Shown: positions 1 to 64,000 of the stretch, in pieces
How the letters are laid out: every line of letters begins with the position of its first letter
How positions within the stretch are numbered: position 1 is the first letter of the stretch
DNA from: Escherichia coli
GTDB taxonomy: Bacteria > Pseudomonadota > Gammaproteobacteria > Enterobacterales > Enterobacteriaceae
NCBI RefSeq assembly: GCF_048403405.1
Contig: NZ_CP183129.1
Length of the DNA stretch: 64,000 nucleotides
Strand: one strand, 5' to 3'
Translations under genes and position numbers: made by a program
The notes under the pieces: model-generated
The model's input: the letters and a program-made list of their open reading frames with translations, nothing else
Told to the model about the DNA's origin: nothing
Database searches by the model: none

Positions 1-1042
1 TACGAGACAACAGCAGGCTGCCCTTCAGGACGGCAATCTGCTCTTTAATATTGCGTTCCGATTGAAGCGCCCGCTCCAGCCAGTTTTTGACTTTAATGTT
101 TTGCTGCATCAACTGATTACCGTTTTCAGTCGCTGTAATCAGACGCTGACTTAACTGCTGGTTAATTTCCAGTTCCTGCTTCACCAGCGGATTAGCCTGA
201 ATACGCGCGGCTTCATCCGGGGAGACGGCTTCCTGCGCCGTTTTTTCGGTTAAAGTCAGGCGCTTGCTGTTTACTGCTTCTTGCAACAGCTGCAACTGGT
301 GCTCCAGACGGGCGCTGTTCGCCGTCACGTAATCCCGTTGCTTTTGCAAGGTATCCTGTAAGACTGTGTTCCCTTCCAGGCTTTTACGCTGCTGGTCAAT
401 CTCGGCATTCAGCAAAGCCTGCTGAGCCTGCATTAACACTTTCTGGCTGGGACGTAAGGCAGTCTCGCCGACATCAGTCCCATCCAGACGACTGCGAATT
501 TGTTGCAGCTGCTGCGAAGCGTTATACATCGCATTTTGCACGCGTTCGGGCTGCGTCTGTAACGAAACCAACTGGCTGTTATAAGACGCCAGATCGTTTT
601 GTGCGTTTTGCAAATCGTCCAGCGCCTGGGCAACGCGAGTTTCCAGCTGGCGCAACGAAAGCGTACTCAGAATTTTGCGCGTTTCTTCGTCGTTATCGAC
701 ATCGCTAAGTGCTGTTAACGCCGCGGTCGCCTGGCGCATTTTTTCCGGCGCTTCAGCGACTTTTTGCCGTAGCTGAACTGTCTCTTCTTTTACGCGATCG
801 ATTTTATCGAGGGTGGCTAATGTATCTGTCAGATCCTGCTGCACCAGTTTGTCCTGAGCAGAAAGATCTTTTTGTTTATTTAGTGAGTCAAGTTGTGCCT
901 GCAGGTCCGCTTTTGTCGGCAGATCACCATTCGATGACGCCCGCGCAAACGCCGTGTTCTGGCATAACAAGACAAAAACAAAAGCAATAAATGCTGAAAA
1001 AACAAAATGCCGTGATCGTTTGTAATACTGGAACATAGTCAT
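1..1042 (-). CDS. mscK: mechanosensitive channel MscK (KefA), N-terminal ~347 codons; 3' end lies beyond the window start
   Basis: Minus-strand ATG at 1040-1042, frame read open toward the window edge; N-terminus MTMFQYYKRSRHFVFSAFIAFVFVLL... recognised as MscK; divergent neighbour of acrR as in K-12. Absent from the ORF table because the stop is outside the window. Confidence 0.85.
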   Translation of the reverse strand, partial: MTMFQYYKRSRHFVFSAFIAFVFVLLCQNTAFARASSNGDLPTKADLQAQLDSLNKQKDLSAQDKLVQQDLTDTLATLDKIDRVKEETVQLRQKVAEAPEKMRQATAALTALSDVDNDEETRKILSTLSLRQLETRVAQALDDLQNAQNDLASYNSQLVSLQTQPERVQNAMYNASQQLQQIRSRLDGTDVGETALRPSQKVLMQAQQALLNAEIDQQRKSLEGNTVLQDTLQKQRDYVTANSARLEHQLQLLQEAVNSKRLTLTEKTAQEAVSPDEAARIQANPLVKQELEINQQLSQRLITATENGNQLMQQNIKVKNWLERALQSERNIKEQIAVLKGSLLLSR

Positions 1043-1169
1043 GATGAATGAAGGTTTCTGAACCTGAAGAACGACCTGAAAAAGTCAAACCGCAAGAATA
1101 TCACGACGCAGTGAACCAGAATAGCAACGACGAAAATGTCCAGGAAAAATCCTGGAGTCAGATTCAGGG

Positions 1170-1817
1170 TTATTCGGTAATGGCAGGGTTACGAAGCGTG
1201 GGACACAGGAGATACATCTCCAGTAAGATGGCGACGTAATCGCGGGCTTCTTTTTTAAGATCAAAAGATTGCGGGGCAAAGAGCCAGTTTTCCATCAGGC
1301 CGGAAATATAGCCGCGCATAATAATTGCTGCCCGACGCGTCATTAAATCCGCAGGCAACATTTTCGCTTCAATACAATGTTTTAACGTTTGTTCTATACG
1401 GTCATAACTTTCCAGACAGAGATTACGTTGTGCCTGTTGCACAACAGCCATTTCTCCGACAAATTCGCATTTGTGGAATATAATCTCCATCAATAATCGA
1501 CGCCGTTCTTCTGTCACCGTGGATTCAAGAACATGAATTAATATCTCTCTTAATACTGAGAGTGGATCGCCAGGGAATTTTGCCTGATACTCAAGCTCTA
1601 GTTCACCAATATTGGATTCTGACAGTTCCCAGATCTCACTGAACAAATCCGACTTGTCTTTAAAATGCCAGTAGATTGCACCGCGCGTAACGCCAGCTGC
1701 TTTTGCAATCTCGCCCAGCGAGGTGGATGATACCCCCTGCTGTGAGAAAAGACGTAGAGCCACATCGAGGATGTGTTGGCGCATTTCTTGCGCTTCTTGT
1801 TTGGTTTTTCGTGCCAT
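1170..1817 (-). CDS. acrR: TetR-family repressor AcrR
   Basis: 215-aa [27 protein letters not shown]...; divergent from acrAB. Confidence 0.97.
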
Positions 1818-1845
1818 ATGTTCGTGAATTTACAGGCGTTAGATT

Positions 1846-1869
1846 TACATACATTTGTGAATGTATGTA
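1846..1869. promoter_or_regulatory. AcrR operator, 24-bp inverted repeat in the acrR-acrA divergent promoter region
   Basis: TACATACATT-TGTG-AATGTATGTA read directly between the acrR and acrA start codons; matches the known AcrR binding palindrome. Confidence 0.75.
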
Positions 1870-1958
1870 CCATAGCACGACGATAATATAAACGCAGCAA
1901 TGGGTTTATTAACTTTTGACCATTGACCAATTTGAAATCGGACACTCGAGGTTTACAT

Positions 1959-3152
1959 ATGAACAAAAACAGAGGGTTTACGCCTCTGGCGGTCGTTCTG
2001 ATGCTCTCAGGCAGCTTAGCCCTAACAGGATGTGACGACAAACAGGCCCAACAAGGTGGCCAGCAGATGCCCGCCGTTGGCGTAGTAACAGTCAAAACTG
2101 AACCTCTGCAGATCACAACCGAGCTTCCGGGTCGCACCAGTGCCTACCGGATCGCAGAAGTTCGTCCTCAAGTTAGCGGGATTATCCTGAAGCGTAATTT
2201 CAAAGAAGGTAGCGACATCGAAGCAGGTGTCTCTCTCTATCAGATTGATCCTGCGACCTATCAGGCGGCATACGACAGCGCGAAAGGCGATCTGGCGAAA
2301 GCCCAGGCTGCAGCCAATATCGCGCAATTGACGGTGAATCGTTATCAGAAATTGCTCGGTACTCAGTACATCAGTAAGCAAGAGTACGATCAGGCTCTGG
2401 CTGATGCGCAACAGGCGAATGCTGCGGTCACTGCGGCGAAAGCTGCCGTTGAAACTGCGCGGATCAATCTGGCTTACACCAAAGTCACCTCTCCGATTAG
2501 CGGTCGCATTGGTAAGTCGAACGTGACAGAAGGCGCATTGGTACAGAACGGTCAGGCGACTGCGCTGGCAACCGTGCAGCAACTTGATCCGATCTACGTT
2601 GATGTGACCCAGTCCAGCAACGACTTCCTGCGCCTGAAACAGGAACTGGCAAATGGCACGCTGAAACAAGAGAACGGCAAAGCCAAAGTGTCGCTGATCA
2701 CCAGTGACGGCATTAAGTTCCCGCAGGACGGTACGCTGGAATTCTCTGACGTTACCGTTGATCAGACCACCGGGTCTATCACCCTACGCGCTATCTTCCC
2801 GAACCCGGATCACACTCTGCTGCCGGGTATGTTCGTACGTGCACGTCTGGAAGAAGGGCTTAATCCAAACGCTATTTTAGTCCCGCAACAGGGCGTAACC
2901 CGTACGCCGCGTGGCGATGCCACCGTACTGGTGGTTGGCGCGGATGACAAAGTGGAAACCCGTCCGATCGTTGCAAGCCAGGCTATCGGCGATAAGTGGC
3001 TGGTGACAGAAGGTCTGAAAGCAGGCGATCGCGTAGTAATAAGTGGGCTGCAGAAAGTGCGTCCTGGTGTCCAGGTAAAAGCACAAGAAGTTACCGCTGA
3101 TAATAACCAGCAAGCCGCAAGCGGTGCTCAGCCTGAACAGTCCAAGTCTTAA
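1959..3152 (+). CDS. acrA: multidrug efflux periplasmic adaptor AcrA
   Basis: Start moved to internal ATG (residue 13 of table ORF 1923..3152), giving 397 aa MNKNRGFTPLAVVLMLSGSLALTGC... with lipobox. Confidence 0.96.
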   Translation: MNKNRGFTPLAVVLMLSGSLALTGCDDKQAQQGGQQMPAVGVVTVKTEPLQITTELPGRTSAYRIAEVRPQVSGIILKRNFKEGSDIEAGVSLYQIDPATYQAAYDSAKGDLAKAQAAANIAQLTVNRYQKLLGTQYISKQEYDQALADAQQANAAVTAAKAAVETARINLAYTKVTSPISGRIGKSNVTEGALVQNGQATALATVQQLDPIYVDVTQSSNDFLRLKQELANGTLKQENGKAKVSLITSDGIKFPQDGTLEFSDVTVDQTTGSITLRAIFPNPDHTLLPGMFVRARLEEGLNPNAILVPQQGVTRTPRGDATVLVVGADDKVETRPIVASQAIGDKWLVTEGLKAGDRVVISGLQKVRPGVQVKAQEVTADNNQQAASGAQPEQSKS

Positions 3153-3171
3153 CTTAAACAGGAGCCGTTAA

Positions 3172-6324
<3,153 letters not shown>

Positions 6325-6343
6325 TACAACGTGTAATCACTAA

Positions 6344-6366
6344 GGCCGCGCAAGCGGCCTTTTTTA
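6344..6366 (+). terminator. rho-independent terminator after acrB
   Basis: GGCCGC-gcaa-GCGGCC hairpin followed by a T7 run, 20 nt after the acrB stop. Confidence 0.7.
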
Positions 6367-6869
6367 TGCATAACCTACGAACATTAAGGAGTCATTGAAC
6401 CACCAACTCAGGATCTCATACGAAAACCAGTATTAAACACGTATAAAATTCATAAAAAATACTGATTGTTAGTTAATTTATATTAAGTAGCGCTAATAGA
6501 TTTAATAATCCATAATCATTTAGAGGCTATTCTTAATTATTTGCGGTAATTCTTTATTCATTCCTCGGTTATTACGTCATATTCAGAGCAATCCTGGTAT
6601 TAGTGTTACCAATTTCATCTGGCGATAATCCTGAAATGTTATGAACAGTTCGAGCAAACTGCTTTTACCTGCTGCGGGTTAGTGCTAGTATGAAAAAGTA
6701 AGTCCTGTCCCGCTTCCTTCCTAATTGTAATTTTTCGTAATAATGCGATGAAAACCTGCAAAGAGTGGCTTATAGTTAAGCTAACAAACGAGAGGGCAAG
6801 TCCAGGTCAGTAAGTTTTTTCCATCCCGAAAGGTGTCCGTTAGTTCAACCACTAAGAAGGGGACGCGTT

Positions 6870-7244
6870 ATGGATGAATACTCACCCAAAAGACATGATA
6901 TCGCACAGCTTAAGTTTCTCTGTGAAACCCTGTATCATGACTGTCTTGCAAACCTTGAAGAAAGCAATCATGGCTGGGTTAACGACCCAACCTCGGCGAT
7001 CAACCTCCAGTTGAATGAACTGATTGAGCATATTGCGACCTTCGCACTTAATTACAAAATTAAGTATAATGAAGACAATAAGCTCATTGAGCAGATCGAC
7101 GAATATCTGGATGACACCTTTATGTTGTTCAGCAGTTATGGTATTAATATGCAGGATCTTCAGAAATGGCGGAAGTCAGGTAATCGACTATTCCGTTGTT
7201 TTGTCAATGCGACGAAAGAGAATCCTGCGAGTTTATCTTGTTAG
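6870..7244 (+). CDS. tomB: Hha toxicity modulator TomB (YbaJ)
   Basis: 124-aa [28 protein letters not shown]...; upstream of hha. Confidence 0.93.
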
Positions 7245-7269
7245 AATTATTACAACCATGGGTAGAAGT

Positions 7270-7488
7270 ATGTCCGAAAAACCTTTAACAAAAACCGATT
7301 ATTTAATGCGTTTACGTCGTTGCCAGACAATTGACACGCTGGAGCGTGTTATCGAGAAAAATAAATACGAATTATCAGATAATGAACTGGCGGTATTTTA
7401 CTCAGCCGCAGATCACCGCCTCGCCGAATTGACCATGAATAAACTGTACGACAAGATCCCTTCCTCAGTATGGAAATTTATTCGCTAA
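7270..7488 (+). CDS. hha: haemolysin expression modulator Hha
   Basis: 72 aa [35 protein letters not shown]... from internal ATG of table ORF 7024..7488. Confidence 0.95.
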
Positions 7489-7659
7489 TAAATAATTCGC
7501 TTTCGGAGCTATAACCAGCTGTTTATTAAGAATTTTATACTTTTTCGCCATGAAGACGTACCCTATGTGATCTTTATCACACAGATGTAATGGGAACGTT
7601 CTCTTCACTGACTTTTCATCTTACTGTGTTGCCGCATTTTCAGCAACCGGAGGTCAGTA

Positions 7660-8211
7660 ATGAGCACAGAAAAAGAAAAGATGATTGCTGGTGAGTTGTA
7701 TCGCTCGGCAGATGAGACGTTATCTCGCGATCGCCTGCGCGCTCGTCAGCTTATTCACCGATACAATCATTCCCTGGCGGAAGAGCACACATTACGCCAG
7801 CAAATTCTCGCTGATGTATTCGGTCAGGTGACAGAGGCTTATATTGAGCCAACGTTTCGCTGTGATTATGGCTATAACATTTTTCTCGGCAATAATTTTT
7901 TCGCCAACTTCGATTGCGTGATGCTTGATGTCTGCCCTATTCGCATCGGTGATAACTGTATGTTGGCACCAGGCGTTCATATCTACACGGCAACACATCC
8001 CATCGACCCTGTAGCACGTAATAGCGGTGCTGAACTGGGGAAACCCGTCACCATCGGTAATAACGTCTGGATTGGCGGACGCGCGGTCATTAACCCTGGT
8101 GTGACCATTGGTGATAACGTCGTGGTAGCCTCAGGTGCAGTTGTCACAAAAGATGTCCCGGACAACGTTGTCGTGGGCGGTAATCCAGCCAGAATCATTA
8201 AAAAATTGTAA
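7660..8211 (+). CDS. maa: maltose O-acetyltransferase (hexapeptide-repeat acyltransferase)
   Basis: 183-aa [24 protein letters not shown]... with left-handed beta-helix repeats. Confidence 0.93.
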
Positions 8212-8326
8212 CCAGTTTTTCGCAACTGTTATGCAAAATCGTGGCAAATCTGTTACTTTCCCTCTACTATTCCCACGTTAAAATAGGGTGTTCCCTGGAA
8301 AGTTGCAGATACCACGAAGGCAAACG

Positions 8327-8797
8327 ATGACCGAAATACAACGCCTGCTGACCGAAACAATTGAGTCTCTAAATACCCGCGAAAAACGCGACAACAAACC
8401 CCGCTTTAGTATCAGTTTTATCCGTAAACATCCGGGGCTGTTTATCGGTATGTATGTTGCTTTTTTTGCCACCCTGGCGGTGATGTTGCAGTCCAAAACG
8501 CTTTCAGGCTCTGTCTGGCTACTGGTTGTATTATTTATCCTGCTTAATGGTTTCTTCTTTTTCGATGTCTACCCACGCTACCGCTATGAAGATATCGACG
8601 TGCTGGATTTCCGCGTTTGCTATAACGGCGAATGGTACAACACGCGCTTTGTACCTGCCGCGCTGGTTGAAGCCATCTTGAACTCTCCGCGTGTCGCGGA
8701 TGTTCAAAAAGAACAACTGCAAAAAATGATCGTCCGTAAAGGTGAATTGTCTTTTTACGATATTTTTACCCTTGCTCGCGCCGAATCAACATCTTAA
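8327..8797 (+). CDS. ylaC: inner membrane protein YlaC
   Basis: 156 aa from internal [18 protein letters not shown]...; two predicted TM helices. Confidence 0.88.
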
Positions 8798-8954
8798 GTT
8801 AGAGTTACATACCAGGCGTAAAGCTCTGCGCCTGGTCAAATGACAACGTTCGTTTCCACCCATCACTTGATGAAATACCGGCTCTACCTCCTTATCTCCT
8901 GCCAGCCTTTTTCCACAATCGGATATACTTTCTCTACACTGTGTTAATAAGGAT

Positions 8955-10511
8955 ATGCTGGTGAGAACACGACATCTGGTCGGCCTTATTTCGGGAGTAC
9001 TGATTCTTTCAGTATTGCTGCCTGTCGGCTTAAGCATCTGGCTGGCCCATCAGCAGGTAGAAACATCATTTATTGAAGAGCTGAATACCTATTCCTCCCG
9101 CGTCGCTATTCGGGCCAATAAGGTGGCGATACAAGGGAAAGATGCACTGCAAGAGCTGGAAAGATGGCAAGGCGCTGCCTGTAGCGAAGCCCATCTCATG
9201 GAAATGCGTCGGATATCTTACAGTTATCGCTATATTCAGGAAGTGGTTTATATCGATAACAACGTTCCCCAGTGTTCGTCTCTGGAGCATGAAAGCCCGC
9301 CCGATACCTTCCCCGAGCCAGGTAAAATTTCGAAAGATGGTTATCGTGTCTGGTTAACATCGCATAACGATTTAGGCATTATCCGTTACATGGTTGCCAT
9401 GGGAACGGCACATTATGTCGTCATGATCGACCCCGCTTCCTTTATTGATGTCATTCCCTATAGCTCATGGCAAATTGATGCCGCCATTATTGGCAATGCC
9501 CATAACGTTGTGATAACCAGCAGCGATGAAATTGCTCAGGGAATTATTACCAGACTACAAAAAACACCCGGTGAGCATATCGAAAATAATGGAATCATTT
9601 ACGATATCCTGCCCTTCCCGGAAATGAATATTTCGATCATCACCTGGGCTTCAACGAAAATGTTGCAGAAAGGCTGGCATCGGCAAGTCTTTATTTGGTT
9701 ACCGCTCGGGTTGGTGATTGGCCTGCTGGCAGCGATGTTTGTGCTGCGTATTTTGCGCCGTATCCAGTCACCGCATCATCGGCTGCAGGATGCTATCGAA
9801 AATCGTGATATTTGCGTGCACTATCAGCCGATTGTCTCCTTAGCCAATGGCAAAATTGTCGGTGCTGAGGCACTGTCGCGCTGGCCGCAGACAGACGGTA
9901 GTTGGTTGTCACCAGATAGTTTTATTCCGCTGGCACAGCAAACGGGCCTTTCTGAGCCATTGACGCTACTGATTATAAGAAGCGTCTTTGAAGATATGGG
10001 CGACTGGCTGCGTCAGCATCCGCAGCAGCATATTTCGATCAATCTTGAATCCACCGTGCTCACCTCGGAAAAAATCCCGCAATTGCTGCGTGAAATGATC
10101 AATCACTATCAGGTTAATCCCAGACAGATCGCGCTTGAACTCACTGAACGCGAGTTTGCTGATCCGAAAACCAGCGCCCCGATAATTTCTCGCTACCGGG
10201 AGGCGGGCCATGAAATTTATCTTGATGATTTTGGTACGGGGTATTCAAGTTTAAGTTATTTACAGGATCTGGATGTCGACATTCTGAAGATAGATAAATC
10301 TTTCGTTGATGCGCTGGAATATAAAAATGTCACGCCGCATATCATCGAAATGGCAAAAACACTGAAACTGAAAATGGTAGCGGAGGGAATCGAAACCAGT
10401 AAACAAGAAGAGTGGTTACGCCAGCATGGCGTGCACTACGGTCAGGGCTGGCTCTACAGCAAGGCATTACCGAAAGAAGATTTCTTACGCTGGGCCGAGC
10501 AACATTTGTGA
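8955..10511 (+). CDS. pdeB: c-di-GMP phosphodiesterase PdeB (YlaB), EAL domain
   Basis: 518-aa ORF with N-terminal TM/periplasmic sensor region and C-terminal EAL motif (EALSRW); true start may be the GTG two codons in (8961). Confidence 0.9.
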   Translation: MLVRTRHLVGLISGVLILSVLLPVGLSIWLAHQQVETSFIEELNTYSSRVAIRANKVAIQGKDALQELERWQGAACSEAHLMEMRRISYSYRYIQEVVYIDNNVPQCSSLEHESPPDTFPEPGKISKDGYRVWLTSHNDLGIIRYMVAMGTAHYVVMIDPASFIDVIPYSSWQIDAAIIGNAHNVVITSSDEIAQGIITRLQKTPGEHIENNGIIYDILPFPEMNISIITWASTKMLQKGWHRQVFIWLPLGLVIGLLAAMFVLRILRRIQSPHHRLQDAIENRDICVHYQPIVSLANGKIVGAEALSRWPQTDGSWLSPDSFIPLAQQTGLSEPLTLLIIRSVFEDMGDWLRQHPQQHISINLESTVLTSEKIPQLLREMINHYQVNPRQIALELTEREFADPKTSAPIISRYREAGHEIYLDDFGTGYSSLSYLQDLDVDILKIDKSFVDALEYKNVTPHIIEMAKTLKLKMVAEGIETSKQEEWLRQHGVHYGQGWLYSKALPKEDFLRWAEQHL

Positions 10512-10552
10512 ATTGTAGGGCTGACGGCACGCCGCACAGCCCGTCACGCTAC

Positions 10553-10906
10553 CTATTCGTCGATGATTGACTCGAATCCGCCATAAATCATTCGCTTACC
10601 ATCAAACGGCATGGACTCGCCGAACTCTTTCATCCGTGGGTCCGACATCATCTTTTGATTAGCAGCGTCGCGGACCTCTTTTGAGGGGTATTCAATCCAG
10701 CTAAAGACAACCTCTTCATTCTCTTCAGCTTTTACCGCCATACGAAAATCGGTCACTTTGCCATCCGGTACATCGCTGGCCCAGCATTCGACAATACGAA
10801 GCGCGCCAAACTCTTTAAACAATGGCGCAGCCTTAGCAGCCATTTCCCGATAGGCATCCTTTTTATCGGCAGGAACGGCAACCACAAAACCATCAACATA
10901 CTTCAT
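10553..10906 (-). CDS. ybaA: DUF1428 protein YbaA
   Basis: 117-aa ORF MKYVDGFVVAVPADKKDAYREMAAK... Confidence 0.9.
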   Translation of the reverse strand: MKYVDGFVVAVPADKKDAYREMAAKAAPLFKEFGALRIVECWASDVPDGKVTDFRMAVKAEENEEVVFSWIEYPSKEVRDAANQKMMSDPRMKEFGESMPFDGKRMIYGGFESIIDE

Positions 10907-11016
10907 CAGACATACCTCCGAAGCGTACTGCGCAGCCAGACAATTCTTGCGACGTCAGTTGTGGTTAAAGTTTAGCCATGTTGGGATTTTTTGACGAAAC
11001 GGGGGGAGGCAGAAAT

Positions 11017-11130
11017 GGGTGGGGGCCCTGCCAGCTACATCCCGGCACACGCGTCATCTGCCTTGGCTGCTTCCTTCCGGACCTGACCTGGTAAACAGAG
11101 TAGCGTTGCGGGAGAACCAACAGAGCCCCC
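11017..11130 (-). ncRNA. ffs: 4.5S RNA (signal recognition particle RNA)
   Basis: Minus strand reads GGGGGCUCUGUUGGUUCUCCCGCAACGC...GGCAGGGCCCCCACCC, 114 nt, matching E. coli 4.5S RNA over its whole length from memory. Confidence 0.93.
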
Positions 11131-11206
11131 ATTGAGAGCGTTGAGAACCAACGCGCAGGCGCATTATCACTGCTGCCCCGGCTAATTGCAACCCATTGCG
11201 TGCCGG

Positions 11207-11596
11207 ATGCTGGTTTCTTGCGCAATGCGGCTTCACTCGGGCGTTTTTCCAGATTATGCTGAAAAATTACCTCAGGAAGAAAAGATGGAAAAAGAAGATT
11301 CATTTCCCCAACGCGTCTGGCAAATCGTCGCCGCTATTCCCGAAGGCTATGTCACCACTTACGGTGATGTGGCGAAACTGGCAGGATCGCCCCGCGCCGC
11401 GCGCCAGGTGGGCGGTGTGTTAAAGCGTCTCCCCGAAGACAGCACCTTACCCTGGCACCGGGTGGTTAATCGCCACGGCACAATTTCGCTAACCGGACCG
11501 GATTTACAGCGTCAACGACAGGCATTACTGGCAGAAGGTGTGATGGTATCGGGAAGCGGGCAAATCGACTTGCAGCGTTATCGCTGGAACTACTAA
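11207..11596 (+). CDS. atl: alkyltransferase-like DNA repair protein Atl (YbaZ)
   Basis: 129 aa from internal ATG MLVSCAMRLHSGVFPDYAEKLPQEEK... (table ORF 11186 starts at an upstream TTG). Confidence 0.85.
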   Translation: MLVSCAMRLHSGVFPDYAEKLPQEEKMEKEDSFPQRVWQIVAAIPEGYVTTYGDVAKLAGSPRAARQVGGVLKRLPEDSTLPWHRVVNRHGTISLTGPDLQRQRQALLAEGVMVSGSGQIDLQRYRWNY

Positions 11597-11626
11597 CCCT
11601 CTCCGGGCGGAGAGGGTTAACTGCGC

Positions 11627-12199
11627 TTAATATTGCGTAGGAGCTGGAACTGCCGAAGACGGATTCACCTGAGTTGGTGAAGTCGAAGGTACGGTAGTCG
11701 TTGCGCCACCGCTGGCCTGAACCGGCACGGCGGTTTGCTGCACCGGCACCAATGTCAGGTCGGCTTTAGTTCCGCCCTGGTTGATCACCGGCTGAACGGT
11801 ATCGGTAATAAATACCAGTTTGTCATTCACGGTAATCGCCGCACTCAACAGAATACGCGCATTCGGCTGAACATCTGCCGGGTTAAATGGCAGAACAAAG
11901 CTGAATGGTGACTGTTTGCCTTCGGTACGCACCGCTTTCTGCGCCAGTACTTTTGACGGTGCATCGGCTAACGACGCGTCAGAAAGTGTCACGGTCAGCA
12001 CAGCATCAGGCGGCAGTGCGACTTTCTGACGGATCCAGACGGTACCGGAGACATTCGGTTGCTGGATAGCAGGTTGTTGTGTTGCTGAAATAGACGTATT
12101 TGCAGCCGGTGCTGGCGTCTGAATATCCGCGCTTTTATCTGCGCAAGCCGCCAACGCAATCGCAACCGCTAAACCACTGGCCATGTGCACGAGTTTCAT
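11627..12199 (-). CDS. ybaY: lipoprotein YbaY
   Basis: 190-aa ORF MKLVHMASGLAVAIALAACADKS... with lipobox. Confidence 0.9.
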   Translation of the reverse strand: MKLVHMASGLAVAIALAACADKSADIQTPAPAANTSISATQQPAIQQPNVSGTVWIRQKVALPPDAVLTVTLSDASLADAPSKVLAQKAVRTEGKQSPFSFVLPFNPADVQPNARILLSAAITVNDKLVFITDTVQPVINQGGTKADLTLVPVQQTAVPVQASGGATTTVPSTSPTQVNPSSAVPAPTQY

Positions 12200-12415
12200 T
12201 CACTTCTCCTTATTATCAATGCACCAGCGGGCTAACTTTCCTCGCCGGAGAGTGGTTAACAAAATAGTAACGTCAACAAGTGTGGCACACATCACGCATT
12301 TCTGCCTGTAATTAGCCCGTAATTCAGACCATTGCACCCATCGGACCAGTGGCAAATTTGCGTTATACTCAACTCACTTTGGCTTGCTGCGGCAGCTTTG
12401 TTACTGGAGAGTTAT

Positions 12416-13276
12416 ATGAGTCAGGCGCTAAAAAATTTACTGACATTGTTAAATCTGGAAAAAATTGAGGAAGGACTCTTTCGCGGCCAGAGTGAAGATT
12501 TAGGTTTACGCCAGGTGTTTGGCGGCCAGGTCGTGGGTCAGGCCTTGTATGCTGCAAAAGAGACCGTCCCTGAAGAGCGGCTGGTACATTCGTTTCATAG
12601 CTACTTTCTTCGCCCTGGCGATAGTAAGAAGCCGATTATTTATGATGTCGAAACGCTGCGTGACGGTAACAGCTTCAGCGCCCGCCGGGTTGCTGCTATT
12701 CAAAACGGCAAACCGATTTTTTATATGACTGCCTCTTTCCAGGCACCAGAAGCGGGTTTCGAACATCAAAAAACGATGCCGTCCGCGCCAGCGCCTGATG
12801 GCCTGCCTTCGGAAACGCAAATCGCCCAATCGCTGGCGCACCTGCTGCCGCCAGTGCTGAAAGATAAATTCATCTGCGATCGTCCGCTTGAAGTCCGTCC
12901 GGTGGAGTTTCATAACCCACTGAAAGGGCACGTCGCAGAACCGCATCGTCAGGTGTGGATCCGCGCAAATGGTAGCGTGCCGGATGATCTGCGCGTTCAT
13001 CAGTATCTGCTCGGTTACGCTTCTGATCTTAACTTCCTGCCGGTAGCTCTACAGCCGCACGGCATCGGTTTTCTCGAACCAGGAATTCAGATAGCGACCA
13101 TCGACCATTCCATGTGGTTCCATCGCCCGTTTAATTTGAATGAATGGCTGCTGTATAGCGTGGAGAGCACCTCGGCGTCCAGCGCTCGCGGCTTTGTGCG
13201 CGGTGAGTTTTATACCCAGAATGGCGTGCTGGTTGCCTCGACCGTTCAGGAAGGGGTAATGCGTAATCATAATTAA
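12416..13276 (+). CDS. tesB: acyl-CoA thioesterase II
   Basis: 286 aa from internal [33 protein letters not shown]... Confidence 0.95.
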
Positions 13277-13316
13277 AAAAATAGCCGGAGGTGAAAACCG
13301 TCCGGCTGTTTTTTGC
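13275..13316. terminator. bidirectional rho-independent terminator between convergent tesB and amtB
   Basis: AGCCGGA...TCCGGCT stem flanked by an A-run on the left and a T-run on the right. Confidence 0.7.
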
Positions 13317-13324
13317 AGTGCTTG

Positions 13325-14611
13325 TTACGCGTTATAGGCATTCTCGCCGTGGCTGTTGACGTCCAGCCCTTCTCGCTCCTGTTCTTCAGGCACACGCAGA
13401 CCAACCGTCAGATCCGCCAGTTTGTAGCCAATAAACGCCACCACACCGGACCAGACAATCGTAATGGCAATGCTTTCCAGCTGTACCAGCAACTGATGGC
13501 CCATCGTCACACCTTCAGCGAAGCCCACGCCGCCCAGCGAGCTGGCGGCAAAAATCCCGGTCATGATACAGCCGACAATGCCACAAACGCCGTGCACACC
13601 AAAGACATCGCAGGGATCATCCACCCGCAGCAAGCGTTTGAGCATGGTAACGCCCCACAAGCCCGCTAGACCCGCTACCACGCCGATAATCAACGCGCCG
13701 CCAACACCAATGTAGCCACAGGCTGGCGTCACGCCGACCAGACCGGCAATCGCGCCAGAACACGCTCCCAGCAGTGAAGGCTTTCCGCGCAGCGCCCATT
13801 CACCGAAGATCCAGCCAAGAATTGCTGCCGCCGTTGCGACCACAGTATTCACAAATGCCAGTGCCGCGATTTCATTCGCCGTGCCCGCTGACCCGGCGTT
13901 AAAGCCAAACCAACCGATATAGAGAATGGCAGTCCCGGTGAAGACCATCGGCAGGTTGTGCGGTTTAAACGCCTCTTTACCGAAGCCCACGCGTTTGCCT
14001 ATCAGATATGCGCCCACCAGACCGGCGATTGCGGCGTTAATGTGCACCACCGTGCCACCCGCGAAATCCAGCGCACCGTGAGAAGCCAGCAAACCACCGC
14101 CCCACACCATATGCGCAATCGGAATGTAGGAGAGCGTCAGCCATACCACCACGAAAATCAACACAGCTGAGAAGCGGATTCGTTCCGCCAGCGCCCCAAC
14201 TATCAAGCCTACGGTAATGCAGGCAAACGATCCCTGAAACGCTACGTGGATATACTGATAAATGCTGCCCATCACCGCCGTCAGTTCGATGTTTTTCAGC
14301 ATCAGCCAGTTAATGTTGCCGAAGAAGTTGTTGCCCTCACCAAACGCCAGCGAGTAACCGTAAACCACCCAGAGAATACAGACCAGTGCAAACGTCACCG
14401 TCACCTGCGTCAGCATCGACAGCACGTTTTTGCCGCGAATCAACCCACCGTAAAACAGGGCAATCCCCGGAATAGTCATAAACAGCACCAGCGCAGTACA
14501 GATCATCATAAACGCATTGTCGGCTTTATCGGCCACCGCAGGTGCAGCCATTACCAGTCCCGGCAGCATCGCCAGTGAAGCAAGCCCAGTTTTTATCGTC
14601 GCTATCTTCAT
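13325..14611 (-). CDS. amtB: ammonium transporter AmtB
   Basis: 428-aa ORF MKIATIKTGLASLAMLPGLVMAAPAVADKADNAFMMICTALVLFMTIPG... Confidence 0.97.
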   Translation of the reverse strand: MKIATIKTGLASLAMLPGLVMAAPAVADKADNAFMMICTALVLFMTIPGIALFYGGLIRGKNVLSMLTQVTVTFALVCILWVVYGYSLAFGEGNNFFGNINWLMLKNIELTAVMGSIYQYIHVAFQGSFACITVGLIVGALAERIRFSAVLIFVVVWLTLSYIPIAHMVWGGGLLASHGALDFAGGTVVHINAAIAGLVGAYLIGKRVGFGKEAFKPHNLPMVFTGTAILYIGWFGFNAGSAGTANEIAALAFVNTVVATAAAILGWIFGEWALRGKPSLLGACSGAIAGLVGVTPACGYIGVGGALIIGVVAGLAGLWGVTMLKRLLRVDDPCDVFGVHGVCGIVGCIMTGIFAASSLGGVGFAEGVTMGHQLLVQLESIAITIVWSGVVAFIGYKLADLTVGLRVPEEQEREGLDVNSHGENAYNA

Positions 14612-14640
14612 TTTTCGTTCCTGTTGCTGTGTGCCAGAGA

Positions 14641-14979
14641 TTACAGCGCCGCTTCGTCGGCTTCGCCGGTACGAATACGAATGACGCGTTGCAATTCAGC
14701 GACGAAGATTTTGCCGTCGCCAATTTTTCCGGTGTAAGCCGCCTTACTGACGATATCGATCACTTCATCGAGTTGGTCATCAGCAATCGCCACATCAATT
14801 TTTACTTTTGGCAGGAAGTTGACGCTGTATTCCGCTCCCCGGTACAGCTCGGCATGCCCTTTCTGACGCCCGAAACCTTTCACTTCGGTGACGGTCAGGC
14901 CCTGAATACCAATGGAAGATAACGCTTCACGAACGTCTTCCAGCTTGAATGGTTTGATTATCACGGTCACCAGCTTCAT
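14641..14979 (-). CDS. glnK: PII nitrogen regulatory protein GlnK
   Basis: 112 aa MKLVTVIIKPFKLEDVREALSSIGIQGLTVTEVKGFGRQKGH... from internal ATG of table ORF 14641..15117. Confidence 0.97.
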   Translation of the reverse strand: MKLVTVIIKPFKLEDVREALSSIGIQGLTVTEVKGFGRQKGHAELYRGAEYSVNFLPKVKIDVAIADDQLDEVIDIVSKAAYTGKIGDGKIFVAELQRVIRIRTGEADEAAL

Positions 14980-15030
14980 AGATCCCCTCCGGTCAGAATT
15001 CGGTAATGGTTCTGCTACACGAAGAAGGTA

Positions 15031-15047
15031 TTGCAAGCGGTGTGCCA
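15031..15047 (-). promoter_or_regulatory. sigma54 (-24/-12) promoter of glnK-amtB
   Basis: Minus strand reads TGGCAC-accgc-TTGCA, a perfect match to the sigma54 consensus, about 50 nt upstream of the glnK ATG. Confidence 0.8.
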
Positions 15048-15100
15048 GAAATGAAAAACGAGAAAGAGAGCAGGAAGTTAAGAAGATTGAAAATGAAAAC

Positions 15101-15117
15101 GCACTATGACAGTGCAC
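15101..15117. promoter_or_regulatory. NtrC-like enhancer palindrome upstream of the glnK promoter
   Basis: GCAC-tatgacagt-GTGC dyad about 55-70 bp upstream of the sigma54 element. Confidence 0.5.
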
Positions 15118-15159
15118 AGTGCGTTACATTTTTGCACCAACGATGAAATATTGCGCTAT

Positions 15160-18706
<3,547 letters not shown>

Positions 18707-18735
18707 GCGTTGTGTCCTGACCTGATTCTGGATAT

Positions 18736-19194
18736 TTATTCGATGGGTAAAGAAGTGGTGTATTTAATCTGTTCCATCGCGAAGCTGGAAGTGACGTCCG
18801 ACAGCCCCGGCACGCTGTTTACCAGACGCTTATAAAACTCGTCGTAGCGTTTCATGTCGGCAACCTGGACGCGCATCAGATAATCGTATTCACCGGCCAT
18901 GCGCCAGAACCCCAGCACTTCTGGCATTTCGGTAACCACCGTGACAAAGCGGCAATACCATTCGCTGCTGTGATGTTGCGTTTTTATCAGCACAAAGGCG
19001 GTCAGGCCGAGGCCTATTTTTTCCGGATCCAGCAGGGCGACTTTGCCGATAAGGATACCGTCGTCCTCCAGCCGTTTCAGACGCTTCCAGCACGGGGTGG
19101 TTGTCAGATTAACGGCTTCAGCCAGTGCCTGCAAAGAGAGGGTGCAATCCTGCTGTAGTAAGGCCAGCAGCTTACGGTCAATTTTATCTAACAT
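18736..19194 (-). CDS. decR: Lrp/AsnC-family transcriptional regulator DecR (YbaO)
   Basis: 152 aa from internal [50 protein letters not shown]... Confidence 0.9.
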
Positions 19195-19346
19195 AGCCCT
19201 TCCACGGAGAATTTTTTTCTCTTTTAATTCTATTTTAAAGGTGAAATCGCGACAATTTATTCTGTGCGGTTTAAACACCACGGCACAAAATGACAAATTC
19301 AACGCAAAAAAAACCGGGCAATTGCCCGGTGCTGGAAGGGATCTCG

Positions 19347-20165
19347 TTATTCGGGGGAATAAGGTAGATGTGGATAGTCCAGCCAGTGCGTCAAATAGTG
19401 AGAGACAGCCTGATTTCGGCAATGTCCAATCACCGGTAAATGCGGGAGCTCCGCGCGCAATTGCGGCATCGCATTGCCCATAATAAATCCGCTACCGACG
19501 CTGCCTAACATTTCGCGATCGTTCATCGCATCACCAAAGGCCATGCAATCGCGCAACGATAAACCTAAATGTTGGGTCAGCACCGTCAATGCAGCGCCTT
19601 TATTGCAGCCCACCGGCAGCACTTCGAGGCAATCCGTGGCGGAAAAACACAAATGTGCACGCTCGCCTAATGCTTCGTATAGCTGGATCTGCAAGTGTGT
19701 AAGATCGTCGTGATCGCCACAGAAGCAGATCTTGGTGACGCTGCCGAGTGGCATTTTTTTGACATCGATTATCTGATAACGAAAACCGCTATAGACAAAT
19801 GCCTGCAACAACGCAGGGATCTCTTTCCCGGTAAACCAACCATCGTCATTGAAGATATGCATGCTGGCTCGGGTATCCCATTGCTGATACAGCACCAGCT
19901 CCGCGACATCCGCAGGTAAATCATCACGATGTAAAAGTTCACCTTCCAGAGAATGTACGCGCGTTCCGTTGCCAGTAATCAAATATGCATCCAGCGATAG
20001 CGCCCCGAGAATATGCTGCATCTCCAGCGCATGACGCCCCGTGGCAAAAGTGAGGGTAATGTCGCGTTCACGCAGCCGCGCCAAAGTAGAGAGGGTTTTC
20101 TCACCTAAATGATGGTCAGGCATCAATAAAGTGCCATCCATATCAAATGCTGCCAGACGAGCCAT
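19347..20165 (-). CDS. cof: HAD-family HMP-PP phosphatase Cof
   Basis: 272 aa from internal [27 protein letters not shown]... (HAD motif DMDGTLL). Confidence 0.93.
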
Positions 20166-20264
20166 TTCTTTCTCCACTCTGTGACACGGTTAATGGTGAT
20201 TGAGTATCACCTGATATATACGGAAGTAATAGTGAATAGTTAAATAATATTGTTCCGGGTTTAT

Positions 20265-21965
20265 ATGCGACTGCTCAACCGTCTTAACCAGTATCAACGT
20301 CTGTGGCAACCTTCCGCCGGAAAGCCGCAAACCGTCACCGTCAGCGAACTGGCCGAACGCTGTTTTTGCAGCGAACGCCATGTTCGTACGCTGTTGCGTC
20401 AGGCACAGGAGGCGGGATGGCTGGAGTGGCAGGCGCAGTCAGGACGCGGAAAGCGCGGACAATTACGCTTTCTGGTCACGCCAGAATCGCTACGCAATGC
20501 GATGATGGAAAAGGCACTGGAAACCGGAAAGCAGCAAGATGTGCTGGAGCTGGCGCAACTGGCCCCAGGTGAGCTGCGCACTCTGTTACAGCCGTTTATG
20601 GGTGGACAATGGCAAAACGATACACCCACGTTGCGTATTCCCTACTATCGCCCGCTCGAACCGCTACAACCGGGCTTTTTGCCCGGCCGTGCCGAGCAGC
20701 ATCTCGCCGGGCAGATATTTTCCGGCCTGACCCGCTTCGATAATAATACCCAGCGCCCGATTGGCGATTTAGCGCATCACTGGGAAACCTCTACTGAGGG
20801 GTTACGCTGGGACTTTTATCTTCGTTCAACCCTACACTGGCATAACGGCGATGCAGTAAAAGCCTCCCACTTACACCAGCGATTATTGATGCTGTTACAA
20901 CTGCCAGCACTGGATCAATTATTTATTAGCGTGAAGCGTATTGAAGTCACCCATCCGCAGTGTCTGACCTTCTTTTTACATCGCCCTGATTACTGGCTTG
21001 CGCACCGGCTGGCGAGCTATTGCAGCCATCTGGCGCATCCGCAATTCCCACTGATCGGCACGGGTCCTTTTCGCTTAACACAATTCACAGCGGAGCTGGT
21101 GCGCCTGGAAAGCCATGATTATTACCATTTACGTCATCCGCTGCTTAAAGCGGTTGAGTACTGGATAACTCCGCCGCTTTTCGAAAAAGATTTGGGAACC
21201 AGTTGTCGGCATCCCGTGCAAATCACCATCGGCAAACCGGAGGAGCTGCAACGGGTCAGCCAGGTCAGTAGTGGCATCAGTTTAGGTTTTTGCTATTTAA
21301 CGTTGCGCAAAAGTCCCCGACTGTCCCTCTGGCAGGCGCGAAAAGTGATCTCCATTATTCATCAATCCGGTTTATTACAAACGTTAGAAGTTGGAGAAAA
21401 CCTGATCACCGCCAGTCATGCATTACTGCCAGGCTGGACTATTCCGCAATGGCAAGTACCGGATGAGGTCAAACTACCGAAAACCTTGACACTGGTTTAT
21501 CACCTACCGATAGAACTTCATACCATGGCAGAACGTCTACAGGCGACACTGGCAGCGGAAGGCTGTGAACTCACAATTATTTTTCATAACGCAAAAAACT
21601 GGGACGACACGACCCTACTGGCACACGCAGACCTCATGATGGGCGACAGATTAATTGGCGAAGCACCGGAATATACCCTGGAGCAATGGCTGCGTTGCGA
21701 TCCACTATGGCCACATGTTTTCGACGCTCCAGCATATGCACATTTGCAATCGACACTGGACGCGGTGCAAGTAATGCCTGATGAGGAAAACCGATTTAAT
21801 GCCCTAAAAGCGGTTTTTAGCCAGTTAATGGCAGACGCGACGCTGACGCCGCTATTCAACTATCACTATCGCATTAGTGCCCCTCCCGGCGTGAACGGTG
21901 TGCGACTGACACCGCGCGGCTGGTTTGAATTTACCGAAGCCTGGCTTCCCGCGCCGTCGCAATGA
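20265..21965 (+). CDS. ybaE: SgrR-type regulator / solute-binding domain protein YbaE
   Basis: 566 aa from internal ATG MRLLNRLNQYQRLWQPSAGKPQTVTVSELAERCFCSERHVRTLL... Confidence 0.88.
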   Translation: MRLLNRLNQYQRLWQPSAGKPQTVTVSELAERCFCSERHVRTLLRQAQEAGWLEWQAQSGRGKRGQLRFLVTPESLRNAMMEKALETGKQQDVLELAQLAPGELRTLLQPFMGGQWQNDTPTLRIPYYRPLEPLQPGFLPGRAEQHLAGQIFSGLTRFDNNTQRPIGDLAHHWETSTEGLRWDFYLRSTLHWHNGDAVKASHLHQRLLMLLQLPALDQLFISVKRIEVTHPQCLTFFLHRPDYWLAHRLASYCSHLAHPQFPLIGTGPFRLTQFTAELVRLESHDYYHLRHPLLKAVEYWITPPLFEKDLGTSCRHPVQITIGKPEELQRVSQVSSGISLGFCYLTLRKSPRLSLWQARKVISIIHQSGLLQTLEVGENLITASHALLPGWTIPQWQVPDEVKLPKTLTLVYHLPIELHTMAERLQATLAAEGCELTIIFHNAKNWDDTTLLAHADLMMGDRLIGEAPEYTLEQWLRCDPLWPHVFDAPAYAHLQSTLDAVQVMPDEENRFNALKAVFSQLMADATLTPLFNYHYRISAPPGVNGVRLTPRGWFEFTEAWLPAPSQ

Positions 21966-22029
21966 ATAGCTGGTCCGGGTTAATCGCAGGCGTTACCATA
22001 ACGTTTTTATTGTTCAAGCAGGATTATCT

Positions 22030-22725
22030 ATGAAACGTGCTGTCGTTGTGTTCAGTGGAGGCCAGGATTCCACCACCTGTCTGGTGCAGGCATTACAACA
22101 ATATGATGAAGTCCATTGCGTGACGTTCGATTACGGTCAGCGGCATCGCGCAGAAATCGACGTGGCACGCGAACTGGCGCTGAAACTGGGGGCACGCGCG
22201 CATAAGGTGCTGGATGTCACCCTGCTCAACGAGCTGGCGGTCAGTAGCCTGACGCGTGACAGCATTCCGGTGCCTGATTATGAACCTGAAGCCGATGGTA
22301 TCCCGAATACGTTTGTCCCAGGGCGTAATATTTTGTTCCTGACGCTGGCGGCAATATATGCGTATCAGGTAAAAGCAGAAGCCGTAATTACCGGCGTCTG
22401 TGAAACGGATTTCTCCGGCTACCCGGATTGCCGCGATGAGTTTGTGAAAGCACTAAACCATGCCGTCAGTTTGGGCATGGCGAAAGATATTCGTTTTGAA
22501 ACGCCGCTGATGTGGATTGATAAAGCGGAAACCTGGGCGCTGGCAGATTATTACGGCAAACTGGATTTAGTCCGTAACGAAACGTTGACCTGCTATAACG
22601 GCATTAAAGGCGACGGTTGCGGTCATTGTGCGGCATGTAATTTACGCGCCAACGGTTTGCATCATTATCTGGCCGATAAACCGACGGTGATGGCAGCGAT
22701 GAAGCAGAAAACCGGGTTGAAGTAA
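22030..22725 (+). CDS. queC: 7-cyano-7-deazaguanine synthase QueC
   Basis: 231-aa [42 protein letters not shown]... Confidence 0.96.
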
Positions 22726-22739
22726 TTATTCCGGGTGTC

Positions 22740-22764
22740 GCCGGATGCGGCTTGAGCATCCGGC
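22740..22764. repeat. REP-like palindromic hairpin between convergent queC and fadM
   Basis: GCCGGATGC-ggcttga-GCATCCGGC read directly. Confidence 0.6.
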
Positions 22765-22776
22765 ACCACAAAACGT

Positions 22777-23175
22777 TTACTTAACCATCTGCTCCAGCTT
22801 TTCGCGCAATTCCCCTTCCAGAGCTAACGCTTTCTGCGTTTTAAGATCAATACAAACAAACGTAATAAGCGCATCCGCTACCACCTGCCCTTCCGGCTCC
22901 AGTGTAATGACCTGGCTTAAGATGCCGCTTTTACCGTTTAATTGCTGCAACTGACTGGTAATGGTTAACAGGTCGCTTAATACCGCCGGGCGACGATAGT
23001 TAATATTGATATTGACCACGACGAAGGCGATGTTATGGGCCGTCATCCACTGAAAACTGTCGCTATTTTCCAACCCATCCCAGCGGGCTTCTTCGAGAAA
23101 CTCCAGATAGCGGGCGTTATTAACGTGCTGGTAAACATCGAGATGATATCCACGAACTTTGATTTGTGTTTGCAT
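22777..23175 (-). CDS. fadM: long-chain acyl-CoA thioesterase III FadM (YbaW)
   Basis: 132-aa ORF MQTQIKVRGYHLDVYQHVNNARYLEFLEEARWDG... Confidence 0.93.
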   Translation of the reverse strand: MQTQIKVRGYHLDVYQHVNNARYLEFLEEARWDGLENSDSFQWMTAHNIAFVVVNININYRRPAVLSDLLTITSQLQQLNGKSGILSQVITLEPEGQVVADALITFVCIDLKTQKALALEGELREKLEQMVK

Positions 23176-23216
23176 AGCGCGAGAACCTTACGTTGTTGTT
23201 ATAAGTACAGAGGTCA

Positions 23217-23676
<460 letters not shown>

Positions 23677-23696
23677 TTAACGGCAGTGAAAACAGG

Positions 23697-25662
<1,966 letters not shown>

Positions 25663-25792
25663 GGTGTAACAACACTCCGCTGTAGATGACTGTGTACCTC
25701 ACGCAACGTATCGATGCGCGCAAAGGCCTATTGTGACAAGAAACGGGGGCAATTGTCAGCCCACAAGACGCAGAAAGTCACCGAATACAAAT

Positions 25793-25819
25793 AAAAAAGG
25801 CACATCAGTAGATGCGCCC
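25793..25819 (-). terminator. rho-independent terminator after hupB
   Basis: Minus strand GGCGCATC-tact-GATGTGCC followed by T6, about 35 nt after the hupB stop. Confidence 0.65.
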
Positions 25820-25853
25820 TTGAACTTCGTCACATCCCCACTGGGGACAACGC

Positions 25854-26126
25854 TTAGTTTACCGCGTCTTTCAGTGCTTTACCTGCACGGAAGCTCGGTA
25901 CTTTAGCGGCAGCGATGGTGATCTCTTTACCGGTCTGCGGGTTGCGGCCAGTACGGGCAGCACGCTCTTTAACGGCAAAAGTACCAAAACCTACCAGTGC
26001 TACATCATCCCCTTCTTTCAGAGATTCAGTTACGGAAGCAATAATAGCATCTAACGCACGGCCAGCCGCAGCTTTAGAGATATCAGCCCCTGCAGCAATC
26101 TTGTCGATCAATTGAGATTTATTCAC
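25854..26126 (-). CDS. hupB: nucleoid protein HU-beta
   Basis: 90-aa [53 protein letters not shown]... Confidence 0.98.
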
Positions 26127-26265
26127 TCTTCTCTTCCTCTTTATAATTTATATCGCACTTGAATCCTTCAAGGTACGAACGCGCAGCAGTTATATCAGGC
26201 CAGCCATCCCCTTACAACACCCCTTAATAAGGGCAAGCCCGATCCGCCATCTAACTTAGCGAGAC

Positions 26266-26302
26266 AAAAAAAGGCTGGCAAGCCCGAATTAGCCTGCCAG
26301 CC
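26266..26302 (-). terminator. rho-independent terminator after lon
   Basis: GGCTGGCA...TGCCAGCC stem with the A7 run on the plus strand (T7 on minus) 30-70 nt after the lon stop. Confidence 0.65.
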
Positions 26303-26334
26303 CTGTTTTTATTAGTGCATTTTGCGCGAGGTCA

Positions 26335-28689
26335 CTATTTTGCAGTCACAACCTGCATGCCAGACGGTTCATTTTGCAGCGCCAGAGTCAGAACTTCCTC
26401 AATGCGCTTCACAGGATGAATGTCCAGATCGGCAATTACGTTGTCAGGAATCTCTTCCAGATCGCGTTTATTTTCGAACGGAATTAGCACTGTTTTAATC
26501 CCGCCCCGATGCGCTGCCAGTAGTTTTTCTTTCAAACCACCGATCGGCAGTACCTGACCACGCAGAGTGATCTCACCGGTCATTGCCACATCGGCACGAA
26601 CCGGGTTACCGGTCAGGCAAGAAACCAGCGCGGTGCACATAGCAATACCGGCACTCGGACCATCTTTCGGCGTCGCACCTTCCGGTACGTGGACGTGGAT
26701 GTCGCGTTTTTCGTAAAAATCAGGGTTGATCCCCAGTTTTTCCGCACGCGCACGAACCACCGTTAACGCTGCCTGAATGGACTCCTGCATCACTTCGCCA
26801 AGCGATCCGGTATAGGTCAGTTTGCCTTTACCCGGAACGCACGCGGTTTCAATGGTCAGCAAGTCACCGCCCACTTCCGTCCACGCCAGACCAGTTACCT
26901 GACCGACACGGTTTTCGTTATCAGCGCGTCCATAGTCGAAACGCTGAACACCGAGGTAGTCATGCAGGTTATCACCGTTAATTTCGATATGTTTTAATGA
27001 CTTATCGAGCAGTAACTGCTTAACCGCTTTGCGACACAGTTTGGAGATTTCACGCTCCAGACCACGCACGCCCGCCTCACGGGTGTAATAACGAATAATG
27101 CCGATAATGGCGCTATCGTCGACGGTCAGCTCACCTTTTTTCAGTGCATTACGTTCAATCTGCTTCGGCAACAGGTGACGTTTGGCGATGTTCAGTTTTT
27201 CATCTTCGGTATAACCGGAGAGGCGAATCACTTCCATACGATCCAGCAGCGGTGCCGGAATGTTCATGGAGTTCGACGTCGCGACAAACATCACGTCGCT
27301 GAGATCGTAATCCACTTCCAGGTAGTGGTCGCTGAACGCTACGTTCTGCTCTGGATCCAGCACTTCAAGCAGTGCGGAGGCCGGATCGCCACGCATGTCA
27401 GAAGACATTTTGTCGATCTCATCGAGCAGGAACAGCGGGTTTTTCACGCCCACTTTCGCCATTTTCTGGATCAGTTTACCCGGCATAGAACCGATGTAAG
27501 TACGGCGGTGACCACGGATTTCCGCTTCATCACGCACGCCGCCCAGCGCCATACGGACATATTTACGCCCGGTGGCTTTGGCAATGGACTGACCAAGAGA
27601 GGTTTTACCTACCCCTGGCGGCCCTACCAGGCAGAGGATCGGTCCCTTGATTTTGTTGACACGGCTTTGAACCGCAAGATACTCAAGGATGCGATCTTTC
27701 ACGCGCTCCAGACCATAATGGTCGGTATCAAGGATTTCCTGCGCCTGACGCAGGTCTTTTTTGACCTTGCTGCGCGCATTCCACGGCACCTGTACCATCC
27801 AGTCGATATAACCACGCACTACGGTCGCTTCTGCCGACATCGGAGACATCATTTTCAGCTTCTGCAACTCTGCTTCCGCTTTCTCTTTTGCCTCTTTCGG
27901 CATTTTCGCCGCGTCAATTTTGCGCTTCAGGGCTTCGTTTTCGTCCGGCGCGTCGTCCATTTCACCGAGTTCTTTCTGAATAGCTTTCATTTGCTCGTTC
28001 AGATAGTACTCACGCTGGGATTTCTCCATCTGCTTTTTAACGCGGTTGCGAATGCGTTTCTCAACCTGCAGCAGATCGATTTCCGATTCCATCATTGCCA
28101 TCAGATATTCCAGACGTTCGTTAACGTCGGACATCTCCAGAACGGACTGTTTGTCAGCCAGTTTCAGCGGCATATGTGCAGCAATGGTATCCGCCAGACG
28201 CGCCGGGTCGTCGATGCTATTCAGCGACGTCAGCACTTCTGGTGGGATTTTTTTGTTCAGCTTGATGTAGCCTTCGAACTGGCTGATTGCAGTACGCACC
28301 AGCACTTCCTGTTCCCGCTCATCAATGGTCGGCGACTCCAGATACTCCGCCTTCGCAGAAAAGTGTTCGCCATTGTCAGAGAGCGCAGAAATACGCGCGC
28401 GCTGTAACCCCTCGACCAGCACTTTGACGGTGCCGTCTGGCAGTTTCAGCATCTGCAATATAGAGGCCACGGTCCCGACGGTGAAAAGATCGTTTACACC
28501 CGGCTCATCCGTTGAAGCTTCTTTCTGCGCGACCAGCATAATTTTTTTATCATGGTCCATCGCCGCTTCCAGACAACGGATAGATTTTTCCCGCCCGACA
28601 AATAAGGGGATGACCATGTGCGGATAAACCACCACATCGCGCAGCGGCAATACGGGGATTTCAATGCGTTCAGAACGCTCAGGATTCAT
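26335..28689 (-). CDS. lon: ATP-dependent Lon protease
   Basis: 784 aa from internal [52 protein letters not shown]... Confidence 0.98.
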
Positions 28690-28815
28690 AGAGCTCTCTC
28701 TTAGTTTAATTTCCGCCAGGTAATCAGATGACACGACTGTGCTTCACGCCATCTATTAACATGTACGTCAGTATATGGGGATGTTTCCCCCACATTCAAC
28801 GCCGAGAATAGAGGA

Positions 28816-28848
28816 AAAATTAAAGGGGAGATAAAATCCCCCCTTTTT
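28816..28848 (-). terminator. rho-independent terminator after clpX
   Basis: GGGGA-gataaaa-TCCCC hairpin flanked by A/T runs 30-60 nt after the clpX stop. Confidence 0.6.
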
Positions 28849-28876
28849 GGTTAACTAATTGTATGGGAATGGTTAA

Positions 28877-30151
28877 TTATTCACCAGATGCCTGTTGCGC
28901 TTCCGGCTTGCCATAAATCAGCAACGGCTTGCTTTGACCATCAATTACCGATTCGTCGATAACCACTTTTTCGACGTCTTCCATGGACGGCAGATCGTAC
29001 ATGGTATCGAGCAGTGCGGCTTCTACGATGGAACGCAGGCCACGGGCACCGGTTTTACGCGCCATCGCTTTCTTAGCGATAGCATCCAGCGCCTCGTCAC
29101 GGAATTCCAGATCCACGCCTTCCAAATTAAACAGCGCCTGATACTGCTTGGTCAGGGCGTTTTTCGGCTCTTTGAGGATCTGAATCAGAGCTTCTTCGCT
29201 CAGTTCATTCAACGTTGCGACAACCGGCAGACGACCAATGAACTCAGGGATCAGACCAAACTTGATCAGATCTTCCGGTTCAACCTGCGCCAGCAGCTCG
29301 CCTTCGCTTGCTTTGTCGGACTTCGCTTTTACCGTCGCGCCAAAACCAATGCCGGAGCCGGTTTCTACACGATGGGAAATGACTTTATCCAGACCAGCGA
29401 ACGCACCACCACAAATAAACAGGATCTTAGAGGTATCTACCTGCAAGAACTCTTGCTGCGGGTGTTTACGCCCGCCCTGCGGTGGAACGGCGGCAACCGT
29501 ACCTTCAATCAGTTTCAACAGTGCCTGCTGTACGCCTTCACCGGAAACGTCTCGGGTAATGGACGGGTTGTCTGACTTACGAGAAATCTTGTCGATTTCA
29601 TCGATGTAGACAATCCCGCGCTGCGCTTTCTGTACGTCGTAATCGCACTTTTGCAACAGCTTCTGAATGATGTTTTCAACGTCTTCGCCCACATAACCGG
29701 CTTCGGTCAGCGTGGTTGCGTCGGCCATGGTGAACGGGACGTCCAGCAGGCGCGCCAGCGTTTCGGCCAGCAGCGTTTTACCGGAACCGGTCGGACCGAT
29801 CAGCAGAATGTTACTTTTGCCCAACTCGACACCATTGCTGGTATCGCCGTTGCGCAGACGTTTGTAGTGGTTGTATACCGCGACCGCCAGCACTTTTTTC
29901 GCCTGTTCCTGGCCGATAACGTAATCGTCCAGGTGGTTACGAATTTCATGCGGCGTCGGTAGCGCACTGCGTTCACGATGCGGTGCAACTTCTTTAATCT
30001 CTTCGCGAATGATGTCGTTACATAAATCAACACATTCGTCGCAGATATACACGGATGGACCGGCAATCAGCTTGCGCACTTCATGCTGGCTTTTGCCGCA
30101 AAAAGAGCAATACAGCAATTTGCCTGAGCCATCTTTGCGTTTATCTGTCAT
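28877..30151 (-). CDS. clpX: Clp protease ATPase/unfoldase ClpX
   Basis: 424-aa [47 protein letters not shown]... (zinc-finger N-domain, Walker A GPTGSGKT). Confidence 0.98.
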
Positions 30152-30276
30152 GGGTCAAAACCTCTTCTTTGTTCTTTGTGCCGCACACGACGACGCAAAT
30201 GCCATTCTCAGGCGCAAGCCGCTTACAGCGTTGTGCCGCCCTGGATAAGTATAGCGGCACAGTTGCGCCTCTGGCA

Positions 30277-30900
30277 TCAATTACGATGGGTCAGAATCGA
30301 ATCGACCAGACCGTATTCCACCGCTTCAGGGGCGGAAAGGAAGCGATCGCGCTCGGTATCACGTTCAATCTGTTCTAATGATTGACCCGTATGAAGCGCC
30401 ATAAGTTCATTCATGCGCCCTTTAACTTTCAGAATTTCACGGGCATGAATTTCGATATCGGTCGCCTGGCCCTGGTAGCCGCCCAACGGCTGGTGAATCA
30501 TCACGCGCGAATTCGGCAGGCAGAAACGTTTACCTTTTGCCCCTGCAGTCAGCAAGAAAGCGCCCATCGAAGCCGCCTGGCCCATACAGATGGTGCTGAC
30601 ATCAGGCTTGATAAACTGCATGGTGTCATAGATAGACATCCCGGCAGTGATCACCCCGCCTGGGGAGTTAATGTACAGATAGATATCTTTTTCTGGGTTT
30701 TCTGCTTCCAGGAACAGCATCTGCGCCACAATCAGGTTAGCCATATGGTCTTCAACCTGGCCAGTCAGAAAAATGACGCGTTCCTTAAGTAGACGAGAAT
30801 AGATATCAAAAGAGCGCTCACCACGTGAGGTCTGTTCAATGACCATCGGCACCAGCGCCATATGGGGTGCAAAGTTATCTCGTTCGCCGCTGTATGACAT
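30277..30900 (-). CDS. clpP: Clp protease proteolytic subunit ClpP
   Basis: 207-aa [50 protein letters not shown]... Confidence 0.98.
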
Positions 30901-31145
30901 TTCCGTCTCCTGGATAAAATTGAAAAAACCTGCTGTACCGATTGTAACCTTATGGACGGATTATCAGCTAGTCCCTGTGTTATGGGTACGGCATCACCAT
31001 ATTTCAAGCATAACAATCTTTTGTTGTTACGCTAACACCGAAAGAGGCTTTTCGCACGGTTCCATGCAAAATTCATGACAAAAAAAAGCCCACCACCTGG
31101 CGGTGACGGGCCTTTGTGCGAATTTAGCGCGTTATGCTGCGTAAA

Positions 31146-32453
<1,308 letters not shown>

Positions 32454-32787
32454 TCAAAAAATCACAGTGCTCGGTCAACTCTTACCCCGCAAGCACAGGT
32501 TGTTGGCTTCGCGGAACCGGGATGTTCTTATAATCAATCACATTCCCTGTTACCAGAATCATCCCGAAAGCATTCAAATAGGACGCGGCATTATAGCGGC
32601 ATCACTTTTATGAGTCGAGAACGGTTATTGCGCGCTGTCGCGTATTTTTTCACAATTCCCGGGCAATTTTCGTCTGAATGCTGGGCAAAAAGCGCAAAAT
32701 CCAGACAAAACAAAACGGCCCGCAGGCCGTTTTTCATAAAATCTTTAGCAACATACTGGAAAAGCGCCGACAGTTGCAAATGCGTTT

Positions 32788-33105
32788 TTACGCGATGCTT
32801 CCTGCTCCACGACAGGGAGGAGAGGCAAAGACGGTGTCCTGCAACCCTTCCCACTCCTTAATAGTGTAAGTATGCAGAGCCAGCGCATGAACGGTAGTAG
32901 AGAGTTCCTCCGCTAAAGTACTGTAAATCATTCGATGACGATTCAGAAAACGTTCACCCGTAAAACGATCGCTGACCAGCACAACTTTAAAATGGCTTTC
33001 AGAGCCGGCTGGGACATTGTGACGATAGCTTTCATCCACTACTTCGAGGAATACGGGTTGGAACGCCGCCCTTAATTTTTCTTCTATCCGCTCACGTATC
33101 ATCAT
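32788..33105 (-). CDS. bolA: stress/morphogene regulator BolA
   Basis: 105 aa from internal [51 protein letters not shown]... Confidence 0.93.
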
Positions 33106-33409
33106 GAAATATCTCCTCCGACAACGCTGAGATGTCATCCATCCCTTTAAATACTAGCCGCTTTTACCGTTTCCATTGCAGCTTAACAACAAATATTTAG
33201 GTTTCGTCCTGGTTTTTCTGTCAAGCGTATGAAGTTTACTGATTTAAAGATTGAAACACAGGCCTCGCATCAGCGTTTCTTTTACCAGGGGCGATTATTT
33301 CGTCAACATGATGAATTTACATGCCTTACCCACTTCCCCTCGCCGTTGGCAATGTTATGATGGCGGGAATTTTTACCAAACACGCTTAAGAGTCTCTGAG
33401 AGCCCGAAC

Positions 33410-33988
33410 ATGTTCAAAAAAATCCTCTTCCCGTTAGTTGCTCTGTTTATGCTTGCAGGATGCGCAAAACCGCCAACAACTATTGAAGTTTCCCCGACGA
33501 TGACACTGCCACAGCAGGATCCAAGCCTGATGGGCGTCACCGTAAGCATTAATGGTGCCGATCAGCGTACCGATCAGGCGCTGGCAAAAGTCACCCGAGA
33601 TAATCAAATCGTTACCCTGACCGCCTCCCGCGATCTGCGTTTCCTGCTGCAAGAAGTGCTTGAAAAACAGATGACCGCGCGTGGTTACATGGTCGGTCCG
33701 AATGGCCCGGTTAATCTGCAAATCATCGTTAGCCAACTGTATGCTGATGTGTCCCAGGGCAACGTGCGCTATAACATCGCGACCAAAGCGGATATCGCCA
33801 TCATCGCTACCGCGCAGAATGGCAACAAAATGACCAAGAACTATCGTGCCAGCTACAACGTTGAAGGTGCGTTCCAGGCCTCCAACAAAAATATCGCCGA
33901 TGCGGTTAACAGTGTGCTGACCGATACCATCGCTGATATGTCTCAGGACACCAGCATCCACGAATTCATCAAGCAGAACGCGCGTTAA
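33410..33988 (+). CDS. yajG: lipoprotein YajG
   Basis: 192 aa from internal ATG MFKKILFPLVALFMLAGCAKPPTTIEV... with lipobox. Confidence 0.9.
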   Translation: MFKKILFPLVALFMLAGCAKPPTTIEVSPTMTLPQQDPSLMGVTVSINGADQRTDQALAKVTRDNQIVTLTASRDLRFLLQEVLEKQMTARGYMVGPNGPVNLQIIVSQLYADVSQGNVRYNIATKADIAIIATAQNGNKMTKNYRASYNVEGAFQASNKNIADAVNSVLTDTIADMSQDTSIHEFIKQNAR

Positions 33989-34031
33989 TTTCTGCCCTCT
34001 GGCCCGGTGCAAGCCGGGCCTGTAGACGCCC

Positions 34032-35507
34032 ATGTCCAGTCAATATTTACGTATTTTTCAACAGCCACGTTCAGCCATATTGCTGATTCTGGGTTTTGCT
34101 TCCGGGCTACCGCTCGCCCTGACATCCGGCACCTTACAGGCCTGGATGACGGTCGAGAATATCGATCTTAAAACCATTGGTTTCTTCTCTCTGGTAGGCC
34201 AGGCTTACGTTTTTAAATTCCTCTGGTCACCGCTGATGGACCGCTACACGCCCCCATTTTTCGGGCGGCGGCGCGGTTGGCTGCTCGCCACGCAAATCCT
34301 GTTATTAGTCGCCATTGCGGCGATGGGTTTTCTCGAACCAGGCACCCAGCTCCGCTGGATGGCGGCACTGGCGGTGGTGATCGCTTTTTGCTCTGCCTCC
34401 CAGGATATTGTCTTCGATGCGTGGAAAACCGATGTGCTCCCGGCAGAAGAACGTGGTGCGGGCGCGGCAATCAGCGTGCTGGGTTACCGTTTAGGGATGC
34501 TGGTTTCCGGCGGCTTAGCCCTGTGGCTGGCAGATAAATGGCTGGGCTGGCAGGGCATGTACTGGTTGATGGCGGCGCTGTTGATCCCCTGTATTATCGC
34601 GACGTTACTTGCACCAGAACCAACCGACACCATTCCAGTGCCCAAAACGCTGGAACAAGCGGTTGTTGCACCTCTGCGCGATTTCTTTGGTCGCAATAAT
34701 GCCTGGCTTATTTTGCTTATTATCGTGCTGTATAAGCTGGGCGACGCATTCGCCATGAGCCTGACAACCACGTTTTTGATTCGTGGCGTCGGGTTTGATG
34801 CGGGTGAAGTAGGCGTGGTTAACAAAACGCTTGGCTTACTGGCGACCATTGTTGGCGCATTGTACGGTGGGATTTTGATGCAGCGCCTGTCGCTGTTCCG
34901 GGCGCTGCTGATTTTCGGCATTTTACAAGGTGCATCTAACGCCGGTTACTGGCTGCTGTCGATTACTGATAAGCATCTCTACAGCATGGGCGCTGCCGTC
35001 TTTTTCGAAAACCTCTGTGGCGGGATGGGCACATCAGCCTTTGTCGCGCTGTTAATGACGCTGTGTAATAAGTCATTTTCCGCTACTCAATTTGCCCTGC
35101 TCTCAGCGCTTTCTGCTGTAGGGCGAGTTTATGTCGGCCCCGTGGCGGGTTGGTTTGTTGAAGCACACGGCTGGTCGACATTCTATCTGTTCTCCGTCGC
35201 CGCTGCCGTACCAGGGCTTATTTTGCTGCTGGTTTGCCGCCAGACGCTTGAATATACACGAGTAAATGACAACTTTATCTCCCGTACCGAATATCCTGCA
35301 GGTTATGCCTTTGCCATGTGGACACTGGCGGCGGGCATCAGCCTGTTGGCCGTGTGGTTACTGCTGTTGACGATGGACGCGCTGGATTTGACGCATTTCT
35401 CTTTCCTGCCTGCTCTGCTGGAAGTCGGGGTTTTAGTCGCTCTTTCTGGCGTCGTGCTTGGTGGTTTACTGGATTATCTGGCGCTACGAAAAACGCATCT
35501 GACGTAA
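34032..35507 (+). CDS. ampG: muropeptide MFS permease AmpG
   Basis: 491-aa ORF MSSQYLRIFQQPRSAILLILGFASGLPLALTSGTLQAWMTVENIDLKTIGFF... Confidence 0.96.
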   Translation: MSSQYLRIFQQPRSAILLILGFASGLPLALTSGTLQAWMTVENIDLKTIGFFSLVGQAYVFKFLWSPLMDRYTPPFFGRRRGWLLATQILLLVAIAAMGFLEPGTQLRWMAALAVVIAFCSASQDIVFDAWKTDVLPAEERGAGAAISVLGYRLGMLVSGGLALWLADKWLGWQGMYWLMAALLIPCIIATLLAPEPTDTIPVPKTLEQAVVAPLRDFFGRNNAWLILLIIVLYKLGDAFAMSLTTTFLIRGVGFDAGEVGVVNKTLGLLATIVGALYGGILMQRLSLFRALLIFGILQGASNAGYWLLSITDKHLYSMGAAVFFENLCGGMGTSAFVALLMTLCNKSFSATQFALLSALSAVGRVYVGPVAGWFVEAHGWSTFYLFSVAAAVPGLILLLVCRQTLEYTRVNDNFISRTEYPAGYAFAMWTLAAGISLLAVWLLLLTMDALDLTHFSFLPALLEVGVLVALSGVVLGGLLDYLALRKTHLT

Positions 35508-35963
35508 TCTGTAAATATTATTTAGCTGTAGTAATCACTCGCCGTAATTATTACGGCTAAATAAACATCAGCATCGCTTATTAATATTTGTTCTTTTGTG
35601 CGGCTTAGCGTCTGGAAATTATTGACGTCATTTATGAATTCTATTTTTCTTACACGATTCAGCTAATGAGTCTTTATTTTCTCACTACCCAGTTGTCACC
35701 TTAATGATAATTATTTGTTAAATAATTGTTTTATTTCGCATTGGTTATACCAATTGCCCGCCCAGACTCCTTCTGCACTCCCCTTTTGTTATAACGCCCT
35801 TTTGCAACAGCTTCTTAAAATCAACCTGATATGTTTTGCAACATATGTGACCTGGAAGCCAAATCCAAGTAACAGGAATTTAATCATGTTTACAGTAATG
35901 TAACCTTCCCGTAAAATGCCCACACACTTTAAACGCCACCAGATCCCGTGGAATTGAGGTCGT

Positions 35964-36914
<951 letters not shown>

Positions 36915-36923
36915 AGGGGTTGA

Positions 36924-39860
<2,937 letters not shown>

Positions 39861-39871
39861 GAGCGGCGGTT

Positions 39872-40762
39872 ATGATGTTTAAGCAATACCTGCAAGTAAC
39901 GAAACCAGGCATCATCTTTGGCAACCTGATCTCGGTGATTGGGGGATTCCTGCTGGCCTCAAAGGGCCGCATTGATTATCCCCTGTTTATCTACACGCTG
40001 GTTGGGGTGTCACTGGTTGTGGCGTCGGGTTGTGTGTTTAACAACTACATCGACAGGGATATCGACAGAAAGATGGAAAGGACGAAGAATCGGGTGCTGG
40101 TTAAAGGCCTGATCTCTCCTGCTGTCTCGCTGGTGTACGCCACCTTGCTGGGTATTGCTGGCTTTATGCTGCTGTGGTTTGGCGCGAATCCGCTGGCCTG
40201 CTGGCTGGGAGTGATGGGCTTTGTGGTTTACGTCGGCGTTTATAGCCTGTACATGAAACGCCACTCAGTCTACGGCACATTGATTGGTTCGCTCTCCGGC
40301 GCTGCGCCGCCGGTGATCGGCTACTGTGCAGTAACCGGCGAGTTCGATAGTGGCGCAGCGATTCTGCTTGCTATCTTCAGTCTGTGGCAGATGCCTCACT
40401 CCTATGCCATCGCCATTTTCCGCTTTAAGGATTACCAGGCGGCAAACATTCCGGTATTGCCAGTGGTAAAAGGCATTTCGGTGGCGAAGAATCACATCAC
40501 GCTGTATATCATCGCCTTTGCCGTTGCCACGCTGATGCTCTCTCTTGGCGGTTACGCTGGGTATAAATATCTGGTAGTCGCCGCGGCGGTGAGCGTCTGG
40601 TGGTTAGGCATGGCTCTGCGCGGTTATAAAGTTGCTGATGACAGAATCTGGGCGCGCAAGCTGTTCGGCTTCTCTATCATCGCCATCACTGCCCTCTCGG
40701 TGATGATGTCCGTTGATTTTATGGTGCCGGACTCGCATACGCTGCTGGCTGCTGTGTGGTAA
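39872..40762 (+). CDS. cyoE: haem O synthase (protohaem IX farnesyltransferase)
   Basis: 296-aa [42 protein letters not shown]... Confidence 0.97.
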
Positions 40763-40910
40763 CACAACCTCTCAGTTAAAAAGGTGCTACGGCACCTTTT
40801 TTCTTAGCATTAGAATCATATCCCTCTCGAAATATTTACTAAAAAATCCGCATATTTACCCCATTCGTTTGCCGCTTTACACTAGTCGCGAATTTAAAAC
40901 AGAGGTGGTA

Positions 40911-42275
40911 ATGAACGATTATAAAATGACGCCAGGTGAGCGACGCGCGACCTGGGGTTTAGGGACCGTATTCTCGTTGCGCATGCTGGGCATGTTTATG
41001 GTTCTGCCGGTTCTGACCACGTACGGCATGGCTCTGCAAGGTGCCAGCGAAGCATTAATCGGTATTGCCATTGGTATTTATGGTCTGACTCAGGCCGTTT
41101 TTCAGATTCCGTTTGGCCTGCTTTCCGACCGCATTGGTCGCAAACCATTAATTGTCGGTGGGCTGGCAGTGTTTGCCGCCGGTAGCGTTATCGCTGCGCT
41201 CTCTGACTCCATCTGGGGAATTATTCTGGGCCGGGCGCTACAAGGCTCCGGTGCGATTGCCGCTGCCGTTATGGCGCTGCTTTCCGATCTCACGCGCGAA
41301 CAAAACCGCACCAAAGCAATGGCGTTTATCGGCGTGAGCTTTGGCATTACCTTTGCCATTGCGATGGTGCTTGGCCCGATCATCACTCACAAACTTGGGC
41401 TGCACGCGCTGTTCTGGATGATCGCTATTCTGGCAACAACCGGCATTGCGTTGACCATTTGGGTTGTGCCCAACAGTAGCACTCACGTACTTAATCGTGA
41501 GTCCGGAATGGTGAAAGGCAGTTTCAGTAAAGTGCTGGCGGAACCGCGGCTGCTGAAACTCAACTTTGGCATTATGTGTCTGCATATTTTGCTGATGTCG
41601 ACGTTTGTTGCCCTGCCAGGGCAACTGGCTGATGCGGGATTTCCGGCGGCTGAACACTGGAAGGTCTACCTGGCAACGATGTTAATCGCCTTTGGCTCGG
41701 TCGTGCCTTTCATTATCTACGCTGAAGTTAAGCGCAAAATGAAGCAAGTCTTTGTCTTCTGCGTCGGGTTGATCGTGGTTGCGGAAATTGTGTTGTGGAA
41801 CGCACAAACGCAGTTCTGGCAACTGGTGGTCGGCGTGCAGCTTTTCTTTGTGGCGTTTAATTTGATGGAAGCCCTTCTGCCTTCACTTATCAGTAAAGAG
41901 TCGCCAGCAGGTTACAAAGGTACGGCGATGGGTGTTTACTCCACCAGCCAGTTTCTTGGCGTGGCGATTGGCGGTTCGCTGGGCGGCTGGATTGACGGCA
42001 TGTTTGACGGTCAGGGGGTATTTCTCGCTGGCGCAATGCTGGCCGCAGTGTGGCTGGCAGTCGCCAGTACCATGAAAGAACCGCCGTATGTCAGCAGCTT
42101 ACGCATTGAAATCCCGGCGGACATTGCCGCAAACGAGGCGTTAAAAGTGCGTTTGCTGGAAACTGAAGGCGTCAAAGAAGTGTTGATTGCAGAAGAAGAA
42201 CATTCAGCTTATGTGAAAATCGACAGCAAAGTGACGAATCGCTTTGAGGTTGAACAGGCAATTCGTCAGGCATAA
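40911..42275 (+). CDS. yajR: MFS transporter YajR
   Basis: 454 aa from internal ATG MNDYKMTPGERRATWGLGTVFSLRMLGMFMVLPVLTTYG... (table ORF 40713 starts far upstream inside cyoE). Confidence 0.93.
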   Translation: MNDYKMTPGERRATWGLGTVFSLRMLGMFMVLPVLTTYGMALQGASEALIGIAIGIYGLTQAVFQIPFGLLSDRIGRKPLIVGGLAVFAAGSVIAALSDSIWGIILGRALQGSGAIAAAVMALLSDLTREQNRTKAMAFIGVSFGITFAIAMVLGPIITHKLGLHALFWMIAILATTGIALTIWVVPNSSTHVLNRESGMVKGSFSKVLAEPRLLKLNFGIMCLHILLMSTFVALPGQLADAGFPAAEHWKVYLATMLIAFGSVVPFIIYAEVKRKMKQVFVFCVGLIVVAEIVLWNAQTQFWQLVVGVQLFFVAFNLMEALLPSLISKESPAGYKGTAMGVYSTSQFLGVAIGGSLGGWIDGMFDGQGVFLAGAMLAAVWLAVASTMKEPPYVSSLRIEIPADIAANEALKVRLLETEGVKEVLIAEEEHSAYVKIDSKVTNRFEVEQAIRQA

Positions 42276-42290
42276 AAAACGAGGCGAATT

Positions 42291-42377
42291 GCCTGCTGCG
42301 CTACGCTTACCAGGCCTACAAAGTTCCTGAGTTATAAACCTTTGTAGGCCGAATTAGCTGTTCATGCTGCATTCGGC
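42291..42377. repeat. BIME-like pair of inverted REP elements between convergent yajR and yajQ
   Basis: ...GCTACGCTTACCAGGCCTACAAAG and inverted CTTTGTAGGCCGAATTAGC...GCATTCGGC; resembles REP consensus tails (CAGGCCTACAAA) from memory. Confidence 0.55.
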
Positions 42378-42402
42378 ATGAACAAAACGCACATTGTCGC
42401 GA

Positions 42403-42894
42403 TTAATCGCGGAAGTTTTTGAACTGGAACGGCTGACCGAGATCGCCACCACGTACCATCGCCATGACAGCCTGCAAATCATCACGAGATTTACCCGTTA
42501 CGCGGATCTCATCGCCCTGAATTTGCGCCTGCACTTTCAGTTTGCTGTCTTTGATCATCTTGACGATTTTCTTCTGGGTCGCACTCTCAATGCCCTGTTT
42601 CAGTTTCGCTTCCACAAACCAGGTTTTACCGCTATGAACGATATTTTCCGGTACATCCAGCGAACTGCCTTCAATGCCGCGCTTCAGCAGCTTGGCACGC
42701 AGAATATCCAGCAACTGATTGACCTGGAAATCGGACTCGCTCAACACTTTGATGGTTTTGCTGGCGTCGTTCAGCTCAAATGAGGCTTCAACATTACGGA
42801 AGTCAAAACGGGACTCCACTTCGCGGCTCGCGTTATCGACCGCGTTACGTGCTTCCTGAAGATCAACTTCAGAGACAATATCGAAAGATGGCAT
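42403..42894 (-). CDS. yajQ: nucleotide-binding protein YajQ
   Basis: 163 aa from internal [53 protein letters not shown]... Confidence 0.93.
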
Positions 42895-43061
42895 CTTTTC
42901 CTCTCCCTTCATTTTTGATGCGAAGCATAATACCTGCAAAGTTAAATAACCAACAGTCCTGCACCAGGACGTATCCCTTAATTGTGCATAGTCGCAACAG
43001 CATGCACAATTAAGGGATAGCCTTATTGAACACCCGGAGTGGTTGCGGGTGAGGAGGAACA

Positions 43062-44526
<1,465 letters not shown>

Positions 44527-44530
44527 TGTC

Positions 44531-44566
44531 GGATGCGGTAAGCGTCGCATCTGACCAGATGCGACG
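44531..44566. repeat. REP-like palindromic element between convergent yajL and thiI
   Basis: CGTCGCATC-tgacca-GATGCGACG and nested GATGCG...CGCATC dyads. Confidence 0.5.
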
Positions 44567-44579
44567 TAAAAACCACAAA

Positions 44580-46028
44580 TTACGGGCGATATACCTTCAC
44601 ATTGTTAAAGCCCTGCTCGCGCAGATAGAGCGCCTGCAGGCGGCTCATCACCCCGCGCTCACACCACAACAGCCAGGTTTTGTTCTGGTCGAGATCGCCA
44701 AATTTGGTGCTCAGTTTATAGAACGGCAGAGAAACCACATCAATCCCTTCGACTTTCAGTGGCTTATCTTCCTGTTCATCGATAGAACGGATATCGAGGA
44801 TCACGTCGTTCGGGCCAAAGCCATTGACGGTTTCCACTTCCACCACTTCCTGCTCGGTCTGCTGGGCGATTTCGCGGATATCAACGTTATTCGCTTCTTC
44901 AACCACTTTATCGAGAATGCTGAAGTCGAACTTCTCTTCTTCCGCTTCAATCTTCGATTTAACCGCTTTCACCGTCGGGCTTTTGGAGATCACACCGCAG
45001 TATTCCGGCATAGTACGGGCAAAGTCTTCGGTACCAATATGGCGAGCCAGGTTGATGATATGCTCTTTGTCATAAGAGATCAGCGGACGCAGGATCAGCG
45101 TATCAGAGACGTTATCAATCAGGCGCAGGTTGGTCAGCGTCTGGCTGGACACCTGGCCGAGCGCTTCACCGGTGACCAGCGCCTGTACGCCGTAACGTTC
45201 AGCCACTTTAGATGCGGCACGCACCATCATACGTTTGAGGATAACGCCCATCTGACCGTCGTCGATTTTCTCGAGAATTTCCCCGACGACCGGTTCGAAA
45301 TTAATGGCGACAAAACGCACTCGGTGGGAGCTGCCAAAACGGTTCCACAGATAATGCGCCACCTGACGCACGCCAATTTCATGCGCCGCGCCGCCAAGGT
45401 TAAAGAAGCAGTAATGCACGCGGCAGCCGCGACGCATCAACATATAGCTGGAAACGCCGGAGTCGAAACCACCAGAAATGAGCGACAGCACATCTTCCTG
45501 GGTGCCGATCGGGAAACCGCCAATACCTTCGTAGCGGCCTTTAATTAGCAGGAGGCGATCGTCTTCCACTTCTAGATGGACAGTCACATCCGGATTGGTC
45601 AGCTTCACGCGCGCGGACTCAATATGCTGATTTAAACCGCCGCCGACGTAACGTTCCACATCAATCGAGCTAAAATCATGTTTGCCGCGGCGCTTCACGC
45701 GTACGCAGAAGGTTTTCCCTTCCAGCTGATCGCGATACTGAACCAACGCTTTCTCAAAAATATCGTGCATGTCGGTAAACGGCACGTCTTCGACTTCGAG
45801 AATATGGTGGATACCCGGAATACGGGTCAGGGCGTCGCGAATAGCCAGACGCTGGTTTTCATCTTTTGCGCGAACTTCGATGTTATCCCAGTGGCGGACG
45901 ACAGCGAGCGTCTCATCATAGTGCTTTAAAACGTTACGAATGTTCCCGGTAAGGATTTTTATAAAGCGCAAGCGCACAGATTGGCTTTTGATGGTGATTT
46001 CCGGGAACAATTTAATGATAAACTTCAT
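44580..46028 (-). CDS. thiI: tRNA 4-thiouridine synthase / thiamine biosynthesis protein ThiI
   Basis: 482-aa [55 protein letters not shown]... Confidence 0.97.
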
Positions 46029-46233
46029 GGCGGCAATGGTTCGTTGGCAAGCCTTAAGCGACTTGTATAGGGAAAAATACAGCAGCCCACACCTGCGGCT
46101 GCATCCAGGCGCGGAAGTATACCACTAACATCGCTTTGCTGCGCACATCACCTTACCATTGCGCGTTATTTGCTATTTGCCCTGAGTCCGTTACCATGAC
46201 GGGGCGAAAAATATTGAGAGTCAGACATTCATT

Positions 46234-46476
46234 ATGCCGAAGAAAAATGAGGCGCCCGCCAGCTTTGAAAAGGCGCTGAGCGAGCTGGAACAGATTGTAA
46301 CCCGTCTGGAAAGTGGCGACCTGCCGCTGGAAGAGGCGCTGAACGAGTTCGAACGCGGCGTGCAGCTGGCACGTCAGGGGCAGGCCAAATTACAACAAGC
46401 CGAACAGCGCGTACAAATTCTGCTGTCTGACAATGAAGACGCCTCTCTAACCCCTTTTACACCGGACAATGAGTAA
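46234..46476 (+). CDS. xseB: exodeoxyribonuclease VII small subunit
   Basis: 80-aa [53 protein letters not shown]... Confidence 0.96.
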
Positions 46477-47375
46477 TGGACTTTCCGCAGCAACTCGAAG
46501 CCTGCGTTAAGCAGGCCAACCAGGCGCTGAGCCGTTTTATCGCCCCACTGCCCTTTCAGAACACTCCCGTGGTCGAAACCATGCAGTATGGCGCATTATT
46601 AGGTGGTAAGCGCCTGCGACCTTTCCTGGTTTATGCCACCGGTCATATGTTCGGCGTTAGCACAAACACGCTGGACGCACCCGCTGCCGCCGTAGAGTGT
46701 ATCCACGCTTACTCATTAATTCATGATGATTTACCGGCAATGGATGATGACGATCTGCGTCGCGGTTTGCCAACCTGCCATGTGAAGTTTGGCGAAGCAA
46801 ACGCGATTCTCGCTGGCGACGCTTTACAAACGCTGGCGTTCTCGATTCTAAGCGATGCCGATATGCCGGAAGTGTCGGATCGCGACAGAATTTCGATGAT
46901 TTCTGAACTGGCGAGCGCCAGCGGTATTGCCGGAATGTGCGGTGGTCAGGCATTAGATTTAGATGCGGAAGGCAAACACGTACCTCTGGACGCACTCGAG
47001 CGTATTCATCGTCATAAAACCGGCGCATTGATTCGCGCCGCCGTTCGCCTTGGTGCATTAAGCGCCGGAGATAAAGGACGTCGTGCTCTGCCAGTACTCG
47101 ACAAGTACGCAGAGAGCATCGGCCTTGCCTTCCAGGTTCAGGATGACATCCTGGATGTGGTAGGAGATACTGCAACGTTAGGAAAACGCCAGGGTGCCGA
47201 TCAGCAACTTGGTAAAAGTACCTACCCTGCACTTCTGGGTCTTGAGCAAGCCCGGAAGAAAGCCCGGGATCTGATCGACGATGCCCGTCAGTCGCTGAAA
47301 CAACTGGCTGAGCAGTCACTCGATACCTCGGCACTGGAAGCGCTAGCGGACTACATCATCCAGCGTAATAAATAA
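46476..47375 (+). CDS. ispA: farnesyl diphosphate synthase
   Basis: 299-aa ORF with DDLPAMDDDDLRRG (first Asp-rich motif) and second DDxxD motif; start shares 1 nt with the xseB stop. Confidence 0.97.
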   Translation: MDFPQQLEACVKQANQALSRFIAPLPFQNTPVVETMQYGALLGGKRLRPFLVYATGHMFGVSTNTLDAPAAAVECIHAYSLIHDDLPAMDDDDLRRGLPTCHVKFGEANAILAGDALQTLAFSILSDADMPEVSDRDRISMISELASASGIAGMCGGQALDLDAEGKHVPLDALERIHRHKTGALIRAAVRLGALSAGDKGRRALPVLDKYAESIGLAFQVQDDILDVVGDTATLGKRQGADQQLGKSTYPALLGLEQARKKARDLIDDARQSLKQLAEQSLDTSALEALADYIIQRNK

Positions 47376-47399
47376 ACAATAAGTATTAATAGGCCCCTG

Positions 47400-49262
47400 A
47401 TGAGTTTTGATATTGCCAAATACCCGACCCTGGCACTGGTCGACTCCACCCAGGAGTTACGACTGTTGCCGAAAGAGAGTTTACCGAAACTCTGCGACGA
47501 ACTGCGCCGCTATTTACTCGACAGCGTGAGCCGTTCCAGCGGGCACTTCGCCTCCGGGCTGGGCACGGTCGAACTGACCGTGGCGCTGCACTATGTCTAC
47601 AACACCCCGTTTGACCAATTGATTTGGGATGTGGGGCATCAGGCTTATCCGCATAAAATTTTGACCGGACGCCGCGACAAGATCGACACCATCCGTCAGA
47701 AAGGCGGTCTGCACCCGTTCCCGTGGCGCGGCGAAAGCGAATATGACGTATTAAGCGTCGGGCATTCATCAACCTCCATCAGTGCCGGAATTGGTATTGC
47801 GGTCGCTGCCGAAAAAGAAGGCAAAAATCGCCGCACCGTTTGTGTGATTGGCGACGGTGCGATTACCGCTGGCATGGCGTTTGAAGCGATGAATCACGCG
47901 GGCGATATCCGTCCTGATATGCTGGTGGTTCTCAACGACAATGAAATGTCGATTTCCGAAAATGTTGGCGCGCTCAACAACCATCTGGCGCAGCTGCTTT
48001 CCGGTAAGCTTTACTCTTCACTGCGCGAAGGCGGGAAAAAAGTTTTCTCTGGCGTGCCCCCCATTAAAGAGCTGCTCAAACGTACCGAAGAACATATTAA
48101 AGGCATGGTAGTGCCTGGCACATTGTTTGAAGAGCTGGGCTTTAACTACATCGGCCCGGTTGACGGTCACGATGTGCTGGGGCTTATCACCACGCTTAAG
48201 AACATGCGCGACCTGAAAGGCCCGCAGTTCCTGCATATCATGACCAAAAAAGGTCGTGGTTATGAACCGGCAGAAAAAGACCCAATCACTTTCCACGCCG
48301 TGCCTAAATTTGATCCCTCCAGCGGTTGTTTGCCGAAAAGTAGCGGCGGTTTGCCGAGCTATTCAAAAATCTTTGGCGACTGGTTGTGCGAAACGGCAGC
48401 GAAAGACAACAAGCTGATGGCGATTACTCCGGCGATGCGTGAAGGTTCCGGTATGGTCGAGTTTTCTCGTAAATTCCCGGATCGCTACTTCGACGTGGCA
48501 ATTGCCGAGCAACACGCAGTGACCTTTGCCGCCGGTCTGGCGATTGGTGGGTACAAACCCATCGTCGCGATCTACTCCACCTTCCTGCAACGCGCCTATG
48601 ATCAGGTGCTGCATGACGTGGCGATTCAAAAGCTTCCGGTCCTGTTCGCCATCGACCGCGCGGGCATTGTTGGTGCTGATGGTCAAACCCACCAGGGCGC
48701 TTTTGATCTCTCTTACCTGCGCTGTATTCCGGAAATGGTCATTATGACCCCGAGCGATGAAAACGAATGTCGCCAGATGCTCTATACCGGCTATCACTAT
48801 AACGATGGCCCGTCAGCGGTACGCTACCCGCGTGGCAACGCGGTTGGCGTGGAACTGACGCCGCTGGAAAAACTGCCAATTGGCAAAGGCATTGTGAAGC
48901 GTCGTGGCGAGAAACTGGCGATCCTTAACTTTGGTACGCTGATGCCAGAAGCGGCGAAAGTCGCTGAATCGCTGAACGCTACGCTGGTCGATATGCGTTT
49001 TGTGAAACCGCTTGATGAAGCGTTAATTCTGGAAATGGCCGCCAGCCATGAAGCGCTGGTCACCGTAGAAGAAAACGCCATTATGGGCGGCGCAGGCAGC
49101 GGAGTGAACGAAGTGCTGATGGCCCATCGTAAACCAGTACCCGTGCTGAACATTGGCCTGCCTGACTTCTTTATTCCACAAGGAACGCAGGAAGAAATGC
49201 GCGCCGAACTCGGCCTCGATGCCGCCGGTATGGAAGCCAAAATCAAGGCCTGGCTGGCATAA
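47400..49262 (+). CDS. dxs: 1-deoxy-D-xylulose-5-phosphate synthase
   Basis: 620-aa [58 protein letters not shown]... Confidence 0.98.
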
Positions 49263-49316
49263 TCCCTACTCCACTCCTGCTATGCTTAAGAAATTATTCA
49301 TGGCAGGAGTGGCAGC

Positions 49317-64000: not shown

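Follow-up and report, generated by a model that had tools for sequence, protein, structure and literature searches.

The AT-rich acrB-tomB spacer of Escherichia coli: the mapped tomB-hha promoter and the DNA upstream of it

Hha is a partner of H-NS in gene silencing. The start-site table of Kim 2012 (PMC3415461) places the start of the tomB-hha (ybaJ-hha) operon of Escherichia coli K-12 at 480019(-) in U00096.2, with 53 reads and a tomB 5' UTR of 87 nt, and the same study reports for Klebsiella pneumoniae a single ybaJ start at the orthologous promoter, with a 97-nt leader. Both tomB and hha are CpxR targets in RegulonDB, and tomB belongs to a CpxR expression module (PMC7657598); by ChIP-exo in E. 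coli, tomB was not among the direct CpxR targets (PMC7657598). Furthermore, a LolCDE inhibitor raised tomB expression 5.9- and 11.2-fold, with ytfK induced alongside (PMC5105897). In Yersinia pseudotuberculosis, phosphorylated CpxR shifts the ymoBA promoter in gel-shift assays, and activation of CpxR raises the activity of this promoter in a reporter assay (PMC13353760). The ymoBA operon has two starts, 188 and 106 nt upstream, and between them, 56 bp ahead of the proximal one, is a CpxR motif (PMC13353760).

Here, we compare with these systems the copy of the locus found in a 64,000-nucleotide stretch of E. coli DNA (contig NZ_CP183129.1 of assembly GCF_048403405.1), referred to below as the window. 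An earlier note, made from the letters alone, had singled out positions 6367-6869 as a roughly 500-bp AT-rich untranslated leader or promoter region upstream of tomB-hha. In our analysis, this stretch very probably consists of the mapped tomB-hha promoter and its upstream control region, is for the most part untranscribed, and ends in an 87-nt leader. Published work and databases already cover the promoter, its start site and the link to CpxR, and the DNA concerned belongs to the E. coli core. The spacer serves as a worked example, of modest value, of how a long AT-rich stretch resolves into a terminator, conserved operator islands and a short leader.

The acrB-tomB spacer, its promoter and its leader

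The first 12 kb of the window carry acrR, acrAB, tomB-hha and maa. With the end of acrB at 6324 and the start of tomB at 6870, the spacer spans 6325-6869 (545 bp), nearly all of which is taken up by the flagged stretch 6367-6869. It aligns without gaps to the spacer of MG1655, with a few single-base differences, and the RefSeq annotation of MG1655 has no feature between acrB and tomB. Upstream to downstream, the elements of the locus are as follows.

6342-6367, plus strand: intrinsic terminator of acrB, from the terminator scan; hairpin AAGGCCGC-GCAA-GCGGCCTT (6342-6361) and then a T run
6368-6445, no strand assigned: Escherichia-specific segment of about 75 bp, 3' of the terminator; gaps in all non-Escherichia genera
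6748-6776, plus strand: tomB-hha promoter P1, from the promoter scan; -35 ATGAAA (6748-6753), 17-bp spacer, -10 TATAGT (6771-6776)
6783-6869, plus strand: 5' leader of tomB, 87 nt, with the Shine-Dalgarno sequence AAGGGGA at 6857-6863
6870-7244, plus strand: tomB coding sequence, first gene of the operon (open reading frame list and MG1655 annotation)
7270-7488, plus strand: hha, second gene, after tomB

The G+C content is 0.366 in 6367-6869 and 0.374 in the full spacer, against 0.508 in the window; the flagged stretch is among the lowest 2.8% of all 503-bp stretches, and the spacer core (6400-6599) falls to 0.295. The description of the region as AT-rich and free of a credible open reading frame is thus confirmed (G+C of about 37% versus 51% in the window). 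The expectation that it would be conserved backbone, and unlikely to be novel, is also borne out: the stretch is single-copy core DNA, present in 5423 of the 5426 complete E. coli genomes. AT-richness peaks elsewhere in the window, at 50300-52300 (G+C 0.26-0.36), in an accessory segment that adjoins pgpA. This segment codes for a pentapeptide-repeat protein and occurs in just 936 of the 5426 genomes.

At its upstream end, the spacer begins with the acrB terminator, an 8-bp stem with 6 G-C pairs followed by TTTTTT, which qualifies as an intrinsic terminator. All genera keep the hairpin, and the changes at its base are paired (AAGGCCGC...GCGGCCTT versus GGGCCGC...GCGGCCC). An 'orphan' Rho termination region reported by Adams 2021 (PMC7815308) at 481133(-) corresponds to window position 6445 (Rho score 2.08, p=5.6e-6), and Rho may help to limit read-through from acrB. 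A repeat or mobile element was considered as the source of the Escherichia-specific DNA (6366-6450) and rejected: the DNA is single copy in the 5423 genomes, and its internal repeats are short and unremarkable.

At the downstream end, the promoter found by the scan is identical to the one that Shimada 2014 (PMC3946193) lists for tomB-hha among the constitutive sigma-70 promoters, and the genus-level alignment has it conserved in all genera. The upstream sequence given for the tomB start by Kim 2012 (PMC3415461) ends in ...TATAGTTAAGCTA, which places the start at A6783 of the window, 7 nt past the -10 hexamer. Thus, with hexamers 17 bp apart and a mapped start 7 nt after the -10, P1 is a sigma-70 promoter; it initiates at A6783 and produces an 87-nt leader, in a spacer headed by the acrB-end terminator. 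On the tomB strand, the Kim 2012 table (PMC3415461) holds no other start between the hha-internal ones and acrA. The in-vivo sigmaS ChIP-seq peak likewise lies 0-183 bp upstream of tomB. The idea that this was the promoter region of tomB-hha therefore stands, the scanned promoter being the published sigma-70 promoter, whereas the idea of an untranslated leader of about 500 bp does not, since the mapped start at A6783 confines the leader to 6783-6869.

Within the leader, conservation is moderate and the AAGGGGA ribosome-binding site is invariant in the cross-species alignment. A structured leader or RNA thermometer was rejected: the fold of the E. coli leader is no more stable than that of shuffled sequences (z = -0.21). 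The consensus fold of 72 leaders (RNAalifold, -5.6 kcal/mol) contained only an invariant 4-bp UCCC:GGGG helix that involves the Shine-Dalgarno sequence and has no covariation. Such a pairing, invariant and free of covariation, gives no support to sequestration of the ribosome-binding site, nor does it exclude it.

Several further RNA ends lie beyond the spacer, inside the operon. The Term-seq data of Adams 2021 (PMC7815308) contain a 3' end 72 nt inside tomB, at 480636(-) or window position 6942, with a significant Rho score of 1.66, and another at the hha start codon, at 480307(-) or window positions 7269-7271; these ends suggest that transcripts of the operon are terminated prematurely or processed. 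Promoters for hha inside tomB are also on record, the E. coli starts of Kim 2012 lying 115 and 16 nt upstream of hha (window positions 7155 and 7254). In addition, the scan found TTCGCA-18-TATAAT at 7041-7070, which matches a K. pneumoniae hha start 170 nt upstream of the gene.

Conserved islands upstream of P1

The tomB neighbourhood was fetched from one genome per species, which gave 80 loci, 76 of them with acrB upstream; the set compared comprised 77 sequences, the window and 76 other Enterobacteriaceae species. In the 76 other species, the spacer is 435-559 bp long. The alignment resolved it into conserved islands, listed below, amid variable and otherwise unalignable AT-rich DNA, with most of 6600-6720 and 6370-6445 unalignable between genera.

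6342-6367, plus strand: island A, terminator of acrB; changes at the stem base are paired
6446-6520, no strand assigned: island B, with a column conservation of 0.5-0.65 in otherwise unalignable DNA
6583-6596, no strand assigned: island C, RcsB-type pseudo-palindrome TCAGAGCAATCCTG, a candidate operator centred at about -194 from the start
6630-6649, no strand assigned: island D, CTAACnnnATGAAnnnTAAGGA in most genera and degenerate in E. coli (genus-level alignment)
6725-6742, plus strand: island E, the near-invariant 18-bp block TTGTAATTTTTCGTAATA, followed by the -35 and the -10
6783-6869 (the leader), plus strand: island F, moderately conserved, with the invariant AAGGGGA

Island E contains a direct repeat, GTAAT-N5-GTAAT (6727-6741), centred at -49 and covering -56 to -42. 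The core that was searched for, 17 of the 18 bases with either A or G accepted at one position, occurs in 74 of the 77 sequences. The repeat agrees at 8 of 10 positions with GTAAA-N5-GTAAA, the CpxR consensus that De Wulf is said to have defined in 2002. Matches to this consensus with at most two mismatches occur at chance level in the window (57 versus 50 expected), and the case for island E as a CpxR site is instead made by its near-invariance (74/77), its position just upstream of the -35 and the literature on tomB and ymoBA, not by the motif match alone. Taken together, conservation and the published work suggest that phosphorylated CpxR would bind the repeat at -49 and activate P1 during envelope stress.

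Island C resembles the structure-based RcsB box, TN(G/A)GAN4TC(T/C)NA (PMC7913699). The window sequence TCAGAGCAATCCTG matches 7 of the 8 specified positions, the last A being replaced by G. At the homologous site, all 8 positions are matched in 39 of the 77 sequences and 7 in another 34, including E. coli and Salmonella; the remaining 4 match at 6. The versions encountered are TAAGAATATTCCTG, TAGGAATATTCCTA, TAAGAATATTCTTA and CAGGAATATTCCTG, and the changes among them are symmetric. The distance from the start of the box to the -10 downstream of it is about 200-230 bp in most species. The window shows no enrichment of the strict RcsB pattern, and no report linking RcsB to tomB came up in the searchable papers. 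From these sequence features, we infer that island C is a candidate RcsB operator.

The remaining two islands are less easily matched to described elements. Island B includes CTGATTG at 6462-6468 (CTTATTG in most genera) as well as TTTATTT-like and AATAAG-like motifs, and its AATAAT at 6504-6509 aligns with TATAAT, TATAGT or TATCAT in other genera; the Kim 2012 table has no start site there. Island D contains an ATG, and the short open reading frames that begin at it vary in length and sequence and have no Shine-Dalgarno sequence.

It is possible, if rather doubtful, that the roughly 400 bp upstream of P1 form a conserved long-range control platform, in which the RcsB-type operator and two further islands, together with the CpxR site, feed Rcs and Cpx signals into the level of Hha, and to which the candidate distal promoter P2 described below may add. 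In the mechanism that we propose for the spacer, islands B and D and the RcsB-type box near -194 would serve as distant inputs, perhaps by countering H-NS; this part of the scheme is drawn from sequence only. The combination of the conserved RcsB-type box with islands B and D is the one new lead to come out of the comparison. If the box is used, a second envelope-stress pathway would control hha and, through it, how H-NS silencing is tuned.

As for H-NS itself, the in-vitro genomic selection table of Shimada 2014 (PMC3946193) carries an 'HNS' flag on the tomB spacer. This fits the proposal that the region is of the nucleoid-protein-silenced promoter type, with binding resting on that one in-vitro flag. 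Judging from conservation and the literature, H-NS would coat the upstream AT-rich DNA and so damp both the promoter and read-through from acrB.

A PdhR operator in the spacer was also considered and rejected. The PdhR-like sequence ATTAGTGTTACCAAT at 6599-6613 breaks the GGT core of ATTGGTnnnACCAAT (GGTnnnACC), occurs in the window at chance level (2 matches versus 2.74 expected), is not conserved outside E. coli, and lies away from the published PdhR peak. That peak, a weak one from in-vitro selection that was assigned to tomB, is inside the 3' part of acrB, at about window position 6032, and the published 8/14 PdhR box assigned to tomB is on the minus strand at 5854-5870, also inside acrB. 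A perfect PdhR box, ATTGGTTATACCAAT, is present at 35740-35754 in the ampG-cyoA spacer; we take it to be the PdhR operator already known from the cyoABCDE promoter.

The middle of the spacer differs among Escherichia lineages. E. albertii, E. whittamii, L002 (Escherichia sp. E1V33) and L003 (labelled E. coli) carry a version different from that at 6600-6720 of the window. Their version has an insertion of 19-21 bp and lacks two elements of MG1655-type E. coli, the PdhR-like site and the extended -10 that resembles P2.

Other readings of the upstream DNA

One further element lies between islands D and E.

6664-6691, plus strand: candidate distal promoter P2, TTTACC, a 16-nt spacer and TGcTAGTAT (extended -10), in the window and MG1655

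Its start is predicted near 6698, which would give a leader of about 172 nt. A conditional second promoter, either P2 or a site in island B, could produce a leader of this length that includes the CpxR site, and bound CpxR would then block the distal transcript and activate the proximal promoter. In its favour, P2 is a reasonable extended -10 promoter, in MG1655 as well as in the window, and the motif TGnTAxAAT occurs at 39-49 bp on the upstream side of the CpxR block not only in E. coli (window and MG1655) but also in Citrobacter, one of the two Salmonella loci, Klebsiella and Raoultella. Moreover, the two ymoBA starts of Yersinia (188 and 106 nt) flank the CpxR motif there, RNA polymerase-sigmaS has an in-vitro selection peak in the distal spacer, at about window position 6348 (PMC5493296), and the start-site datasets span few growth conditions. 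However, the motif is absent from the Enterobacter clade, from two other sampled Escherichia lineages (L002 and L003), and from E. whittamii and E. albertii; no P2 start appears in the Kim 2012 listings for E. coli or K. pneumoniae (PMC3415461), where only the proximal start is recorded; and the sigmaS peak observed in vivo is the proximal one. We regard a distal promoter of this kind as unlikely.

Less likely still is the view that the DNA lying further upstream than about -60 plays no part in regulation and is neutral AT-rich filler. It would account for the failure of most of 6600-6720 and 6370-6445 to align between genera and for the degeneration of islands C and D in E. coli itself. Against it stand a length held at 435-559 bp across the 76 other species and an RcsB-type palindrome that nearly all species retain, through symmetric changes, at a distance of about 200-230 bp from the -10; the conservation of island B and the H-NS flag on the spacer also speak against filler. 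A mapped promoter with an upstream control region thus remains the preferred reading of 6367-6869.

The earlier note had further proposed that the upstream part might carry a small RNA. In the Kim 2012 table (PMC3415461), which covers few growth conditions, the tomB strand has no upstream start site. On the opposite strand, to which the Cappable-seq evidence used here is confined (PMC4782308), no start was recorded between 479800 and 480699 (U00096.2), and the acrR start at 484940 is present in the same table, which serves as the control; given the absence of opposite-strand starts over this interval, an antisense or divergent transcript was rejected. The Term-seq data of Adams 2021 (PMC7815308) contain no RNA 3' end within the spacer, and the terminator scan found no terminator-like site there other than that of acrB. 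Searches against Rfam returned only weak terminator look-alikes for the window spacer at E values up to 10, and no match for 8 related loci at E values up to 0.01. The roughly 415 bp upstream of 6783 are therefore not detectably transcribed on their own in these datasets. With no start or 3' end of its own, no covariation and no family match, the region does not qualify as a small RNA or a cis-regulatory RNA. Under the laboratory conditions sampled, these datasets contain a single tomB-proximal promoter and no upstream transcript, which is the outcome that the earlier note had itself named as refuting its reading; for these conditions, the proposals of a long leader and of a small RNA fail, the latter also finding no backing in starts on either strand, 3' ends or Rfam matches.

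Coding content is equally sparse. The sole open reading frame of at least 30 aa in the spacer is a 40-aa frame on the minus strand (6639-6761) that begins with TTG and overlaps the promoter block, and the ATG frames are 10-21 aa long, none with a Shine-Dalgarno sequence. Across the 77 spacers, open reading frames cluster only where they cross the invariant promoter block, and there all three codon positions are invariant, which points to constraint on the DNA rather than to coding. Small open reading frames were accordingly rejected, as they have neither a ribosome-binding site nor a conserved length and their cross-species clusters are an artefact of the invariant promoter DNA. We find no separate RNA gene or small-protein gene in the spacer. 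An independent small RNA or small protein encoded in the upstream part, as the length of the spacer (kept at 435-559 bp), its conserved islands and the conserved ATG of island D might suggest, is highly improbable, given the absence of starts on both strands, of 3' ends, of any terminator-like site but that of acrB, of Rfam matches in the window or the 8 related loci, and of short frames with a Shine-Dalgarno sequence or a conserved length and sequence.

Comparison with known systems

The tomB-hha (ybaJ-hha) promoter of E. coli K-12, as described in RegulonDB/EcoCyc and by Shimada 2014, is identical to that of the window in its hexamers, start site and flanking genes. There is no substantive difference between the two, and the window carries a strain variant of the same locus.

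The ymoBA operon of Yersinia is orthologous to tomB-hha, and its CpxR motif, about 56 bp upstream of the proximal start, compares with a repeat at -56 to -42 here. In Yersinia, a second mapped start lies upstream of the CpxR motif, whereas E. coli has at the equivalent place a sequence candidate only, P2.

With H-NS-bound AT-rich promoter regions, the spacer shares a low G+C content (0.30-0.37), a long upstream region and an in-vitro H-NS flag. Unlike a horizontally acquired island, it is core, vertically inherited DNA.

Compared with the RcsB consensus box, the tomB versions of E. coli and Salmonella miss the last specified base (7/8). The validated RcsB boxes at osmB (-215) and ytfK (-161) of Salmonella (PMC7913699) are placed much as the candidate tomB box is, which similarly lies about 200 bp upstream, and the RcsB-regulated ytfK is co-induced with tomB by the LolCDE inhibitor (PMC5105897).

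Follow-up and report, generated by a model that had tools for sequence, protein, structure and literature searches.

The 180-nt spacer between mdlB and glnK in this stretch of Escherichia coli DNA (the window, 64,000 nucleotides) almost certainly holds glnKp, the single sigma54-dependent, NtrC-activated promoter of the glnK-amtB operon. The control of glnK-amtB by sigma54 and NtrC is already known, and it is intact and ordinary here; our analysis adds nothing to that control, and its main result is to confirm that the strain carries an intact, nitrogen-regulated glnK-amtB. The sole new point is that the palindrome used by the activator resembles a stop signal for mdlB transcription, which is a small addition and not a new type of system.

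On the minus strand, mdlA-mdlB is followed by the spacer and then by glnK-amtB, with the following landmarks:

15160..15162, minus strand: mdlB stop codon TGA, the end of the upstream mdlAB ABC-exporter operon, equivalent to the K-12 mdlB end at 472417
14641..14979, minus strand: glnK, encoding a PII-type protein of 112 aa with the exact GLNK_ECOLI sequence; ATG at 14979..14977
13325..14611, minus strand: amtB, encoding an ammonium channel of 428 aa, co-transcribed with glnK

Several complete E. coli genomes match a 1-kb query over this region at 100% identity, and in them the RefSeq annotation likewise gives mdlB, glnK and amtB. Compared with K-12 MG1655, the spacer differs at a single base, 15086, where T replaces the A of K-12; this position is in a non-conserved part and outside all of the elements discussed below. 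Together with the exact GlnK sequence, this result bears out the view, taken in an earlier sequence-only reading of the stretch, that the locus is intact. Of 5426 complete E. coli genomes, 5423 carry the spacer once, and in 4416 its identity is 99% or more. Since the 1-kb stretch with its coding flanks reaches at least 99% identity in only 199 E. coli genomes, the constraint on the spacer is no weaker than that on the flanking genes. No Rfam match was obtained for 14400-15400 at E <= 1. We rejected a 158-aa open reading frame at 14641..15117 as an artefact of ORF listing, in which glnK is extended across the promoter to an upstream in-frame GTG.

The promoter itself is defined by two features, the second of which is a prediction:

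15032..15048, minus strand: sigma54 promoter core cTGGCACaccgcTTGCA, with GG at 15046-15045 (-25/-24) and GC at 15034-15033 (-13/-12)
15021 (+/- 2 nt), minus strand: predicted transcription start, 42 nt upstream of the glnK ATG, by the rule in PMC4591121

The sequence-only reading had placed a sigma54 element, TGGCAC-N5-TTGCA, on the minus strand about 50 nt upstream of glnK, and we found it there as TGGCACACCGCTTGCA at 15047..15032, in the sense orientation, with its 3' end 52 nt from the ATG. It has 0 mismatches to TGGCAC-N5-TTGCW, and its GG and GC dinucleotides are 10 bp apart, as in a -24/-12 promoter. The description of the element as consensus-perfect is apt for this core but not for the full motif, which has a mid-range PSSM score of 10.5 in the table of Bonocora et al., against ~6.8 to 13 in the other rows compared (PMC4591121). 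The pattern occurs once in the 64-kb window; shuffled sequences lead to an expectation of 0.08, with at least one match in 8 of 100 shuffles. The published rule counts 19 bp downstream from the motif centre to the transcription start, which gives 15021 here and hence places GG at -25/-24 and GC at -13/-12. No sigma70-like promoter was found in a scan of 14500-15500.

Published data on the same sequence in K-12 are consistent with this assignment. Bonocora et al. reported a sigma54 ChIP-seq peak (OS03) upstream of glnK whose motif, CTGGCACACCGCTTGCA, is a 17-mer identical to that of the window, and their table lists a predicted start 42 bp from glnK and marks the promoter "P", that is, predicted in EcoCyc as of 2015 (PMC4591121). 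A gSELEX peak for the RpoN holoenzyme likewise lies between mdlB and glnK, with the same 17-mer as the listed motif (Shimada et al., PMC8743547). In Salmonella, a glnKamtB promoter reporter rose from 1.1 Miller units under replete conditions to 1778 under nitrogen limitation, a ~1600-fold, sigma54-dependent increase (PMC3844500). Taken together, the -24/-12 element is genuine and is bound by sigma54 in the identical K-12 sequence, as published ChIP-seq and gSELEX demonstrate.

Upstream of the promoter, a dyad and a half-site match the NtrC consensus to different degrees:

15100..15116, minus strand: NtrC (NRI) box TGCACTGTCATAGTGCG, 10/14 matches to TGCACCAnnnTGGTGCA; its centre, 15108, lies at -87 from the predicted start
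15133..15139, minus strand: TGGTGCA, identical to the right half of the NtrC consensus; only 8/14 matches over the whole 17-mer at 15149..15133

A dyad had been claimed 55-70 bp further upstream of the sigma54 element, and one is indeed present 53-68 nt upstream of the -24 element. Its spacing had to be corrected: the core is GCAC-N7-GTGC, at 15115..15101, and not GCAC-N9-GTGC, which is absent at this site and has its sole match in the window at 8014. Since N7 is the canonical internal spacing of the NtrC consensus, quoted as TGCACCAnnnTGGTGCA in PMC8743547, the correction strengthens the NtrC reading. The GCAC-N7-GTGC pattern alone is not significant, with a chance expectation of 1.75 per window. 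Moreover, a search of the window with the NtrC consensus at up to 3 mismatches missed the 17-mer box and returned 4 matches elsewhere, against 3.85 expected, so consensus matching alone is no proof of an NtrC site. Because the sequence alone is insufficient, the case for the site rests on conservation and on published binding data.

The binding data come from K-12. NtrC ChIP-seq yielded peak 1 at glnK-amtB, and glnK mRNA was "not readily detected" in a glnG deletion (Brown et al., PMC4066584); by gSELEX, NtrC also gave a peak between mdlB and glnK (Shimada et al., PMC8743547). The 80-bp ChIP-seq bin (471741-471821 in U00096.2, PMC4066584) covers the promoter and the 5' UTR, not the box, so NtrC occupancy is established for the spacer but not for the 17-mer itself. 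The position of the box centre at -87 in Escherichia is within the ~80-150 bp range of upstream activating sequences ahead of a sigma54 start. NtrC specific activity is 400-fold higher under starvation, and in a cited model NtrC must exceed a threshold before glnK fires (PMC3870243); the 10/14 box fits the published view that glnK needs more NtrC~P than glnAp2. The earlier identification of the locus as nitrogen-regulated glnK-amtB, that is, as known biology, thus agrees with the K-12-identical elements, with the published sigma54 and NtrC occupancy, with the glnG dependence and with the conservation described below.

The TGGTGCA half-site, at about -120, is separated from the main box downstream by 33 bp centre to centre (3 helical turns). 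Across 14 Enterobacteriaceae its mean identity is 0.83; it is kept in Escherichia, Citrobacter, Enterobacter and Klebsiella and is degenerate in Salmonella. Enterobacter and Klebsiella have an additional box that overlaps the mdlB stop and precedes the main one by 62 bp (73 bp in Enterobacter sp. Ag1). Since its left half is degenerate, the E. coli half-site may be a weak second enhancer site. The range first given for the whole element, 15031-15117, does include the sigma54 element, but it misses TGGTGCA at 15139..15133 and cuts short the inverted repeat at 15125..15098 that is described further below.

Conservation was assessed on a set of 79 loci from a GlnK scan with one genome per species, supplemented with loci of E. 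coli variants, Salmonella enterica, S. bongori, K. pneumoniae, C. koseri and E. kobei that were found by exact protein match. The synteny of mdlB and glnK extends from Escherichia through Yersinia, Rahnella and Photorhabdus. The sigma54 motif is in the same place in 23 of 23 distinct Enterobacterales sequences, 59-104 nt upstream of the glnK ATG in all Enterobacterales loci (the 15 initial ones and all of those added), and an NtrC-type dyad lies upstream of it in every Enterobacterales locus examined. Several relatives have closer matches to the NtrC consensus than E. coli:

Salmonella enterica: NtrC 17-mer TGCACCGTCATGGTGCA, 13/14
Superficieibacter: NtrC 17-mer TGCACCAGCATGGTGCG, 13/14
Photorhabdus: NtrC 17-mer TGCACTAATCTGGTGCG, 12/14
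Yersinia: NtrC 17-mer CGCACTAATTTGGTGCG, 11/14

Outside Escherichia, the box centre lies at -97 to -142 from the predicted start, and at -207 in Orbaceae. In the alignment of 14 Enterobacteriaceae, the columns for TGCAC, GTGC, the first T's 3' of the box, TGGCA, TTGC, GGAGG and ATG do not vary, and both the sigma54 and the NtrC elements can be traced from Escherichia as far as Yersinia, Photorhabdus and Orbaceae. The alignment is a clean phylogenetic footprint of the predicted sigma54 and NtrC elements. The glnK loci of Pseudomonas and other gammaproteobacteria are not syntenic with mdlB, and most of them show either no -24/-12 motif in the 320 nt scanned or one ~200 nt upstream.

The element is functionally no different from K-12 glnKp: the sigma54 17-mer, NtrC box, 5' UTR and GlnK are the same, and only the E. 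coli lineage that carries it is a different one. It resembles glnAp2 in having a sigma54 -24/-12 promoter activated by NtrC~P from an upstream 17-bp dyad, with a possible second site about 3 helical turns away, the distance between the two glnAp2 sites, and differs from it in several respects. Whereas glnAp2 has two strong boxes, TGCACCAACATGGTGCT and AGCACTATATTGGTGCA, at -140 and -108 along with low-affinity governor sites, glnK has one weak box (10/14) at -87 and the half-site at about -120. The glnK enhancer is thus nearer to its promoter, and glnK has no overlapping sigma70 promoter. In addition, no T-run follows the glnAp2 boxes, which have no upstream co-directional gene that needs termination.

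In the glnK spacer, by contrast, a T-run follows the NtrC box, and the box is itself part of a larger inverted repeat:

15098..15125, minus strand: hairpin with arm AACGCACTGTG, loop CACTGT and arm CATAGTGCGTT; 11 bp including one G-U pair; contains the NtrC box
15089..15099, minus strand: T-run TTTTCATTTTC, directly 3' of the hairpin; a candidate U-tract or, alternatively, a DNA-bending tract

The hairpin was flagged by a terminator scan. Its predicted stem-loop energy is ~-14.6 kcal/mol, and the 51-nt context folded as RNA reaches -18.8 kcal/mol (z = -5.5), with 0 of 200 shuffles as stable. The left arm, 15125..15117, lies outside the 17-bp NtrC box, while the TGCAC half-site falls in the loop. 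At 15125..15098 the sequence has the arrangement expected of an intrinsic terminator, namely a stable predicted stem-loop with a U-run directly behind it, downstream of a co-directional stop codon. The structure resembles a canonical Rho-independent terminator in its 11-bp stem, its 6-nt loop, its 8 T in the 10 nt after the hairpin and its location ~35 nt past the mdlB stop; it differs in the moderate GC content of the stem (5 G-C pairs among 11), in a CA that interrupts the U-run, and in that the loop and 3' arm are also a transcription factor site. The dyad had been described as directly abutting the mdlB stop, which is true only loosely, as the box begins 43 nt and the hairpin 34 nt past the stop at 15162..15160. 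That the dyad is also a terminator-like hairpin had escaped the earlier reading.

Across 12 distinct sequences from Escherichia, Citrobacter, Enterobacter, Superficieibacter and "Klebsiella", 92.4% of cells in the stem are paired. One stem pair is changed on both sides, being C-G in 6 and U-A in 5 of these 12 sequences, which represent few independent events. The covariation score of the stem was matched by 4 of 500 shuffles, and the tool flags this score as no probability; given the few independent events and the single covarying pair, the covariation evidence is modest. All 16 Enterobacteriaceae have at least 5 T in the 10 nt that follow the box, versus 4 or fewer in each of the 7 other Enterobacterales with a box, and the strong glnAp2 NtrC boxes of K-12 are not followed by a T-run. 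The NtrC palindrome of Salmonella and K. pneumoniae folds on its own into a stem of 7-8 bp. Two species in which the T-run is weak or absent have a separate hairpin in the spacer, which is GC-rich and just before the -24 element in K. pneumoniae and just after the box in Photorhabdus. No terminator-like site was detected in the spacers of Yersinia and Rahnella. In the supplements of two Term-seq papers we found no mdlB or glnK entry that would place the mdlB 3' end. On the strength of fold and alignment, we give an even chance to the proposal that the NtrC-box palindrome doubles as a candidate intrinsic terminator for mdlAB.

The same features can be explained with the dyad acting solely as an NtrC box, in which case the hairpin would be a by-product, the T-runs would bend or loop the DNA for an unusually close enhancer (-87), and mdlAB would end elsewhere or by Rho. 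We regard this explanation as the main alternative, with a likelihood somewhat below even. Since NtrC boxes are palindromic, some hairpin potential is automatic, and the inner palindrome is paired in 94% of cells with almost no variation. A 9-nt repeat, TTTTCATTT, occurs twice, behind the box and again ahead of the -24 element, at a distance of 42 bp (4 helical turns), with one copy inside the CT-rich spacer at 15049..15088, and the two copies could give phased curvature. The CA interruption of the E. coli U-run and the missing mdlB 3' end in the Term-seq supplements searched point in the same direction. However, the left arm at 15125..15117 is outside the box and yet complementary in the 12 distinct sequences, including the double change from U-A to C-G, and the hairpin is far more stable than its shuffles. 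The distribution of the T-run (present after the box in all 16 Enterobacteriaceae and in none of the 7 other box-keeping Enterobacterales) also argues against a by-product, as do the strong glnAp2 boxes with no T-run behind them and the separate terminator-like hairpins in the spacers of K. pneumoniae and Photorhabdus, where the T-run is weak or absent.

The converse explanation, that the dyad is solely an intrinsic terminator of mdlB and that NtrC binds another part of the spacer, would account for a hairpin and T-run 35 nt past the mdlB stop, for an NtrC consensus match of just 10/14 and for a ChIP bin centred downstream of the box. It is nevertheless very improbable, since TGCAC-N7-GTGCG with the exact NtrC spacing is found in Yersinia, Rahnella, Photorhabdus, Acerihabitans and Orbaceae with no T-run and a stem of 5-7 bp, and the boxes of several relatives reach 12-13/14. 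In addition, the loop sequence, which is the TGCAC half-site, is invariant, although a terminator loop has no need of this, and the spacer contains no better NtrC box. Finally, the motifs could be functionless chance matches in this strain: 1.75 copies of GCAC-N7-GTGC are expected per window, and the sigma54 pattern turns up at least once in some shuffles (8 of 100). The cited data effectively refute this idea, as do the placement and orientation of the motifs relative to glnK, their identity with the experimentally bound K-12 site and their conservation across a bacterial order.

In the best explanation of the locus as glnKp, sigma54-RNA polymerase sits on 15048..15032 as a silent closed complex until, upon nitrogen limitation, NtrC is phosphorylated by NtrB. 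NtrC~P then oligomerises at the box at 15116..15100, possibly assisted by the TGGTGCA half-site three turns upstream, and reaches the polymerase by DNA looping, with ATP hydrolysis opening the promoter. Transcription from an inferred start at ~15021 yields the glnK-amtB mRNA. To this we add, at even odds, that in the mdlAB transcript the palindrome and its upstream arm would form the 11-bp hairpin followed by the U-run, which would end transcription before glnK. A more far-reaching reading, which we rate just short of an even prospect, is that in the Enterobacteriaceae the NtrC box is built into the mdlAB terminator, the DNA being read by NtrC and the RNA hairpin by polymerase, with insulation of glnK-amtB and a possible coupling of the two signals. 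If there is coupling, termination might respond to NtrC on the box, or passing mdlAB transcription might displace NtrC from its enhancer. Should the dual use be real, it would be a small example of two signals in one palindrome.

The remainder of the spacer and the leader of glnK bear on a published insulator that was studied on this very promoter:

15049..15088, minus strand: CT-rich spacer from enhancer to promoter; mean identity 0.49 (14 Enterobacteriaceae), poorly conserved between genera
15021..15028, minus strand: CCTTCTTC, proximal CT-rich anti-Shine-Dalgarno segment, at -7..+1 and centred near -4; transcribed only by upstream read-through
14980..15020, minus strand: glnK 5' UTR, with the strong Shine-Dalgarno (SD) sequence GGAGGGG at 14990..14984 and a highly conserved block, GAATTCTGAC-GGAGGGGATCT

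Levy et al. described an anti-SD insulator with CT-rich flanks and a critical segment at -4, and mutating the 7-nt CT-rich stretch centred at that position relieved insulation (bioRxiv 10.1101/086108). Such insulators are characterised by CT-rich 3-5-mers, located around the start or up to about 25 nt ahead of the SD, that can pair with the SD in read-through RNA. The promoter-proximal part of 15049..15088 is probably within the distal CT-rich flank of their 50-bp glnKp insulator. Their experiments relied on synthetic circuits with a promoter fragment of 50 bp, and the paper mentions neither mdlB nor a terminator (10.1101/086108). That fragment does not reach the hairpin and T-run, which are located farther upstream and would already take effect during transcription. 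A terminator at this position, if confirmed, would be a second layer of insulation beyond the anti-SD segment for an operon that needs silence in nitrogen excess, and together with the published insulator (-7..+1) it would hold glnK-amtB silent in nitrogen plenty. It would also matter to users of glnKp in synthetic biology, whether the part includes the native upstream context or not. In the predicted read-through RNA, whose fold energy is unexceptional (z = 0.58), CCTTCTTC pairs with CCGGAGGGG (SD), while in the predicted sigma54 transcript it is unpaired with the SD.

When the conservation of this locus was examined among 5423 complete E. coli genomes, at least 99% identity across the 1 kb at 14600-15600 was found in only 199, versus 4416 genomes for the 180-nt mdlB-glnK spacer. 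The window derives from a minority E. coli lineage, and the spacer is conserved more strongly than the coding sequence on its flanks. Within this spacer, the NtrC box lies inside an inverted repeat that is followed by a T-run:

15098-15125, minus strand, 11-bp hairpin enclosing the NtrC box, ~35 nt past the mdlB stop
15089-15099, minus strand, T-run 3' of the hairpin

The hairpin and T-run form a terminator-like element that overlaps the enhancer. The T-run after the NtrC box is specific to the Enterobacteriaceae. The left half-site of the box is duplicated in tandem as GCACTGT GCACTGT (15109-15122, minus strand), with the upstream copy of this 7-nt duplication constituting the left arm of the hairpin; in relatives the two copies have diverged (e.g. 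GCACTAT GCACCGT). In addition, a 9-nt direct repeat, TTTTCATTT, occurs on the minus strand directly past the NtrC box (15091-15099) and directly ahead of the -24 element of the glnK promoter (15049-15057). These copies are 42 bp apart and could possibly represent phased T-tracts.

The mechanical ORF list lengthened glnK to 158 aa (14641-15117, minus strand) from an in-frame GTG within the NtrC box and gave mdlB as 631 aa versus the annotated 593 aa. We rejected both ORFs as artefacts, since the listing takes the first start after a stop.

In five glnK loci from Enterobacter spp., K. pneumoniae and E. kobei (L006, L007, L008, L095 and L102), an additional NtrC-like box overlaps the mdlB stop codon (..GCCTGATGCACCA..). 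Its sequence is TGCACCAAAATCAGGCG or a close variant, which matches the consensus at 10-11 of 14 positions. Four of the five loci have it 62 bp upstream of the main box, a distance of six helical turns, and in Enterobacter sp. Ag1 (L008) the distance is 73 bp. E. coli lacks this box because its spacer is shorter. In the K. pneumoniae locus (L095), the NtrC box and the promoter are also separated by a terminator-like, GC-rich hairpin, AAAGGGCCGCTTTGCGGCCTTTT (1100-1122), which sits directly upstream of the -24 element and has the conserved TTTTTCATTTCTGGCA stretch as its U-run. In Citrobacter (L010, L094 and L100), REP-like palindromic insertions such as GCCGGATAAGGCGTTTACGCCGCCATCCGGC, located downstream of the mdlB stop and ahead of the TGGTGCA half-site, lengthen the spacer and leave enhancer and promoter undisturbed.

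Downstream of the promoter, the glnK 5' UTR block CCATTACCGAATTCTGACCGGAGGGGATCT (14981-15008, minus strand), in which GAATTCTGAC-GGAGGGGATCT is almost invariant across Enterobacteriaceae, is conserved in this family far above the enhancer-promoter spacer. This difference hints at constraint beyond the Shine-Dalgarno sequence, such as translation control, an sRNA site or a protein site.

Three other published sigma54 ChIP-seq motifs of Bonocora et al. (PMC4591121) are present in the window:

31065-31081, minus strand, upstream of clpP, exact match
33545-33561, minus strand, within yajG, antisense, exact match
1776-1792, plus strand, within acrR, antisense, one mismatch

Follow-up and report, generated by a model that had tools for sequence, protein, structure and literature searches.

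Based on the consensus scoring, genome comparisons, folding predictions and published K-12 transcript ends presented here, we consider it likely that the spacer between the converging genes yajR and yajQ of Escherichia coli holds a degenerate BIME-1 relic, confined to a single locus, which is transcribed as the bulk of the 3'UTR of yajQ and acts as a Rho-assisted terminator and exonuclease block, and which is neither an IHF site nor a mobile unit that copies itself. The stretch of E. coli DNA analysed, referred to throughout as the window, measures 64,000 nt. The element is of a known kind and lies at a known locus; the sequence-only reading that had first singled it out was correct, and what it found is ordinary. 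The result matters little past correct annotation, REP and BIME sequences being the best-catalogued repeats of E. coli, and the mildly unusual points are limited to the loss of the IHF core in place, a rewired RNA pairing at the 3' end of yajQ and a patch of changes that perfects a stem of the Y unit. The locus may be of use as a clean case of in-place loss of the IHF core from a BIME-1, followed by neutral drift over the whole history of the species, and as a junction whose three states (intrinsic terminator, REP pair and two-gene insert) can be compared. It also provides an RNA end, mapped in K-12, whose use would be set by the predicted pairing of repeat-derived sequence with the coding sequence of the neighbouring gene, and not by the canonical REP hairpins.

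The REP pair and its BIME-1 flanks

In the window, which is oriented in reverse of the MG1655 coordinates, yajR ends at 42275 (+) and yajQ at 42403 (-). The two genes thus converge on a stop-to-stop spacer of 127 nt, and the element is extragenic, sitting between the two stop codons, as the sequence-only reading had placed it. The RefSeq annotation of the matching stretch in strain 118UI likewise names yajR and yajQ. The 401 nt around the element are 100% identical to 118UI and find matches in 5424 of the 5426 complete E. coli genomes; over the full length of the window, colinearity with 118UI is broken. The convergence of yajR and yajQ is kept across Enterobacterales. The NC_000913 annotation carries no REP features anywhere, so that the missing annotation at yajQ-yajR is uninformative. 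The K-12 orthologue of the element is probably REP40 of EcoCyc, by elimination, because between REP39 (443.0 kb) and REP41 (464.8 kb) the yajR-yajQ pair is the only canonical REP pair; yajQ, yajR and REP40 are not mentioned in the supplements consulted of the 2026 REP preprint. The RNase III site described for yajQ belongs to the panE-yajQ 5' spacer and not to the yajR-yajQ spacer, and the IS1 described in a Salmonella Dublin paper is in panE and not at the yajR-yajQ junction.

The consensuses used for the Y (35 nt), Z1 (29 nt) and Z2 (37 nt) units were validated on 100 kb of MG1655, in which each of the three has exact or near-exact copies; units of the same lengths, named y, z1 and z2, are described in PMC8266576. 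Scoring was done by blastn-short and by ungapped comparison to the consensus, with 200 first-order Markov random windows (64 kb) giving the chance level. The spacer contains one Z1-type and one Y-type unit in inverted orientation (Table 1). Their scores are far beyond chance, the random maxima being 22/29 for Z1 and 25/35 for Y and the runner-up positions of the real window 19 and 21, respectively, which excludes an outcome without any REP match. The best Z2 match in the window (23/37) lies elsewhere and is at chance level. The Y unit opens with GTAG (42344-42347), and the CTAC at 42316-42319 is the complement of the GTAG of the Z1 unit; the GTAG ends of the two units face inward, 24 nt apart, and both tetranucleotides are invariant in 20 E. 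coli alleles. A GTAG at the 5' end of the palindrome is required by TnpA-REP (PMC8266576).

The proposal of an inverted, BIME-like REP pair made in the sequence-only reading is therefore borne out by the scores, the kept GTAG ends and the BIME-1 arrangement, flanks included. The strings that it quoted are present (CAGGCCTACAAAG at 42311-42323 and CTTTGTAGGCCG at 42340-42351), with an 11-nt inverted repeat of 100% complementarity at 42313-42323/42340-42350. The internal dyads that it mentioned are also real, and both are perfect: 11 nt at 42255-42265/42285-42295 and 9 nt at 42359-42367/42376-42384. Its extent, 42291-42377, agrees within 1 nt with that of the two units, whereas the whole element is larger (about 42280-42397).

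The Z1/Y pair represents the only full-length GTAG-type units of the window; short hairpins listed in EcoCyc as REP41 and REP42 also lie within it and do not match the Y or Z consensus. Other search models were less suited to these units. A rigid REP pattern gave zero matches, because its loop was fixed at 9 nt and that of Z1 is shorter, and a 14-nt core pattern with 3 mismatches performed overall no better than chance, the two real units being its top matches. Rfam holds no REP family, and the related match there is only a partial naRNA4 (14.7 bits against a gathering score of 59.5).

Both units are degraded. Taken alone, each forms a REP-like hairpin weaker than the consensus, and within the whole spacer the minimum free energy (MFE) fold uses other pairings. 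The lower stem of Z1 has one C·C mismatch, one pair of the Z1 stem fails to form in every one of the 14 E. coli haplotypes considered below, and the Z1 DNA hairpin reaches -7.5 / -5.0 kcal/mol compared with -8.5 / -8.1 for the consensus. The Y unit of the window has a lower stem of 7 bp without mismatch and a broken upper stem (-7.8 kcal/mol, compared with -12.2 for the consensus and -3.2 for the MG1655 allele); two pairs of the Y lower stem are unpaired in 11 of the 14 haplotypes.

The closest yardstick is the BIME-1 between yajD and tsx in MG1655 (EcoCyc REP37, 430969-431066), with which nearly all of the spacer (~42280-42397, ~118 of 127 nt) aligns, both outer flanks included; linker and flank motifs were defined empirically from the MG1655 copies. 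The yajD-tsx copy is absent from the window, and comparison of the filled and empty sites delimits a unit of 137 nt, from CGTAAAATTGCC to GTTGTTAACAATCAG, which in MG1655 is placed in the A-tract of a bidirectional terminator. Measured against this unit, the yajR-yajQ element spans about 42280-42397. The two have in common an inverted Z1 and Y with GTAG inward, a linker homologous to the L motif, a position between converging genes and homologous flanks (AAAACG..AATTGCC, here on the yajR side, and CGGCATGAACAAA.CACA.TTGT, here on the yajQ side). Unlike the yajD-tsx copy, the yajR-yajQ element has an 11-nt IHF core missing from its linker, both stems degraded, and neither the distal end of the right flank nor any neighbouring intrinsic terminator; no other BIME-1 copy has its linker. 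In terms of the family, an inverted Y and Z1 with family flanks is present, and the ~35-nt L linker with an IHF site is not. It is not a BIME-2, because its Z unit is of the short type and there is one pair only, in place of the tandem Y/Z2 pairs with short linkers, a strong gyrase site, that characterise BIME-2; the mak-araJ BIME-2 of MG1655 was taken for comparison. The Z1 unit begins 15 nt past the yajR stop codon; a literature search on the effect of REPs near stop codons found no such paper.

Table 1. Features of the yajR-yajQ junction (window coordinates; hairpins are predicted).
Feature	Position	Strand	Details
Putative yajQ mRNA 3' end	42250	-	Orthologous to MG1655 445327; measured in K-12
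Hairpin A, 13-bp stem	42255-42295	-	Last yajR codons 42255-42267 CAGGCAATTCGTC with flank and first Z1 bases 42283-42295 GGCGAATTGCCTG
yajR-side outer flank of BIME-1	42280-42290		CGAGGCGAATT; aligns with left end CGTAAAATT of yajD-tsx BIME-1
Z1-type REP unit, 29 nt	42291-42319	-	27/29 to Z1 consensus; blastn-short E 6e-7; (-) strand reads GTAGGCCTGGTAAGCGTAGCGCAGCAGGC
Hairpin B, 11-bp stem	42313-42350		Pairs one REP with the other over the linker, GGCCTACAAAG / CTTTGTAGGCC
Linker, 24 nt	42320-42343		AAAGTTCCTGAGTTATAAACCTTT; L-motif remnant minus 11 nt
Y-type REP unit, 35 nt	42344-42378	+	28/35 to Y consensus; GTAGGCCGAATTAGCTGTTCATGCTGCATTCGGCA
Hairpin C, 11 bp here	42359-42384		Distal Y half with outer flank, TGTTCATGCTG / CGGCATGAACA
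yajQ-side outer flank of BIME-1	42379-42397		TGAACAAAACGCACATTGT; close match to yajD-tsx flank TGAACAAAGCACACGTTGT
Small hairpin CGCGAT-TA-ATCGCG, then GAAGTTTTTGA	42397-42422	+	Overlaps yajQ stop codon; sole terminator-scan match

Variation of the spacer in E. coli

The linker with its REP ends occurs at exactly one place per genome in 5280 of the 5426 complete E. coli genomes (~97%), and megablast of the spacer likewise gives a single place in each genome. With sensitive BLAST, the spacer has a median of at least 38 matching places per genome (up to 40 counted in each; 5425 genomes). The spacer thus belongs to a dispersed family, and the short linker, being single-copy, is unique to the locus, and this copy has spread to no other place. 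The 20 alleles sampled, which come from diverse lineages and include those of MG1655, E2348/69 and O55:H7, represent 14 haplotypes. In all of them the element is at one position and has the short linker, and its length is 127 nt in 19 alleles and 126 nt in one.

The spacers of the window and of MG1655 differ by 10.2% (13 of 127 positions), compared with 7.4% at the 4-fold degenerate sites of five flanking genes (p = 0.15); two nearby promoter-bearing spacers differ by 1.2% and 3.4%. Since the divergence of the spacer is about that of the 4-fold degenerate sites, it has drifted at about the neutral rate, and we conclude that the element is a single old insertion, now decaying. The drift at neutral rate also makes strong selection on the sequence unlikely, which speaks against the terminator role proposed here.

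These figures could also be accommodated by a neutral relic, that is, the decaying scar of an old REP/BIME insertion without effect on either gene, in which case the 3' end of yajQ described below would be a chance exonuclease stop. We regard this as unlikely, although several observations besides the divergence agree with it. The stems are weakened, to the point that the Y hairpin of the majority allele is almost lost (-3.2 kcal/mol), and they show no covariation. The element is also wholly absent from 127 genomes (2.3%), in which the entire spacer is replaced by a 4.1-kb segment encoding a SEL1-like repeat protein and a TPR protein, accompanied by a divergent, AT-rich yajR 3' end; the element is thus dispensable. 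Genome-wide, no difference in half-life has been found for REP-bearing genes (bioRxiv 10.64898/2026.03.23.713779). The evidence that leads us to prefer a terminator and exonuclease block comes from the transcript ends and predicted folds. About 19 further genomes have neither the linker nor the two-gene insert, and a rare IS insertion in the spacer may be found among them.

The Y unit of the window is a minority allele, set apart from the majority allele by changes at seven linked sites in a 22-nt stretch. No intermediates between the two were found among the 20 alleles, where the minority form is shared with WP3-W18, MSHS133 and L104 only; at most 585 genomes reach the 95% identity needed for sharing it. 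Three of the seven changes lead to the perfect lower stem GCCGAAT/ATTCGGC, and the changes look like a quasi-palindrome correction. Gene conversion from the upstream direct repeat CGAATTGCCTG was considered as a source of this patch and rejected, the intermediate positions being unconverted.

Transcript ends and predicted folding at the junction

In the K-12 Term-seq data of PMC7815308 (Supplementary file 1, with a separate tab for each growth condition; the rows used are those of LB 0.4 and LB 2.0), a 3' end on the yajQ strand, 445327(+), is listed three times, and in LB 0.4 the interval from 441410 to 446773 has no other curated 3' end. In MG1655, this position lies 26 nt into yajR and follows the 3' arm of hairpin A by 5 nt. 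Transferred to the window through the colinear block (window position = 487577 - MG1655 coordinate), the end (Table 1) implies a yajQ 3'UTR of 153 nt, comprising the whole BIME and the last 26 nt of yajR in antisense. The tables consulted (PMC7815308, Supplementary files 1 and 2) also give a Rho termination region at 445853(+), with a Rho score of 9.3 (p = 1.7e-18) and a position that is imprecise, the score being computed in 800-nt windows; bicyclomycin raises the downstream reads there from 13 to 105. The RNA data are all from K-12, and the allele of the window differs at 13 of the 127 positions.

In the scheme suggested by these K-12 data, and by extension for the strain of the window, yajQ transcription would run through both REPs, so that the element would make up the bulk of the yajQ 3'UTR. 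Transcripts continuing into antisense yajR would be terminated by Rho and presumably trimmed 3'-to-5' by exonucleases back to hairpin A; the dominant stable yajQ end 5 nt past this hairpin could reflect either such trimming or weak intrinsic termination at the same place. The element would thereby serve yajQ as a Rho-assisted terminator and exonuclease block, the counterpart of the 30-nt bidirectional intrinsic terminator of Klebsiella and Enterobacter. The stem of hairpin A is followed by UUCUAUCU, and weak intrinsic termination there could produce the Term-seq end, which would argue against trimming.

A comparable role has been described for REP325, the yjdM-yjdN BIME-2, which is a partly Rho-dependent terminator and an mRNA stabiliser (bioRxiv 10.64898/2026.03.23.713779). 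In both cases REP hairpins lie in a 3'UTR, downstream termination is partly Rho-dependent and the upstream mRNA is, or would be, protected. However, REP325 consists of 12 alternating Z2/Y units within an operon, compared with one decayed Z1/Y pair between converging genes, and the yajQ end is at a composite hairpin formed with the coding sequence of the neighbour and not at a REP hairpin. About 30% of the convergent spacers of E. coli contain a REP (bioRxiv 10.64898/2026.03.23.713779).

The predicted RNA folds of both strands are much more stable than those of shuffled sequences (z = -5.0 and -3.5), and the MFE fold consists of the three hairpins A, B and C (Table 1) instead of two canonical REP hairpins. 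Hairpin A, which includes the 11-nt perfect dyad 42255-42265/42285-42295 and carries the yajR stop codon in its loop, appears in the MFE folds of both strands and in all 14 E. coli haplotypes. Hairpin B corresponds to the 11-nt inverted repeat that joins the REPs, and 93.5% of its cells are paired across the 14 haplotypes, with no compensatory changes. Hairpin C contains the 9-nt perfect dyad and has a 7-bp core, GTTCATG/CATGAAC, that does not vary among the alleles sampled. The three-hairpin fold of the yajQ 3'UTR, with A at the 3' end, has z = -5.2 in the window, -6.1 in MG1655 and -6.7 in O55:H7, and this architecture is predicted for 14 of 14 haplotypes. No compensatory base changes were found in any helix among the 14 haplotypes, so that covariation favours neither the three-hairpin nor the canonical REP fold.

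Several of these results are at odds with a relic that has no effect on its neighbours. The yajQ 3' end is sharp and appears three times in a Term-seq file of three tabs, though the scan of the spacer finds no other yajQ terminator. Although ~10% of the positions are substituted, 19 of 20 alleles have kept the length of 127 nt. Hairpin A is predicted in every haplotype and is lengthened in the O55:H7 group by a synonymous CGT-to-CGC change in yajR, and some hairpin is always kept at the junction in related genera. A more far-reaching interpretation would be that the decayed BIME has been co-opted, its outer flank having become an arm of hairpin A. In that case a yajQ 3'UTR covering the yajR stop codon could couple the two genes, for instance by formation of a duplex between the 3' ends or by interference with yajR termination, and the CGT/CGC change and the seven-site Y patch would be traces of selection or of template-switch repair. 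We hold this to be quite doubtful and retain the terminator and exonuclease block as the preferred reading.

The same gap between the stop codons is filled differently in other genera. In Klebsiella, Enterobacter, Leclercia, Lelliottia and Siccibacter the spacer is 30-35 nt long and consists of a lone A-tract/GC-hairpin/T-tract terminator. In Salmonella there is a single REP-like hairpin, which lacks GTAG. REP pairs, of unit types peculiar to them, occur in Citrobacter and Pseudocitrobacter; C. youngae has its Y-like and Z-like units on the sides opposite to those of E. coli, with an unrelated linker. In the group of Escherichia, Salmonella and Citrobacter, REP-type hairpins have thus replaced the intrinsic terminator, apparently more than once. 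Among the cross-genus loci returned, that of E. albertii is cut inside yajQ and none is from E. fergusonii. The terminators of Klebsiella, Enterobacter, Leclercia and Lelliottia presumably fulfil the same task of ending converging transcripts in this gap, but with 30-35 nt and one GC hairpin, compared with the 127 nt of REP-derived, partly Rho-dependent sequence in E. coli.

This shared position raises the question of whether the palindromic pair is itself a bidirectional intrinsic terminator, stopping both converging transcripts at one overlapping hairpin without Rho. Such a role would have precedents, as 78 REPs lie inside detected bidirectional terminators (bioRxiv 10.64898/2026.03.23.713779), and on the yajQ strand a U6 run follows the Z1 unit. 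However, this run is 11 nt from the Z1 stem, in the loop of hairpin A, and the terminator and promoter scan finds neither a promoter-like site nor a hairpin with an adjacent T-tract inside the element. The junction does not figure in the SEnd-seq-derived table of 306 bidirectional terminators of the same preprint, whose rows pass from 443004 to 464806. The K-12 Term-seq tables used (PMC7815308) place the yajQ end past the element, within yajR, followed by Rho-dependent read-through, and list no yajR 3' end at the junction. A bidirectional intrinsic terminator is therefore very unlikely here. The terminator scan gave one match (shuffled sequences average 1.0), the small hairpin over the yajQ stop codon; speculatively, it would be the one terminator-like candidate for yajR.

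The linker, IHF and mobility

When the linker is aligned (MAFFT) with the 35-nt L motifs of the yajD-tsx and yaaX-yaaA copies of MG1655, it shows a single gap, which is exactly CAATATATTGA. These missing 11 nt hold an IHF-like site, ATTCAATATATTG on the other strand. The IHF consensus WATCAANNNNTTR is found with 1 mismatch in both reference L motifs, and its best match in the spacer has 3 mismatches. The alignment thus indicates that the element is of BIME-1 type with the IHF core deleted, and that it would not be a functional RIB/RIP. An IHF-binding RIB/RIP site, with a role at the DNA level in nucleoid organisation or supercoiling, is accordingly a reading to which we give hardly any credence: the Z1-linker-Y architecture with BIME-1 flanks is of the right kind, and BIME-1 linkers are reported to bind IHF (PMC2817692), but the segment lost is precisely the IHF-like core, and the linker lacks it in 20 of 20 sampled E. 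coli alleles.

The REP pair also bears some resemblance to REPINs, in which an inverted REP doublet is replicated as a whole with assistance from RAYTs (PMC3116915, PMC3337134), as it has two inverted REPs with a short spacer outside genes. Unlike them, the yajR-yajQ doublet is single-copy in 5280 genomes, is decaying and shows no sign of replication. The many near-identical copies of doublet and spacer that mark a REPIN, the GC-rich hairpin between an A-tract and a U-tract, with overlapping 3' ends of the two transcripts, that marks a bidirectional intrinsic terminator, and the tnpA-REP gene between cognate REPs that marks a REPtron/RAYT association were not found here.

The sequence-only reading had drawn attention to an IS200/IS605 element 14 kb away. 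This element is real: compared with MG1655, yajI is interrupted in the window by 1.75 kb of inserted DNA (56653-58403; 14.3 kb from the BIME), which encodes a Y1_Tnp tnpA and an OrfB_IS605 tnpB (with a Cas12f1-like TNB domain as well). Its relevance to the REP pair is unsupported. The sole Y1 transposase found in the window is the one adjoining this tnpB in yajI, with no REP match nearby, and the consensus scan found no REP matches at the ends of the insertion. That the pair is active mobile or target DNA, either as DNA on which a Y1 transposase (a RAYT or the TnpA of the nearby IS200/IS605) still acts or as a hotspot tied to this insertion, is barely credible: the GTAG needed by TnpA-REP (PMC8266576) is kept in both units, the same window offers a presence/absence polymorphism of a BIME-1 (the missing yajD-tsx copy) and the IS200/IS605-family element is genuine, but the linker is single-copy wherever present and has hence left no daughter copies, megablast of the spacer finds one place per genome, the 20 alleles show no size variant beyond the one of 126 nt, no RAYT-like gene with flanking REPs is seen in the window, and IS200/IS605 transposases recognise their own end hairpins, TnpA-REP being a separate group (PMC8266576). 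The insertion in yajI is an ordinary tnpA and tnpB insertion sequence, for which no link to the BIME was found, and the BIME itself is best regarded as the single-locus BIME-1 relic that probably ends the yajQ transcript.

Allelic variation within and beside the yajR-yajQ BIME

In the Y-type REP unit on the yajQ side of the BIME, the window differs from the majority allele by seven linked substitutions over 22 nt (42355-42376), three of which remove the mismatches of the lower stem, giving 7 bp of perfect pairing, and no intermediates between the two forms were found among the 20 spacer alleles sampled. The pattern of this patch resembles the outcome of a template switch (quasi-palindrome correction) or of conversion; a donor sharing 28 nt of identity is absent elsewhere in E. 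coli genomes. Near the opposite end of the spacer, the third position of a yajR Arg codon (42266) carries a synonymous CGT/CGC polymorphism in perfect linkage with the flank haplotype at 42278-42288 (AAAAAACGAGGCGAATT versus AAAAGCGAGGCGAAATT). The CGC form is predicted to extend hairpin A, in which the last yajR codons pair with the BIME flank and the first Z1 bases, to ~15 bp with one bulge. This association may reflect co-adaptation of the codon and the flank, or linkage only.

Replacement of the spacer and the 5'UTR of yajQ

Of 5426 complete E. coli genomes, 127 have a 4.1-kb segment in place of the BIME spacer (strain 1368KP is given as an example in the table); it holds two genes, one for a SEL1-like repeat protein and the other for a TPR protein. 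The yajR 3' end of these genomes is AT-rich and divergent, and they fall into two sub-haplotypes. In strain ET650, an IS1 adjoins the yajQ-side end of the segment. On the other side of yajQ, RNase III cleavage in the 5'UTR (MG1655 444573) stabilises the yajQ mRNA (PMC5371410); this site is unrelated to the BIME and bears on yajQ mRNA stability.

Locations of features in the window and of the spacer replacement
Feature	Location	Strand	Remark
REP42 (EcoCyc name)	window 13283-13307		short hairpin, tesB-amtB
REP41 (EcoCyc name)	window 22740-22764		short hairpin, fadM-queC
panE-yajQ divergent spacer	window 42895-43061		location of RNase III site
tnpB	window 56696-57904	-	OrfB_IS605 + Cas12f1-like TNB, domain match
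tnpA	window 57912-58439	+	Y1_Tnp, domain match
4.1-kb replacement	NZ_CM173843.1 3547408-3551584		strain 1368KP; equivalent to window 42276-42402

Other loci, including differences from MG1655

The yajD-tsx spacer (window ~60024) lacks the 137-nt BIME-1 (EcoCyc REP37) found in MG1655. Comparison of the two identifies the empty site as the A-tract of a bidirectional terminator, TGATAAAAAATGCCGGATATGAAATCCGGCATT, and this clean filled/empty pair defines the boundaries of the BIME-1 unit. Also in the window, yajI is interrupted by an IS200/IS605-family insertion sequence (56653-58403) that is absent from MG1655; its tnpA and tnpB lie on opposite strands and thus form a divergent gene pair. The pgpA-yajO interval holds ~2 kb of additional sequence (50291-52274) compared with MG1655, where there is only a 53-nt spacer with a hairpin named REP38; in strain 118UI, a pentapeptide-repeat protein gene is annotated between pgpA and yajO. 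Neither the REP41 nor the REP42 hairpin of the window contains GTAG or matches the Y/Z consensus; in K-12, detected bidirectional terminators coincide with both of them.
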